A stretch of 63,949 nt of DNA, the filler included, from Reticulomyxa filosa (Eukaryota > Protista > Foraminifera): assembly GCA_000512085.1 (NCBI GenBank). It is 16 parts of 16 records of this genome, joined end to end, with 100 filler letters (N's around TTAATTAATTAA, not from the genome) between each part and the next. Parts side by side here need not be neighbours in the genome. Positions count along the whole stretch, not along the records: positions 14,585 to 26,174 come from ASPP01008946.1; 15 more parts are not named here. One strand, written 5' to 3'. Shown here in pieces: positions 1-63,949 of this stretch. The position numbers and the translations under genes were made by a program. Under the pieces are notes generated by a model that did not search any database, was not told the DNA's origin, and saw only the letters and a program-made list of their open reading frames with translations. Within the stretch, counting starts at the first letter, position 1. The number at the start of each line of letters is the position of its first letter.

Positions 1-39
1 ATTTAATGGATATGACTCTTATGTTGGTGGATATTCAAT

Positions 40-145
40 TGTTACCATTTAATTGTGATCAATATTTATGTGATAATACTGTTTGTATACGCGATATTGA
101 AGCATTTACAACACTGCATATCTTTAAAGAGCATACAAAATGAAG
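40..145 (+). pseudogene. Degraded WD40-repeat fragment
   Basis: Reads DNTVCIRDIEAFTTLHIFKEHTK*, which resembles the WD40 motif DxTVxIWD...F.GH. No long ORF. Confidence 0.35.
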
Positions 146-435
146 TTAGTTTTATTGATTTTCCATCACATAAATAAAAATATTCGATCGTAAAAACAAA
201 TTTGTATATTCAAAATAGATTGAAGCTATTGATTATTCTCGTCCATTTTTAAATAATTCAATACCTTTTTGATAATTCGATAAAATAAACAATTGTAAAG
301 AAAATGATAAAATATAGTTTTATAATATAAAAAAAAGTGTATTAATACTAATTAACATTTAAATTTTGTTTGTCTTAAACTACAATTCAAGATAAACAAC
401 AATAACAGAAAATTTTTTTTATTTCTGTCCATTTT

Positions 436-1604
436 TCATCCCCAAATTCGAATAGTTTTGTCAATTGAACATGATACAAGTGTATTTCCATCTGCTGAAA
501 CATCCACTGCTATTACAGCACCAAAATAACCTTCTAATCTTTGTATTTCTTTTCCAGATTTCACATCCCACAATCGAATCGTCTCATCATCTGAACAAGA
601 CACAATAGTTTGGCCATCTGGAAAATATTTCACATCATTCACTTCATCTTTATGTCCTTCCAATTTTTTCAATTCCTTTCCTTGTTTCACATCCCATATT
701 CTAATTGTTCTGTCAAGTGAGCATGACACAATAAATTGACTGCCTGGAGAGAACTTTGCATGTCGTATATATCCTGAATGTCCTTTTAATTGTCTCAATC
801 GTTTACCAGTTTTTACGTCCCATAAACAAATTGTTCTATCATAAGAGGATGATACAATCATTTGACTATCGTGTGAAAATTGTGCACTCAGCACAGCATC
901 TGAATGACCCATTAGAGTTTGAGTCACTTCACCTGTATTTATGTCCCATATTTGTATCGTTTTATCAAACGAACATGACACAATACTTTTACCATCTGGA
1001 GAAAAGTTCACATCTAATACCCAGTCTAAATGTCCCACAAATTCCATCACTTGTCTTTCTAATTTTATATTCCATAATTGTATTGTTTTATCCTCTGAGC
1101 ATGATACAATACTATCTCCGTCTGGCGAAAATTCTGCGGCAAAAACTTTATCAGAATGTCCTTCTATAGCTTGAATCTCTTTTCCCGATGCAACGTCCCA
1201 AATTTGAACTATTTTATCATCCGACGATGAAACAATCTTGCGACCGTCTAACGAAAACCTTACGCTTTTTATTTCCTTGTTATATCCTCTTAAAACTTTT
1301 AACAACTGAAAGTATTTGGCCTACGTGTAAACATTATCAATAGTCATTAGTAGGTAAACATAGTTTATTTAAACTCACTAAAACGACTTAACGTATTGTG
1401 CAACAATTTTTTCAAAATCGCTTATCCATCCTAATCCAACATTAAAACTTCGAACCCAATTTTGAGTTATTACTTTTATCTCTTTTTCTGACTGGTCCAT
1501 ACAAAAAAGTCGTTACTTTGGACAATATCAAATATATTATGAAATGTACCAAAACTTACCAACTGTGGTACTATATACTCTTCTTTGTTGGTAATAGTAC
1601 TCAT
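436..1604 (-). CDS. WD40 beta-propeller protein (7 repeats) with short N-terminal helical motif; 3 exons
   Basis: ORF 436-1305 has repeated GH..V....FSPDG..IVS.S.D.TI..WD units. Upstream exons 1560-1604 (MSTITNKEEYIVPQL, then GTAAG) and ~1394-1492 (SEKEIKVITQNWVRSFNVGLGWISDFEKIVAQY) join in frame through GT-AG introns. Confidence 0.9.
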
Positions 1605-2343
1605 TCCTTATTTGAAACGGAGAATGACAAGTCAATGTTGCACCTTTAAACAACTTTGAATTTATTGCATTTCCTTTTTTTTTTTACGAAAACTACTGCA
1701 AACTCGATTGTAAAAAAATAAAAATATCCTTTTTCTCAATTCAATAAAAGATAATTACTCATTTTTGAGAATGCTTATTATCTTTATGGTTACAAAAAAT
1801 TTTTTTAGTTTCCAACGGTAATCTTCGTCATTTTTATTCACTTTTCGGCGTTACATTACACTTGGACGCTTCAAGACTTGTGGTCTCAAAACCAAAATTG
1901 TTGAAATACATATAATCCCTCTTTGGTAAACTTAGTGGTGAAAATTTTTTCGAAGAACATTACTTATTTGTTTTTGGAGTTTTCGGCAGCCAAGAATTTT
2001 CAGTTACAATTAAAATTGTTGATTACTGATTTTTAAAAAAAATTCCTACTGTTAGTCTAGTCTCTTGAGCTGTCTGCCAACCGCTGATGAAGAAACTAAG
2101 AATTTTTGTTCAATGAAAGTGTGAATTTTTTTGGCAAAACAAACTAAAGGAAAATATCTTAAAATTAGGTTTTGAGAACACCAAATTCCATATTTTAAAA
2201 AAATTTTCAAAAATGTGGAAAGCAAGTTTCAAAACAGACACTTTTATTTTCAAAATTTGGAGGAAAAAAAGAACAAGTAAGATGAAAAAAAAAAAAAAAG
2301 ATGATAAGATAGAAAAGATTTCCTGGGCTTTTCCTTGTCATAT

Positions 2344-4973
2344 TCATAACGATGATAGTTCAGCAACGGTTTTCGCCAAATCACCTTTGTTGTTGACTAA
2401 CAAACACATGATTTGATTTTTATCGTGGAATCCCATTTCGGAAATGCATTGCACAAAGTCGTCGTACTGCAATTGATAAAGTCGGTACTGTTGCATGGGA
2501 TCGTTTTCATTAGCTATTCCTTGCACAGGCTCTTTTCTTTCTACCGCAGATGCACTGTCTTGAGATCTCGGAGAAGAAGAAGAAGAAGAAGATAATTGTT
2601 CGCTCTCACTACTTTCCTTATTTTCGTCGTTTTTGTTATTGCCGTGACTATGTTTTGCACATTGCAAACAAAAGCCATGTTGAGAAGGATGGCTCACACT
2701 CTGGCGAAGCGGACAGTGGAAAATGAACGGTTCGGCCGAACAATCTCCCTCGCACTTGTTACACGTGATCAGCATCGTGCCATACGCTCTCATGGGCGAG
2801 ATCTGCATCATGGTGCAGCCGCATGTACACATAGCATGTGGTGCAAGCTCCACCATTTTCTTACATTTCTTATGTTTATCCTTGGCTTGGCCATTCATGT
2901 CCATGTCCGTGTATACGTTCGTGTCCGTTTGCATCTCTTGCTCCTTGCCATGTTTGTGTGAACAAGACTCCATTTTTTTAAATTCTTTGTGTTTATTTTT
3001 GTCCTTTTTCTCCTTCTCTTTGTCCTTGTTCTTGTTCTTGTTCTCCTTCTCCTTGTTCTCCTTCTCCTTGTTCTCCTTCTTGTTCTCCTTGTTGTCCTTC
3101 TTGTTCTCTTTCTCCTTCTTCTTATCCTTATTTTTCTCCTTATCTTTCTCCTTGTCCTTGTCTTTGTTCTCTTTCTTCTTTTCTTTCTTAGTGCTCTTGC
3201 TACTTATATTGCTATTTCTTTTTTCGTTTGCATCTTTGTCTTTCTTTTGTTGCGCTACTCCTTCTTCTTTATTTCTTTCTCCCTCTCCATCAGACGTCTT
3301 TTCATGTTCTTTTTTTTTTATATCGAATGGTGACGGCAATTGCGGTTGCTGCTGTTGATGATAATTATCTTCAGTTTTGCCATCCTTCAGCCCTGGAAAA
3401 TGTAACAGCGCAAGGTTGCGCTCGCACACTGGCTGGGAAATTTTCAACAAAGGGTGCTGCAAAGCGTGGCTCTCTTTTTCCTCACAGCTTTCACATCGGT
3501 CGTAATCTGTACATACAGTACACTTGTATCGCACACCTCGAATAGGGTTGACTCCACAGCTGCTACACTTTGTTCGGTAATGAACTGGCACGCTTTTGCT
3601 CTTTGTTTCCTTTTCATTTTTTTTTTTATATTAAAATGTTTTGCATCAAAAAAAAAAAAAAGTGCTTTTGGCTTGAGAACAGAACGAGTATGATCTCCAA
3701 AGCAATCATTTATTAAATTTTTTAAAAAAAAAAATCCAAACCTGGTCACGCCATGCGTTTACATACATTCTCCACAACTCATTATCTTTACCTTTTCCGA
3801 GTGACATTGACATCAAGCCAACCATGTCTGATACCCATTCAGAGATGTTCTCCTCATCTGTTCATTTTTAGCTTTTTTTTTGAAAAATGCTCCCCCTCTT
3901 TTCTCTACCCGCCTCCAACCGTGTTTTAAAAAAAAAAATTTTTTTTGTTTGTTGTTCATATTTCATCGCAACTGAGTGCCAAAAGAGTGTACGTGAAAAA
4001 AGATGCTTGAGACAGCCACGTTGGTAGCTCATCGGCAATATGTTGCTGGTAGAGTTGGTGTTGGACAATGCGTTCAAACTGGCGTTCTTTCAATACTTTT
4101 GGCACCACAGCCACCAGCGATACTTCTTCCTCATCACTTACCTGTCGGTGTAAACTGCTGCAAATGCGTGCCACAAACTCTGGAAGCAGCTGTTTAATGT
4201 TCTCCACCGACAACAGTTCCACTATCACTTCCTCCCTGTACACCGATCAATCCAATTCACGCATATATTAAACACAGAAAAAAATGACAAAGTGTTTTTT
4301 TTCAATCTTTTTGTCGTTGCAAACTTTTTTTTTTATTGTGACTCTGAAATGGTGACATAATGTAAGTGAATAACAAGCAAGCAGCAGAAGAGAAAAAAAA
4401 AATAAACAAATATTAAACAAATTTTAAAAAAAAAAAAAAAAAAAGAAAAGAAAAGCTAACCAATCACGTTTCGTTGGCTCTGCTTTCGATTTTTCACATT
4501 CAATTCTTTTCTTTTTGTCACTGTGTTTTACTTGCTTTTCTCCCGGCTGTGGCTGTAGGGGTTATATATAGATATATACGTATACACTTTGTGTGTATGG
4601 CGTCTGTGAATAAGCCGAGTGAAATGACTCTGATTTTTGATCAAAAAGCAAATCCACGACACACAACAAGGGAGAAGAGGAAAGAAAAAAGAAAAGACCT
4701 CACTGACGCTGGAAGCTACTCCAATCTGCACAAAAATTTTTAAAGACGACCATTTTTCTTGCTCCGCACATTCAAATGCACTCAACAAATCTTGCTCGTT
4801 GGAAATGTGATCTTGTCTAGTTCGCTGTCCTCAAAACGAAGACTGATGCCATGCTTGCTTGGCAGATTAAAGCTTTTTTCCACAAACGACAACAAATTGG
4901 CATAACGCTCTTCCTCTGGGTAATGCCAACGACGGATATCGTCCTCAAAAGCTACTTTCACTTTCATTATCAA
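2344..4973 (-). CDS. p62/SQSTM1/NBR1-like protein (PB1 - ZZ zinc finger - second Cys/His cluster - UBA); multi-exon
   Basis: PB1-like N-terminus MKVKVAFEDDIRR...LRFEDSELDKIT, continuing NEQDLLSAF...LKIFV after a 1-nt frameshift near 4805. ZZ: CSSCGVNPIRGVRYKCTVCTDYDRCESCE..H...HPLLKI. C-terminal UBA: ISEMGFHD...LLVNNKGDLAKTVAEL. K/E/N-rich linker. Confidence 0.85.
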
Positions 4974-5466
4974 TCACTTCAATCGCACAAAACAAAAAAC
5001 TTAAACAGCTTTTTTAAACTTTAAAGGAACAAGCCTTTCATAGGATGTTCTCATTTTTTTTCTTGGACTTTACGATTATAGATAGATATCTTACTTTATG
5101 CAAAACTAAATTAAATATCCGTTCAAAAAAGATTACATATATGTTGTACGTAGTGCAAGTAAAGCCAAATTTTATTTTTGTGAAAATGCATACAAACAAT
5201 CTATTTGATTTTGTGATTGAGTCTCAGTGCATGCAATTTTTGTTCTTCATATGCAACTGATTGGTTTTGGATGAGAATCCACAAAAGAACAATGTCTTTT
5301 CTTCATGAATTACACACGGTTTAGAATTTTTTGAACAAAAAGAGTACCATTCCACACACTATTGTTCACCACAAACCCTCAAACGACAATTGTATTTTTT
5401 TTACATATTTTTAAAATCTCATTGATTGCTTTGGTTTGTTTTGACCGGAAAAAAAAGGAAAAGATT

Positions 5467-8400
5467 TTACGACCACTTGCCCTTATTTTGGACCAAAAAG
5501 TGCCTACTGTTTTTGAACAAAAAGTGTTGATTGAAGGCTCTCTCTTCATAGCAGCATATTTTACAACATTGGATGCAGCAAATGATCAAAGGACTCCACA
5601 GGAACGCCGTCAATACAAACATGACAAGAGTGGCCGCCACCCATCGTTCAACAGGTTGCAAGTATTGATCAAATAAGTTCACGTAATGTCGAGTGTATTG
5701 ATCATCAGTCAATTCAATGAAGTATGGCTTCTTGTTGAAGTCATGCACAAAGGCTGCGGTTGCATCTGTCGCAACATTATCAATTGCACATACACATATG
5801 CATATCTATACATATATACACATATATATAAATAGCAAAAAAAAAAAGATTTAAAACTGTAATCTCTATAAGTTCGCAAGGAGATGTCAACAGATGAGGG
5901 ACAATCGGATTTGATACTGATGTCATTGTTTAAGTGTAGCAAATTGAATTCCAGCGAGCAGACAAAGATGACAACGAAGCAGAACACGGTCCAAAGAACG
6001 CACAGACACCAGCCGACATTCTTGCAGCCTCGTGGCAATCGATAATGCTTATCCACCAGATATTGTCTCAGTTCATTTGCTGCTACAAAACGTCCCTGCA
6101 AGTGTCCAAAGATAAAAAAAGGTTGGTTGATTGATTTGATTGGTTGTCTTTTTTTTTTTTTTAAAAAAAAGGGATATCACAATGAACATACGGCATCAAA
6201 GTTATTTTCCTCCAATGCTTTGGTTAACCATTTCCGTTCCCTTGGACTCAACGACTTGATTTGTTTCCGAGACAGAACCACTTCCAGCTTTTTTTTCTTT
6301 TTCTTGACGTCGATAGATCCGGCGGGAACGGTCCTGGGTTCAAAGTTTCTCGTTACCTCCTCTTCTTCCGTGAAATGATAGGAGTCGGTTTCCATACCTC
6401 GTCGCATTGGATGGGGAGATTCCCACGACGGTTGGTCAGGCGCCAGACTACCACTCTGCGGGTTTGCATTTGAGGGGTCATTGTTATTCTCGTTTCCAAT
6501 ATTCGGAGGTTTGACAAAGCTGTCAAGATTTATGTGCTGTGGGTTTGCTGGGCCGGGTTCGCTCGACTCGCTCGAGTCCTCGTCTGCATTCACTTCGTCT
6601 GGCTCATCGCCGTTGTATTGCACACTAATCCGAGTTTCTTGCGTTCTGTTATCTGTTTCAATTCATTTTTTTTTTTTTTTTTTGGATTGAAATCAATTAT
6701 TTGTTTGTTTGTTTTTTTTTTTTTTTTTTTAAAATCAAGTTTTGAGAAACTTTTTTTATTTGGCTTTGTGTTGGCTGATTCCTGCGGTTGAGGCGCTTGC
6801 TGTTGTTGTTGCTTTGCGACCTGCGCGCGAAAATCGGAAACGGACTCTTGGTCCGACTCTCGTCGTTGCTGTTGCTGCATGTTGAAGAGCGCTTGGAAGT
6901 CTTCTTCCTTTTCGGTTCCATTCGACCTGCTACTGGCTCCAAACTTTTGTGAGGGGAAATTCACCTGTTTATGATATACATCCACTCTTATTCTACGCAC
7001 ATACACACACACAAGCATATTCGACACAGATATAAATGCAATGTACAAACTGGAGCGAATGAAGATTGATAGGAGGCCGGGAGTGGCGGATGCGTGTCGA
7101 CGCCGCCCATTTCGCTAATGGTTGTGCCACGATCTCGCTTTTGCTCTTCGTCGTCGTTATTTTCTTCTTCTTCTTCATTGTGGTTCCCTCGACCTCCCTG
7201 GTCTTCTTGATTGGAGACAATGGGTGGCTCTTGACTGAACACAGGCGGATTTAAAGCTCTTCTGCTGTTATTGTTATTACCATTGTTATTATTATTATTA
7301 TTATTATTGTTATTGTTATTGTTATTATTGTTGTTATTAAGAATAGGATTGTCATTGCCAGGTGTCTCTGCAGTAGGGTCACTGCCTTTGCCCAATTTCG
7401 GCATGCTGTATCCTGGTGTATCTTGTTCGGTATGTTTGTACATTGCATTTTCATCCACACTTGCGGCGTCGTCATTGTCCTCGGCTTTTGCGGCGGGCTC
7501 TTCACGGACGTTGCGTGAAGAAGAAACAATATTCGAAGGAATAATGACATTGCCGCCGTCGTTGTCATTGTCGTTGTCGTTGTTATCGTCATGTTCACTA
7601 CCGCTAACGCTGTCCTCCGCTTGTTGATGTATAGATGGCTGTGGTTGGCGCGATTGATCGCCGTTGTTATCAGGCCCTCCTTTCGTGACATTCATTTGCA
7701 TGGCCAAATGGAACGCATACTGCTCAGATCGTTTGTCGTCCTGCTGTTTGCGCTCGACTATCGCCTTTTGATCGACCATTTTTTGCTTGGGCGTGGACGC
7801 CGCTGGAACGGGCTGCACGACCACTGCCTTTGGCGACGACATCAATGGCTGCTGTTGTTGTTGTTGTTGTTGTTGCTGTTGCTGCGAAAATATCACCACT
7901 TGCGGCTGCACCGGCAGTGGCATTTGCATTTGCATTTGCATTTGCACGGGCATTGCGACAAACATCGGGGCAGAAACTTGAGTTGGTGTCTGTACACTGG
8001 CCTCGCTTTCAGACGCGACGGAAGAGTGAAACTCTCGCTTGGAAGCCAAACGACCACTGCTGTTTGGATTGGCCATTGACTGCGATTGCAATTGAGACTG
8101 CAATTGAGACTGCGACTCGAAACGACCAGCCAACTGACGCACGCTGTTGTTGCTGCCCATTGCGATATTGGACGAACTGTCTTGGGATAGACCTCCTCCC
8201 TGCTGGGCCAGGGAGATGGGCACCAACATCTTCACCGATCCCGGCTCGTTGTTCAATACTGCAAATGCCATTGCGGGCTGCTGTCCTTGCGGACGTGCCA
8301 TCGGAGAGCCCGGCTCCGTCATCTCTTCCGCACCTTCTCGGTGTTCGTCGGGCACATTTGTTTTCAAATCCACGCCGTTGTTCTCGTTCGTTGCCCTCTC

Positions 8401-9732
8401 ATTCTGCGTTTGCTTTATCTCCTCCACCAGCCTCTGTTCGTTCTTCGTCCGTCCGTATTTCTTTTCGTACACTTGCATCGCCTCCTCTTCTTTCACTGCA
8501 TCACTTTTATTTATCATATGTATACGTGTCATAGTATATGTAAGACGATACACTTTAAAAGGTTTGTGTTTGTGTTTGTGTGGTTTGATTGCTAAACACG
8601 ACATCCGCGGGTTTACTGTTCTGGAACAGGCATTTCACGATCCATGGAGGCAACATCACAATTATGGAAAAGGCAATAATAAAATATGCTTCTGGAATTG
8701 GCTGTAAAGACAGTTTGAATGTTTTAGTCAAAGATATATATATGTACATATATGTTTTTTTTTTTTTTGGGATTGGAAAGAGGGGAGAGGAAGGCCTAGA
8801 AGCAATAATATGTACATACAAAAAAAAAAAACTTAGCGTATTTTCGATAAAAAGAATAAAAGGCAGCGGTAGTAGCAAACATGGTTAAGAGGAACATAGC
8901 ACACACGGCGACTCGTTTCTGATTGGAACACGCAGATAAAAACAAAACGTGCCAACGACAACAACAACAACAACAACAACAACAAACAACTCGTATGATA
9001 ATATACTTTACGACAAAACTCACCCTTGCATAAATATCATTACATACCCTCGAGGCAAAGTGCGTGCCGGACACATAGCAACACACTCCCAAGCAAAAGT
9101 GTTCTTGTGGACAATTCAAAAACAGCAATTTGCACCACTTGAGACAGAGATTGCTATTGCTGTCCAAAATGGACGCCGTGAGTGAGTCCATACGTGTTTT
9201 CCAAATAGAGTTGGAACAGCGACTCTTGGTTTAACAAGAGCGGCTTGTCACTTCCGCTGCGATAAAACAAACACGTGCTTTCAAACAGTACTAATAACAC
9301 TCCCGGCACTACCGCCGCCGGCCAGCGCTTTTTCGTGTTTTCGATTGTTATGAAACAGTATCTTGTTACAAGTCATATCCATTGCATTCAAACGAACAGA
9401 TGACAAAAAAAAAAATTAAGTTGGAATGCAAAACTGTGGGAACATAGGCTCTTCAGGTAAGCGATCTTCGCATGATACGGTATGACGATTGCAGTAAATA
9501 ATGTTCCGTCCAAATGATTGCATGCACATTCCGTCCAGTTGCCTTTTATGGAAACCACCCAGCATCCATCTGAGGATCAATCATTGACCATCTGAATGGT
9601 AGTACATGATATGTAAGTATACAAAGTATGTATACGTATGTATGTGTGCATAAGAAGGGATTGTACATATATCAACATGAATGCTATTTCAAAAAAAAAA
9701 AAAGACTGTGTCCCAAAACACGCATTGGCTGA
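5467..9732 (-). CDS. GPS(GAIN)-motif, polycystin-1-like multi-pass membrane protein; 5'-truncated, possibly a pseudogene
   Basis: Spliced GPS motif CVFWDT|MVND*SSDGCWVVSIKGNWTECACNHLDGTLF, followed by a hydrophobic segment (WPAAVVPGVLLVLF). PKD1-like segments EHFCLGVCCYVSGTHFASR..QKRVAVCAMFLLTMFATTAAFY and YRLPRGCKNVGWCLCVLWTVFCFVVIFVCSLEF flank a long N/Q-rich loop (ORF 6988-8604). Confidence 0.65.
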
Positions 9733-9880
9733 TACAGTAGAATGCAAAGTAAGTTGACACCAAAATGGCACCTTATAGAGATGATTGATTTTCTTCATGA
9801 AAAAACAACATTCAGACCTAATTTTTTTTTTTAAATATCATTTTGGTTTTTTGTTACATATTTACTAATTGTTTAAAAAA
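9733..9880 (+). mobile_element. End of a TA-flanked, CAGT-terminated DNA transposon/MITE (family A)
   Basis: Starts TA|CAGTAGAATGCAAAGTAAGTTGACACC...; near-identical in reverse complement to 27388-27564. Similarity ends within a few bases of the TA. Confidence 0.65.
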
Positions 9881-10288
9881 TTTGAATATTTTATTCATTT
9901 TTGAAATTTTCGAGAAAAAGTTGGCAATCGTGACTAGGTCGTAACCATGAAACTTGCTAACTTTTTAAAAGCATTTTCAAAAAGTTCTCAATGTGTAGAT
10001 ATTTGTAAAAAAAAGATTAGTCTCTACGTTGCGTAGTTTTTGAGAAAACTCAATTTTTTATTAACAAAAAATTTTTTTTTTGCAGAATTTAATGTTTTTT
10101 TGCAAAGTTTGTACATTGTGAAAGTATGATGGTTTTTGACTGTTTGCTTTGTCTTTACTTGTTATTGGTTTTTTTGCGTTTTTTTTGTNNNNNNNNNNNN
10201 NNNNNNNNNNNNNNNNNNNNNNNNNNNNNNNNTTAATTAATTAANNNNNNNNNNNNNNNNNNNNNNNNNNNNNNNNNNNNNNNNNNNN

Positions 10289-11079
10289 GAAAAAAAAAAT
10301 ACAGAAAAAAAAACAACTTGCCGGCAAGTTCACGGAGTGGGTTAACGAACATATAAAAACAAAGAATTTCTATGATGAATTCAAGCACCATCATTACAAG
10401 CATAACAAGTCGATCCGGTGGCGTCCAAAGGTATTTGCAAAACCCTCCGTTTTCATCGTATGCAATCTCATTATGTCTGACCGCGAATGCTGTCGTACTC
10501 ACTGTCACCCAAAGCAATATTACCAAATATACTGCTCGAAAACCCCATACGTACGATGCTGTAAATATAGATCTTTCAAAGACCACCTGACATATATTAA
10601 TTCTTTTTTAAAAAAAATAACAAGGATGTGCATATGCATATGTGAGAACATTACCTTGATTCGGAAGACTAATACACACCACAGACATAATTTAGTTATC
10701 ATGAAACTACCATGCAACAATACGATTATGCCAATACATCTTTTCATGGTTTTTTTTTATGTCGTGATATAAATTGATAAAATCGCAATAACAAAATCAT
10801 AATTAAAAAAAACTTACGAAAAAACAAGACCAAGTTTTGATGCATTAAGGATATACAATATGTTCCAGCAAAGTCCCGCAATTAACAAACAATTTGTCAT
10901 CAATCTTGTTCTCATGAAACACTCTACTTTTTTCTTTGCGCTTGGGCAGTGTGTGCAGTACTTGCAAAGTACTCCGTATATACGTGCCATGATATCAAAC
11001 CAACAAATAGCACTAAAAATATACCACAAAAGATAATAATAAATTTAGGAAAAAATGAAAAATCTTTTAAATCTTTCAT
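10289..11079 (-). CDS. 7TM/GPCR-like membrane protein, N-terminal part; multi-exon, 3'-truncated by the contig end
   Basis: Successive hydrophobic helices: FIIIFCGIFLVLFVGLISW; NCLLIAGLCWNILYI; CIGIIVLLHGSFMITKLCLWCVLVFR; VYLVILLWVTVST; LVMLVMMVLEFIIEILCFYMFVNPL. One frameshift in an A-run near 10930. Confidence 0.6.
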
Positions 11080-11609
11080 TTTTTTGGGCAAAGTGGTGTC
11101 CTTTGCCGTCTTAGAGAATTTTTCTTTGTTGTTTCAGGAATCCCTCAAAAGTTAGGTTTTACACATACCATGTATTGATATGTGTGTTTGTCAACAGTTG
11201 TTTATTTAATTACGTCATTCACTCTTTTTGAAAAATGTACAGTAGGTTGCAGAAAAATATTACATCAAAAGTATATGTCCTAAAAAAATTAAAAGTTAAT
11301 TGCAATGCAAAGCAAAAACAAAAAATTAAATTGAATTTTTGGAAAAATAGATAATCTTAATGAGGTGGTATTTTATGCGCCAGTTTTTTCTGAGCATACC
11401 TAAAATAATAATAAAACAAGAACTGTTACGTATGAAATTTTGATTAGTATATACAAGATTGAAATTTATATATTTTAAAAACAGTTAATAACTGCAGCTC
11501 AATTGTAGAGTATCAATAAAAGTTTTTGTCATATACTGTAATGTGATCTGGATCGGAAAAGTAAATTGTGTCTTAAAAGATAATGCCAAAATTAAATTAA
11601 AAGTGTGGG

Positions 11610-11827
11610 GAGTCTACTGTGGAGAATCTGCACTAAATGTAATACGAAAGGAACTTAGTTCCAAAAAAACAATTTCAATAAAAGGAAAGTAAATTAAAGA
11701 GAATAATGACAAAAGGAAAGTAAGAAAAGACAAGGAAGCAAGAAGTAGTTAACTGAGGAAGTTTAACCAAAGGGAGCTCCTCAGTTCCATACAAGTTCAG
11801 CTATGTGTGATAAGGGCTTGCCCTACA
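11610..11827 (+). repeat. Dispersed ~220-240 bp repeat (family B, possibly solo-LTR-like)
   Basis: Shares GCACTAAATGTAATACGAAAG, GGAAGTTTAACC, an A/G-rich core and a ...CTACA end with 23632-23867. Confidence 0.6.
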
Positions 11828-13103
11828 ATATCATTATGAGTTTAAAGCATATTTTTATTTTGTGTACTTTTGTTGAAACTTTAAGAAATGGAGTAATTCA
11901 GTCGCAATTTGTGATGCTTCAACTGTTGAAAATATGTCCAATAGCTTTTTGTTAACATAGAGTTTCTAATGCCACCAACAGTAAGAATCAAATATGTTCA
12001 AGACTATTTTTTATATTTACAATGCTATAGTTGCTTTGTTTCTTATGTTTCATTGATTTCTCACAAGTTTGAGATTATATTGTGTTACGCCGTACCACAA
12101 AAAAGGCATTCGAAAAGTTGTGTGCTTGTTAACAAGCATTTTCAAAAAGAATTTCAAATTGTTGCCATTTAGCACACAAAAAATCTGTTTCATGTATTTT
12201 TAAAAACAAAATAGCACATGAAAAATATTCAACTTATTTTTTCTTAAAAATTTTTAAAAAGTGTATTGCATGTGCATAAATAGTATTTTTGGTTTATTTC
12301 AATATCAATTTAATCAAAATAATAAAACGTATATTGCACAAATAAAATATTAGATTGTAGATTTAAATTTTCAACATAAGAGACATATTTTAAAATGAAA
12401 ATATATTATTACAGCACATGCAAGACACTTTTTAAAAATTTTTTGCATAACATAATTTACTGCAACTTTTTTTATGTGACTTTTTTAGGCCAAAATAACA
12501 GCTTTTGATAATATTATGATAACAAAGTGACTTTTTGCAAAAAAGAAATTTTTAAGTTCAGTACTTTCGATTGTACATTATACGTAATCAAGAGAGAAGC
12601 AACATTATAAAATCTATTCTTGCGTTTGAGTCTGTCTTTTTAAACATTTTTTACATTAACAGCTATAATAACTACACAACCTAAATCTATTGACTAAACC
12701 AAAAGAGCTAAAAAAAATTATACTTATATTATTCTTTGTTCTTGCTCGTATTTTGATATAACAAACACTAAAAGAGATCTCAAAACTGTTTTTGTTACAT
12801 TGAAAATTTTCATAAAAGAGAGCAATATAGTAAACGCTAGATTAAATACATAAAAAAAGAAAAAGGCAGTCAACAATTTTTAAAGCTTACAAACACCGCA
12901 ATAATGGCAAGAAAAAGGAAAAACTCGTTAAATCTAGCAGCAGCTGAACGTCAATATCAAAGACCACAATCACACATAAATTGTAATTCTGTTAATTTTA
13001 TTTTGTCCAGTTTAATTTTCAATAGCAAGATTAGCACTTTGAGTATTTCTTTCTTTTTATCATTCCAAAGAATGATAAAATTTGTCACAACAGTTTTCTA
13101 GTT

Positions 13104-14484
13104 TTGGAGGAGACACGAAACAAAAAAAAGATGGATTCCTGGGAGGAAGCATTATCTTACATAAATGCATTGGATTCTCTGGCCTCATTTGCAAAATATG
13201 GAATACATTCACTCGAAGATTTAAGACCATTTGTCACACAACCTCGTTTGCATGAGAAGGTAGCGAGATACGGCAATATAACAGGTTCTCAAGTGCAACA
13301 GCTAATAGAGTACATGTCAGCGCATGAGCAATCACAAAATTATCAAGAAGGCACACTCCCCGTAGAAAAACAGGCGATAGAAGAGAGCAAAGAGAAAGAA
13401 ACACAGCCTAACAATGCGAAGCAATTTTCGAACAAGCCGTTTGAAGACCCGGTGAGTCAGTCGATTCAAATGTTCCAAGACATGTCAATCGACAGTAAGC
13501 AATGCGAATACTGGTTAAATTATGTTTTTATGTCAACTTTTTTTTTTTTGGATAAAAAAACTGTTTGTTTTGAAAAAAAAAATGACGGACTATAGTCAAA
13601 GACCAGTGAAGTCGTGGTTATATGAAAACCACACACGACACTGTGCAAAGAGTGCGCTAACAACAGCAAAAGCGACACATAGTCCAAATGCGAAGAATTA
13701 TCAAGCACAGCCCCATCCCAATAAAAAGATTGATCAAAGGCCATCAAATTCAAATGGTGAGAATGCTTTTGTTTGTCATTGTCATAATTTAATTTGTTTT
13801 ATAATATATATATATATATATAGTATATATATATATATTATAAAACAAATTAAATTATGACAATGACAAATTGTCCAATGTTAATACATCCTAATTATTA
13901 CCACATATGTGTACATGTTTAAAGAAATGACGGAAGAAGTGACGACAGTCAGTTGTCGAATATGCAGCGATCAAATCGACGTGAGTGAGTTAGAATCGCA
14001 CGAGGAGTATTGCGGGAGTCGGACGGAGGTGTGCGAGCACTGTCAACAACGAGTGACGAAAATAACGTTGTTGGACGGGAAGCATATTTGTTATGGTGAT
14101 GATCACAGCCACAGCAATAGCAATAACAATGAGGACAATAAGAATAAGAATAAGAATAAGAATAAGAATAAGAATAAAAATAAAAATAAGAATAAAAATA
14201 AGGATAGCAAAGATCAACGGGACCAGTGGATCGACTTGCAGTTCACTTATGACGACAGTGCAATTGTAAGTGAAAATGAAATCCCAAAGTTTGAAAAGCT
14301 GTTGTATCAACTCAAAGACATTTTGTACAGAGACACTAACTACGCTGACCTGCATTCGCATACCCAAATACACGACGAATGGGGTCATCGCAAGCCCGAT
14401 CACATTGTTCAACAGGATAAACTTGAACAAGTATCTGACTTTTTTTTTTTTTTTTTTTTTTTTTTGATTTTTTTTTTTTTTTAA
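13104..14484 (+). CDS. TRAF-type zinc-finger protein (TRAFD1/XAF1-like); multi-exon, partial
   Basis: CRICSDQIDVSELESHEEYCGSRTEVCEHCQQRV matches the XAF1/TRAFD1 finger pattern. An upstream finger (CEY.../...YENHTRHC) is split by an intron. Contains an (NK)n repeat. Confidence 0.6.
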
Positions 14485-14609
14485 NNNNNNNNNNNNNNNN
14501 NNNNNNNNNNNNNNNNNNNNNNNNNNNNTTAATTAATTAANNNNNNNNNNNNNNNNNNNNNNNNNNNNNNNNNNNNNNNNNNNNAAAAAAAAAACTACAT
14601 AAAAAAACA

Positions 14610-15339
14610 TTGCATACGCATACACACATTCCAACAACAAATGTGACCCGATCAAAGAAAGTAATCCGTGCCACAAGAGAAGAGTCAAAAATGCGAACTG
14701 CAGTGATTCGCATCGTGCTCTGGTCTGTCATTGCTTTAGTGACCACACTTGTACTGAACTTGTTGATCCTGAGTTTTGGTGCTTACAATTTGTCATCATT
14801 TGTCGTTTGCCTATTGACAATTGTTTGTTTGTTTTGTGTTCTCTCCTTTATACTATGTCTTTTATGTACTAATTTTCTCTACTTATTTTTTTTTTTTTGG
14901 TACCTTTTTTTTTTTTTTTTTTGACTGGTCCTGTTATCCAACATTTAAAACCCTTTCTTTCTTTTCTTATTCCACAGTGATTAGCGCATATTCAGTAATT
15001 TGCCAATTTGCTCCAATCCGTCGGAAAAACTTTGATCACTGCTATGCCATTTGCGTGATGATACATCTTTGCTGTTTGAATGAATGGAATAGCTCAAGCA
15101 ACATCAATGCAAGCTGCAGTTCCATGGAACGGGTTACTTTGACGCGCCCAGTTCAAAAGAAGCAACACAATGTGGAAACTATAACTGTCCATACTTCGCA
15201 AACGGACCCGCAGTGTACCCATAAAGTCTCTCTTCATCGTACTCCTTCCTCATCCGTCAATCCTCACGTTGAACCGGTCTCCACAACGTTGATACCCGTT
15301 GTCTTGTCTACTGTTGCCGAACACAAATGTGAAACGTGA
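14610..15339 (+). CDS. C-terminal part of a 7TM receptor-like protein
   Basis: Basic loop followed by TM helices (KMRTAVIRIVLWSVIALVTTLVLNLLILSFG; LSSFVVCLLT / VISAYSVICQF) and a Cys-rich/Ser-rich tail. Confidence 0.45.
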
Positions 15340-16018
15340 GACTAACTTTTTTTTTATTAATTTTGTTGTTTTTTTTTTTTTGACCATTGTTTTTTGTTTG
15401 TTTTGTTATTGATTATTTATCGTGTGATGCGTGACGATTGTTTTTCTTTCCTCATTAATTCACCTTTTTTTTCCTCCCCCCCCCCCTCCGCAGTAGTGTA
15501 TAAACAGTTTTTTTAAATTAAAAAAAAATAAGAAAGCATTGTTATCATTTATTTTGTGACATCTTTAATTCTTTTGTGAGTGCATAAGTGACACATCGAT
15601 CTCTTTTTTGTTTGCTTCTGTTTTTGGCTTGTTCGTTGCATGTACCCATCAATTTGTTCTTTTTGTTTTTTTCGTTGATTTTTTTGCTTTTCGTTTGCCT
15701 TTTTTTTTTGACCATTCAAGGGAAGGCTTCGTCAAGCACAAAACGGGCAAATAAGGAACTTCTTTGTCGCTTATCAGTGAAAATGCGTTAAATTTTTTTG
15801 CTTAATATTATTATCTTATGTTGTGGCGTTTTTAAGGAGCAAAAACTATCCTCAATATTCATGAGTGTTGTTCCACATTTTTTATTTTTCCTCTCGCAAC
15901 TATGCATTTGATTTTGCGTTTCGGTCCATCGAACTTTTTTTTTTTGTGGCCGAAAGGAAGCGTCTTTTTTTTTCTGCAAGCGGTTCATTTCTCCAATTGT
16001 TATTTGCTAAGAAGTAAG

Positions 16019-16620
16019 ATGACACAGCGGTCAAATCAGATAATGAAAAGCAATGACTCTATTATACTGAATGAACTGCTAAATAGCCATTTTCCTCCTG
16101 ACGTTGTTGTTAAGACTTGTTCCTGCTTATCCTTGGCATTCTTTTTAAAAAAGAGCAAAGGGAAGAAAAAAAACAAACTCATTGGCTTATGGATGCGCTC
16201 TATCTAAAAAAAAAAGCGCTGTGCTTGTCTGTAAATCGAAAAAAGGTTCGAGTGTCTCCTTTGATAAGAAGTTATCTTGATAAATCGACAGAAGCAAATG
16301 TGATCAAAGAAAGACCACACATGACTTGTGGTAATTTATCAACGACTCGACAAATGGAATATGAACGGATGAGAAAGCATTTTATCGCGTCCAGAAATGG
16401 TCTCGAACAACAAGCATTTCATTCGCCTCATTCGAGTTCCCACAGCATGTCGTCATCTTCGTTTTCGGTTGTATCGTCAAACAGCAGCCTTTCTCTCACA
16501 CGCGAGTACTCGTGTCGGTCTTCGTCATCACTGTCCTTGTCTCGGCCAAACACTGACTCCGAAGTCTCTCATCCAAATAACCGGCAGCTCTCGGTTGCAA
16601 ATTTTTGGTACACCTTTTAA
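16019..16620 (+). CDS. Hypothetical Ser-rich protein
   Basis: Overlapping ORFs 15902-16207 and 16117-16620, probably intron-separated. No recognisable motif. Confidence 0.3.
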
Positions 16621-17423
16621 TTTTTTTCCGATTATTAAATACAAAACAACACAATACAAAATCGGGTTTGGGAAAAGGGGGGGGGGGGGAAAGAGGGACA
16701 GGAAAATTCTTTGCTTTTTTTTGGGGTTGTTACTTTTATTTTATTTTATTTTTTTGGTGATTGCTAATATTTTTTTTTTTTGATTTGTTTCGTGCTCGAC
16801 CGTTGGAGATGGCAAATTGAGACGATAGTCTCACCATCGATGCAACAAACATACGTGGATTGTATTTTTTGTTTGTTGTACTATGACTTTTGCCTTTTTG
16901 TATTGTATGTTTTGCTTGTTTTTTTTATATGTAGATACTTCTTTCTGCAACAGTATTGGAGCGTCTTGTTTTGTTTCTTTTCGAAATTCAACTCGTAAGC
17001 TCATATTCAAACTCAGCCTTTTTTTTGTCGCTCTACTACCTTCTATACGTATTCTATGATAAGGTCGCATTGCCAAATCCTATCCTTTTTTCCATGAACA
17101 AAGCAGTGTGGCTTAGCAAAAATACTAAAGTACTGACGATTAAAGTTCGATGAATATCAGACCTTTTTCTCGAAACTATTTTCAGTTGTTTGTGCCTTGT
17201 TATTTTCTCGTATATATTTACAATTACATTAGCATTTATTTACATACATCAACGAAGGCATTTTTACAGTTTTCATGATAAAAAAGTTTTACTTTTTAAA
17301 ATGTTCAAGAAGCCAGTATTGGACTTGTGAAAAATCCCCGCAGATCGTGATTTGAAATTTTATTTTAAAATTTTTGAACGAGAGATTTTTTTGAATAAAA
17401 TGTTTAAGTGAATAAATTCCATA

Positions 17424-19706
17424 ATGTCGTTCAAAGCGTATATTAAGGAGAATTTGAAGGAGTATACAATAATGTTGGAGGAACTGACAGTCAAAAACTT
17501 GCAATGCCAAATCAGGCAAGTTACTGGGCCAACGTCAAACGACGAAACGTCAATGGACATTACTGACGAAGATGGCTGTTATATCAAAACTGATAAAGAT
17601 GTGGTGGACGCTTTTAAAAAAGATTCTGTATTTTTTACCGTTCATGTTCGATCAAGTTTTGATATTTTTGTTTTAATATCAGTTTTGGTTTTGATGCAAA
17701 GATCAAAAAAATATACTAACAGAGCTCGAATCGAAAGAGGAAATAGATGAAAAAAGGCAAACAACATTGTCATGTGAAGTAAAAAATCCATTGATATTAT
17801 TGACTGGAGCAATGCGATATGAACAACATGCATATTTGGAAGGTGCAAAACAAGATATATATTTATTGCGAGCATTGTTTGAACAAGGCTTTGGTTATCA
17901 AGTATTCAGTACATTTGATCCTCAAAATTCAATTACTGAATCGCTCACCTCAAATGGATTGAATGCTTTCATTTACGAACATTGTGCAAATCTGACAAAT
18001 AATGCCAACAGCCAAACTGCCTATGATGGACTTATATTTGTTTGGTGTGGATATGGAGGATTTGATATTGATAGCAATACATTAATAACAAGTGACAACA
18101 AAACCAAATATTTTAAAGACATCCAACAAATTTGTATGACAAAAACTCAATTCCTTGTGGAAAAACCAAAGGTATTCATAAACATTACATATAGACAGCC
18201 GAATGGAACAAATTATATCAAAAATAAAAGTAATGTAGAAGAACAAAATGTTCAAAATCAACCATGGCATCATTGTAATGCAAAAGCATTTACCATTTTT
18301 GCAAATGTCATTGAAAGAGTAATTACCAATAGTTTTGAAAATAAAAGTGAAAATGCAAAAAGAGAAAGTTATTTCACTGAAGCTTTTTGTCAAATCGCTA
18401 AACAAAATGCAGACAAGAGTTTGAAATTTATTTTCGAGCAAGTTACAAATTCCATACTAGATCCAACATTTAGCACAGAAGTCGTCGAAACAATTCCAGC
18501 ATCTTATTTTGATATATATTTGACACCAAGACTACGTTCTGATAAACAAGAAATACAGTCAGTTACAAACGATCCTGTTGTAGAAACTTTGGATTTTAAA
18601 AAGCACTGGAATAGAGATTGGAAGAAATCAAATGCAGAAGCAGCCAGAAGGCTCAAGCAAATGATCAAAGACAATGAACAAGGGTTGATTATTATCGCCA
18701 AAAGTATTTCTGAATTGCAAGCCACAACAGATTCAAATTTGGTAAGAATCGATCGTGATGCGTCTTCATTCATCGCTTTGATAAATAACAGCAAAACTGA
18801 AAAAAAACATTTGGGGAATATTCGATGTATGTGGTCAAAAGTAAATTGGTGATATTGGATCAAGTGAATATTGATGGAAATGTGCTTTCAGTCAATTGTG
18901 AACTTCAATGCAAAGAAAATACCAATATTACAACTCAATTGTTTGTTACAAAAAATAGTATTGTTCATTGTAAGTGTATCTCACCGATTCAATGGGACTC
19001 CACATTACATCATGATATTCCGGTACAATTACAAAATCTTCAAAACCAAGCTAATTATTGTTCAGAAAATACACTCTTTGATGGTGCAATTCTTCATTTG
19101 CAGACAGCTTTGCAAATTTCTATGGACACGTTTGGATTAAATCATCCTCATGTTGCCGATTTCTGCAACAATATTGGAAATGCATATAGCAAAAAAGGAC
19201 GCCATTCCAAAGCAATCGAATGCTATAAAAAAACATTGAAAATCTATTTGTCCATTTTTGGAAGTGTTCATTCACACGTTGCTGATTTATACTATAATTT
19301 AGGGCGTGTTTATAAAAAAAAAGGGGATTATGACAAATCAATTGAATTCTACGAAAAGGCATTAAAAATATACTTGCAGTTATTTGGCATCAATCACATT
19401 GACATTGCTGAGACTTATAACAATTTAGGCAATGCATATAGCGGGAGGGGTAATCATGACAAATCGATTGATTGCCATCAAAAGGCACTGAAAATAAGAA
19501 AAGAATTCTTTGGAAATACAAATCAAGGGGTTGGAGATTCATGTTGGAATTTGGGATTGGTGCTTGAGAAATCAGCAGAAAAAAAGACTGCATGTGAATA
19601 TTTTGAAGAATCATGGAGAATATACAGTATTGTCTTGGGAGAATGGGATGAAGTAACATTGCAAGCAAAAGAAAAGGTAATAAAACTGAGCAAAGAGCTT
19701 ATATGA
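17424..19706 (+). CDS. PB1/CIDE-N-like domain + catalytically inactive caspase-like (C14-fold) domain + TPR array
   Basis: Exon 1 17424-17655, intron 17656-17722. Caspase-fold motifs NPLILLTGAMRY..LEGAKQDI..L..LF, YDGLIFVWCGYG, KPKVFINITYR, ESYFTEAF. C-terminal kinesin-light-chain-type TPRs (HPHVADFCNNIGNAY...). 1-nt frameshift in the A-run near 18800-18807. Confidence 0.8.
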
Positions 19707-20294
19707 GAGAGAAAAAACGGTTCCTTTCTTGTTACAACTTTAATATCTATGAAGTATCCATTTTGCTTGGCGAAACAAATTATTAATACTGATATCTTCA
19801 ATATTAAAGGATATAAACTGGAGTAGGCAACAGTTTAAAAACATATAAATCATCTAGTTGGAAAAACTCATAGACTAGAGAATAAACATTTCTAGTTTGT
19901 GGAGCAGACGAAACTTTTGAACGTGTAAATATTCATGTTTGTTTTTTTAAATAAAAAAAAGCTTGAGTAAATCAATTATGAGTCATTGTGCAAAGACTGC
20001 CTTTCATTGATAAGCAATAAACACAAACATACCAACACAGCAAATGAGAGACTTAGTAAATCTAAAAATGTATCTGAATTTAATAAAAGTGAAATTGTTA
20101 TTGTTTCCATATTTTGAAAATTTGACAAGCATTGAAGATTGTTGATGTGCAAAACTATCTATTTCGAATGTATAATGGGAAATATGTCTCTGAGAATAAG
20201 GCTGTTCTTGTGTGCTGTATCATTCAGCAAATTCAAATTGAAATAAGCAAAAATTTTTTTACCGACTCATATCACAACTCAAACTTGAAAAAGT

Positions 20295-23285
20295 CTACTT
20301 AATGTATTGTTTCACAAATTTTAAAACCCTTGAGCCCGACGTTGTCAATTCCACGTTTGTAAATGCACTCGCCCAAGTGGAATGATATTGAATATTTCCA
20401 CAAAAGACCAGTACTGGACAACTCAGCTTTAATTCATCGCGAACCCTTGCTAAAAAAATTTTAGCCTGTTCTGCTCCATTTGTGATTACAACAGTACTGT
20501 CACTTTTGGCTTTTCGCACTTTCAAAATGTTTATTGCTGCCTCAGTAGTAGTAGCGCAGTACAACATACCGTGCAAATTTTTCAAATATTCTTGTATGTT
20601 TTTGCAAACTCCAGAATTTTCAGAATTTTCAATCTTGGTATCTCTCCTGTAATTCACATTCAAGACAAACGTAAGAGAAATCATAACATGAAGTGACACA
20701 TCAAGAACACAAAAAACTTACCACACCACAATTGGCATTTTAACGCTCAAAGTAACAGTGAAAACAGGTAAAAGAGGACGACCATCACGAATGCAATATT
20801 CGTCATAAATAAGATCACCAGAAATTGAACCGTTGGAATTAACACGTACGTAGTGAGAATCAAAACCAGAAGTGATTTCTTGACCATCCATGCGGTGGTC
20901 AATCTCTTTGATTTTCCCACAATTGGCAAGGAAACACAACATAGTAAAAGTGCCAGGACGAATCTTTTGATCCTCTTTGTAAGCCCAAGCGTAATAAGCA
21001 GCATATCGAGGAAAAGAAGTGAAATAATGACCTTTGCCATACCAACCATTATCGGTTTTACTAATTTGGTTAAGACCCAAATCAAGGATGTCTAGTAAAG
21101 TAAATAATTATGTAATTATGATAAAAAAAAAGAAAAATAAACACAAAAAAAAATTTAAAACTTGGTATATTTTTCAATCTAGTGGCTTTAAATAATGCCA
21201 TTGAATCGTGATAATCCTCATTTTTGTGTATTTGCAAAAATTGATTTTTAAGTGTTTCATTATATACAATAACAACACTTGTAATTTCAAATTCCTCAGG
21301 ACCTTGTTTAAGAGAGTCAAGAACAATAGGTTGTAATTCTTCCGTTTTTTTAGCAAGCCATTTTTCGAATTCAGATAAAGAATGTAAATCAATTTTAGAT
21401 TGTATATTAGGGAAAGGATTAACAGTAGAGGATTTACTTATAAAGTAATCAACCATATCTGCCTTTTTAATAATTTTAACATCTACTCCAGGAAATACAC
21501 TATCATTTGTTGTTTCTAGTGTATCATTTATTTGTTGCACTAAATGACTACAATATACTTTTACATCAGCACCTGGTATTTTATTTTGTAAAATCTTGAA
21601 CATGACACCAATATAAGTAGAGCCACTTTCTAATGTAATCAATATTAAATGTTGTCGTGGGAAACCCATTTTCTTAGCTAATGCTTGTAAATATTCTTCT
21701 TGTTTTTCTTCAAATTCTGGCAATTCAACTGAGAGACCCCATTGAACATGGACAAAGAGAGCATCTTCAGAAGTAGAGGGAGGTATAACAGGAATAGTTG
21801 GATTATCTTCAGGTGCAGAAGAAGAAGAAATAACAGAATTAAATACAGAAAGATCTGGCTCTATTCTTTCAAATGACCAGATATTATTGTCAATAGGTAT
21901 CAATTTATCATTTAATACTGAAGCATATTTTACTGTACCATATGCCACCACTTCATCACTTTTAATTGTATCCCAAATGTAACACTTTTGTGAAATGGCT
22001 GAAACAGAAATACGAATTAATGTATTGACTTTAGGAATTACAATAGATCCACCTGCCATAATTATATCAGTAATTTGTGAGATTGGAATTTTACTTTCTT
22101 TTGATACTTGTGTAATGGCATTTATGGGTAACTTGAAAATATCATTACATAAAAATTCAAATCTTTTATATGTACATACATATATTATATTTTTTAAATA
22201 ATATTAATACACATTATACACAGACTCTACATTTTTTTCAAAACTTTTCTTGTGTCATCACTAATTCAAAATTAATTCCTTCCGTTATTGATTCTACATT
22301 TATTGTTGCTAATTTTTTGGTACTTAATTTATGCTTTAATATGTTACATGCTTTTTTTAATTTTTCCATTGCTTTTTTATTTGTTTGTATTTTAATTTGA
22401 TTTTTATTTTCAAATTCATTTATAAAATAATTCATTAATTTATCTGTATATGCATCTCCTCCTAATACTCTTACTTCTGCTTTTATTATCATTGCCTCTT
22501 CTGTTATTGATATTAATGTTACTGTAGTATTTTTTTTACCCATATTTATAACTAATACTTGTTTATTTATATTTAATTTTGTGTTTAATCCATAAGCTAT
22601 CAATGTTGCTATACTTTCATCAATTGTTATTAATGATTGTAATCCAATATTATCAGCAACAAGGGAATTTATTATTGGTTTCTGTTTATTTTATTATTAT
22701 TCATTCTCACTCTAAATATATTTATTATACATATATATATTGTTTTTTTTTTGGAGTATGTTTTTTTTTGGAGTGATATTTAATCTTTCTTTTTTAAAAA
22801 AGATTCTATACACATATAACCTTTTTTCTTTCTTTTTTTTCATCTTCTGCTTCTCCTTCTTCCGTTCCTTCCCATATCTCTGGTATTGATACTACTGCTG
22901 CTTTCATCTCCATTTCTGTATCACTCTCAATTCTTTTTTTCATATATTCTACAAATAATGATATTATTTGTTCTTTTGTTATTCCTTTTTCCATTATTTC
23001 TCTATTTATTAATTTCCATAATTCATATGTTTCTTCTTTCTTTATTCCATATACTTCAGCTTCATTTCCAAATAATACTTCTTCTTTTTTTTCTTTTCCA
23101 TCATTTTTCATTATTATATATGATGGTATACTTATTTTTACTTCTTTCTTTCCATCACTCCAAATTGCAATGCTTTTATTTGCACCAATTGATAATCCAA
23201 AACAGTGCTTTTCTACTTTTTCAATTTCTTTTAATTTCTCGTCTTCTATTGATACTTCAGAAAATGAAGCTTCAACAAGCTGCAT
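20295..23285 (-). CDS. Fusion protein: degenerate Hsp70 NBD + SEA/TRADD-N-like domain + PARP-family ADP-ribosyltransferase + receiver-like C-terminal domain; 5 exons
   Basis: Hsp70 motifs AAVVSIP, IDESIATLIAYGL, LGGDAYTDKLMNYF, MTQEKFEFLCNDIF, IIMAGGSIVIPKV, SDEVVAYGTVKYA. ART motifs LFKAT, DNGWYGKGHYFT, GFDSHYV, DEYCI..LLP. GT-AG introns at about 22682-22820, 22164-22244, 21092-21161 and 20647-20721 keep the frame. Confidence 0.8.
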
Positions 23286-23631
23286 TTCTTTTTTTTTTAA
23301 GTAATTCACAACAACAAAACAAGAATTCAGAGTCACAAGTGTAACAAACAAAAGCTCAACTGCACCCTCTTTACTCACTTTTAAAATACCATTAATTTTA
23401 CTACTTTTTCTTTTTAATAGGAATTTTTCGTCTAGAATACCAATTTGAATGTAGATAAATTTTTTAGGGAAATTAAACACTTTTAGATGCTCAAAAGACT
23501 GATTTTCGATATGAAAACCAATTTTCATCGGAATAAATATCTATTTTTAAAGTAAGTGTTATTGAGTGACATGAAGTTTTGGTCTTGAAACTTTCAGCAT
23601 GAAATAAATTAAATGAAAAAAAAGTAAATAT

Positions 23632-23867
23632 TGTGAGACGTCAGCCAGAAAAGAGTTCGCACTAAATGTAATACGAAAGTGCTTTTTTGCTCAAAGAGCC
23701 TGATTGTCAACAAACAAGTAAATTAAAACAAATTAAAGAGAAATGACACGAAAAAGAGGAAAACAAAAACAAGGCAAAGTGAAGAAGGTTGTAAAGGAAG
23801 TTTAACCCACTGGGGGTTCCTCGGGTCCTCCTGAGTTCAAACATTTAGAATAGGGACTTGTACTACA
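23632..23867 (+). repeat. Dispersed repeat family B copy with TG...CA ends
   Basis: Runs TGTGAGACG...TACTACA; homologous to 11610-11827 and more weakly to ~27770-27925. Confidence 0.6.
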
Positions 23868-24300
23868 CATGAAACAGAATAATAGAAACTAACAACTTTT
23901 CGAATTATGATAATTTTTTTTGGGATAAACTTGTGCACTGTACCCTTTGATTTTTTGTGGTAATATTGTTCGTAATTTACTATAAATCAAGCTATCTTGC
24001 ACATTTTATTTGACTTTATATCATGTAGTAATAATTTTTTGTTTTTGATCAAAATCGTTGAAATGTTTTTTTGTAAAATAGCACTCTTTTGCATGAATTT
24101 GTCGATTTGTTTTTGATCATCGAAAAAGTTGAATATATTTTCAAACGAAATTTATTCCAAAACAATTGAATGTTATTACACCTCACACTCCAAAACGTCA
24201 CAATGAATTGCATGTACAAAAAAGCGACACTTTAGAACGACGAAGTGACAAACAACCAAAAATTGGGAAATATCAGTTAAAAATAAAAACATAAAATCTT

Positions 24301-25498
24301 CTAAAAGCATCTTCTGTGCACAATACCTGGACCACTTTCATCGTACTCATCTTTTGTAATCCACATTTCCTGGAAAGTACTTAAGCTGGTCAAAATACTT
24401 CCACCAATCCAGACACTGTATTTTCTTTCGGGAGGAGCAACAATTTTTACTCGGATGCTAGCAGGAGCTAAAGTGGTCATTTCCTTGGCCAAACGGATAT
24501 CAATATTAGGGAACATTGTTGTACCTCCACTTAACACAATATTGGTGAACAAATCTCGACGGATGTCGACATCACATTTCATAATACTTTCGTAAATCAA
24601 TTTGTGAATTCCTTTGCTCTCCTTTCCAATCAGACTTGGCGAAAACAAAACCTCAGGACATCTGAAACCTTCAGCCCCGATGGTAATAACTTGTCCATCA
24701 GGCAATTCAAAGTTTTTCTCAATCTCGCTAGATGTTTCTGCTTTCTTCAATTCTGCTTGAAAGTCTTCAGCAACATAAGCCAATTTCTCCTTAATATCAC
24801 GAACGATTTCCCTTTCTGCACTGGTAGTAAAGGAATAACCCCTTTCGGTCAAAATTTTCATTAAGTACTCGGTCAAATCCCTGCCGGCCAAATCTAAGCG
24901 TAAAATTGCATGTGGCAAAGCGTACCCTTCGTAAATTGGAACTGTGTGCGATACACCATCACCAGCGTCCAATACGATACCGGTCGTTCTGCCACTTGCA
25001 TACAATGATAAGACAGCTTGGATACCTACGTACATTGAAGGCGTGTTAAAGGTCTCAAACATTATTTGAGTCATTTTTTCTCGGTTTGCCTTCGGATTCA
25101 ATGGTGCCTCCGTTAACAAAATTGCTTGTTCTTCTGGCTGGATACGTAGCTCACTATTAAAAAAAAACATGCATAAGGTACAAATTTCAAAAACGTTGTA
25201 TAAAAAAATTTTTAAGTAACTTGTAAAATGTATGATGCCAAATTTTTTCCATGTCATCCCAATTTGTCACAATACCATGTTCGATTGGGTATTTTAATTG
25301 CAAAATGCCTCTTTTGCTTTGAGCTTCATCACCAATGTATGTGCCTTTTTGGATCACACCAATCATCACGCTCTCATTTTTTGGTCTACCAACAATACTT
25401 GGAAATACTGATCGTGGAGCATCATCACCACTGAAGCCAGCTTTCACCATACCACTGCCATTATCAACAACCAATGCTTGGACAGTATCTTCGTCCAT
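24301..25498 (-). CDS. ACT: Actin (divergent), one intron 25154-25220
   Basis: [68 protein letters not shown]. The spliced junction restores HTFYNELR. Confidence 0.98.
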
Positions 25499-26085
25499 AT
25501 TTTTTACTCTTTGGGATGAAAAAACAATTATTCAACAAAATAACAAAACAAAAACACTCAACAACTAACAAAAAAATTTTTAAAGGGTCTGTTTTTGAAT
25601 ACAGCTGTTCATTTTATTTTACAAATAAATAATTTTGTCATAATTAAATAATCATTCAAGCAATTACAATATATTATTACATTTATGGCAAATTAACATT
25701 TGTAAGTAGTATATTGACAATATCAATTGATTTTTACAAAAAAAAAATAAATACCAGAACAAAACTTCATTATAAGCGTCACATGAATGAATGTCTGTTG
25801 CAAGAAAGATTTCGATCAAAGTAAAATGAAGTCAATTATCAATTACATTATATATAGACATATCTGGAGTGTTATGTCGAATATCAAATATACAACGATC
25901 AGCTATTTTTAATTTGAAAGACATTAGTTTTTTCATATAACTAATCTAAAAAAAAAATTCTTTCTAGCAGTTTGTCAACTAATAGATAACAATACAATAT
26001 ATCTACGAAATATTTTGTTACGATTTTGTTTTGGATTGTAATGTTTGACATATTCTATGATTTTAACATGTTCCAAAGAATCAAT

Positions 26086-26174
26086 TACAGTAGGTTGCAA
26101 GAAAACTGAACGTCTAAAACATATCTTATGATGACAATTGATTTTCTCAATGAAAAATCAACATTTATACCTAA
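26086..26174 (+). mobile_element. Family A transposon end, running into the contig end
   Basis: TA|CAGTAGGTTGCAAGAAAACTGAACG...ATTGATTTTCTCAATGAAAAATCAACATT; closely matches 62708-62790. Confidence 0.6.
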
Positions 26175-26274
26175 NNNNNNNNNNNNNNNNNNNNNNNNNN
26201 NNNNNNNNNNNNNNNNNNTTAATTAATTAANNNNNNNNNNNNNNNNNNNNNNNNNNNNNNNNNNNNNNNNNNNN

Positions 26275-27287
26275 ACCAAAGTTAAACGAGAAGAAGGAGA
26301 ATAATGATAAAAAGCAACCGACAAGGGACATTTCGGAACAAGTCCGGAACACAGTAAAGAAGACGACCAGAACAAAGACAATGAGGAGGAAGAAGAAGGA
26401 AAAGAGAATAAAGAGAGCAAAGATGTTCGGACAAAAACGATGGAATGGTTGGCATATCTACTGGAGCAATACAAGACCCCATTGAGCAACGAATGCGAGA
26501 TAAGCAAAGGGGAGATGAGATCGATATCAAGCATAGCGATCAGAGCCGGCAAAGGAATGGACGAATGATCGTGGGTAGCTTACGACAACAACGTATACTT
26601 GTACGACTTTGTAGTGATGAACGGGGGATAGTACGAGTACTTCCGCGTGCTGACGCCGCAAGACGGGTACCCAGTGAAGAGTTTGGACTATAACTTGGCC
26701 ACTTGGTCGTGGAGTTTGCCAAAGGCGACATGTATTTGCACGACATGAACCACACGTTTGGACATGTGATGACGTGGTCGCGCAAGACTCGACCGTCCGT
26801 CTCTGGAACTTGGAACGCGAGCGAACAACGGTGTTTGCAAGTCATATACAAGGCGAGGTCCACCTTGGGCAAGCGACTCCATATATCAGCGCCGCCGACT
26901 TGGCTTTGGACTTTGTCTGCGCTGGTCATCGCCTGCTCCGATGGCTCGTTGCAACTGTTTGATCCTCGCAAATATCAGCAGCCGCAGGGCCAAAACTGTT
27001 GTCACTCAATGTCATTTGTCCAATGACACTCACAACAGCGATGTCACGTGCGTCAAGTTTGACCCCACCGATGGCCGTCTTCTCGTCACCAGAGGCGGGC
27101 TCAACGACAACTCGCTCAAAGTATGGGACCTTCACAACTTCAAAATGCCCGTCAAGTCCTTCGACTACTTGCAAAACAACTTTGATTGCACCAATGTCAT
27201 CTTCTCGCCCGATGCCAGGCTGATCGTCGCCGGCACGTCCATGTCCAAGCAAGATCACAACAACAATAGCAATAATAATAATAATAA
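26275..27287 (+). pseudogene. WDR70-like WD40 gene, fragmented by frameshifts and deletions
   Basis: VEFAKGDMYLHDMNHTFGHV and TRGG.NDNSLKVWDLHNFKMP...TNVIFSPDARLIVAGTS resemble WDR70 signatures, but lie in different frames. Confidence 0.65.
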
Positions 27288-27387
27288 NNNNNNNNNNNNN
27301 NNNNNNNNNNNNNNNNNNNNNNNNNNNNNNNTTAATTAATTAANNNNNNNNNNNNNNNNNNNNNNNNNNNNNNNNNNNNNNNNNNNN

Positions 27388-27564
27388 TTTTTTAAACAAT
27401 TAGTAAAAATTTAATAAAAAACCAAAATGATTTTTAAAAAGTACACGATTTGTAGATATTTTTTAAAAAAAAATTAGGTCTGAATGTTGTTTTTTCATGC
27501 AGAAAATCAATCATCTCTATAAGGTGCCATTTTATGTGTCAACTTTACTTTGCATTCTACTGTA
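27388..27564 (-). mobile_element. Family A transposon end
   Basis: Ends ...TTTGCATTCTACTG|TA; reverse complement of 9733-9880. Confidence 0.65.
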
Positions 27565-28785
27565 TCATCAGAAAGGAATGAATAAAAGTTAACACTCTTG
27601 AGCTATTGAAAGATATATACAAAATTATTGTTTTTTTTTCCTCCAGTATTTTTCCTTGTGTTGATCCTTAATTTCATTTTTTGAGACAAGATCCAAGCGA
27701 AATACCAGGACATAGCAAAGTTTTTTGAATGCACACAGCCTCAGCACTTTCTGTTGTATTGTAGTTTTCAAGGATGATAAGTATGTAAGGAGAAGCTGTC
27801 AAGTATAATAAGACAAATGCGAAAAGGAGATGACAACAAAAGGAAAGAAAGAAACGGAAAAAGTGAAGAGCTGTGGAAAAGTTTAGCCCACTAGGGACTC
27901 TTCAGACTTTAGAGTTCCATCTACAACTATTGTCTCAAATAAAGAAAATAAAATTAATTTGTTAATTTCAGATTCAAAATAAATTTGGGAAAATACTTAA
28001 ATCACAAAAAAATTAAAAATTAAAATTTTTCACACTGTTTTGCAAAGCTTATTCATAAAGAATGAGAATTCTATTGTGAAGTTTATCCTTTGCAATGTTT
28101 GCATTTGTGTTTCGATTTTTATCAAATGCTTATATATTTCATTATTAATAGATATTTTTGTATTTTAATTATGTTTGTCAGGGATCAAACGGTAACATAT
28201 CTACCGCAATGTTCTATAATGACTTGCAAAATCTGTGTAGAAATGGCACTTGTCATGTGAAATGTTGTGAAAGAACGTAAAACGTCAGTGTCTGCTTAAG
28301 AAAGTTGAAAGTATGAAAAGAAGATGAAGATACTTCATATATTTTTGAAGACTTAATCAATGAAAAAGTTGCAAAGGAAATGGACCTTCAATGGAACTCT
28401 GAATTGATAATTAGAGCACTTTGTTGAAAATAAGGTTTATTGTTGAGATACTAATATTGTTGAAATCGCAGAATTTTAAAATTTATTATCGCTTTGAGAT
28501 TTTAGTTCGAAATAGAAAAAAAGGCTTTTATACATTCTATTTCTTCTAAATTTGAAACGTCGAAGTGAATCAGTATTTTTTCTTTTCAATTTAAATTTAC
28601 TGGCAAACAAAAACAAAAAAATAATATTAAACCACACTTACAGCAAAGTCGGTTAATGAAAAACGTTCCAATTGAACTTAAAAAAAATCAATTTTCAATA
28701 AAAACAGTTGGATAAACCAATCTCCAATATACAACACAAATTCTCCTTCAAATTCAATATTTGAGCCTGTCTCGTCGATAGAGCG

Positions 28786-29907
28786 ATGGAATACGACAAA
28801 TTGTTTAAATTCGTACTTGTTGGGAATAGTGGCGTGGGAAAGTCATGCATATGTGTGTTGTCCATTCATTTTTCTGCAAAAAGAGACTCATTCATATTTT
28901 AATGTTGTTTGTGAAATATTTTCTCTTTTAAAAAATAAGTGTTGCGATTTAGTGACGATACATTCCGAGAAGAAGCGTTATCAACAATTGGGGTTGATTT
29001 CAAGATAAAAACAATAAACATTGGTATTTTTATTTGTGTGTTTGTTGGGGTCTTGTACAAAACGATACGTAGTATATAAAACCACATATAAATTCAATTT
29101 AATAGATGGACTAGTAGTTAAACTACAAATATGGGATACTGCTGGACAAGGTAGCTTTGAATGTGTTATTTTCCCATAATTTTTTTTTGCCTGGAGTTTT
29201 TTTTTTGGCAGTATATTCTTTCTGAAAAAACAGAGAAAAAAGGCAAAATAAAAATAAATCGAGAACAAAACAAACTCAAAAGAACGATTCTCAATGATAA
29301 CATCATCCTATTATCGTGGTGCACATGGAATTGTGATAGTTTATGACGTGACCCATCGCACGTCATTTGAACAAGTGTCAGTGTGGATAAAACAAATCAA
29401 TGAGTTTGCACCCAAAAATGTTTGCAAATTACTAGTCGGAAATAAGGTTGACTTGGTTGAAAAAAGAAAGGTTTCGACACAAGTTTGGTTCTTTTGTTCG
29501 GATTTAACCTTAACATAGTCTTTCTTTGTCTTTATCTCCTACCCCTTTGGATATTTTTTTTTATCCTTTTCGATGTGATAACAGGAAGGTATGGAATTGG
29601 CGGCGAAATTGGGCATAGGTTTTATCGAAACCTCTGCTAAAGTTGATGAACGTGTATCAGATGTATTTACAACAATGACACAGATGGTTAATGAAAGGTT
29701 AGGCTTAATTCATTGGACATTTTTCGCTTTTTGTTGTTTTCACAGCTATTCGAATTTTTAATTATTTGCATGCTTTTGTTTTGATAACACATACGGTAAT
29801 ATATCAGGACTAAAGAAGATCCTACTATTGGAAGCACTGAAAAAATTCAATTGAACAAAGTTGAAGTCACAGAAATCAAAAAGAAAAAAAAATGTCTTTG
29901 TAAATGA
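28786..29907 (+). CDS. Rab1/Ypt1-like small GTPase; 6 exons
   Basis: LFKFVLVGNSGVGKS, STIGVDFKIKTI, KLQIWDTAGQERF, TSSYYRGAHGI, LLVGNKVDL, FIETSAK and a prenylation-type end KKKKKCLCK*. Confidence 0.92.
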
Positions 29908-30889
29908 CGTGATAAACACCCGATCAACAATTATTCACATGGAATTTATATTTCTCATTTATGACTGGCTCGATAGATAATTATTTTTATCCAATTTATG
30001 TTTGTTTTTGTTTTTGTTTTTTTTGTGGTTGTAACAAGGCATTAAACTTTTTTTTCTGAACACCCCCAATATTCCTTTGATAGATTATGGACAAAAGAGC
30101 ATAATGTCTTTATATATTCGTTAATGTTCTTCAACTGTCAATTTTTTGTTTTGCTTTTCACTATTCTGTTGAAATGTGTTCACACTTTTTGAGATTGAAT
30201 AAAAGAACAACACATTTGTAATGAATAAAAAGGAATTTCTACAAATTGTCTCGCTATAAATTTGATAATTTAATGCAATAAGAAAAATAAAAGTTTAAAT
30301 TTGCATTGAAACCAAATCGAGGTTATCGTGTTTTGAGGGGATGAATTAGATAGAAGGGTACATTCAATGTTTTTTAACCAAATTTTTCTCAAATGAGAAA
30401 AATAACAGGAAAAATATGGTAGTAAACGAAAAGAAAATCAGATCAACATCCGGAGACATGATCACATAAAAGTTAAAAAAAGAAAGAGAAAGAAAGCACA
30501 CCAAAGAATCCCAAAGTACTGTTTAACACAGAGCACAAACACAATCTTTTGAAAAAAAGCACACCCGTCTCTCACTAAAAAAAACACTCAAATCCGCTGA
30601 GCACGCAAACTAGCGACAGCTCTGTGCCCTCTTTTGCACTAATCACAAACAAGTGCGATAAACCAACAATAACAATAAACAAAAATGTAAAAGGCTGGAA
30701 AGATTCCTCTTTAAGCAATAAGAAAAAAGTCGCATTTTTTTATTTTCACACCAAAGTGCTGTATAAACAAAAGTTAAAAGATTTAAAAAAAAAAAGAAGA
30801 AAAAAAAGGAGGAGAAAAAAAGAAAAGAAAGAAAAAAGTATTTTCATAAAGACATCAAAACCACAAAAAACAAACTCTTTTCACTTCTT

Positions 30890-32698
30890 TTATTGTTTAA
30901 ATCGTGATGAGTTCGCAAATTGTGCAATAGAAAGTTGAAGAGGTGCTGAAGCCCGAGGTTTGGATACTCCTTTTTGAATCTTACTGAGCCCAGATTGAGT
31001 AAACTTTGAATTAAACGGCGAAGTGAAATTTGAAGGCCGTGCTACTATATTAACACAATCCGATGACGCAAACGCATTTACTTGGTATTGTATGCCTCTC
31101 TTGCAACATAGGGCAACAAATAGAACAAAAGATCTAACTCATGGATTGAGCATGGTTGTGTTGTTTTTGTAAAATATCATAATCTTGCTGTAATTTGGCA
31201 TATTGATTTTTGGTCATTTGTAAAGTGTTTTCAATGCTTTCGTGACTCAATTGTAATGTTTTAATATGCTCGTTTTTTTTGTAAACTACTTCTTCCAATT
31301 CTTTAATAGTTTGTTTCAGCTCCATTATGATCTTGTCTTTATCAACAAGAGTTATTTCTGGATTTGCAAGGCCAACAGCATCGGTTGTTTTTGCGACGCT
31401 GTTGCTGTTTGGATTTGCATTGCTTTTCAAACTTTCTACAGATTCCACACTGTTGCTGTTATCTTTTTGGTTTTGTTGATTCTCTCCGTTCGAATGAATC
31501 GACTCATGTTGTCCATTTGTCGAGGAATGATTTGTTACATTTTGCTGCTTGTTCAAAGGCGCGTTCTCGTCCGTTTTAGCTTCGTTTTTGGAACTCTTTT
31601 GATCACAAAAGTATGTATAATTATAGTTGTTACATATCGTGGGCATTATGAGATTAGCAAAAAAACACACAAATAAAAGACGTTATATCTTCACCTCGGC
31701 GGTGGATACATTTGGCCTTGCTTTCGAGGATTTCATTAAAACGCTTGGCGGTGGTGAGGCAGTTTTCTCTGTTCTGTCATACGCACGGTTCGTTTCTTCA
31801 TCCAATGCTATTACATCCATCACCAATATATTCAAGTGATTACGATATGATATTGCTACACATACATGTGTGTGGCTATGATAAAAATAAGCGAGAACAA
31901 AAAAAAAACATCTCACAAAAGTTTTCCGCAATCTTTTCCAGCTGTATTCATAACAAATTCATATAAAGAAGGCTTGGATTTGATACAAAAAAAAACACAA
32001 TAATAATAAAATAAAAATTGAAGCGGAACTGAAGGATGAACAGGAAATGGACTTGCTTTGGAATTGAGACGACCTTCGATATCGGAATGAGATATGGAAA
32101 GAGAGTGTTCAGTGCTCGATCGCGAGACTTCCACTGATGTTTGTGTTTCTTTTCTTGCAAGGCTATTATACTCGTTTTTCTGCTCAGGGCTTTAACATTA
32201 ACAGATAAAACAGGGCGGTTTATATATACATATATATATAAAGGATCTTTTCAATTCAAATCACAAACGCACAGCACATACGTCGCATTTTTGGAACGTT
32301 CTTGGCATTTTCGAAACGTGTCAAAAATTTTTTCCATTATTGCGTCTCTTTGCTCTTTCATTTTTTTTTTGAATTTGTTAATGTGTGTTCACTTCTGATC
32401 CAAAGAGAGAAGAACAATTTAACTCACCGTCATTGGCACATATAATTACACGTTTTGTTTTTTCCGTGGCCAGTCCAATGGAAAACTCTCCATTTCCCGG
32501 GCTTCCTGCCTTTGCAACTTCCAATTGGTCATTGTACAAAGAATACGAGCCCTTATATTTGCCTCGTACAGATGCCCATAAAAACAAATCATTGAACAAG
32601 TATATAGTTATGCCTTTGCACTTTTTGTGAAGAATTTTTCGTCGGATCTGACATGGTTTTGACACTTTTTTTTATTTATATATACATATACACATACA
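30890..32698 (-). CDS. PH-domain protein (RhoGEF-type PH) with C-terminal coiled coil; multi-exon, 5'-truncated
   Basis: ITIYLFNDLFLWA is typical of the PH domain that follows a DH domain. Coiled coil KDKIIMELKQTIKELEE...YAKLQQDYDILQK. Confidence 0.55.
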
Positions 32699-32798
32699 NN
32701 NNNNNNNNNNNNNNNNNNNNNNNNNNNNNNNNNNNNNNNNNNTTAATTAATTAANNNNNNNNNNNNNNNNNNNNNNNNNNNNNNNNNNNNNNNNNNNN

Positions 32799-34424
32799 GT
32801 TGCGAAAGCAACACCATCCCCTAACAAAGGGCTTACAATGATCGCCCACAAAAAAGTTTAGTATTTATATGTGTATATGTATGTACAAATACTTTAAAAT
32901 TTTTTTTTTTTAATAGGTGCCATATGACATCCCGGGCACAAAGAACGGGCACAAGCCCGAAAAAACATTCGGGATATTTTTATAATTTTGGTGTCGGGGT
33001 TATTATTTATAATAACACCAATGCCGAAGTGGCTCCAAGCCGCAACTCCGGGCTTAAAACCCGTAAACAAAAAGTTTAGATTTATTGATTTATTTTTTTT
33101 TTTTATGACAGCAACATTAAAATAATATTTTTACAGAGCACCAGTGCAGCGGGTTATCAACCTGCAAAAAAAAAATTGATTGCACTTATTTAAGTGCATT
33201 ATCATAATGCAACTCGGTTGCGCAGAGCGCAAGCACCACACAATCTGCGCTCAACAATGGGTATGTAGCTAATTATTTTATCTTTATTTTAAATTTATTT
33301 TTATTAATTAAATTAATTGGTTGGTGTTTTTATAGAGCCAAGCGCGCATATCTACGGGTTTAAAACCCGCCAAACAAAAAAAAAAAGTTTTGCTGCTGTG
33401 TATTTGTTTTTTTATGATATATAATATAATATTATTATTTATAGGTCCGAGGCGCAACGAGCCACAAACTGCGCGACCAACCACGGGTTCACAACCCGCA
33501 TCAATAAATAAATAAAAAAGTTTTGATTTATCTTTTGTTTCTATTATTATTAAAGATTGTTATGTGTTTATAGGGCCAAAGCCTCCGAGACCCCGTTCAA
33601 CCTCCGACTAAGGGTTTACAACCCATCCAACAAAAAAAAAAGGTTTGATTGTATGTTTTATTTATTTATTATTATATAAATATTAAAAACGACTATTTTA
33701 TACATATAGACAATGACCAGAGACTGCCATCACACAAGTGACTGGCCATCAGCCAGTGCAAAAAAAAAAAAAGTTAATTTTGTTTTGCTTTGCTTTTCTT
33801 TATAAATATATTATTATCAAAATTTATAGGGACCGCAGTGACTATTGCAATCATCAGGCGCGTCCAAGGGGTTGTAACCCGCTCACAAAGAAAAAAACAA
33901 AGTTTTGCAAGTTTGTTTTATTTTTATATAAAATAACAATAATATTATTATTATTTACAGGCCCCAGAGCATCGAACACACGCTCCAGCGCAACAAGGGT
34001 TTACAACCCGTATCAAATAAATAAAAAAAAAGTATTGATGTATATAAATATTCTTTAACTGTTATAACGGTTTTGTTGATATGTTACAGGGCCACTACAT
34101 CCAAAACCCCCACCTGCGCTCTCAACAGAGGGTTCCCAACCCGTCTCAATGATATCAAAAAAAAGTTTAGTATATTGTTTCTTTCATTTATTCAAAATTA
34201 TAATAATATTGCTATTGCCCATAGGCCCCTTCCACCAAATGCACGCTTCAACGGGCTCCGACCCGTCTCTAACGGGCTCCAGCCCATCAAACAAAAAAAA
34301 AATGTTTTGTTATTTTGTTTTTGTTTTTATTTATATGTATTATAATAATATATTAATATTATTGTATGTATAGGGCCCCGGCCACCTCCAACGCCTCCAA
34401 CGGGCTCCGACCCGTCCATAACGG
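32799..34424 (+). repeat. Tandem array of ~14 GC-rich exon-like modules separated by AT-rich GT..AG spacers; most contain a short inverted repeat followed by an A-run
   Basis: Inverted repeats start near 32829, 32946, 33049, 33149, 33355, 33484, 33612, 33741, 33869, 33997, 34130, 34252/34274 and 34401. Most modules are preceded by TAG/CAG and followed by AAAAA-GT. Confidence 0.85.
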
Positions 34425-34553
34425 NNNNNNNNNNNNNNNNNNNNNNNNNNNNNNNNNNNNNNNNNNNNTTAATTAATTAANNNNNNNNNNNNNNNNNNNN
34501 NNNNNNNNNNNNNNNNNNNNNNNNAATAGCGCTTCAGTCGCCTTAAGGGCATG

Positions 34554-35586
34554 TCATGGGCTGTTGGACAATGGCGACGGGTCTTCATTCACAACTTGTA
34601 CCAGCAATCGCTGGTCGAGCCATACGTTGGATTCTTCATCGCCGTCTGTCCAATCATCACTTTGCAACGCCATCACATCATTGCGCATATCTTGGCGATC
34701 TGTATGATATATACAATTTTTTATTTGTTTGTTTTTTTTTAAAAATAAAAATAAAAAAAACAACTTAACATTGCAGGATTGGATGACAATTGCAACATAG
34801 CAGTTGAAGTTGTGCAAGTCGTTGGGCAGCGATACGTTGTAATGAAAAATTTGCTGCGACAATGGATAGTATTTGCAGCTGAGTCCTGCGCTCGCGTCGA
34901 TGTGGTACCCGGAACAATTGATTGCAAACAATGTCATTCCTGGCTGTTGACACCGTTTGTATATTTCATTCGATGGTGGTGTAGTCATCACTTCCACTTC
35001 GCCATTTGTAAGTGCACTATTGTTTTTGTTATTTTTTATTATCTTTTTGAATCAAATTTATCTGTGCAATCCATACTCTCCCTTGTTATCTCTGATATAC
35101 GTAAACGTAACCTTTTTTTTTTTAATGAACATTTTTTTTTCCTTTACTCACTGTTAGTTACCTGTATAATGTTGATTTGAAGGCCAATTTATAAAACGTT
35201 GATGAGATTATGGACGTAGATGGAGACATATTTATGGACTGGATTTTGTTATGTGGGCTCTTATTGGACTTCTTTGGATTGATCGGTAGCTGTTGGGGAA
35301 TACGTATACTTTCATTCTTTGAGATCATTGACTTATTGAAAATTTGCACCAACGATATGGTTGTCAAGCCATTGATTTGTGAACATTGCTCACGTTTCCA
35401 CGTTATAAATTCTACACTTGGATGATAGAGTTGTTCCTTGATATTGTAAACACATTTATATTGTCGTGATGATACAAACGTGTTTGTCCGCTCCCAGCTG
35501 AATTGCAAATTTTCATTTTTTGCACTTGACACCACCATGAACACATTTAATGAATGTGGAGTCACCAACACCAAGGTGGATTTCAC
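34554..35586 (-). pseudogene. Degenerate member of an unknown dispersed gene/repeat family
   Basis: QIFN...MSP.TS.IS.....[AT][FY]KSTL[YH]R and the downstream intron-like DNA are homologous to ~38450-38950 (+). Confidence 0.45.
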
Positions 35587-36559
35587 GCTGCTGCCAACAG
35601 CTAAAAGTCTCCACTCAATTTTTTTTGCTCAGTTTGCCCCCTCCGTTCCTACTGGACACGCCGAACAGAAGGATATCAAATGAGCAATAAAGCCACTTTA
35701 AGAAAAACTTTGTGGCAAATGATTTGTAGCAATGCCGAGTTAATTGGAAAATGTAATTTGTTGCAAGTTGTTTTATATAGATTCACAATAGCTAACGCAT
35801 AAAAAAAGTTAGTATTTTTGTCATTTCAAAACTCTTTTCAAACTAACCTCAGCCTGCTCAAATAAAAAGGCTAACAGATAAAAACAAAAATAATCTCCAA
35901 TCAAAAACAAAAAATGGAAAAAGCAGGACCACAGTAAATTTCAACAAAAAAAAGAACAAGTGTTTCGTAGCCGCCGGATATGGAAAAATGCTTTGTCTTT
36001 CACACGATCAAGTTTGTAATGCATATCGTGGAGATTGGGTCATTGTCTGGTCATGTAATGCAATGACAAAACCTTTGCATTCGTTCGCTATGTCAATGCC
36101 ATTAAAATACAAAATTACATATGGTGCACAAAGTACAATTTCTTGACTTTGTTTTTGTTTGAAATTTGGAGAAATCGAAATAAATGTGCCTCCATTCCAA
36201 TAAGAAAATAAGCAGTCTTTTCTCTCTGTTGCATTNNNNNNNNNNNNNNNNNNNNNNNNNNNNNNNNNNNNNNNNNNNNTTAATTAATTAANNNNNNNNN
36301 NNNNNNNNNNNNNNNNNNNNNNNNNNNNNNNNNNNAAAAAAAAATAAAAATGATTGCTTTGTCATTTATACAAAGTGTCAGACAAATTTGTTTTTTCTTT
36401 GAACGAGATACGTATTATCTAAATCTGCCCGAATTTGAAACGGAAGCAGAATAAAAAAATATAAAAAATTTTATTTGGAAAATGACCTTGAGGTTATATC
36501 CGCTTCTTTATTTTCCTTTTTCATTTCCATTTTTTAAAATCTTTATCTTTATTTTCATT

Positions 36560-37031
36560 TGATCACCATATTCGCTCAGCCCATTCTTTCGGTCTTGTTT
36601 CCAATCATTGTTGTTCATATCTAATTCTTTTTTTTGTTGCTGTATATTCGTCGACGAACTTTTTTTTTAACAGTAGAAAGACGCAATATTGAATTGTGAA
36701 TGTATATAATTGTAAATACCAACAAAAAAAAGAACTTTATGATCCTTTGGCCAATCAATGAGGCCACCGTGTATTCGAGGTTTTTCTTTTGGCTAAAAAA
36801 GATACTATTCTTTCAATTAAATAATGGGGCTGTCTTTGAATTAAAAATCAAATTTCGATTTCCAGCGAATTCATACTGTTTGTCTCGTGAAGTGGTACTG
36901 AAACTTAAGCCTTCTTGCGTTAGTTGTATCTTCAAATCTTTGTTAACCATATCTGCTAAATCTATCTTCACAAAGATGTTCTTTTTATCTTGGGTCCATA
37001 AATTCTGAGGCAATGGTTTTGCTATTGCCAT
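36560..37031 (-). pseudogene. p23/Sba1-like CS-domain co-chaperone, apparently decayed
   Basis: PQNLWTQDKKNIFVKIDLAD...KIQLTQEGLSF matches the start of the p23 CS domain. Downstream exons do not reconstruct cleanly. Confidence 0.55.
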
Positions 37032-37266
37032 TCCATCTTTTTTTAAAATCTAGCTTCCCCCTTGAAAAAAATCCTTTATATGATCACAAAAAGGACAAGA
37101 ATACAAATTATTGTGCAAAAATGTAAAAAAAAGGATGAATTATTTTTTAATTATGAAAACTTGCACACCGTAATTTGTATTAAAAAAGCTCTAGTTTTGA
37201 AAAAAAAAACTGATCATTCAGTTTAAAAATTCCATTTAAAATTTCTTAGCTTGTTGAAGAAAAGAG

Positions 37267-37634
37267 ATGGTTAGTAGCTGACCATGTTTCTTTATCCACA
37301 TAAAAAGCACAAGGTCATAAACTTTGGAGCTAGTTCAACGCAAAAAAAATTGATCGATAAAGTGATTGCAGCAACACCCGTTGTAGTGATTACAAAGGTG
37401 CATCGTCCATACTGCGCTCGTGTGAAATATTTATTACAAACAAATACAGAAAAGACTCATATTCGAATTTTGAATTGGACAAAGACTTGTTCTCATCCGA
37501 TGTATCCGAAGTATAGGACTATTTGAAGAATTTAATAGGTCAATGAACTGTTTATTAGCAAGTCTTTCATTGAGGGGTACGATGACGCATATAGATTTAA
37601 TAACAGCAATAAGTTGGCAAGATTGATCAGTTGA
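37267..37634 (+). pseudogene. Glutaredoxin pseudogene
   Basis: IDKVIAATPVVVITKVHRPYCARVKYLL (CPYC changed to RPYC), then a frameshift and in-frame stops (EV*DYL..GQ*TV), ending FIEGYDD. Confidence 0.75.
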
Positions 37635-38448
37635 GATTTTTTTTTTTGGAAAGGTTGTCTATAAATGTGTCAAGTTTTTTGTATTAGCATGTATTTAAAA
37701 AAAAACAGAGCAAAGAAAGATTTTGATATAAAAAGCAAGACCGATAGCTGACTAACCTTGGAAACCAAAAAAACATTGATAGGATCAAGATTGTGAGATT
37801 TAATATCGTTTTATTATTTAAATTTCTTTTTGGTAATCATAGCAAAGATTTTAAGAATCATTATAAGTTGATTCTTACTTACCTTAACTGCCTCTTACTT
37901 TTTGTAATTTGTAGCTTACAAAAATTAAGAGGCTAAGTTGATGAGGTAATGTACTAACAATAATATTCGATCAAGCAATTAGTCCAATTTTGTTTTGATT
38001 TTTTCTTTTAGCTTTGGAAAAAGGATAGAGGAATATTCCAAACTCATTATTTTGAATTTGCACAAGTATATTCATAAAAACACAACTTTTTCAAAAAAAA
38101 AATTGATAAATACTTTCGATTTAAAAGCTTTTTCTAAAACTTTTTTTTATCATTTGACGTCTTTCCATTTCGGAGTGTCCTGAAAGAGAGGGGACAAACG
38201 GAAAAGAAAAGCTTGAGTGGAGAAGTTGGTTGTTTCACAGCAACATGAAGCCATCGTTAATTGTATGAAATTATATTGATGGTATTGCAAGTGTTGAACG
38301 TGTTTTACGTGTTAGCAAATGCAAATAACGCGGTCAGAGATAGCTCAAACGAAAACAGACAAAAATATTTCAATGACCAAGATTATATGCGTATATCGAT
38401 AATATCACATAATATGTTGGTCAACCACTCTCTCTCTCTCTCAGCCAA

Positions 38449-39030
38449 ATGTGGGCGTGTGTGCAATATCAATTGGATTATAACAATGTAATAATGTCAT
38501 CAATGCAAATTTTCAATAATATGTGTTTGCACAAAAGTATACGTGCTATCAGAAACATGTCAATCATAAATCAAATACAGTCCAAGGAGAATGTGCATAT
38601 CAAAATGTCTACAATGAATATTTCACCAGATACATCTGGAATATCATTGATATTACACTCAGTAACGTACAAATCAACATTGCACAGGTATATAACAGTG
38701 ATAGAAAGATCTAATGAAAAAAAAAAGTAGGTATACGTATAGCAAGAAATAGTATGATGGATTTGATTTAAAATGTATTTTTTTTAACAAAAAAAAAAAC
38801 ACAGTGTATTTACAAGTGTAATTGTAACTGTGATGACAAACACGCAACTGTTGAATGGAACGTACAAATTATTTGGACAAACAGTAGTGGATAGAGCATT
38901 TGATAAATTATTTGTGACCAATTGCTACATTACCACGTTGGCACGAACGCAAAATGTAGCTAGCAGTAATATATACAGCACCAGCAATTCTGTATTTCCA
39001 ATGTATCGTGCCATGATTAAAAAAAATTGA
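38449..39030 (+). pseudogene. Second degenerate copy of the unknown family seen at 34554-35586
   Basis: Peptide similarity (MQIFNN...NISPDTSGISL...YKSTLHR vs VQIFNK...NMSPSTSIISS...FKSTLYR) plus similar flanking DNA. Confidence 0.45.
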
Positions 39031-40309
39031 GATTCCAAATTTACACAAAGTCCAAGGCACACATCCAAGATATTCTCACCAATACTTGCCACTTCGTTAC
39101 GTACAGCAGTTCGATATTTGTCAAGTCAAAGTCCTATCAGCGAGCAATATTTTTGAAATGCTATTCGATACTTCAATGTTAGTTTCATTTTTTTTTTAAT
39201 GCTTTTTTTTAAAAAACAACAACAACAAAAAATTTGAATAGGTCTTACGATGTGGCGCAAAAAATGACATATGGACGACACGGATAAAATGAATGACAAT
39301 GACGACTTTGACAAATGGTAATTGATGGTGCAAATTTTAATGGAGGTCAGTCGTTAGCGTGGATCAGCACCTGCCTTTAAGGTGAAAGAAGCGCTGTTTG
39401 CACAAATGAGGATATAAGCAATACACAACTGACTAGCAATTAAATTGCAAGTCAGTGGTGATGTAAATTCTTTTTTGTGCGGCAGAACTACTTTCATCAA
39501 GGCATGGTCTATCCAATACGTGTCGTATGCCACACTCGCTTAGTCAACAAACCGATCTGCTCCTATTCTAATGACAACAGCAAAGATCATTTATGTGGAA
39601 TTTATTGAGCACTCTGAACAAACAGAGCGGATTTCACATCAAAAAGTAGCCAGTGTGGTATTGCCAAGTTATTTTGTTATTTTTTGTTGTGACAATAACA
39701 TAAGAATATGTTTTTGATTGTTACTTGTATAGATTGAGCAAGTATGGAATATCGATTGCGCAAATGGTTGGATGAAGTGTAGTGTAGAAACCACCCCGTC
39801 TCCGAAAGGAGAAATAATGGTTTGTTCTATCTATTTTTTAAAAAATATGTTTAAGTATTATTTGTTGTATAACATAGGTTTCTCATCCTGTAAATGTTAC
39901 AAATATATTCCACTCCTTCATGCAAAAAAAAAAAGAATAAGGGGTCGCAATCTATCCCCGTATCTTCAATGAAGAATAACGGTTTGTGATATTTATATTC
40001 ATTTATATACATTGATATTCTTTCATTATATTGTGTTGTGTGTTTGTAGTTCAATAGATTCCCCCTGCAAAGAATAAACATATATACATATATCTGTTTG
40101 TTTGTCCACATAACTAAAAAAAAATATTGTGAGTATCTTTACAGGGAAAAAGCCAATAGAAATAAAGATATTGTCCAAGTAATAGTTATAAATATATTTT
40201 TAGTCTTTCTTTAAATTATAAAATATAACTTTGCTTGTATATATAGATCAGGTGCAACTAAGACATTGTTGAGTGTATGTAATATCTTGGAAAAAATTTG
40301 GAAAATGGG

Positions 40310-40615
40310 GAGGAGAAAATTGAGAATAATAGATAGGGGGGGGGGGGGGAAAAAAAGAAAATGGAGCAATAAAAGAAAAAAAAGAAAATGGAGTAATAAA
40401 AGAAAAAAAAGATAGAAGGAAAAAAATGTAGTAATAAAAAAAAGGAAGAATAATAATAAAAAAGAAAAAAAGAAAAGGAAAAAGAAAAAAAAAGGAAAAT
40501 AAATAGAAAGTATTAAGAAAAAAACAACACTTTTATAAGGAAAAAATAATTAAAAAGAAAGTAATAATAAAAGAAAAAAGAAAAAAAAAGAATAAGAAAG
40601 TAAAGAAATATTAAA
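40310..40615. repeat. Low-complexity poly-purine (A/G) tract with a short internal duplication
   Basis: AAAAGAAAATGGAG[CT]AATAAAAGAAAAAAA occurs twice, plus a G13 run. Confidence 0.7.
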
Positions 40616-42258
40616 TTTAAATGTTTAATTTATTTGTATTGAAAAATTAGTTGTCCTACCAGAATGACAACATTGGTTAAGTAAATTTCTTTTTGTTAGT
40701 AAAGGACTTGAATACAACAATATACTATCACTTCGAGACTAATTTTTTATTTATGTAGATAGATGTGGAAAAGATATTGACACGTGGCACTGGCAAGAAG
40801 TGAGCAATGCAGCAACAATGCTTTTATTATATTTATTCAAACTGGCCGCTGTTTATTGCCTCCCACTTAATTGCAGACGTCGATACATGGAATATATTAG
40901 TATATGCTTATAATTGTTTAAATGTGGCTTCTATGGACGTGTAATTCTATCGGAACAAATTTCAAAAGGCGACAATGTGCTTTTGGCAACCTCTCGAACG
41001 ATGCTCTAAATAAAAGATTTTCCTGGAACAAGCATCGGCTAAAAAAAAATCAACGAATTGCCTGTGAAAAAAGTTGCACTATTTACGCCATTGATCCAAG
41101 AATTCATTTGAATATTCGTTTACCGAATAAAGATGCAAATCGCGATTCCAAACCATTGCCAATGCAAATTACAGATATACTATATTTTCAACATCGTTGA
41201 GAGCATATGGAATCATTTTCTATTTGACTATCGATTGCACCTCATTTATCCAAGGAGTTGAGTTTTATCTGATCCTTGAAAATTTGAACAAGTATGGCAA
41301 CGTTTGAATGCTTTTGAAATAGTATAAACAAAGTCCCGCACGCTCAAATCTAGCCATTAAAAGGAGAAAAATATTAATCAATCGAAGTGAATTTGGGTTA
41401 AGTATTTACTGGATTGAACACATTCGCTTTTCTTCGATAATCTCCAATTGATGCGTTATTCCTGTGGATAAATATTAAAACAACAACAATGTTTTGCAAG
41501 TGAAAATGTGGATATGATCAATAATGTATCATCAAACATAGCAAAACAATATTGATACAATCTCGACTCGACATTTTCTTGGCATACTACAATCAAGATT
41601 GCTATGTAAATGTACAATTGATCAGAGATGTGATAAATATTAATAGAGAAACAAAGAATAAATGGAATATTCAGCGTCAATCAAAAGCGAAGGAAGGCAG
41701 CTTTATTTGAAGGTAAATGTTAATTTTGTCATATTTTCAGCTTTTGTGACATATTTTAACCAAAACAAATGAAATGAACTATTCCACTGTAGAATGATTT
41801 ACCTTAGGTTTGGAATGAAAGAAAGAGAAAGAAGAACAAGGAGAAGAGTAAATTAAGGGAATGGAAAAAGAAAATGTGAATGAAGGAGAGTCGACGCAAT
41901 AATTTCCTAAAAGCGTTGGTATTCGTTTTATCAAAACTATGAGTGGTTATGAACGATGTTTATAAAACGAAATAAGTGATAATGAATTATTATGTGCGTA
42001 TAATCACACAGCACTTAGCTTAGCAGTTGTACCGAATTTGGTCAAATATCCATCGCCGCCTTTTACATATATTTGTGTTTGTTTTGCATATGATCCTCCG
42101 ATATTGACGCACCAAAGATATATGAAAACATTTCCAAAATGCAATTGTTATGATTTTTNNNNNNNNNNNNNNNNNNNNNNNNNNNNNNNNNNNNNNNNNN
42201 NNTTAATTAATTAANNNNNNNNNNNNNNNNNNNNNNNNNNNNNNNNNNNNNNNNNNNN

Positions 42259-43265
42259 TAAGTGTGATAACGTTTGGAGCGCCAATGGTGATAGCGATCG
42301 AGCACGCATGGACGAGTTTGAGTGAGCAGGCAAAGAGGTATTTGCGGCAATTGAGACAGGCCTGCCATCACATGGTGAACAAGTTCGACCCGATTCCGAG
42401 AGTGCCGTTTTGCAAGTCGTGGCTAAAAGGCGTGGTACCGTACATGTTGAAGCAGGTGGTATCGGACCAAGTGCGACAGACGTTTTCACTGCCAAAGTTT
42501 GTGAACACGGTGGTGAAGACGAGTCTGCGAAGTGGATTGGGTAAGTTTATCGACTACGTGGAGATCCACAATGAGTTATTGCATTGTTACAATCCGATTG
42601 GCACATATTACATTTACAACTCCACGGACAACACGGAGAAGCCGTTATTGACGAGTGACTACAATGTGATATTCGAGCTGTTATCATTTCATCCACCGAT
42701 CAAATTGATTCACAAGACCAATGGCGAAGCTATTCGAATTCAGCTCAAACAAATGGATTGGCGATGTGACGAGTGTCTAGTGCCTCCGCCTTCCAATAGT
42801 GCTGTGACGTCCATGCGTCGTCGCTCTTCTTTGCACTCGGCCAAAGTGGATCAGATGAATGACAAGGAGCGTGGCAAGCATTTGAAAATGGAGGAGATGC
42901 GCATCAAGATGCTCCAACGCCTATATGAGGTGGAGGAGGACCAGGACTGGTGTGATCGCTACATTTGTGTACTGGACGAAGATGTAGATATTTGTGGATA
43001 TACCAAACTAAAACTGTCTCCAAAAGGCTGGATTGACTTGTTGAACAATCATATGATTGATCAATACTTGCAACTATTTGAGGCTCAAAATGGCATTCTT
43101 ACTTCTGCACTCGATTTATATCCTCCACATCTTCGCTCCAAACTTTTGGCACTTCGGAGGAGCTCCACTTCTGATACCACCACTTTCCACTTTTCTTCCC
43201 CTTTACCTACTTCTCACTCACCTGTTCGTCAGCGGTCTAGTCAAGACCATCTTACTTTACGATAA
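42259..43265 (+). CDS. Class-3 lipase (alpha/beta hydrolase), C-terminal part; 5'-truncated
   Basis: ITFGAP, HMVNKFDPIPRVP (catalytic Asp region) and NHMIDQY (catalytic His region). The GxSxG motif would lie beyond the contig start. Confidence 0.75.
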
Positions 43266-44099
43266 TCTATCATCTCTTTTTTTTTCCCCCCCCTTTTTTT
43301 TTTTGGCAACTTCATCAAACATATTCATTCAACAGTTAGAGTTCTTTTTTTTTTTTTTTTAATTGTCTTATCCATCATACTACTTCTTGCAAGCTCTTTC
43401 TTTTTTTTTAATACGCTTTTTGTATTGCTTTAGTTTCTTACTCACTAATAAACTATTCACTGTTTCTATTTTATTTTTATTTTTTGACAAACTTTTCATT
43501 GCTACGCTTCAAAATATTAAAAATAGTCACTTTTTTTCTCAATCGTTTACACTCTTTACAACCCAAGGACATATAACAAAATCAATCACTGCCATACTGT
43601 TTCTACCTTTCTTTTTTTTGTCATTCTTTTATTTCATTCACACTACAACATTCCAAACTGGAGTTCAAATCTAATCCGTACCCAAAGTGATATAACTGGA
43701 TCTTCCAAGCCAACCAAAAAGTTAACACATACATTTGAGACGAAATGGTCTCTTTGTACTCATTTCCATTCAAACTAGGTACACTTGTTTGGAGAAAAGT
43801 AGTTCAAGCCCTTTTTTTTTTTTTTTTAAACATTTGCAAGATCATTATAATGCCAAGTTGGCAACCGAGGAATAACCAAGGTTTTAATGAATGCAAACGT
43901 GATAATCAAAGAAAGAGGGGCCTGGGCTAGGTTATAGTAAGAGTAGACGTAGTGTCCCGTTTTACAGAGAAAAGGATAAACAACAAAGACTGGTAAACTA
44001 GACAAACTAACAAAAAGGAAGAACCAAATACCCTTTATTTTATTTTATTAAAAAACATAAAAGAAACAGCAAAACGACAAACAGAAGAAAGGTTATATT

Positions 44100-44800
44100 T
44101 TCAATAAATGTCACATTTTGGATAGTACTGTTGAATTGTCACCGGATGGAAGCACTGTGGTATCGTGTGCAGCAGATAATATAATTCGATTATGGAATGT
44201 AAAATCAGGACGAGAAATGACGAAATTGAAAGGCAATTTTGGTAATGTATGGGTATGTCAATTTTTCTCCAGATGGCAAATACATTGTGTTTGGATCGAA
44301 TGATGGAACAATACGATTGTGGGATCTAGCTTTTGGGAAAGAAACTAAATCAGTGAGTCATTTTGAGTCTGTCAATCATATATAATTTTCATCAAATGGT
44401 CGAAGACTCTATTTTTTCTATGGGTAACACTATTCGTTTATGGAATGTAAAAATCAGATAACAGAGTATCCATATTCCTTGCGATAGTCAAAATTTTCTC
44501 ATGATTGTAAATTTATTGTGACTTATTCACACCACGAGTCAATTGGTATATGGCATATGGGATCAGAAAAAGAGTTAAAGGAAATGCCAAGTACTCAAAA
44601 TTTTATGCAAGATTTAAACTATTATTGCACGGCCAGATGATTAAATCATTTTGATTATGGTATGTGAATTCAGGATGTGAGCTACAAATATTAGAAGGAT
44701 ATTTTGATTGGTTGAATGTAGTTGCCATTTCACCAAATGGCAATGTAATTATAACATTTTTGTTATGATCAAAACAATAATATGGATATACGAAAGTATG
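44100..44800 (+). pseudogene. WD40-repeat pseudogene
   Basis: SPDGSTVVSCAADNIIRLWNV and FSPDGKYIVFGSNDGTIRLWD in shifting frames with stops. Confidence 0.8.
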
Positions 44801-44929
44801 CACATAAGATTTACTTTAATTGATATCATTGTATTAACTTTTCTGAACAAAGAATTAACTTGCTTTTTTAAAATAAATCTCTTTTCTTTGGTAACAGCAA
44901 TTGCAATTTAACAAACAAATTAAACGCGT

Positions 44930-47285
44930 TTACAACTTTTTCAATCTCGATTTGATATTTTGTACTCTTTTATCACTATCCCATTTTTGAGTATAAATTG
45001 ACAATGCATTTTCATAACACCTCTTTGCCTCCTTTTTATCTCCTTTTTTATAATGGATAGCTCCTAGAATATCATAGGAAATACCAATATATGGATGATT
45101 AAAATCCATTTTTTTCAATGCCTTTTTTGCAAATTTCATCGCTTTATCATATTCTTGCTTGTTATAATAAACAGACGCCAAATTGTTGTAAGTGGCGACA
45201 ACATCAGGATGATTCGGACTCAATTTATTCAAACTAATTTTCAAATCTTTTTCATAATATTCAATTGCTTTGTTGTATTCTCCTTTGCTTTTATAAACAA
45301 GCCCCAAATTGTTATATGAGTTGGCGACATGAATGTGATCAGGTCCTAATTTATTTAATTGGATTTTCAATGCTTTTTTATAATATTCAATTGCTTTATC
45401 ATATTCTCCTTTATTTTTATAAATGCTTCCCAAATTGTTGTACGAAACAGCAACATCAGGATGATCAGAGCCTCGTTTGTTCAAACCAATTATTAAATCT
45501 TTTCTATAATATCCAATTGCCTTGTCGTAATCTTCCTTATTTTCAAAGATATTTCCCAAATTATTGTATGACGTGGCAATATCGGGATGATCAGGCTCTA
45601 ATTTTTTCAAGCGAATTTCCAATGATTTTGTGTGATATTCGATGGCATTCTGATGACTACCTTTACTTTCATAAGCACTCCCCAAATTGCTGTACGAAGT
45701 AGCGACATCAGGATGATCAGGTCCCAATTTTTGCCATCGAATTTCCAATGATTTTTTATGATATTCAATTGCTTTGTTATATTCTCCTTTATTTTTATAA
45801 GCATTTCCTAAATTGTTGTATAAAGTAGCGACAGAAATATGGTCCGGTCCTAATTTACTTAATCTAATTTTCAACGATTTTTTGTAGCAATCAGTTGCTT
45901 CGTTGTAATCTCCTTTACTGTTATAGATTATACCTAGCCAACCATAAGACGTTGCAATATCAGCATGAGAATCATATAATTCAGTATAAACATCACCTGA
46001 CGTTTGCAACATCACACAAATCACAAAACGAAATAACTGAATTGCCTCATTGAAATTTGATTTATTGAATGACTCTATTCCTAGTTTCATTAAGTGCTTT
46101 GCGTCAATAGGCCAAGAACAAGTGAAAACAGGAGCGTTGAAATGACAACGAATAAGAGATCTATCAGTATGAATAAGTTGTTGAGTAATGTGGCAATTAA
46201 CAATTCCATCAATAATGCAATCAACGGCATAAACACATCCATCAATTGTAACATTATCAAATATAATATTTTTGGAATGGAATGCACAAATAGAATATCG
46301 TCCACTTATCAATCTTGTTTTCATATGTCTGTTGGAATTGATCATCATTGTAAATGGGACGTTTTGCCAAAATTTTTTATCATTGTGTTCTGCTAATTGA
46401 TCAATATTAGTTGAAACAACAACAATTCCTCTCCGTCTTTCATGTATCAATCTATTCACAACCTCATGAGCTATTTTATTTGCCTCATTCCATTCCTCAT
46501 TTTCATTCATTGTATGCTGCTGCAGTTTACTTTTTTTATAAAAGAATATCTGTCGATCAAGAGTTGTGAGATAATGAATAGTCTGTCCATTGCTTACATA
46601 TTCGCTAATCAATTTCGAAACTACTCTCAAATTATCTTTGAATGATTTGCATAGCGAAATATTTTGTTCCATGACATTACAAAAAGATTGTGTGAAATAA
46701 CTCCCCTGTTCAGACGCCATTGCGTCATGAATTCGTCTGCTTTGTGTGGTTGAAACGATCAATGTTTTCGGGTTTTTTTGGTACCATTTTTGAGTTTGAA
46801 TATTTCCTCTTTTGATTGACTCTGGCAATTCATCACACATCCATGCATTTTTAATAAATATTTTTGGCTTATTTAAAAATGTCTCATTTTGGCTCAATAA
46901 CTTTTGAATTGTTTTGAAACTCTTATGGTTATCATCTGAAGTAATCAAAACATCACCATGGACTATGCTCCCATAACCACACCATACAAATATCAATGAA
47001 TCGTAATCATTGCCATTGCTATCTCTTTCGATTGTATTACAATGCTTCGTTAAAAAAAGATCAAATTCACTTACTGTTAGCGATTCCGTCTCAGGTTTAT
47101 TTGGATCATAAGTACAATATACATCATATCCATATATCTTTTCAAATACATTTCGAAACATAAGTAAATCTATTTTTACGTTTTCATATTTCGCGGCTCC
47201 TATTAGCAACACCAATGGATTTGCTAACTTGTGATATTCATCTTCTTTTTCCTTTTCCTCTTCTTCTTCTTCTTCTTCTTCTTCT
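44930..47285 (-). CDS. Catalytically inactive caspase-like domain + ~9 TPR repeats; 5'-truncated paralogue of 17424-19706
   Basis: NPLVLLIGAAKY, YDSLIFVWCGYG, KPKIFIKNAWM, GSYFTQSF, then 42-aa repeats HPDVATSYNNLG..Y..KGEYDKAIEYY.K.L.I. Confidence 0.85.
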
Positions 47286-47385
47286 NNNNNNNNNNNNNNN
47301 NNNNNNNNNNNNNNNNNNNNNNNNNNNNNTTAATTAATTAANNNNNNNNNNNNNNNNNNNNNNNNNNNNNNNNNNNNNNNNNNNN

Positions 47386-50300
47386 TCTTGGTCGAGAGTA
47401 TCAAAATTAGTAATGATATTCCTTTGATATTTGTCAAATGTATTTTCCAAGCTATCGCAAGCATGGCTAAAGTATCGATCCAAATCTATTTTCCCTTTCA
47501 ACGTATTGATAAAGCGAGCTAATTCAAGAAAGCTCTTGAGTGCCCCTTCTGTATCCTCTTCTGTCCATTGCTTGTCCATTCGTGAAACAATGTCTTGCAT
47601 TATTTTATCGACGCCAACTTCAATATTTCTCTTTTGATTGGAAGTGCTACGATTCAGTAATTCGTTGATATCTTGCACATTTCTTTTCTGAATCACCTGT
47701 TCTACTTCTTTCAACATATTTTCGATTTCACACTTTACGTCATTATGGCATTGTTTGATTTCTTCCCCTAGTGTATCTTGCATGTGTTTGGGTAACGAAT
47801 TTAACACTGATTCACAAACTCGGATACGTGTCTCTAATTTTTGCAAATCGAATTCTTTCACTTGTTCGCGAATCTCCAGCAATTGCTCTCGGACTTTTTG
47901 GATAATGTTCTCTTCAATTGCATCCCATGGCCCTTCGTAATTCGTGGAGGCAGTTTGCATCACTTTTTCCAATTTGGCATACAGATCCTTGGGTGGATCG
48001 GAAACATATGGATTAAAATTTGAAGTTTTTAAATCAATGTCTTTGTATTTTTTGACAACTGTTTCCAATACATTTTGCAGATCTTTTTCCAATTGATCCA
48101 CACTATTAGAAATGTTGTCGGTTTTTTCCTTCTTTTCTTCTTTGCTGTCATCAAAAGAAATTTGTCCGAAATATCTTACTAAAATGCAATTGAATCTTCG
48201 AACTAGCTCGATCTTCTCCTCCGCTTCCAAAAATTTGTAGGATTTGATGACGGCTTTCGCAGTCGCCACCACTTTGAGCATCCATTTTTCGATTAATGAT
48301 TTCGTTTCAGACTCTATCTTTTCGATTTCTTTTTTAGTATTATTGTCTACGTATTCAAATAAAGCATTTTTGGCATCTTCGACAGCTTGAAACTGTGCCT
48401 CCAACTTGCATATTTCATCTAAATCCACTTCATTGTCTCCCAGCTTCATCACCTTCATCATTGTGTTTTTGGCTAATCCTATCAACGAACGAGACAGAGA
48501 GCTTTTGAGCTCGTCAAGCACTTTTTCCACTTGCTCATCTCTCTCTTTGCTTTGATTGATTTTGGACATTTCCGCAGCAACATCAGCATAGCAATGCTCA
48601 TCCATGGCTTTTAACACTTTGCCAGTGTCGATGACATTATTAAATAGAGCTTCTTGATGCTTCAAAAATAAATCATGAAATTTACAACTGGGCTTGGCGT
48701 ACTCATCCAAGGCACTTAATGTCTTGATTACAAATAGTTTGGCTTTCAATTCTGGCAAATTACTTTGTTTTTCCAATTTCATCATTTCATCAAACAGATT
48801 CAGCCAAGTCTTTTCAAGTTTGATGTAAAATTGTCTCAACATATCTGATGGAAAAAATGCAAATATCACAGGATGATTCTTTTCTAATTTATTTATCTCA
48901 TACAGTCGACTCACAATCATCTCTACTTTTTCCATAAACTCATTCGTGTCTGTATTGAGTGTTGACGAGATTTTCGTATAGTCCAACCATCGAAGTTGAT
49001 TTTGAACAAATTTACCATAACACTGCAAATAGTGTTCCATCAAATCCAATGTCGCAACCAGATCTTGTCTCAATGTACTTTGCTTTTTCTCTCCGCTTTG
49101 ATTTCTCTCATTTTGATCGTTGACTGTCACAATGTCTGTAAAAGAAAAGGTAGTCTCTTTGCATTTTTTCAAATAATGTAATACTTTTTCAGTTCTTGAG
49201 GCATTGAGTATATCGAATATGTAGCCCCCGCCTTTGATGCTATCGATTCCGCGCTCATATTTTCCAATCTTTTCGATAAGTTCATTTTCGTTATTGGCCA
49301 ATCTTGAGATTTCCAAGTCCAAGAAACCTCGACTTTTTAAAAATTTGAAGGCAGTATTCAATATCACTTTTTCTTTTTGTTGCAATTGATGGAACTCTTT
49401 TTGAATTTGTTGATATTCTTTCAAATTTTTATCTAATTCTTCAGTGTGTGTCTGAGTTTTTTCCAATTCTTTTTTTTTTTTTTTTAGTGTTTTAGATTCA
49501 GCTTTTACCTTCTTTTCTTGTTCTTCAACTTGTCCAATTGATTGATAACCTTGTTTTTTCAAAAAGTCAATGGCTTTCTGCGGAATAGTTTTGTCCTTCC
49601 AATTCTTTTTTATGGCCAATTGTTGATAATTTTCCTTAATGTCCATCAATTTCGAAATTTCTTCATTTACTCTCTGAATTTGTTTATCAAAATTGCTTTT
49701 ATTTTTTCCCAAGTCTGTAATATTCATTTTTATTTCGTCTTCAATGGATTGGATTCGGGACTCTAATTCTCGTGCATTCTTCAATTCTTTTTGTTGTAAA
49801 TATGCATTGGCATGATTGAGGCTTTCGACATACACTTTTAATTTCTCCAATTGTTCTTTAATCTCTTTTTGATAATGCACACTTCTTCTTTCTAATGAAA
49901 ATTCATGCTTGATTGTGGATACTGTCGCTCGAATTGCATGTTCAATTTTCATTCCGACTTCTTTGTGATAATTGGCAATTTCTGGAATGATTGATCCTAA
50001 ACTACTTAATTTCTCCAAATGTTCAACTATCTTACGACCTTGCTCCAAATGATTTGGATGATCGATATCCAACTCCAAACATCTACTTGATTGTTTCAAT
50101 TCATTTAAATGCAAAATCAATTTTTTTTTTACTTCATCCATCAAATTATCGCCTCTTCCTTCTTGACGCTCCTCAATCCATTTGGATCGATGCACACAAC
50201 CTATACACTCAAAGAGTCGATTGTAATCAAACGATGGATCTTGTTTCATCAACAAAGGGAGCATCAATTCGATATCCTTATGAACGTCACGCACATATCC

Positions 50301-51103
50301 AAATATTCTTTCAATAATTTGGAAATAACTTCGTTGAGTCCTTTGTTCCACTGGTTTTATTTTGCGAAGATTGTCCATGACGGACACAAAACCTTTGATT
50401 TCATCAAAGGCTTGATACCTCTGTTTTTCAAAAAGAGAGCCAATCTTTTGACTAACTCTTTCAAAATACACAACGACTTTATCGAAAAAAGACTGAAATA
50501 TTTCTTTGGTAGATTTGTCGAGATTAACATGTTGGCAAGGCGGTTCAAACACATTTTTTGCCCTTTCTAATATATCTGCATTCATTTCCAACTGTTCAAT
50601 GTCAGATTTACCAAGTTTTTCAATTCGAGCAAAAGAAAAGGTGTCATCTTTTTCCTCTTTGTGGAAATTATGCTCATCCTTTATTGCTTTTTTGATCACA
50701 TTAAGTCCCTCAATCATCGACTTACGTAAATGCATTAATAAGCTGGATTCTAATTTTGTAATTTCTTGTTTGATATCAAACAAAGAAATCAAATGAGTTT
50801 GAAGAGACAATGCCTTTACAAGTGACTCCAAATTTTTTCTCATCTCTTCAAAGTTATGCTTGTCAAGGCATCCTTTTGCATTGTCTACATAATTGGTCAA
50901 ATGTTCTGCTAATGTTTGACAAGCTTTTTTGTAAGCAGATGCAAATTTGGGAAAGACATTTCCAACTTGCACCAATTTATCCAATTGTATTTGCAATTCG
51001 AGTTCATTTCCCATATGTTTTTCCATTTCCTCGATCAAATGATGAGTTTGATGATCTAAATTTTGAATCAATGCATCAGCACAAATGGCCTCTGACAAAT
51101 GTT
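47386..51103 (-). CDS. Large intronless alpha-helical/coiled-coil protein fragment, function unknown
   Basis: Uninterrupted ORF of more than 1230 codons filling the whole contig; E/K/L-rich with a central coiled coil. Confidence 0.75.
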
Positions 51104-51203
51104 NNNNNNNNNNNNNNNNNNNNNNNNNNNNNNNNNNNNNNNNNNNNTTAATTAATTAANNNNNNNNNNNNNNNNNNNNNNNNNNNNNNNNNNNNNNNNN
51201 NNN

Positions 51204-52771
51204 TAGCAACAGCGGTGATCGCAGGATCAATAAAAACGAATACATTATGTCGCTTGAAGGAGAACGGATAACAACCACCTTGTGCGTGAAGCTGCTGCTG
51301 GAGTTCTACGACTGCTGCATGGCGTGGCAGAGCGAGTTCAAAGTCCGTCTGCACATGACCAAAGAAATCGGACACTTTTTCAACTTGGATCCCACTAGCG
51401 TGGAGCGTCTGTTGACGCAACGCACGCCAGGTTGAGAGGAGACGACGGACAATTGATGTTTCTGTACGACAAGAGCGAAAAGTGTTGTGTGCTGCGCAAT
51501 CCACAGTTGACAGCTCACAGGCGAAAAAGGGCAGTGTCAATATCAATGCCAATGTCAATGCAAATGCAAGTGAGCACGAATTTGAAAAGGAGCTGAAACG
51601 ACAATCGTGGACCAACTTTATTCTTACTCAACATGCACTATGTTTGATGGAACAGATTGCAATGTGTGTGGTCAACATCGAACCTGTCCTACTCATAGAC
51701 GAAACGGGCAATTGCACAACGGCATCCGTTCAATATCTGGCACAACGCATGAATCAGAAACTGATCATCCAAAACCTGTCCCAGTCCACCGACAGTAGCG
51801 ACTTTTTGGGGGGAGTACAAACCCGTTGATATGTGCATCCACGCTCTACCCGTCATGAAGCATTTTGGCTTGCTCTTTTCTAAGACATTGTCGTGGCTGA
51901 ATCCGTACAAACACGCCACAGATGAAATCAAGCGTAACTTTGATTCCAAAAATTGTGCAGCCATGATTGATCGAACGAAAATTATGATTGAACGAATGAT
52001 CAATCGTTTTGTTTCGACGTCATTGTTGTCCTCTATCGATTCCAATACCAATGAAAATATAAATAAAAACATCAATGAAAACATAAAAAAAATACAAAGA
52101 CAAATCAACAATCATTTGATTTACAGTTAACACAGTCGACACAGCTGCCAAAGAAATGCAACTTGAATGAAACATTTGAAGAAGCCAAGAAAATCAGGCA
52201 CAACAACAGACAAAAAAGAAAGAGATCTACATTGAACACACGACCGAAGCCGACGACAACGACGACGGAAAGTGAAACATTGAAACGCGAATGGCAATGA
52301 CGATACGAAAGACTTTTCTTATGCGAACGCAAAGAAAGGAATCGAGAGTATCAGTTGGACATACTCGATGACGAGACTGTTCACATTGGTGAGCGCGTGT
52401 CTGGAACATTCCGAGCACGTGCTGTTGGTAGGTGCCGGCAAAATGACCGTTGGCATTGTTGCAACGACAAAACTTGCGAATGATTAATTGTCACCAAAAC
52501 ACGGAGATGAGTGATATTTTGAAAGGCTTTCTACCCGATCCGTGGCAAAGACAAAATGAAAGTATTATTGGAACATTCCATCGATAAATACCTGGACGTC
52601 ATTGCCAGCATTTGCAATGTGGCAATCTTTATTGTAGACAACGTGGATGGGAGCATCGTGTTGGGTTCATCTGAACCCATGGAAAGCGATGAAGACTTGC
52701 TGGCCATTATCAAAGAGCAAGCAAGGAATCAAAACGAATTGGTCCACTTTGCGCCGTTGATCATCGATTTT
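51204..52771 (+). pseudogene. Midasin (MDN1/Rea1) pseudogene with stops, frameshifts and an internal deletion
   Basis: FILTQHALCLMEQIA...EPVLLIDETGNCTT...QNLSQSTDSSDFLGG is midasin AAA2-like with a destroyed Walker A. It is followed by SMTRLFTLVSACLEHSEHVLLVG...INCHQNTEMSD (AAA4-like). Confidence 0.8.
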
Positions 52772-54434
52772 NNNNNNNNNNNNNNNNNNNNNNNNNNNNN
52801 NNNNNNNNNNNNNNNTTAATTAATTAANNNNNNNNNNNNNNNNNNNNNNNNNNNNNNNNNNNNNNNNNNNNAAAAAATTATTATGTATTATATGAGACAG
52901 TGACCAATGGCGATATCTCATGATCATAGTAGACATCTTCTTCTTTGACTTTTTTCTTCATCTATTTCTTCTGTTACTTTGTTTCCAGCATTAACTCAAA
53001 GAATTCATACTGTTGCCTCCGTTCAAAGATCGCCATTTCTGTGATTGTCATCATGCCAATCCTCATTTCTGTTTTCTATTTGCTTCAGTGTGGCATCAAA
53101 TGAAAAAAGATGTCACAATCAGACGATGTCAACGTGATCCTTCGGCAGAGCTAATTTCCTTTTCATGTTGCCAATGAAGCATTTGTATGGCCATCTCCAC
53201 ACCAATTAGTTTGGATGCCATTAAGGATATTGTCGGACTGTTTTATCAACATCCACAAATGTATATGCACATCTATTAAAACACTATACATTGCATAGAA
53301 TGTATAGAATAGAGATGACAAATGTAAGTACCAGATTTGATTCAGATCGGCGAGTTGCCGAATAGACAGATGGAGTTGGCATTGCCTTGAGCATTTACAT
53401 CGGTTACCAACTGCATGATCCTTCACAAACTTGCAATGTCATATGCCTGCAAATAGTCATATCATGATCATAGGCTCTCTGCTCGCCATGTTTTGGGTCT
53501 GTTCAATCATTATCAGACTGTTTCCCATGTCACCATTGTAATTACTATTCTCCAACTTGTTTGCCGCCACATCAATCATATCGCAATTGCCCTTATCCGT
53601 ATATTGATTGTGTTCATTTCACTAACGGCAATTGCGGTATTGACGTCGCACGCATCATCAATCATCTCCACTTTGGCCGAGGTCATTGTTTTATCAGCGT
53701 CTTGGCACCTCGATTGCTTTTCCATTCACACAATACAGAGCAATTAAAAAAAAGACAAACCAACTATATACACATAAATCATATATACACACCCGTTGAT
53801 AATTTGGACCGCTGCAACATCAACACAAGGTTCTGTTTTGGCCACAACAAAGTGGTCATACGAAGGTTCCAAATTGTCTGTATTGGTTTCCTCGTGTTGC
53901 TATTGTTGTAATTATAGACACAAACGTCACTGTGGGTTTGAGTGGAATATTATATGCTTTTTTTTGGAGATGTAACTGTAGTATTGATAATAGTTGATAC
54001 TCGACGAAGTTGATGACATTATAGATTAGTTCTTAGATGGCGTCCATTGATTTCTTGAGATGTTGTTCGTACTGCTGCAACTTTTTTTCTTCTCTTGGAC
54101 ACGTTTGCAGTCCCTTTTGCACTGCAACTCATTCTCTATATCCATTTCGCTGTGTACTCTCTTCATGGACCGCTTCAGCACACATTTAATCGACGAAGTG
54201 TTCTTCATTCAAGTCTGTCGTCAACTTGACTTTCATAATGTCTTCCATCTCTTCTTTACTTCATTGATTTGATTCATACATGTTTTCTCTTTCCTTTTAT
54301 GAGAGCAAACGCCACTGGAACTCATTCTTTGTTGNNNNNNNNNNNNNNNNNNNNNNNNNNNNNNNNNNNNNNNNNNNNTTAATTAATTAANNNNNNNNNN
54401 NNNNNNNNNNNNNNNNNNNNNNNNNNNNNNNNNN

Positions 54435-56060
54435 AACAATAATAACAATAATAACAATAATAACAATAATAGCAATGGTACTGCACAATTGGGAATAAGT
54501 GCTTCCTCCAAGCCATTGCCGTTGATCGATATCAAGTCCAAATCAAAAAGCAATCAAAAGTTGCGGTCGTTGTTCTTGCAGCAGACCCACGTAGCGAATG
54601 CCAGCAGACAAAAGCCTTTGCTCTCGGCGTCGTCCGCGTCGTGTCTGGGACCATGTCGTCGTTATCACCGCCATTATCGCCGACATACTCTAACAGCAGC
54701 TCACGACCGACACCAAGGCGAAGGAGTCAATACCACAAAAGTAAAGTCTACCCTTGCGGAATCCATTATTAATACTAATGCCGCTAATCCAAAGTCTTCT
54801 TCTTTTTCATTTCACAAAAACATAACCATGGATATGGACATGGATGCGGACGTATTCGTCGATATGGACGTCGACAATGAAGATGTAGATATGGACGGAG
54901 GAGATTTGAACGTCCATATCGCAAGCAGTTTTCCATTTGAAATTGAAGAGGAACAAGAGAAAGAAGAAGAAGAAGAAGAAGAAGAAGAAGAAGAAAAAAA
55001 AGCATTGCCCTGTGTTCGACCAAAGTTTGAAAACTCCAAGTCAATGGGACCACATTGGCGAGGCGATGACAATAGCAATAGAAGTTGTAATAGCAGTAGC
55101 AGCGGTAATAATAGTAATAGTGGCAGTAGTAATAATGGTAGTAGCAACAGCGATAGTAACGACGAGAATGAAAAGAGTACAAAGATGGTTGGAAGATTGG
55201 CACGTTTGTTAACCAATTGCAATCCCACAGAAAGTCAAGAAAATGAAGAAGAAAACGAAGAAGAAGGACAATATGACGCAAAAAGATTAAGTATTAATAA
55301 TAACAATAACAACAACACACGATCATTATTACCAAAGAAAAAAGCGCATTTGCGTGTGTCCCAGTCGTTTACAAGCGACGCAAGTCCCGTTGCAGTTTGT
55401 GACCCTACCACGTCACCTCTTTCCACTGCGTCCTCCAAGCACAACAAACCTTTTCCACTTTCCCCGTTGTACTCTGGTGATCATCCCTTGCATCCTCATC
55501 CTCATCCTCCTCATCCTCTTCATCCCCCTCATCCCCACCCTGGCCTCCATTATCATCACCAGTTGTTCATGGACTCCCATCCCCCTCCTCCGCCTCAAAC
55601 CCCCTCCTTCTCTCAGCACAACCATACCCCGTCGCCTTCGCTTTTGCGCTCCAAGTCCATTTCCATCCCCCAACACAACAGTCGCTCGCGCTATGACTTG
55701 GACTTCAAGCCGTCCATGCAACAGGTTTTACTTCATTTTTGCTTTTTTTTTTAAAAAAAAAAAAAAAAAAACGAAAAACAATTATTTAAATCTGTTTGAA
55801 TACATTAATTGAATTGAATTGAATTGAAATTGAATTGAATTGGATTGGTTAGACAAATTTCCTCGATAAACAGTTGGTTGAACAGCCTGCATATATCGAG
55901 TACAATGAGTCCTTCCAAATGGAAATGTAAACTGAATAATAACAGTATCAATGATAATAACAATAGCAATAACAATAACAATAACAATAACAATAACAAT
56001 AACAATAATATACAAATTACCATATATGAAAAAGATAGAAAGGAAGAGAAGAATAGCAAT
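54435..56060 (+). CDS. Low-complexity (N/S/E/H/P-rich) protein fragment
   Basis: 421-aa ORF 54489-55754 ending at a probable donor site (CAG|GTTTTA). No folded domain recognised. Confidence 0.55.
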
Positions 56061-56297
56061 CAATCAACTTTGTTAATTTCAACAATTCTTATATTTCTTT
56101 CTTTTTTTTTTCATTATTATTATTATTATTATTTCTATTTTTACAATCCATGAGACATGTACACATATATTTTTTTTTCTTTCCTATTTCCCTTACANNN
56201 NNNNNNNNNNNNNNNNNNNNNNNNNNNNNNNNNNNNNNNNNTTAATTAATTAANNNNNNNNNNNNNNNNNNNNNNNNNNNNNNNNNNNNNNNNNNNN

Positions 56298-57088
56298 ATA
56301 TATATATATATATATATATATGTATACCATTTCGAGCAATCAATGGCTTTTGCACTTGTAAAAATTGGTGCAAAGGAACCCAAGGATCAGCGACAGGGAG
56401 CACAGGAGTCGTTTGTACGTTGTCTTGTAGCCATGGCGCGTAGCGATTGGAGCGAGCGTTGTGTACCTTTAGATAACTGGCAAAGGCTTCGATGAGTTGC
56501 TTTTCCATGGCTTCGGTCAGTAATGTGGGCTCGTCAAATAAGAAACGCATAATGTCCGCTCCCAAATTGGTGAGTTTCTTATTTTTCTGTGCGCAAGAAC
56601 ATTTAAGCAATTGTTCGTATCCTTGGCTTTCCACCAACCAACGCGCGTATTTGAAGTCACTCGCAATTTCGCCAATGATTGTCAAAACCACGTTCAATAA
56701 GCTCGGGTCCGCTTCCAAGTATCCCTCGAACTTCTTTTCCGCTTCATCGTCTGTGCTGCCGATCACAGGCTTCCATTCAAAGAGTGTCAACGTGTCAATG
56801 CAAGCACTGAACAATTGTTGCTTCACCTCTTCGCTCAAATTCGGGATCATTTGTCGTTGGATTTCGTCCTCTTTCAATTTGAACTCCTCCATTTGTTGTT
56901 CTGTCTCTTTGTTGTCGTCTTCTTTTTTCTTGTCGTTCTGCTCGTTCAATACCGAGGGGGGAACGATAATCAAAGGAGAGGTGGCGGATGCTCCCACGTT
57001 GGCTGAGTCTGCGGCCGCATTCAAAGGATTGGACAATCGATTGAAGAAATCGGTCAAAAGATTTTGTCCGATATTTGGTTCATTGTTA

Positions 57089-57150
<62 letters not shown>

Positions 57151-58248
57151 GTTATTATTATTATTATTGTTATTGTTATTATTGTTCAATATCAAATCAT
57201 TATCATTCGGATTGCTTCCAAAAACTAATCGACGGCCAATTCGCGAAATGGATCTGGTGCGTCGAATGCTTGCATTGTTGCTATTATTATCAATAAGATT
57301 GTTGTTAACGACACTGACATTGGCATTAGCATTTGCACCGGAATTCGCATTCGCGCTTGCATTTGCACTTGAATGTGCGACTGCTGTCAGCGGTTCAATC
57401 GAGGCTTTGACAAGGGACGGAATTTTATCACGAATCTCAACTGGAATAAAGTCCTTCCACTTTTCATTCTCACGAATTAAATTCATATACAAATGAATTT
57501 CCAAGCGCTTGTGTGCTTTGACATCCAAAAACGCCGCAGCCACTAGATAATAGGTAGCAATATTGGATTGCAGCTGTTTGATCGTGGCCATGCCGGTGGC
57601 CGATGATTTGTCAATGGCTTTCATTTCTTTGCATTTGTTTGCAATCAAGGAAACAAGCATGTTCAAGGCCCTATATTTATGCCAGGCAATGGACATTACT
57701 TTTGGTTCAATGTCTTGAAAGACAGCCAAGCTGTAACAGCCATAAGGAGAGTCTTGTTCGCACAGTTTCATTAATTCCGCTACAGTCAGCTCCAATACGT
57801 CATTTGCATTTTCAGGCGAATGTACTATTTGTTCGTCTTTTATTTCTTTTCCAGGTTCCTGTTCATTGAGAGGAGCTTCTGTTTTTATCGGCGTTCGTTT
57901 CGACTTGTCTTCTTCAACACCTCCATCGCCGTCATTACCTTCGATTTGTGTCGACTCATCCGCCATGGACATGGCCAAAGCGGCCAACAATTCGGCATCT
58001 TCGTTGGACTCATCCTCTTCCCCTTGATTGACCTCATTTTCTTCCCCTTCATTGGCGATTGTTATCTCTCCGGTCTTGCTGATTAAAGACAGAGTTTTGG
58101 GGATGTCTTCCTTGGATGATGACGGCTGTTGTTCTTTCAATGTCTTGTTCTTCTCATAGCCTTCTTTGGCCGCTTGTGCTTTCTGATTTATTTCGATTAT
58201 TGATTTTGATTATTTAAAAAAAAAAAAAGCAAACAAATAAATGTTTTT

Positions 58249-58279
<31 letters not shown>

Positions 58280-59349
58280 GTGCATGTATATGTACATATA
58301 TACATACAACCGTCATATAAACACACCTGATGCAAGTCCTTTATGCAAGTACACACACTGTGCACCAATTTGGGCACATCAGCACACCATTGTTCCAACT
58401 GATCGGATTTGGCCAAAGGTTGAAAAATATATGTAAGATTTTTATCGACTGCATCGACTTGGTTGGAGTCTTTTTGCAATGGCAGGAAGTGGAATAATCG
58501 ACACAAGACTTGGACCAACTCTTGTTTGATGTTGTCAAACAAGGGGAAGTATTTGGAGTAGTTGGCCAATGCAAAGTTCCTCTTTTCGACGAGGGGCATG
58601 ACTTGGAACCGATGCAAATAAGTCATCGTGTCTTGATGAATGGACTTGCGCAGTTTGTTTCGTTCTTCGATAGTTGCGGAGTCGCTTGTGTACCATTTTT
58701 GGAACAAGCTCGTGAGTCGATCCACGCTTTTATTGCCTCGTCGATGATGACTTGATGACGAAGCGGAGGCGGAGGCAGAGGCGGAAGTGTCGTCGACGAC
58801 AAACTCTTTACAGTCTTTGGAAGTAATCGCACAAGGATAAAAACAACGAAGGACCGCTTTGGACAATTGAAGCTTAGGAGTTTGAATAAAGTAATATTTT
58901 TCTTTGAATAAGTTTTCTTGCGTGGACATTTGTCTCTCAAGCTGCTCGAGTTTTTTCTGCTCGTCTTGCTTGTGCTGCTCAATCTGATCCCATTGATCGA
59001 TGTTGCGAAGTATCCATTCCGTCGCGATCATTACATTGTTTGGAGCAGTGTCCGCGATCTGATCCAATGCGTGATCAATCAAAGCCGGCTCGTAGCCCAT
59101 GGTCATGAGTTGGAATGCCGCTTGATGTCTCTCGATCGATGTGTCTTTCAATGTTATCTTCGTTGTGGCCGCGTCATTGCTCGCGTGTTTGCTCTTTGTT
59201 TTTGCATCACTCTTACTTTTGTCGACCTTCGCGTCGTCCTCGTCCTCTTCCTCGTCCTTGTCCTCGTCTTCGTTCACCGCTTTGGGAGGTGGGAACTCCA
59301 ATCTCGCTTCGCCGCACAACTTTAGATAATGATGGGTCGATTCCATCAC
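56298..59349 (-). CDS. HUWE1/Tom1/UPL1-like E3 ubiquitin ligase, internal fragment (UBA + UIM + helical repeats)
   Basis: UBA: FQLMTMGYEPALIDHAL...NNVMIATEWIL. UIM: EDAELLAALAMSM. IMRFLFDEPTLLTEAME resembles the HUWE1-family ILRH..EDP..L..AME motif. Intron at about 58180-58327. Confidence 0.65.
57082..57186. repeat. (AAT)n microsatellite encoding poly-Asn
   Basis: About 100 nt of near-perfect ATT repeats inside ORF 56242-58140. Confidence 0.9.
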
Positions 59350-59475
59350 TAGTTTTGTGTGTGTGTGTGTGTGTGNNNNNNNNNNNNNNNNNNNNNNNNN
59401 NNNNNNNNNNNNNNNNNNNTTAATTAATTAANNNNNNNNNNNNNNNNNNNNNNNNNNNNNNNNNNNNNNNNNNNN

Positions 59476-59745
59476 CAACAACAACAACAACAACAACAAC
59501 AGAGCACGGAGCTGGTCGCCGCTAAACAAAATGATATAAATGAACATAAAGAAGAACATGATGCACATGCACATGCACGTGCGATGGATGAAAAGAAATC
59601 ACATCATACTCGTCGTCGTCGTCGTACAGAGAGTGATCCTGACAACAATAATAACAATAACGTTGCTACCACTCGTGGTGATGACAGAATCGAGGAAATA
59701 ACACAAACAGATGTCCATGACGAAAAAGAACAATCCACCACTATC

Positions 59746-59780
<35 letters not shown>

Positions 59781-61314
59781 CAATGATGATGATGATGATG
59801 ATGATGATGATGTGTTTACTCCTTTTTCAATGGACGAGAGATACGACTTGACCAGTACATTGCATCTAAAGTATCCACGGCCCAATATGTTCGACAAGTG
59901 CTATTACCAGTGCGGTGTGTACTCGACGCTGTTTCCGGTTAGCGTGTGCATCATCATTCTCATCTACGCGCTGATGCTGCCCGTCGCGTTGGTGTCGACC
60001 TCGTCGAAGACGCAGTACAACCAGAACCTGGAGCTCCCGAGAAACGGACCTCACTACGACGTCAAGAGCGACATCCAAAGGGCCTTTTATCCGGGCACCA
60101 TTTCGTCGTGGAACGTGCTGATTCCAAACCCGTTGGAGGAGTGGGTGACCAATTGGACCTACGTCCACGACACCGCCTTCATTATGAAGAGCATTCAGTC
60201 CAACCTATCGGAGACACCTTGGAAGATCAAGTACGTCGACGGCGTGTCGGTAGTGTCCAACACATATTTGGACACGGAAGTGAGGTATAATTCGTACATC
60301 ACTTCGGAGATCTACCAAACCACCATTCGCAACTTGGTGTCTCAATCCAAGCACGAGTCATACTTTTTGCTGTTCACACATGCAGACCCTTTTGGCGTCG
60401 AGTGCAAGCATGTGGTCAATCACTTGAGAAATCTGCTCGACCGCTATTGCGATGGCAGCTACACGCCTTCCAATCTGACGTACGACTGCTACTTGTATGG
60501 CAACAGCGTCGCTTCTGTCGACACTGTAGAAAACTTGTACAAACGCTTCCCGATTGTCTTTTTTTATCCATGTTGGTCGAGTTTGTCATCGCCGGCGTCT
60601 TGTTTCGCTCCGTGCTGTTGCCGTGTCGTCTGCTTTGCACCATTGTCATCACCTTGTCCTTTGTCTTTGGAGTCGCCGTTTTGATCTATCAGCACGGCGC
60701 TTTGGATTGGCTCCACTTGCAAATGTTCCAATCCGAAGATGGACTGGCGTGGATCATCCCTTTGGTTACTGTCACGCTGCTTTTGGGCTTGTCCGTTGAC
60801 TATGACTTCTTTTTCTATGGCAAATTCAACGAATTCGTTTCCAACGGAGAAAACACTCGACACGCCATTGTTAGGGCTGCTTATCGCACTGGCACTGTTA
60901 TCACTTCCGCTGGTGCTATCATGGGGCTGGCCTTTGGTGCTTTATGGTTCTCTTCCATTGAAGCCCTTAACCAAGCTGCTCTTATCATTGTCGTCGAAAT
61001 TTTTACTGACACTTTCTTAGTTCGCACTTTATTAGTCCCCGCCATGCTATCACTCACAACCAATGTGGTTTGGCATCCAACCTTACGCAAAGTTTTTTTT
61101 TTTTTACCCTTTTCGTCTCTATTCTGTTACTTATCATAAAATATTTTATACAATATTGTCATATACACATATACATATATATATATGTATACATATTGTG
61201 AAGAAATGCTGTACATACTTGGCACGACTTGGATTATCTGCTGAAGACGATGCCACTAATATGACGGACGCTCATGATCAAGAGCAAGTGGCATTGTTAG
61301 TACCGAAAACATAA
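59476..61314 (+). CDS. MMPL/RND-superfamily transporter, C-terminal half; 5'-truncated
   Basis: LLGLSVDYDFFF...AIVRAAYRTGTVITSAGAIMGLAF...DTFLVRTLLVPAML is the MMPL signature. Frameshift in a T7 run near 60559-60565. Confidence 0.85.
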
Positions 61315-62707
61315 TGGTAACGAGCTAATATATTAAAAAAAAAACATACACACATCATATATACATATATAACATATCAACGTGATGTGGAGAAATACTG
61401 AACCACAATCCAATTTTTTTTTTTCTTTTTTGAATGAGGTTTATGTTTGGCAATTTTTTCTACTTTCTCAATCCGGTTTACTGTGTATTTGAACTCATTT
61501 TTCTTTGTAGAAACTACACGAACATAGTTCATAATCGTCGGAAAAATCTTTTTTTATGTACATAAATATGGTTTTGATATAATGTCTGCAGATAAGGTTG
61601 TTGAATTATTTTTTCTAGATAGCATAGTCTTGATGCAACCAAGTTTTTGTAACATGATTGTTCGTATCATCATTTTTTTTTTATTTCAAAAAGACAAGTT
61701 GTTGATGATAACAAAATTGTGCTGTTTTCGAATAAGATTTAAATTTTTCCAAGAGAGTTTTTTTATATCTTCGGAGCTAAAATAAGAGAAATAATCGAGT
61801 TAATTAAAAAAAGCAATAACAATTACAGAGAAAGAACAAAAGAAATATATCTACCAATGTCCCGTTTTTGGTTTTGTTTGATCGTCAGTTAAACAACCTA
61901 AACCATTTTAAATGTATCATCTTGATCCACACACTGATTTTACTAAACGAATCACAATCTTCCATGTTTTAAATTCATTTTCAATACGGAGATTCATAAA
62001 TTCATTATTTTTGGATATCACATAATAGTTTGACTTATTCATTTTTGAATTTATTTTCAGCTTACCTCTTTTAAATGTCATCAGTAATGCAAAATAAAAC
62101 TTGTTGATATCAAACTGAAATCCAATAATATTTGTCGTGTATTGAATATATCAGTTGTCCAATAATCAAAAGAAATTTGATTCTTAATGCATATTCTTTT
62201 AATATCTTGGATCGTAGTTATCTAATTTTTTAATGCAATAATATATATTATTGTATTAAGATATCCATATTTATCATCATAAAAACTGGTCTATCGTTGA
62301 CTAATGAGTATAATTCATTGAAAATATTTAAAAATTGTTGATGTGATAATTCAATTCATTTTCGTCCAATATTTCCATCTTTTTGAACATCCAATATTTT
62401 TTAATTCAGTCGATCTCTTACAATCTGCATTGATATTTTTTTAACGATAATTTTTGGAATTTAATTTTGGTAAAAATCAAACACCAATCAATCTTATTAT
62501 TTTAATAATCCCGACACAGTCGTTACACATGTGATTTCACCAATTCAAATGAAAGATCCAAATTGCTGTGAATAATCAATAAATTCATTATATTCTTTGA
62601 TTCTCCACATTTTTAATTGTTTTCCGAATTATTTCAGCATTTTCCACATCATGCACTTGCACATACTGGTGACATTGAATTATACGTTATTAAATCTAAT
62701 TTGATAT

Positions 62708-62790
62708 TACAGTATGTTGCAAAGAAAACTGAACGCCTAAAACGACATCATATGATGATAATTGATTTTCTCCATGAAAAATCAACATTT
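62708..62790 (+). mobile_element. Family A transposon end, running into the contig end
   Basis: TA|CAGTATGTTGCAAAGAAAACTGAACG...GAAAAATCAACATTT; matches 26086-26174. Confidence 0.6.
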
Positions 62791-63653
62791 NNNNNNNNNN
62801 NNNNNNNNNNNNNNNNNNNNNNNNNNNNNNNNNNTTAATTAATTAANNNNNNNNNNNNNNNNNNNNNNNNNNNNNNNNNNNNNNNNNNNNTTCTATTTTA
62901 TAATTTTTAGTATAGCAAACATTAAGAAAGGCTTGCAAAAGCTACGTGCGAATCAATTTTTTCATATTAAGTCTTCACACTTGTACATGCATGCTCCAAT
63001 TTGTTTCTGAAATTTTAGTCGTTTATTGGTATCCTTTAACTCGTATGCAATCTACTGAAAATGGCTTGGCTTTAGTAGATGATCAATTGTGATACAATAA
63101 TCTCAGATGACAAAATAAAACACGTGATTGACTTGGCTACTCTAATACACTCATTATCTCTACACCGCTGTTTTTCCAGACATTTACACAGTTAGTAATA
63201 GTGTACCATTGTTCTAAAAAAAGCAGCATAAACATTACTTAAGCGCTATTATTTGCGATCATTACATTGTATTTCTGTAAAGTAGGTCGTACAAACTTCT
63301 AAAAAGCTAGAGCTTGCAATGTGTTGGCAGTTTCTCTTCTCCAAAATAAGCCTTACAGAGTTTCCATTTCGTTTAGTTTTGCTATTGTCGTCAGTCAAAC
63401 AAATTTCTGACATGTCATGAGCAGGATTTTTCCCACACGCAAGTAAAAGAACTTCATTTCGGTACCCAACATGCCATCAGCCCATTTAAAGTTTGCAATC
63501 ACAATTTGCATACTTTTTCAAAAAGTGCAGCAAATTTACTTTAAAACTACAAAAGTTTTTCGTCTTGCTAGCAATACGTTCTTTTTAACGTTCAGTGGGG
63601 TTATTTTTCTCTTTTCATAGAAAGTAATCCATTAAGACAATTAACAAAAAAAA

Positions 63654-63949
63654 ATGAATCAAAATGATTTCAGTGGATTTGGTAACACTGAAGACGAAAA
63701 CAAAAACAGTTCGACGAGCGGACACTCGTTTCACTCGGACAACGCGATGGAAGGACTTTTAAACGATAATAACACAGCAACGATGACAGATTATTCCATT
63801 GGCATGGGCAGGGAAGAACTTGATCCAAATGTCGACAATTCCCATTCAAGGCATTGGACAGACTACTCTTCCTCCGGCAATGGTGTCAATGTACAATCTG
63901 ACCTCTTTCAAACAACGGTCAAAAATAGCGACGTAGGAATGACCCCCTC
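63654..63949 (+). CDS. Start of a hypothetical protein, truncated by the window end
   Basis: ATG after an A-run, open frame MNQNDFSGFGNTEDENK... to the window end, with raised GC content. Confidence 0.45.
   Translation, partial: MNQNDFSGFGNTEDENKNSSTSGHSFHSDNAMEGLLNDNNTATMTDYSIGMGREELDPNVDNSHSRHWTDYSSSGNGVNVQSDLFQTTVKNSDVGMTP

Follow-up and report, generated by a model that had tools for sequence, protein, structure and literature searches.

Reticulomyxa is a foraminiferan, an amoeba-like freshwater protist. In the window analysed here, the whole 63,949-nucleotide stretch of joined Reticulomyxa filosa DNA, positions 20295–23285 of the minus strand carry a gene of contig ASPP01008946.1, of which this piece is the reverse complement. 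Its GenBank record, ETO24810.1, is named only 'heat shock protein 70 2'. The gene comprises five exons, which join in frame without internal stops and are separated by four GT–AG introns of 70–139 nt each with a GC content of 0.13–0.32; the spliced length of 2,625 nt encodes 874 amino acids and a stop codon (Table 1). We infer from the sequence that the gene is spliced in this manner. All four joins are identical in ETO24810.1, which bears out the five-exon, single-protein structure proposed in the initial annotation. Two outer parts of the GenBank model were rejected: its N-terminal extension (81 residues, starting at 23528), because an in-frame stop lies just 5′ of the matching ATG in a paralogue (L001, described below), and its sixth and last exon, because L001 stops at the same codon. 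Outside the five-exon model, the flanks of the gene and of L001 share no significant similarity.

Table 1. Features of the ETO24810.1 gene; positions are those of the window.
Feature	Position	Strand	Remarks
Exon 1, aa 1–155	22821..23285	(-)	ATG at 23285; Hsp70 subdomain IA/IB; eroded phosphate-1 loop, acidic insert
Exon 2, aa 156–301	22245..22681	(-)	Hsp70 IA/IIA/IIB; Pfam HSP70 E 1.3e-20; phosphate-2 loop D199N, G202K, G203K, T204N
Exon 3, aa 302–634	21162..22162	(-)	Last part of the NBD through linker, Ser/Pro spacer and middle domain into the ART; contains the fusion junction
Exon 4, aa 635–757	20722..21091	(-)	Core of the ART, then strand 1 of the receiver-like domain
Exon 5, aa 758–874	20295..20646	(-)	Receiver-like domain; stop TAG at 20297–20295, position matched in paralogue L001
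Pseudo-Hsp70 nucleotide-binding domain (NBD)	21904..23216	(-)	Spans introns 1 and 2; predicted model pLDDT 80
IWSFE linker motif	21868..21882	(-)	W-[ST]-[FY]-[EQ] where Hsp70 has its interdomain linker; common to all four R. filosa copies; graft point
Middle domain, about 145 aa	21325..21765	(-)	Beta-alpha-beta 'GS' motif and helices; homologous to the pre-ART region of the Nonionella, Bolivina and Tara proteins
PARP-fold ADP-ribosyltransferase-like (ART) domain	20739..21324	(-)	Spans intron 3; triad positions K-Y-E
Lys626–Ala627	21184..21189	(-)	Strand 1; replaces PARP His–Gly
Tyr657	21024..21026	(-)	Second triad position, retained
Glu732	20799..20801	(-)	Third triad position, retained in all relatives
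Receiver (CheY-like) fold domain	20298..20735	(-)	Spans intron 4; Asn814 (20478–20480) at the phospho-acceptor Asp position

From the N terminus, the protein comprises an Hsp70 NBD with its linker, the middle domain, the PARP fold and, last, the receiver fold. Whole-protein analyses were carried out on ETO24810.1 and its parts, and the five-exon model was searched exon by exon. In the latter searches, Pfam identified HSP70 on exons 1–3 (profile positions 97–378 of 599, the NBD part only) and, weakly, PARP on exon 4; on the annotated protein, the PARP family PF00644 scored 33.1 bits against a cut-off of 26.7. The HSP70 NBD, PARP and CheY-like folds that the initial annotation expected from Foldseek were all matched, although its order of NBD, ART and receiver overlooked the middle domain. 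Exon 3 does hold, in one reading frame, both the end of the NBD and the start of the ART, but the interval first quoted for that frame, 21082–22059, runs 80 nt into intron 3.

The NBD-to-ART junction recurs on three further R. filosa contigs, giving four in total. L001 (ASPP01010588.1) has all five exons in unchanged order, its introns fall at corresponding sites, and the identity per segment is 38–68%; this copy is frameshifted in a run of A near 2426–2434, has a doubtful intron-2 acceptor and is annotated as two genes. L002 (ASPP01029445.1) encodes the NBD, the linker, a shortened middle domain and the ART; its C-terminal domain is another one, which ETO17161.1 also has, so that in R. filosa another domain can stand in the receiver's place (L002/P0047). 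L003 (ASPP01010812.1) extends from the NBD through the ART start to the contig end. In addition, an environmental contig (L004, JGI 3300030741) carries an intronless relative that is continuous over the exon 3/4 junction and contains stops. The broken copies L001 and L004 were left unmended and compared piecewise. A chimeric contig was rejected on the strength of the recurring junction, and the earlier statement that the fusion is no modelling artefact stands.

Comparison with L001, at a dS near 1, gave dN/dS values of 0.25 (bootstrap interval 0.16–0.37) for the NBD, 0.45 (0.25–0.70) for the middle domain, 0.27 (0.14–0.41) for the ART and 0.28 (0.15–0.44) for the receiver, the interval excluding 1 in each of the four domains; the ART is the best-conserved domain, at 67% identity. 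The matching exons and introns of L001, together with these ratios, indicate a real fusion that is subject to selection. We consider it very probably a genuine, expressed NBD–ART fusion, and the coding sequences show the Hsp70-NBD family, with at least four copies, to be kept by purifying selection. The family is small and was seen in one genome and one environmental fragment.

The NBD adopts the actin-like ATPase fold. Its predicted model matches Hsp70 NBDs with a Foldseek TM score of 0.78 and superimposes on Ssb1 with a Z score of 35.7 (r.m.s.d. 2.6, 336 residues aligned, 27% identity); the identity is 26% with BiP and 21% with fungal Ssz1, and the top sequence matches are Hsc70/Hsp72. Conservation is highest in subdomain IIB (36% identity), and about 30 residues of subdomain IB are absent from exon 1. 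As initially annotated, there is no substrate-binding domain: this domain and its lid are absent, the Pfam match stopping at about position 377–378 of 599 and divergence setting in directly after the linker.

In Hsc70 numbering, the NBD carries the changes D10S, T13A, R171I, D199N, G202K, G203K, T204N, E268N, R272H and R342V, and retains G12, E175, G201, G229–G230, K271, S275, G338–S340 and D366; K71 is aligned to a lysine, in a poorly aligned stretch. The three motif changes from which an erosion of the nucleotide-binding loops had been deduced are present, but the 'ESIAT' motif among them retains E175, and K271, S275, G338–S340 and D366 are likewise kept. T13, G203, T204, E268 and R342 are gone from every R. 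filosa copy covering them, and every copy carries R272H and D234T. Near the phosphate site, basic residues are fixed (G203K/R, and Y15K in the three copies covering Y15), and the adenosine side of the pocket (K271, S275, G338–G339–S340 and G229–G230) is retained in all four. The losses in the phosphate loops and the Mg site make ATP hydrolysis very unlikely, and the NBD is very probably ATPase-dead, as predicted from these residues; weak binding of an adenine nucleotide is possible. Furthermore, R171, the J-protein and allostery residue, and R261, E283, D285 and Y294, contact positions for nucleotide-exchange factors, are altered in all copies, which argues against a faithful mimicry of the J-protein and exchange-factor surfaces.

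A Ser/Pro spacer separates the linker from the middle domain, for which Pfam and the PDB gave no match, TRADD-N and SEA-like folds included; the best Atlas match scored 0.76, in a part of the model that is unreliable (pLDDT below 50 over most of its length). The following ART, predicted with a pLDDT of 35–75, has the PARP catalytic fold (Foldseek match to PARP10, E 2.5e-7, TM by target 0.56). The 'LFKAT' motif, which had been read as the ART start, does belong to this fold, but it occupies the PARP His–Gly position, and the loss of the H-Y-E histidine there was overlooked. The position is Lys–Ala in the ETO24810.1 gene, L001 and L004, Arg–Pro in L002 and Arg–Ala in L003; an H-Y-E (or H-Y-hydrophobic) triad with strand-1 His–Gly is thus absent from all NBD-linked copies readable at this site, whereas both tyrosines and the catalytic glutamate are invariant. 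The top PDB sequence match of a profile of the cassette (the middle, ART and receiver domains) is the inactive PARP13/ZAP domain (E 6e-9), which has Tyr–Ala at the His–Gly position. ZAP is inactive by its departure from H-Y-E, and its PARP domain is nevertheless needed for antiviral function (PMC8568172). The ART probably lacks canonical transferase activity, judging from its triad. Given this match, and with the His and Gly replaced in all four NBD-linked copies, the proposal that the ART is an NAD+-consuming effector finds no support in its original form, although the retained glutamate and the consistently basic replacement leave some room for activity.

The last 120 residues, which are well predicted, superimpose on PorX and other receivers with Z scores of 13.3–14.2 (r.m.s.d. 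2.0–2.1, 108 residues aligned). With the strands taken from the predicted model, the key positions carry Asn for the phospho-acceptor Asp of the strand-3 end, Cys for the strand-4 Thr/Ser and Thr/Ser for the strand-5 Lys; one Asp after strand 1 is retained. These replacements strongly suggest that the receiver is not phosphorylated. Structural look-alikes of this fold in the Atlas fall into rotifer-rich clusters (0.90–0.93).

The cassette also occurs, with an intact H-Y-E triad, in Nonionella stella (P0016 and P0018), in Bolivina argentea (P0045) and on a Tara Oceans contig (P0046). These marine cassettes share about 30–33% identity with that of R. filosa over about 450 residues, and the receiver Asn is common to both. 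At its C terminus, the Nonionella protein P0016 carries an eroded, internally deleted actin-like domain, and the Bolivina protein carries the start of one. Atlas clusters matching the greater part of the cassette in structure carry ubiquitin/SUMO-like or DUF285 families; their TM scores of 0.40–0.48 lie below 0.5, and we treat them as a lead only. These actin-like, ubiquitin/SUMO-like and DUF285 partners, together with the receiver swap in R. filosa, suggest that the partners of the cassette are interchangeable and are often copies of conserved host proteins.

In small midpoint-rooted trees without HSPA14, the four R. filosa NBDs form one clade (100/100), and the R. filosa ARTs and L004 stand apart from the marine H-Y-E cassettes (100/100). 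These data show that, in the Reticulomyxa lineage, an Hsp70 NBD of the canonical type, truncated where the interdomain linker ends, was joined in a single event to a foraminiferan cassette of greater age and then duplicated. No relative was found in viral contigs or prokaryotic collections, and a viral or prokaryotic origin was rejected on that basis; a single metagenome match (L008) was rejected as a chance motif match within an unrelated ORF. Length- and word-limited searches revealed no Hsp70–ART architecture outside R. filosa.

By its defining residues, the predicted protein is outside the Hsp70 chaperones, the H-Y-E PARPs and the phosphorylatable receivers, even though all three folds are present. 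It shares the NBD fold with canonical Hsp70, but lacks the substrate-binding domain and key phosphate-loop and Mg residues. HSPA13 (STCH) also lacks a substrate-binding domain, and, as in Ssz1/HSPA14 and HSPA13, the NBD very probably stands outside the normal ATPase and substrate cycle; however, the R. filosa NBD is nearer in identity to Ssb1 and BiP than to Ssz1, and the protein has no visible signal peptide, is fused to an ART and is restricted to one lineage. With PARP13/ZAP-L and PARP9 it shares a multidomain context and a PARP fold whose first triad residue is changed, and the strand-1 motif ends in Ala-Thr in both PARP13 and the R. filosa ART, with the same Gly-to-Ala change. By contrast, the ART retains the glutamate (K-Y-E, against Y-Y-V in PARP13), and it is joined to a pseudo-Hsp70 NBD and a pseudo-receiver rather than to zinc fingers, WWE or macro domains. 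The marine cassettes differ in retaining H-G...Y...E and in lacking the NBD, two of them carrying C-terminal actin-like domains.

In plant NLRs, integrated decoys are degenerate copies of a host protein fused to a constant module, with the partner varying between relatives. The same combination is seen here, by analogy only; Pfam shows neither NB-ARC/NACHT nor LRR domains in the R. filosa protein. Degenerate or truncated Hsp70 also serves as a module of variable, multidomain, defence-like proteins elsewhere, in predicted conflict or immune systems: CoCoNuT CnuD contains degenerate Hsp70-like domains predicted to bind ATP and barely hydrolyse it (PMC11090510), GAP1-N2 systems include an Hsp70 without a peptide-binding domain (PMC7159879), and oyster TRADD-N proteins have variable ends, with HSP70 in some and ART in others (PMC8195603). 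However, these systems are bacterial or animal, the cited papers describe none with an Hsp70 NBD and an ART in one chain, and the R. filosa protein lacks their McrB, GTPase or death domains. A PARP survey that included R. filosa makes no mention of Hsp70 (PMC4245714), and literature searches gave no published Hsp70-NBD/PARP fusion, in agreement with the initial view that the architecture is not known from characterised proteins. The fusion thus appears to be undescribed so far, a variant among the PARP-like proteins with shuffled domains that microbial eukaryotes carry.

We tentatively propose that the protein is a bait-and-signal module whose PARP/receiver unit is more likely a scaffold than an NAD+ sink; a bait or defence role we regard as approaching an even prospect. 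The protein would act in surveillance or stress signalling with a swappable bait: the pseudo-NBD would show an Hsp70-like surface to an Hsp70 binder or modifier, be it a modifying enzyme or a factor from a virus or endosymbiont, its engagement would shift the retained linker and the middle domain, and the signal would leave through the PARP-fold/receiver-fold unit, most likely a platform for interactions with weak or no catalysis, in the manner of ZAP-L/PARP13 or PARP9. The sensor or decoy role first suggested for the NBD is plausible and draws indirect support from the actin-like partners of the same cassette in other foraminifera, but the proposed decoy for co-chaperones fits poorly with the altered R171 and exchange-factor contacts. 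A counterpoint to the bait reading is that duplicated and decaying genes for Hsp70 and actin abound in the genome, and a fusion to housekeeping-gene debris could be a by-product of this.

It is unlikely, in our view, that the pseudo-NBD instead gates an active NAD+-consuming ART, with the strand-1 Lys/Arg serving for His in a K/R-Y-E mono-ART or NADase that the bait switches on. In the other ART class (R-S-E), an Arg occupies the first triad place. The invariant Glu732, Tyr657 and second Tyr, the ART's identity, highest of all domains, and its dN/dS of 0.27 would also fit an active enzyme, only basic residues (K, K, R, R and K) rather than random ones replace the His, and H-Y-E is intact in the sister cassettes. 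Against this, H-Y-E is described as a requirement for NAD+ binding and catalysis (PMC8568172), the PARP1 pocket is lined by H862 and G863 (PMC8150716), and the Gly is replaced by Ala or Pro, as in inactive PARP13. Rather improbable is a combination of both ideas, a foraminiferan NLR-free family of integrated decoys in which disabled actin and Hsp70 baits sit on a constant cassette and the K/R-Y-E site of the Hsp70 branch turns over NAD+ upon bait engagement; actin (in Nonionella and Bolivina) and Hsp70 (in Reticulomyxa) would then represent the cell's most attacked actin-fold ATPases.

We likewise assign a low probability to a nucleotide or stress sensor, in which the NBD would bind ATP, ADP or ADP-ribose without hydrolysis and report the energy or ADP-ribosylation state to the ART and receiver. 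The retained adenosine side and the fixed basic residues near the phosphate site are as such a sensor would have them, but E268, R272 and R342, which hold the ribose and adenine, are altered in all copies. Precedents exist in the CoCoNuT domains (PMC11090510) and in kinase-independent receivers, which have been proposed as nucleotide-responsive switches (PMC8195603). A sensor would, however, leave the actin- and ubiquitin-like domains in the partner role elsewhere unexplained.

Highly improbable is a housekeeping role in protein quality control, with a co-chaperone-bound Hsp70 of the Ssz1/HSPA14 or HSPA13 kind bringing the ART unit to ribosomes or a J-protein. GenBank calls the paralogue ETO22625.1 'heat shock 70 kDa protein 14', subdomain IIB is the best-kept part, and the fixed R272H and D234T may correspond to the states of HSPA14; yet the identity to Ssz1 is below that to Ssb1 and BiP, the top sequence matches are Hsc70/Hsp72, and a lineage-restricted, multi-copy family with swappable ends fits such a role poorly. 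Equally remote is the explanation that these are functionless, dying duplicates or two separately transcribed units, the catalytic residues having gone through family decay: key residues are indeed gone from all three recognisable domains, and L001 (frameshift, doubtful acceptor) and L004 (stops) are damaged, but 874 codons have stayed open in a gene of 22–39% GC despite a dS near 1 from the closest paralogue, no dN/dS interval includes 1, the same substitutions are fixed across paralogues, and the junction lies within a single exon in two copies.

At minimum, this domain reading corrects several R. filosa entries labelled plain 'heat shock protein 70'. The marine H-Y-E cassettes and the Reticulomyxa K/R-Y-E cassettes provide a natural comparison that bears on the function of the PARP fold without its histidine. 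Among microbial eukaryotes, the means of detecting viruses and intracellular bacteria are little understood, and the modular PARP cassette, with its disabled actin or Hsp70 domains, offers a concrete candidate for decoy sensing outside plants and animals.

The Hsp70-ART fusion gene of Reticulomyxa filosa has relatives that differ in domain content and gene structure (table below). In two R. filosa genes, the paralogue on contig L002 and the gene encoding P0047, the receiver is replaced by a domain of ~310 amino acids following the ART domain, which shares 67% identity between the two and has no match in Pfam. An intron at the graft point is present in the paralogues on L002 and L003 and absent from the window gene and the paralogue on L001; it may represent a trace of exon shuffling or an intron gained later. 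In the environmental relative L004, the His-Gly site is Lys-Ala, stop codons lie in frame and the start of the receiver is decayed. L004 is either a spliced transcript or a processed pseudogene, from another organism, and its contig is too short to reveal whether an NBD is present. The metagenome match L008 (1611-1718) was rejected as a relative, as a seven-residue motif had matched by chance and the ORF is unrelated.

Features of the fusion gene's relatives, look-alikes and neighbours
Feature	Location	Strand	Remarks
~310-aa domain after ART	L002 2610-3623; P0047 118-430		Receiver position
Graft-point intron	L002 ~1359-1435; L003 ~886-973		Directly after Hsp70 linker motif
Intronless relative	L004 1-850		JGI 3300030741
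Caspase-like domain, then TPRs	Window 17767-19706	+	Pfam Peptidase_C14, E 9e-9
Divergent actin gene	Window 24301-25498	-	~1 kb upstream of Hsp70-ART gene, same strand
Pseudo-actin fused behind H-Y-E PARP cassette	P0016 760-1090		Nonionella stella
Degenerate Hsp70 NBD ahead of complete Hsp70	P0015 1-365		Trinorchestia longiramus KAF2354849.1

Convergently oriented to the fusion gene is what looks like a pseudo-caspase-TPR gene, a reading suggested by the apparent substitution of the His and Cys motif positions (near 18037 and 18169). It spans two overlapping frames, with the shift near an A-run at ~18800. The arrangement in P0015 comes from an amphipod gene model.

The proximity of the divergent actin gene to the fusion gene is probably a coincidence, and is notable because other foraminifera fuse the cassette (middle, PARP-fold and receiver-fold domains) to actin-like domains. 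The pseudo-actin of P0016 has an eroded phosphate loop and a deletion of ~50 residues, and this N. stella fusion merits separate study.

What the first reader, a model, noticed from the sequence alone, without database searches (positions are those of the whole stretch)
32799..34424. Array of ~14 modules: splice acceptor, variable segment, conserved inverted repeat, A-tail, splice donor
Seen: the whole contig is periodic (~100-130 bp, about 128 bp across 33355-33997). Most units read AT-rich...YAG, then a 15-45 nt variable C/A-rich segment, a stem-loop, an A-run and GT. Stems vary while staying paired: CGGGTT/AACCCG (33355, 33484), GGGTT/AACCC (33612, 33869, 33997, 34130), CGGGC/GCCCG (32946), GGGCT/AGCCC (34274), ACTGGC/GCCAGT (33741), GCGGGTT/AACCTGC (33149). 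The ORF track does not explain it. Hypothesis A (inference): a spliced non-coding transcript of hairpin-delimited variable cassettes, i.e. a repeat-spacer small-RNA or guide precursor. Hypothesis B: one-repeat-per-exon coding gene, because one frame repeatedly gives G-[LHYS]-[QKR]-P-[VAI]-x-x-K-K (GLQPIQQKK, GLKPAKQKK, GHQPVQKKK, GYQPAKKK), so GGN..CCN codons could create the hairpins. In-frame stops in several units (GL*P near 33874) would then make it a pseudogene. I cannot separate A from B by eye.
Basis: partly seen in the sequence, partly recalled or inferred. Interest (0 to 1): 0.8.

Follow-up and report, generated by a model that had tools for sequence, protein, structure and literature searches.

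The report
Hairpin-bearing mini-exon array, not translatable
This 1.6-kb contig is a diverged tandem array of short C/A-rich exon-like blocks, each holding a conserved stem-loop and an A-run, separated by about 60-nt AT-rich intron-like spacers; this copy has no usable reading frame, so the repeated 'peptide' is most likely a side effect of the hairpin, and its function remains unproven.

Summary
The piece alternates 12 C/A-rich blocks (51-79 nt for single modules, GC 0.5-0.7) with AT-rich, T-rich spacers. Eleven of 13 spacers are 54-75 nt and run from GT to YAG.

Each block carries a short stem-loop 8-22 nt upstream of an A-run. The stem is kept by compensatory changes: 81.5% of cells are paired, and 4 pairs changed on both sides against 1.2 in shuffles.

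Coding (B) has almost no support in this copy:
- No frame is open, and stops are as frequent as in shuffled sequence.
- There is no codon periodicity.
- The G-x-Q-P frame sits at offsets 0, 2, 0, 1, 0, 1, 2, 2, 2 from the acceptor.
- A profile of the exon peptides found no protein family among 1.84 billion proteins.
- G..P and KK follow automatically from GGN..CCN stems and the A-run.
- The only point for coding is that 6 of 8 internal exon lengths are multiples of 3 (p about 0.02).

The repeat-spacer guide form of A is weakly supported at best: the 'variable' segments share motifs and show only a weak excess of similarity over shuffles.

Best reading (about 0.4): a tandemly duplicated exon-intron array that gives a spliced non-coding RNA, selected at nucleic-acid level. 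A decayed lysine-rich repeat gene is the main rival (about 0.3). The donors (GTTT[TA]G) are atypical. No relatives, no reads and no organism were obtained.

The parts
32799..32855 (+). Exon-like block u1, cut by the contig edge. Stems GTTGC/GCAAC (32799-32812) and GGGC..11 nt..GCCC (32829-32847), then an A6 tail.
32856..32916 (+). Intron-like spacer, 61 nt, GTTTAG...AATAG, GC 0.15.
32917..33073 (+). Double block u2+u3 (157 nt). Hairpins CGGGC/GCCCG (32946-32959) and CGGG..7 nt..CCCG (33049-33063). They are joined by an AT-rich linker (32967-33019) that has no GT or AG and holds the palindrome GTTATTAT/ATAATAAC.
33074..33136 (+). Intron-like spacer, 63 nt, GTTTAG...TTACAG.
33137..33260 (+). Double block u4+u5 (124 nt). 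Hairpin GCGGGTT/AACCTGC (33149-33165, one G.T pair) followed by A10. Linker 33171-33205 has no GT or AG and holds the palindrome GCACTTA/TAAGTGC (fold z = -4.5). Module u5 has the stem GAGCGCA/TGCGCTC (33225-33252) and ends ...ATGG directly before the GTATGT donor, with no A-run.
33261..33335 (+). Intron-like spacer, 75 nt, with a canonical-type donor GTATGT...TTATAG.
33336..33386 (+). Block u6, 51 nt. Hairpin CGGGTT/AACCCG (33355-33369), then an A11 tail.
33387..33444 (+). Intron-like spacer, 58 nt, GTTTTG...TTATAG.
33445..33519 (+). Block u7, 75 nt. Hairpin CGGGTT/AACCCG (33484-33498). The tail is ATCAATAAATAAATAAAAAA.
33520..33573 (+). Intron-like spacer, 54 nt, GTTTTG...TTATAG.
33574..33642 (+). 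Block u8, 69 nt. Hairpin GGGTT/AACCC (33612-33624), then an A10 tail.
33643..33709 (+). Intron-like spacer, 67 nt, GTTTGA...ATATAG.
33710..33772 (+). Block u9, 63 nt. Hairpin ACTGGC/GCCAGT (33741-33757), which carries two compensatory double changes relative to the family consensus. A13 tail.
33773..33829 (+). Intron-like spacer, 57 nt, GTTAAT...TTATAG.
33830..33901 (+). Block u10, 72 nt. Hairpin GGGT/ACCC (33869-33880). Its loop GTA is the reverse complement of the TAC loop of u8 and u11.
33902..33960 (+). Intron-like spacer, 59 nt, GTTTTG...TTACAG.
33961..34031 (+). Block u11, 71 nt. Hairpin GGGTT/AACCC (33997-34009). The tail is ATCAAATAAATAAAAAAAAA.
34032..34089 (+). Intron-like spacer, 58 nt, GTATTG...TTACAG.
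34090..34164 (+). Block u12, 75 nt. Hairpin GGGTT/AACCC (34130-34142), then an A8 tail.
34165..34224 (+). Intron-like spacer, 60 nt, GTTTAG...CCATAG.
34225..34303 (+). Block u13, 79 nt, with two hairpins: ACGGG/CCCGT (34251-34266) and GGGC/GCCC (34274-34285). A10 tail.
34304..34373 (+). Intron-like spacer, 70 nt, GTTTTG...GTATAG.
34374..34424 (+). Block u14, cut by the contig edge. Hairpin ACGGG/CCCGT (34400-34415). Close copy of the first half of u13.

Best explanation
What it is: a piece of a eukaryotic nuclear transcription unit built by repeated tandem duplication of one exon-plus-intron module of about 128 bp. The C/A-rich blocks are short exons. The AT-rich, T-rich 54-75-nt stretches are minimal GT-AG introns.

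What has been conserved: through heavy divergence, only nucleic-acid signals have been kept. These are the acceptor (T-rich..YAG|G(G/C)CC), a CWGCGC box, a 4-7-bp stem-loop, an (A)TCAA motif, an A-run and the boundary A(n)|GTTT[TA]G.

Coding status: the copy on this contig cannot be translated in any consistent frame. The recurring G-x-Q-P..KK 'peptide' is what any GGN..CCN stem followed by an A-run gives when each unit is read in whichever frame suits it.

Product (inferred): most likely a spliced non-coding RNA whose exons each present one hairpin plus an A-tract.

Mechanism (inferred, not shown): the hairpin and A-tract, placed 8-22 nt upstream of every weak GUUU donor, act on the RNA. They could be repeated protein-binding modules of the mature RNA, or exon-definition and donor-presentation elements.

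Shown here: the anatomy, the pairing conservation and the lack of coding signal.
Inferred: transcription, splicing and function.
For: Splicing-like boundaries:
- 11 of 13 spacers run GT..YAG within a narrow 54-75-nt length range.
- The terminal AG is the only AG in the last ~50 nt in 9 of 11, and T is 54% on this strand.
- Spacers have no structure (fold z about 0), while exon blocks fold better than shuffles (z -1.9 to -3.5 in 7 of 8).
- Module u5 ends at a different, non-homologous point of the repeat, yet at a canonical GTATGT donor followed by a normal 75-nt spacer ending in TATAG. This argues that GT/AG are functional boundaries and not just part of a repeated motif.

Uneven conservation across the unit (alignment A2), with overall ungapped identity of only 42%, argues against neutral satellite DNA.

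Hairpin:
- 13 of 14 units have a stem of at least 5 bp against 2.4 in shuffles.
- 81.5% of cells are paired, against 21-51% when the partner is slid.
- 4 pairs changed on both sides against 1.2 in shuffles (2 of 500).
- Two modules keep a stem but not G..P (u1 and u5).
- In the motif frame, the conserved paired bases include third codon positions (xxG before Gly, CCC for Pro; ACT..CCA in u9). A protein constraint would not hold these in a genome whose spacers are 84% A+T.

Against coding:
- Stops per frame are 7, 4 and 3 in 201 codons, against about 7 per frame in shuffles (P = 0.20 for the best frame), and there is no codon-position composition bias (p = 0.24-0.40).
- Hairpin-anchored frames have 5, 7 and 7 stops.
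- The motif frame offset from the acceptor is 0, 2, 0, 1, 0, 1, 2, 2, 2.
- The profile search of 1.84 billion proteins gave 4 weak, mutually unrelated hits.
Against: - No transcript evidence: no sequencing run was listed.
- Donors are atypical. Nine of 11 have U at +3 and eight of those also at +4, with no consistent G at +5. Such donors are described as the rule only in Entamoeba, where the form is GUUUGN, and only 1 of 11 here fits that form.
- From general knowledge, long arrays of a dozen or more tandem exons are usually protein-coding, and multi-exon non-coding RNAs of this kind are not a described class.
- Six of 8 complete single exons have lengths divisible by 3 (51, 75, 69, 63, 72, 75 against 71, 79; binomial p about 0.02). 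This is what a phase-preserving coding array would show.
- Compensatory changes in short palindromes can arise by template switching without selection. The u10 loop looks like an inverted u8/u11 loop.
- The units are related to each other, so the shuffle statistics overstate independence.
- No second copy or relative was found, so conservation is judged only among paralogous units on one contig.
Confidence: 0.4

Rival explanations
1. A protein-coding gene, or a dead copy of one, with one ~24-residue repeat per exon. It would encode a disordered Pro/Thr/Gln/Lys-rich protein whose repeats end in a lysine run. The contig would be a pseudogene, a poorly assembled copy with wrong homopolymer lengths, or would come from an organism with reassigned stop codons.
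For: - The exon/intron-like anatomy fits.
- Six of 8 complete exons are multiples of 3, clustered around 72 nt.
- Read unit by unit, the motif [TK]-G-[LSHY]-[QKD]-P-[AVIS]..KK aligns in 12 units.
- Units u11-u13 are phase-compatible in the motif frame.
- All three stops that lie inside or after the motif are TAA at places where other units have CAA. This fits recent C-to-T decay or a TAA = Gln code.
- Every exon ends in an A-run of 5-13 (6-13 in complete single exons), where assembly errors of one base are common (general knowledge).
- Tandem exon arrays are normally coding (general knowledge).
Against: - The motif frame is at variable offset from the acceptor (0, 2, 0, 1, 0, 1, 2, 2, 2). That region contains no long homopolymer to blame.
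- Only 2 of 8 junctions are in phase.
- Exons that are multiples of 3 (u7, u9, u12) carry the motif out of frame. This would need paired compensating indels three times over.
- Stops occur at chance level in all frames, and there is no codon periodicity.
- The spacing between the GCGC box and the hairpin is 9-14 nt and does not differ by multiples of 3.
- Uninterrupted A-runs of 10-13 are avoided in the coding sequence of most eukaryotes (general knowledge).
- No protein family with this repeat was found in 1.84 billion representatives, and the word search found nothing.
Confidence: 0.3
2. Not spliced at all. Either a tandem array of small independently made RNAs (GC-rich islands in a very AT-rich genome), or a DNA-level repeat whose short palindromes and A-tracts act as protein-binding or structural sites. 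GT and AG would then be parts of conserved flanking motifs (A(n)GTTTTG and TTTATAGG).
For: - Donors lack the usual purine at +3.
- GTTT[TA]G and TATAG|G are conserved as motifs beyond the GT and AG dinucleotides.
- GC-rich structured islands in AT-rich DNA are a classical sign of RNA genes (general knowledge).
- The stems pair equally well or better on the minus strand (summed MFE -121.8 against -108.2 kcal/mol), so strand and molecule are not fixed.
- The u10 loop inversion hints at DNA-level palindrome dynamics.
Against: - No Rfam family matches, and there is no tRNA.
- There is no terminator-type arrangement on either strand: an A-run follows the stem on the plus strand, and a T-run precedes it on the minus strand.
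- T3-T4 after the A-run is too short for a reliable Pol III stop in most units.
- The strand-asymmetric T-rich spacers, AG depletion upstream of the terminal AG and the independent GTATGT donor of u5 are unexplained by this reading.
- Units are far too diverged for a homogenised satellite.
Confidence: 0.2
3. A repeat-spacer small-RNA or guide precursor. Conserved hairpins would delimit unrelated, acquired variable cassettes that are processed into guides (the strong form of the reader's hypothesis A).
For: - There is a conserved hairpin next to a much more variable 11-40-nt segment in every unit.
- There is no coding signal.
Against: - The variable segments share an exon start G(G/C)CC, a CWGCGC box and CAA(C) before the stem.
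- They are slightly more alike than shuffles, a weak excess (z = 3.1, or 2.1 without the first 6 nt). This hints at diverged copies of one sequence, not independent acquisitions.
- The conserved element is only about 13 nt and itself varies.
- Pattern scans for the module in viral, metagenome and prokaryote collections gave only chance hits: a bacterial CRISPR array and REP-like palindromes with a different anatomy.
- No target could be sought, because the genome is not available here.
Confidence: 0.05

Closest known systems
Tandem exon-duplication arrays with one repeat per symmetric exon (for example schistosome micro-exon genes, the titin PEVK exons, the Chironomus Balbiani ring 3 gene); recalled from general knowledge, not tested here
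   Same: Many short exons of similar size separated by short introns. The units clearly arose by duplication of an exon-plus-intron module. Most exon lengths are divisible by 3.
   Different: There is no open frame, no codon signal and no constant frame for the shared motif. The best-conserved element is a base-paired stem with compensatory changes, not a peptide.
Long non-coding RNAs built of repeated hairpin modules separated by low-complexity linkers (for example the Xist A-repeat); general knowledge
   Same: Short GC-rich stem-loops repeated many times with poorly conserved sequence between them. The structure is conserved more than the sequence.
   Different: Those repeats lie inside one exon. 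Here each module is its own exon with its own intron, and transcription is unproven.
Entamoeba-type introns with GUUUGU donors (bioRxiv 10.1101/2022.06.08.495308)
   Same: Short AT-rich introns whose donors carry U at +3 and +4 in place of the usual A/G and A.
   Different: In Entamoeba 97-98% of donors are GUUUGN. Here only 1 of 11 is GTTTG; the rest are GTTTTG, GTTTAG, GTTAAT or GTAT. Exon blocks with 55-60% GC are also unlike that genome.
CRISPR repeat-spacer arrays
   Same: A periodic alternation of a conserved palindromic element and variable sequence.
   Different: There is no constant direct repeat of 23-50 nt. The period is about 128 nt, with AT-rich GT..AG spacers. The variable parts share motifs with each other. 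The only array-like hit of the pattern scan was a genuine bacterial CRISPR array with quite different anatomy (L018).
Dictyostelid Class I RNAs (PMC7919456)
   Same: GC-richer elements of about 60 nt in an extremely AT-rich context, with a CCCAYAA-like string near some stems.
   Different: Class I RNAs start with AAG, end with CUGU, have a stem joining their 5' and 3' ends, and carry an 11-nt motif. None of these features is present here.

Membership tests
Spliceosomal GT-AG introns (the spacers) | GT at the 5' end and AG at the 3' end, preceded by a pyrimidine | tested here: met
   11 of 13 spacers fit; the -3 base is T in 8 and C in 3. Two spacers lack both signals.
Spliceosomal GT-AG introns (the spacers) | Extended donor able to pair with U1/U6 (GTRAGT-like) | tested here: not met
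   Nine of 11 donors have T at +3, and there is no consistent G at +5. Only 33261 (GTATGT) is canonical.
Spliceosomal GT-AG introns (the spacers) | Spliced junctions seen in RNA | not testable with these tools
   The look-up of sequencing runs listed no run, so read laying could not be used.
Protein-coding repeat gene (one repeat per exon) | An open reading frame running through phase-compatible exons | tested here: not met
   Every frame path has at least 4 stops. The motif frame is in phase at only 2 of 8 junctions.
Protein-coding repeat gene (one repeat per exon) | Symmetric exons (length divisible by 3) | tested here: inconclusive
   Six of 8 complete single exons are divisible by 3 (p about 0.02), but the two double blocks (157 and 124 nt) and the 71- and 79-nt exons are not.
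Protein-coding repeat gene (one repeat per exon) | Codon-level signal (position-specific composition, stop avoidance) | tested here: not met
   Chi-square p = 0.24-0.40. Stops are 7, 4 and 3 against about 7 expected per frame.
Protein-coding repeat gene (one repeat per exon) | Homologous proteins elsewhere | tested here: not met
   The profile of 12 exon peptides against 1.84 billion proteins gave 4 weak unrelated hits. The word search gave none. Exons were searched separately, not joined.
Structured RNA element (the hairpin) | Base pairing kept through compensatory changes | tested here: met
   81.5% of cells are paired. Four pairs changed on both sides against 1.2 in shuffles (2 of 500). Slid controls give 21-51%. 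Caveats: the units are related, and template switching is possible.
Structured RNA element (the hairpin) | Membership of a described RNA family | tested here: not met
   The Rfam 15 scan at E up to 10 gave only sub-threshold chance hits. No tRNA was found, including in mitochondrial mode.
CRISPR-like repeat-spacer array | Near-identical direct repeats with unrelated spacers of uniform size | tested here: not met
   The conserved core is about 13 nt and variable. The segments between cores are 11-40 nt, share motifs and show a weak excess of similarity over shuffles.
Satellite DNA | Homogenised tandem units with even divergence along the unit | tested here: not met
   TRF finds no ~128-nt period. 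Ungapped identity is 42%, and conservation is confined to the boundaries, the stem and the tail.

The most novel reading that the evidence does not exclude
A multi-exon non-coding RNA gene grown by tandem exon-intron duplication. Each mini-exon would contribute one selected stem-loop plus a genomically encoded A-tract, so that splicing assembles a string of a dozen or more hairpin/A-tract modules from weak GUUU donors. Such a string could act as a scaffold or sponge RNA, or as a set of alternatively included modules. This architecture has not been described to my knowledge.
Probability: 0.2. Interest if true: 0.75.

Novelty: new variant of a known kind. Interest (0 to 1): 0.42.

Why it matters
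If the array is transcribed and spliced, it would be an unusual case. Tandem exon duplication would have built a modular structured RNA, with selection visible on a small stem-loop and on the splice boundaries while the rest of each exon drifts.

It is also a useful warning. A GGN..CCN stem followed by an A-run imitates a conserved 'G-x-x-P..KK' peptide when each unit is read in its own best frame. The profile search recovered the same imitation from translated palindromic DNA elsewhere (P0003).

If it turns out to be a decayed lysine-rich repeat gene, it is ordinary.

Tried and rejected
- Rfam at a permissive threshold gave only chance hits.
- tRNA search, standard and mitochondrial, found none. 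At a lowered threshold the calls were noise.
- Mirtron or structured-intron idea: the spacers fold no better than shuffles.
- Dictyostelid Class I RNA: the defining features are absent.
- Entamoeba origin of the GTTT donors: the GUUUGN rule is not met.
- Spliced-leader RNA gene array: the exons are not conserved, the 'intron' part is unstructured, and conserved acceptors would be unexplained.
- Ciliate IES boundaries (TAYAG): the orientation is wrong.
- Helitron or MITE ends: no terminal repeats or target duplications.
- Plasmodium subtelomeric TARE idea: the literature search gave nothing usable.
- Stop-codon reassignment (TAA = Gln): it removes the TAA stops, but TGA stops remain in every path. 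Not testable further.
- Alternative donor inside the stem (GG|GTTT): the resulting exon lengths show no pattern.
- Minus-strand genes: there is no GT-AG on that strand.
- Module pattern scans: viral contigs gave 14 single chance hits. Metagenome contigs gave 7 hits: a CRISPR array in L018, REP-like palindromes in L015 and L017, an unrelated palindrome pair in L020, and three loci (L016, L019, L021) whose sequence was not read. Prokaryote genomes gave 2 hits whose sequence was not read.
- Exact look-ups of two ATG ORFs and a word search with the 106-aa read-through ORF found nothing.
- Sequencing runs: none was listed.
Full report
**Observation**

The piece 32799-34424 (1626 nt, no N) alternates C/A-rich blocks with very AT-rich, T-rich spacers. 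Blocks have GC 0.5-0.7 and composition A 39%, C 31%, G 17%, T 13%. Spacers have GC 0.11-0.24 and T 54%.

Eleven of the 13 spacers are 54-75 nt long. They begin with GT directly after an A-run and end with YAG followed by G or A. In 9 of 11 the terminal AG is the only AG in the last ~50 nt. Two spacers (32967-33019 and 33171-33205) have neither signal, so the blocks on either side of them form 157- and 124-nt double blocks.

Every block holds a short stem 8-22 nt upstream of its A-rich tail. Thirteen of 14 units have a perfect stem of at least 5 bp, against 2.4 expected from shuffling (maximum 7 in 1000).

The stems at 33869 and 34274 are 4 bp, not 5. The stem at 33149 has one G.T pair.

Tandem Repeats Finder sees no ~128-nt period, because ungapped identity between units is only 42%. 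The hairpin-to-hairpin spacing is nevertheless 127-133 nt over six units.

**What is conserved**

An alignment of 12 units (A2) shows conservation confined to these elements:
- T-rich..TA[TC]AG|G(G/C)CC at the acceptor;
- a CWGCGC box;
- CAA(C) before the stem;
- the stem itself;
- (A)TCAA after the stem;
- the A-run;
- GTTT[TA]G at the donor.

Spacer interiors and most of the 'variable' segment are not alignable. This uneven pattern argues against a neutral satellite.

The variable segments are only slightly more alike than shuffles (z = 3.1, or 2.1 without the first 6 nt). Together with the shared motifs, this hints at diverged copies of one sequence and gives the 'acquired unrelated spacers' idea little support, but the excess is weak.

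**Are the spacers introns?**

For:
- GT..YAG boundaries, a narrow length range, T-richness on one strand and AG depletion before the terminal AG.
- No secondary structure in the spacers (z about 0), while the blocks fold better than shuffles (z -1.9 to -3.5 in 7 of 8).
- Module u5 ends at a different point of the repeat. Its ...CAACAATGG aligns with the CAAC-AAGGG of the other units' 5' stem arm. It ends at a canonical GTATGT donor, followed by a normal 75-nt spacer ending in TATAG.

Against:
- Nine of 11 donors carry T at +3, eight of them also at +4, and there is no steady G at +5.
- A paper on Entamoeba describes GUUUGU as an unusual donor, with 97-98% of its introns being GUUUGN (10.1101/2022.06.08.495308). 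Here only 1 of 11 fits that form.
- Splicing itself could not be tested, because no sequencing run was listed for this stretch.

**Coding test**

- No frame is open in any exon path.
- Stops per acceptor-anchored frame are 7, 4 and 3 in 201 codons, against about 7 per frame in shuffles (P = 0.20 for the best frame). Base composition does not differ between codon positions (p = 0.24-0.40).
- Anchoring the frame on the hairpin gives 5, 7 and 7 stops.
- The frame that yields G-x-Q-P lies at offsets 0, 2, 0, 1, 0, 1, 2, 2, 2 from the acceptor. It is in phase across only 2 of 8 junctions.
- The distance from the GCGC box to the stem (9-14 nt) does not vary by multiples of 3.
- G..P follows from a GGN..CCN stem, and KK follows from the A-run.
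- Two modules keep a stem but not the peptide (u1: GGGC..GCCC with an 11-nt loop; u5: GAGCGCA/TGCGCTC).

The exon peptides were aligned separately by reference (A1). Exons were not joined into a spliced model. The resulting profile was searched against 1.84 billion protein representatives. It gave four weak hits of unrelated kinds:
- P0002, fibronectin-III-like repeats with LTGLTP;
- P0001 and P0003, repeat translations, of which P0003 reads HTGLDPVSKNKNN..., the same imitation produced by a palindrome;
- P0004, an unrelated repeat protein.

A word search with the 106-aa read-through ORF found nothing.

The single observation in favour of coding is that 6 of 8 complete single exons are multiples of 3 (51, 75, 69, 63, 72, 75 against 71, 79; p about 0.02, post hoc).

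**Hairpin test**

On an alignment of 13 stems (A3), the named 7-pair helix has 81.5% of cells paired, against 21-51% when the partner is slid. Four pairs changed on both sides, against 1.2 in shuffles (2 of 500). The covariation score is 0.165 against 0.085 (2 of 500).

Module u9 (ACTGGC/GCCAGT) carries two double changes. In the motif frame these fall on synonymous third positions (ACG to ACT with CCC to CCA, and GGT to GGC with CAA to CAG). In most units the paired G before the Gly codon and the C ending the Pro codon are kept, although the surrounding genome is extremely AT-rich. This points to a constraint on the nucleic acid whatever the coding status.

Caveats:
- The units are paralogues, so the shuffles overstate independence.
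- Short palindromes can be perfected by template switching. The u10 loop GTA is the reverse complement of the TAC loop in u8 and u11.
- The stems fold as well or better on the minus strand (summed MFE -121.8 against -108.2 kcal/mol), as expected for a G/U-rich complement. Neither the strand nor the molecule (RNA or DNA) is therefore fixed by these data.

**Origin**

The module pattern was absent from viral contigs, where all 14 hits were single chance matches.

The seven metagenome hits included a bacterial CRISPR array (L018), REP-like palindromes (L015, L017) and an unrelated palindrome pair (L020). The sequence of L016, L019 and L021 was not read. For those three only the positions of the palindromes were listed.

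The two hits in prokaryote genomes were not read either.

None of the hits was this contig. Together with the intron-like anatomy, this points to a eukaryotic nuclear genome that is very AT-rich in non-coding DNA. The organism could not be identified.

**Verdict**

- Best reading (about 0.4): a tandemly duplicated exon-intron array producing a spliced non-coding RNA, whose exons each present a selected stem-loop and A-tract.
- Main rival (about 0.3): a decayed or mis-assembled copy of a lysine-rich one-repeat-per-exon gene.
- An unspliced small-RNA or DNA-level repeat: about 0.2.
- A true repeat-spacer guide precursor: about 0.05.

The finding is real and unusual, but its function is unproven and its context is missing.

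Noticed in passing
window 32967-33019 and 33171-33205: The two spacers that lack GT and AG each contain a near-perfect palindrome with a TT centre: GTTATTAT-TT-ATAATAAC and GCACTTA-TT-TAAGTGC. The second folds with z = -4.5. They look like a different kind of module, or small palindromic insertions inside double blocks. Both following blocks start with AATGC.
   Followed up: partly
window 33869-33880 against 33612-33624 and 33997-34009: The u10 stem-loop (GGGTTGTAACCC) reads like the reverse complement of the u8/u11 stem-loop (GGGTTTACAACCC), less one A. This hints at loop inversion by template switching within the palindrome.
   Followed up: no
window 33502-33519 and 34013-34031: The tails of u7 and u11 contain AATAAA(TAAATAAA) just before the A-run. 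These are canonical polyadenylation-signal hexamers, and they also supply the in-frame TAA stops in the motif frame.
   Followed up: no
window 33738-34058 and 34073-34345: ORFs of 106 and 90 aa read straight through two spacers each. They alternate hydrophilic stretches (from blocks) with F/L/I/Y-rich stretches (from T-rich spacers). They are not in the protein collection and change frame relative to the hairpin from unit to unit, so they are taken as chance.
   Followed up: partly
window 34251-34285 and 34400-34424: Modules u13 and u14 share a nearly identical CAACGGGCTCCGACCCGTC..TAACGG stretch. Module u13 holds two hairpins, and the contig ends inside the copy in u14. This suggests more recent duplication at this end and an assembly break inside the repeat.
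   Followed up: no
L018 1150-2350 (JGI994J12354_10006319): A long bacterial CRISPR array with a 66-nt period and a repeat containing GGGTTACAAACC. It was picked up by chance by the module pattern and is unrelated to the finding.
   Followed up: no
L015 5400-6110 and L017 580-790: Bacterial REP-like palindromes (ATAGCGATGGGTTTGAAACCCATCGCTAT and GGATGGGGTTTGCAACCCCATCC) repeated in intergenic DNA. Chance hits of the pattern.
   Followed up: no
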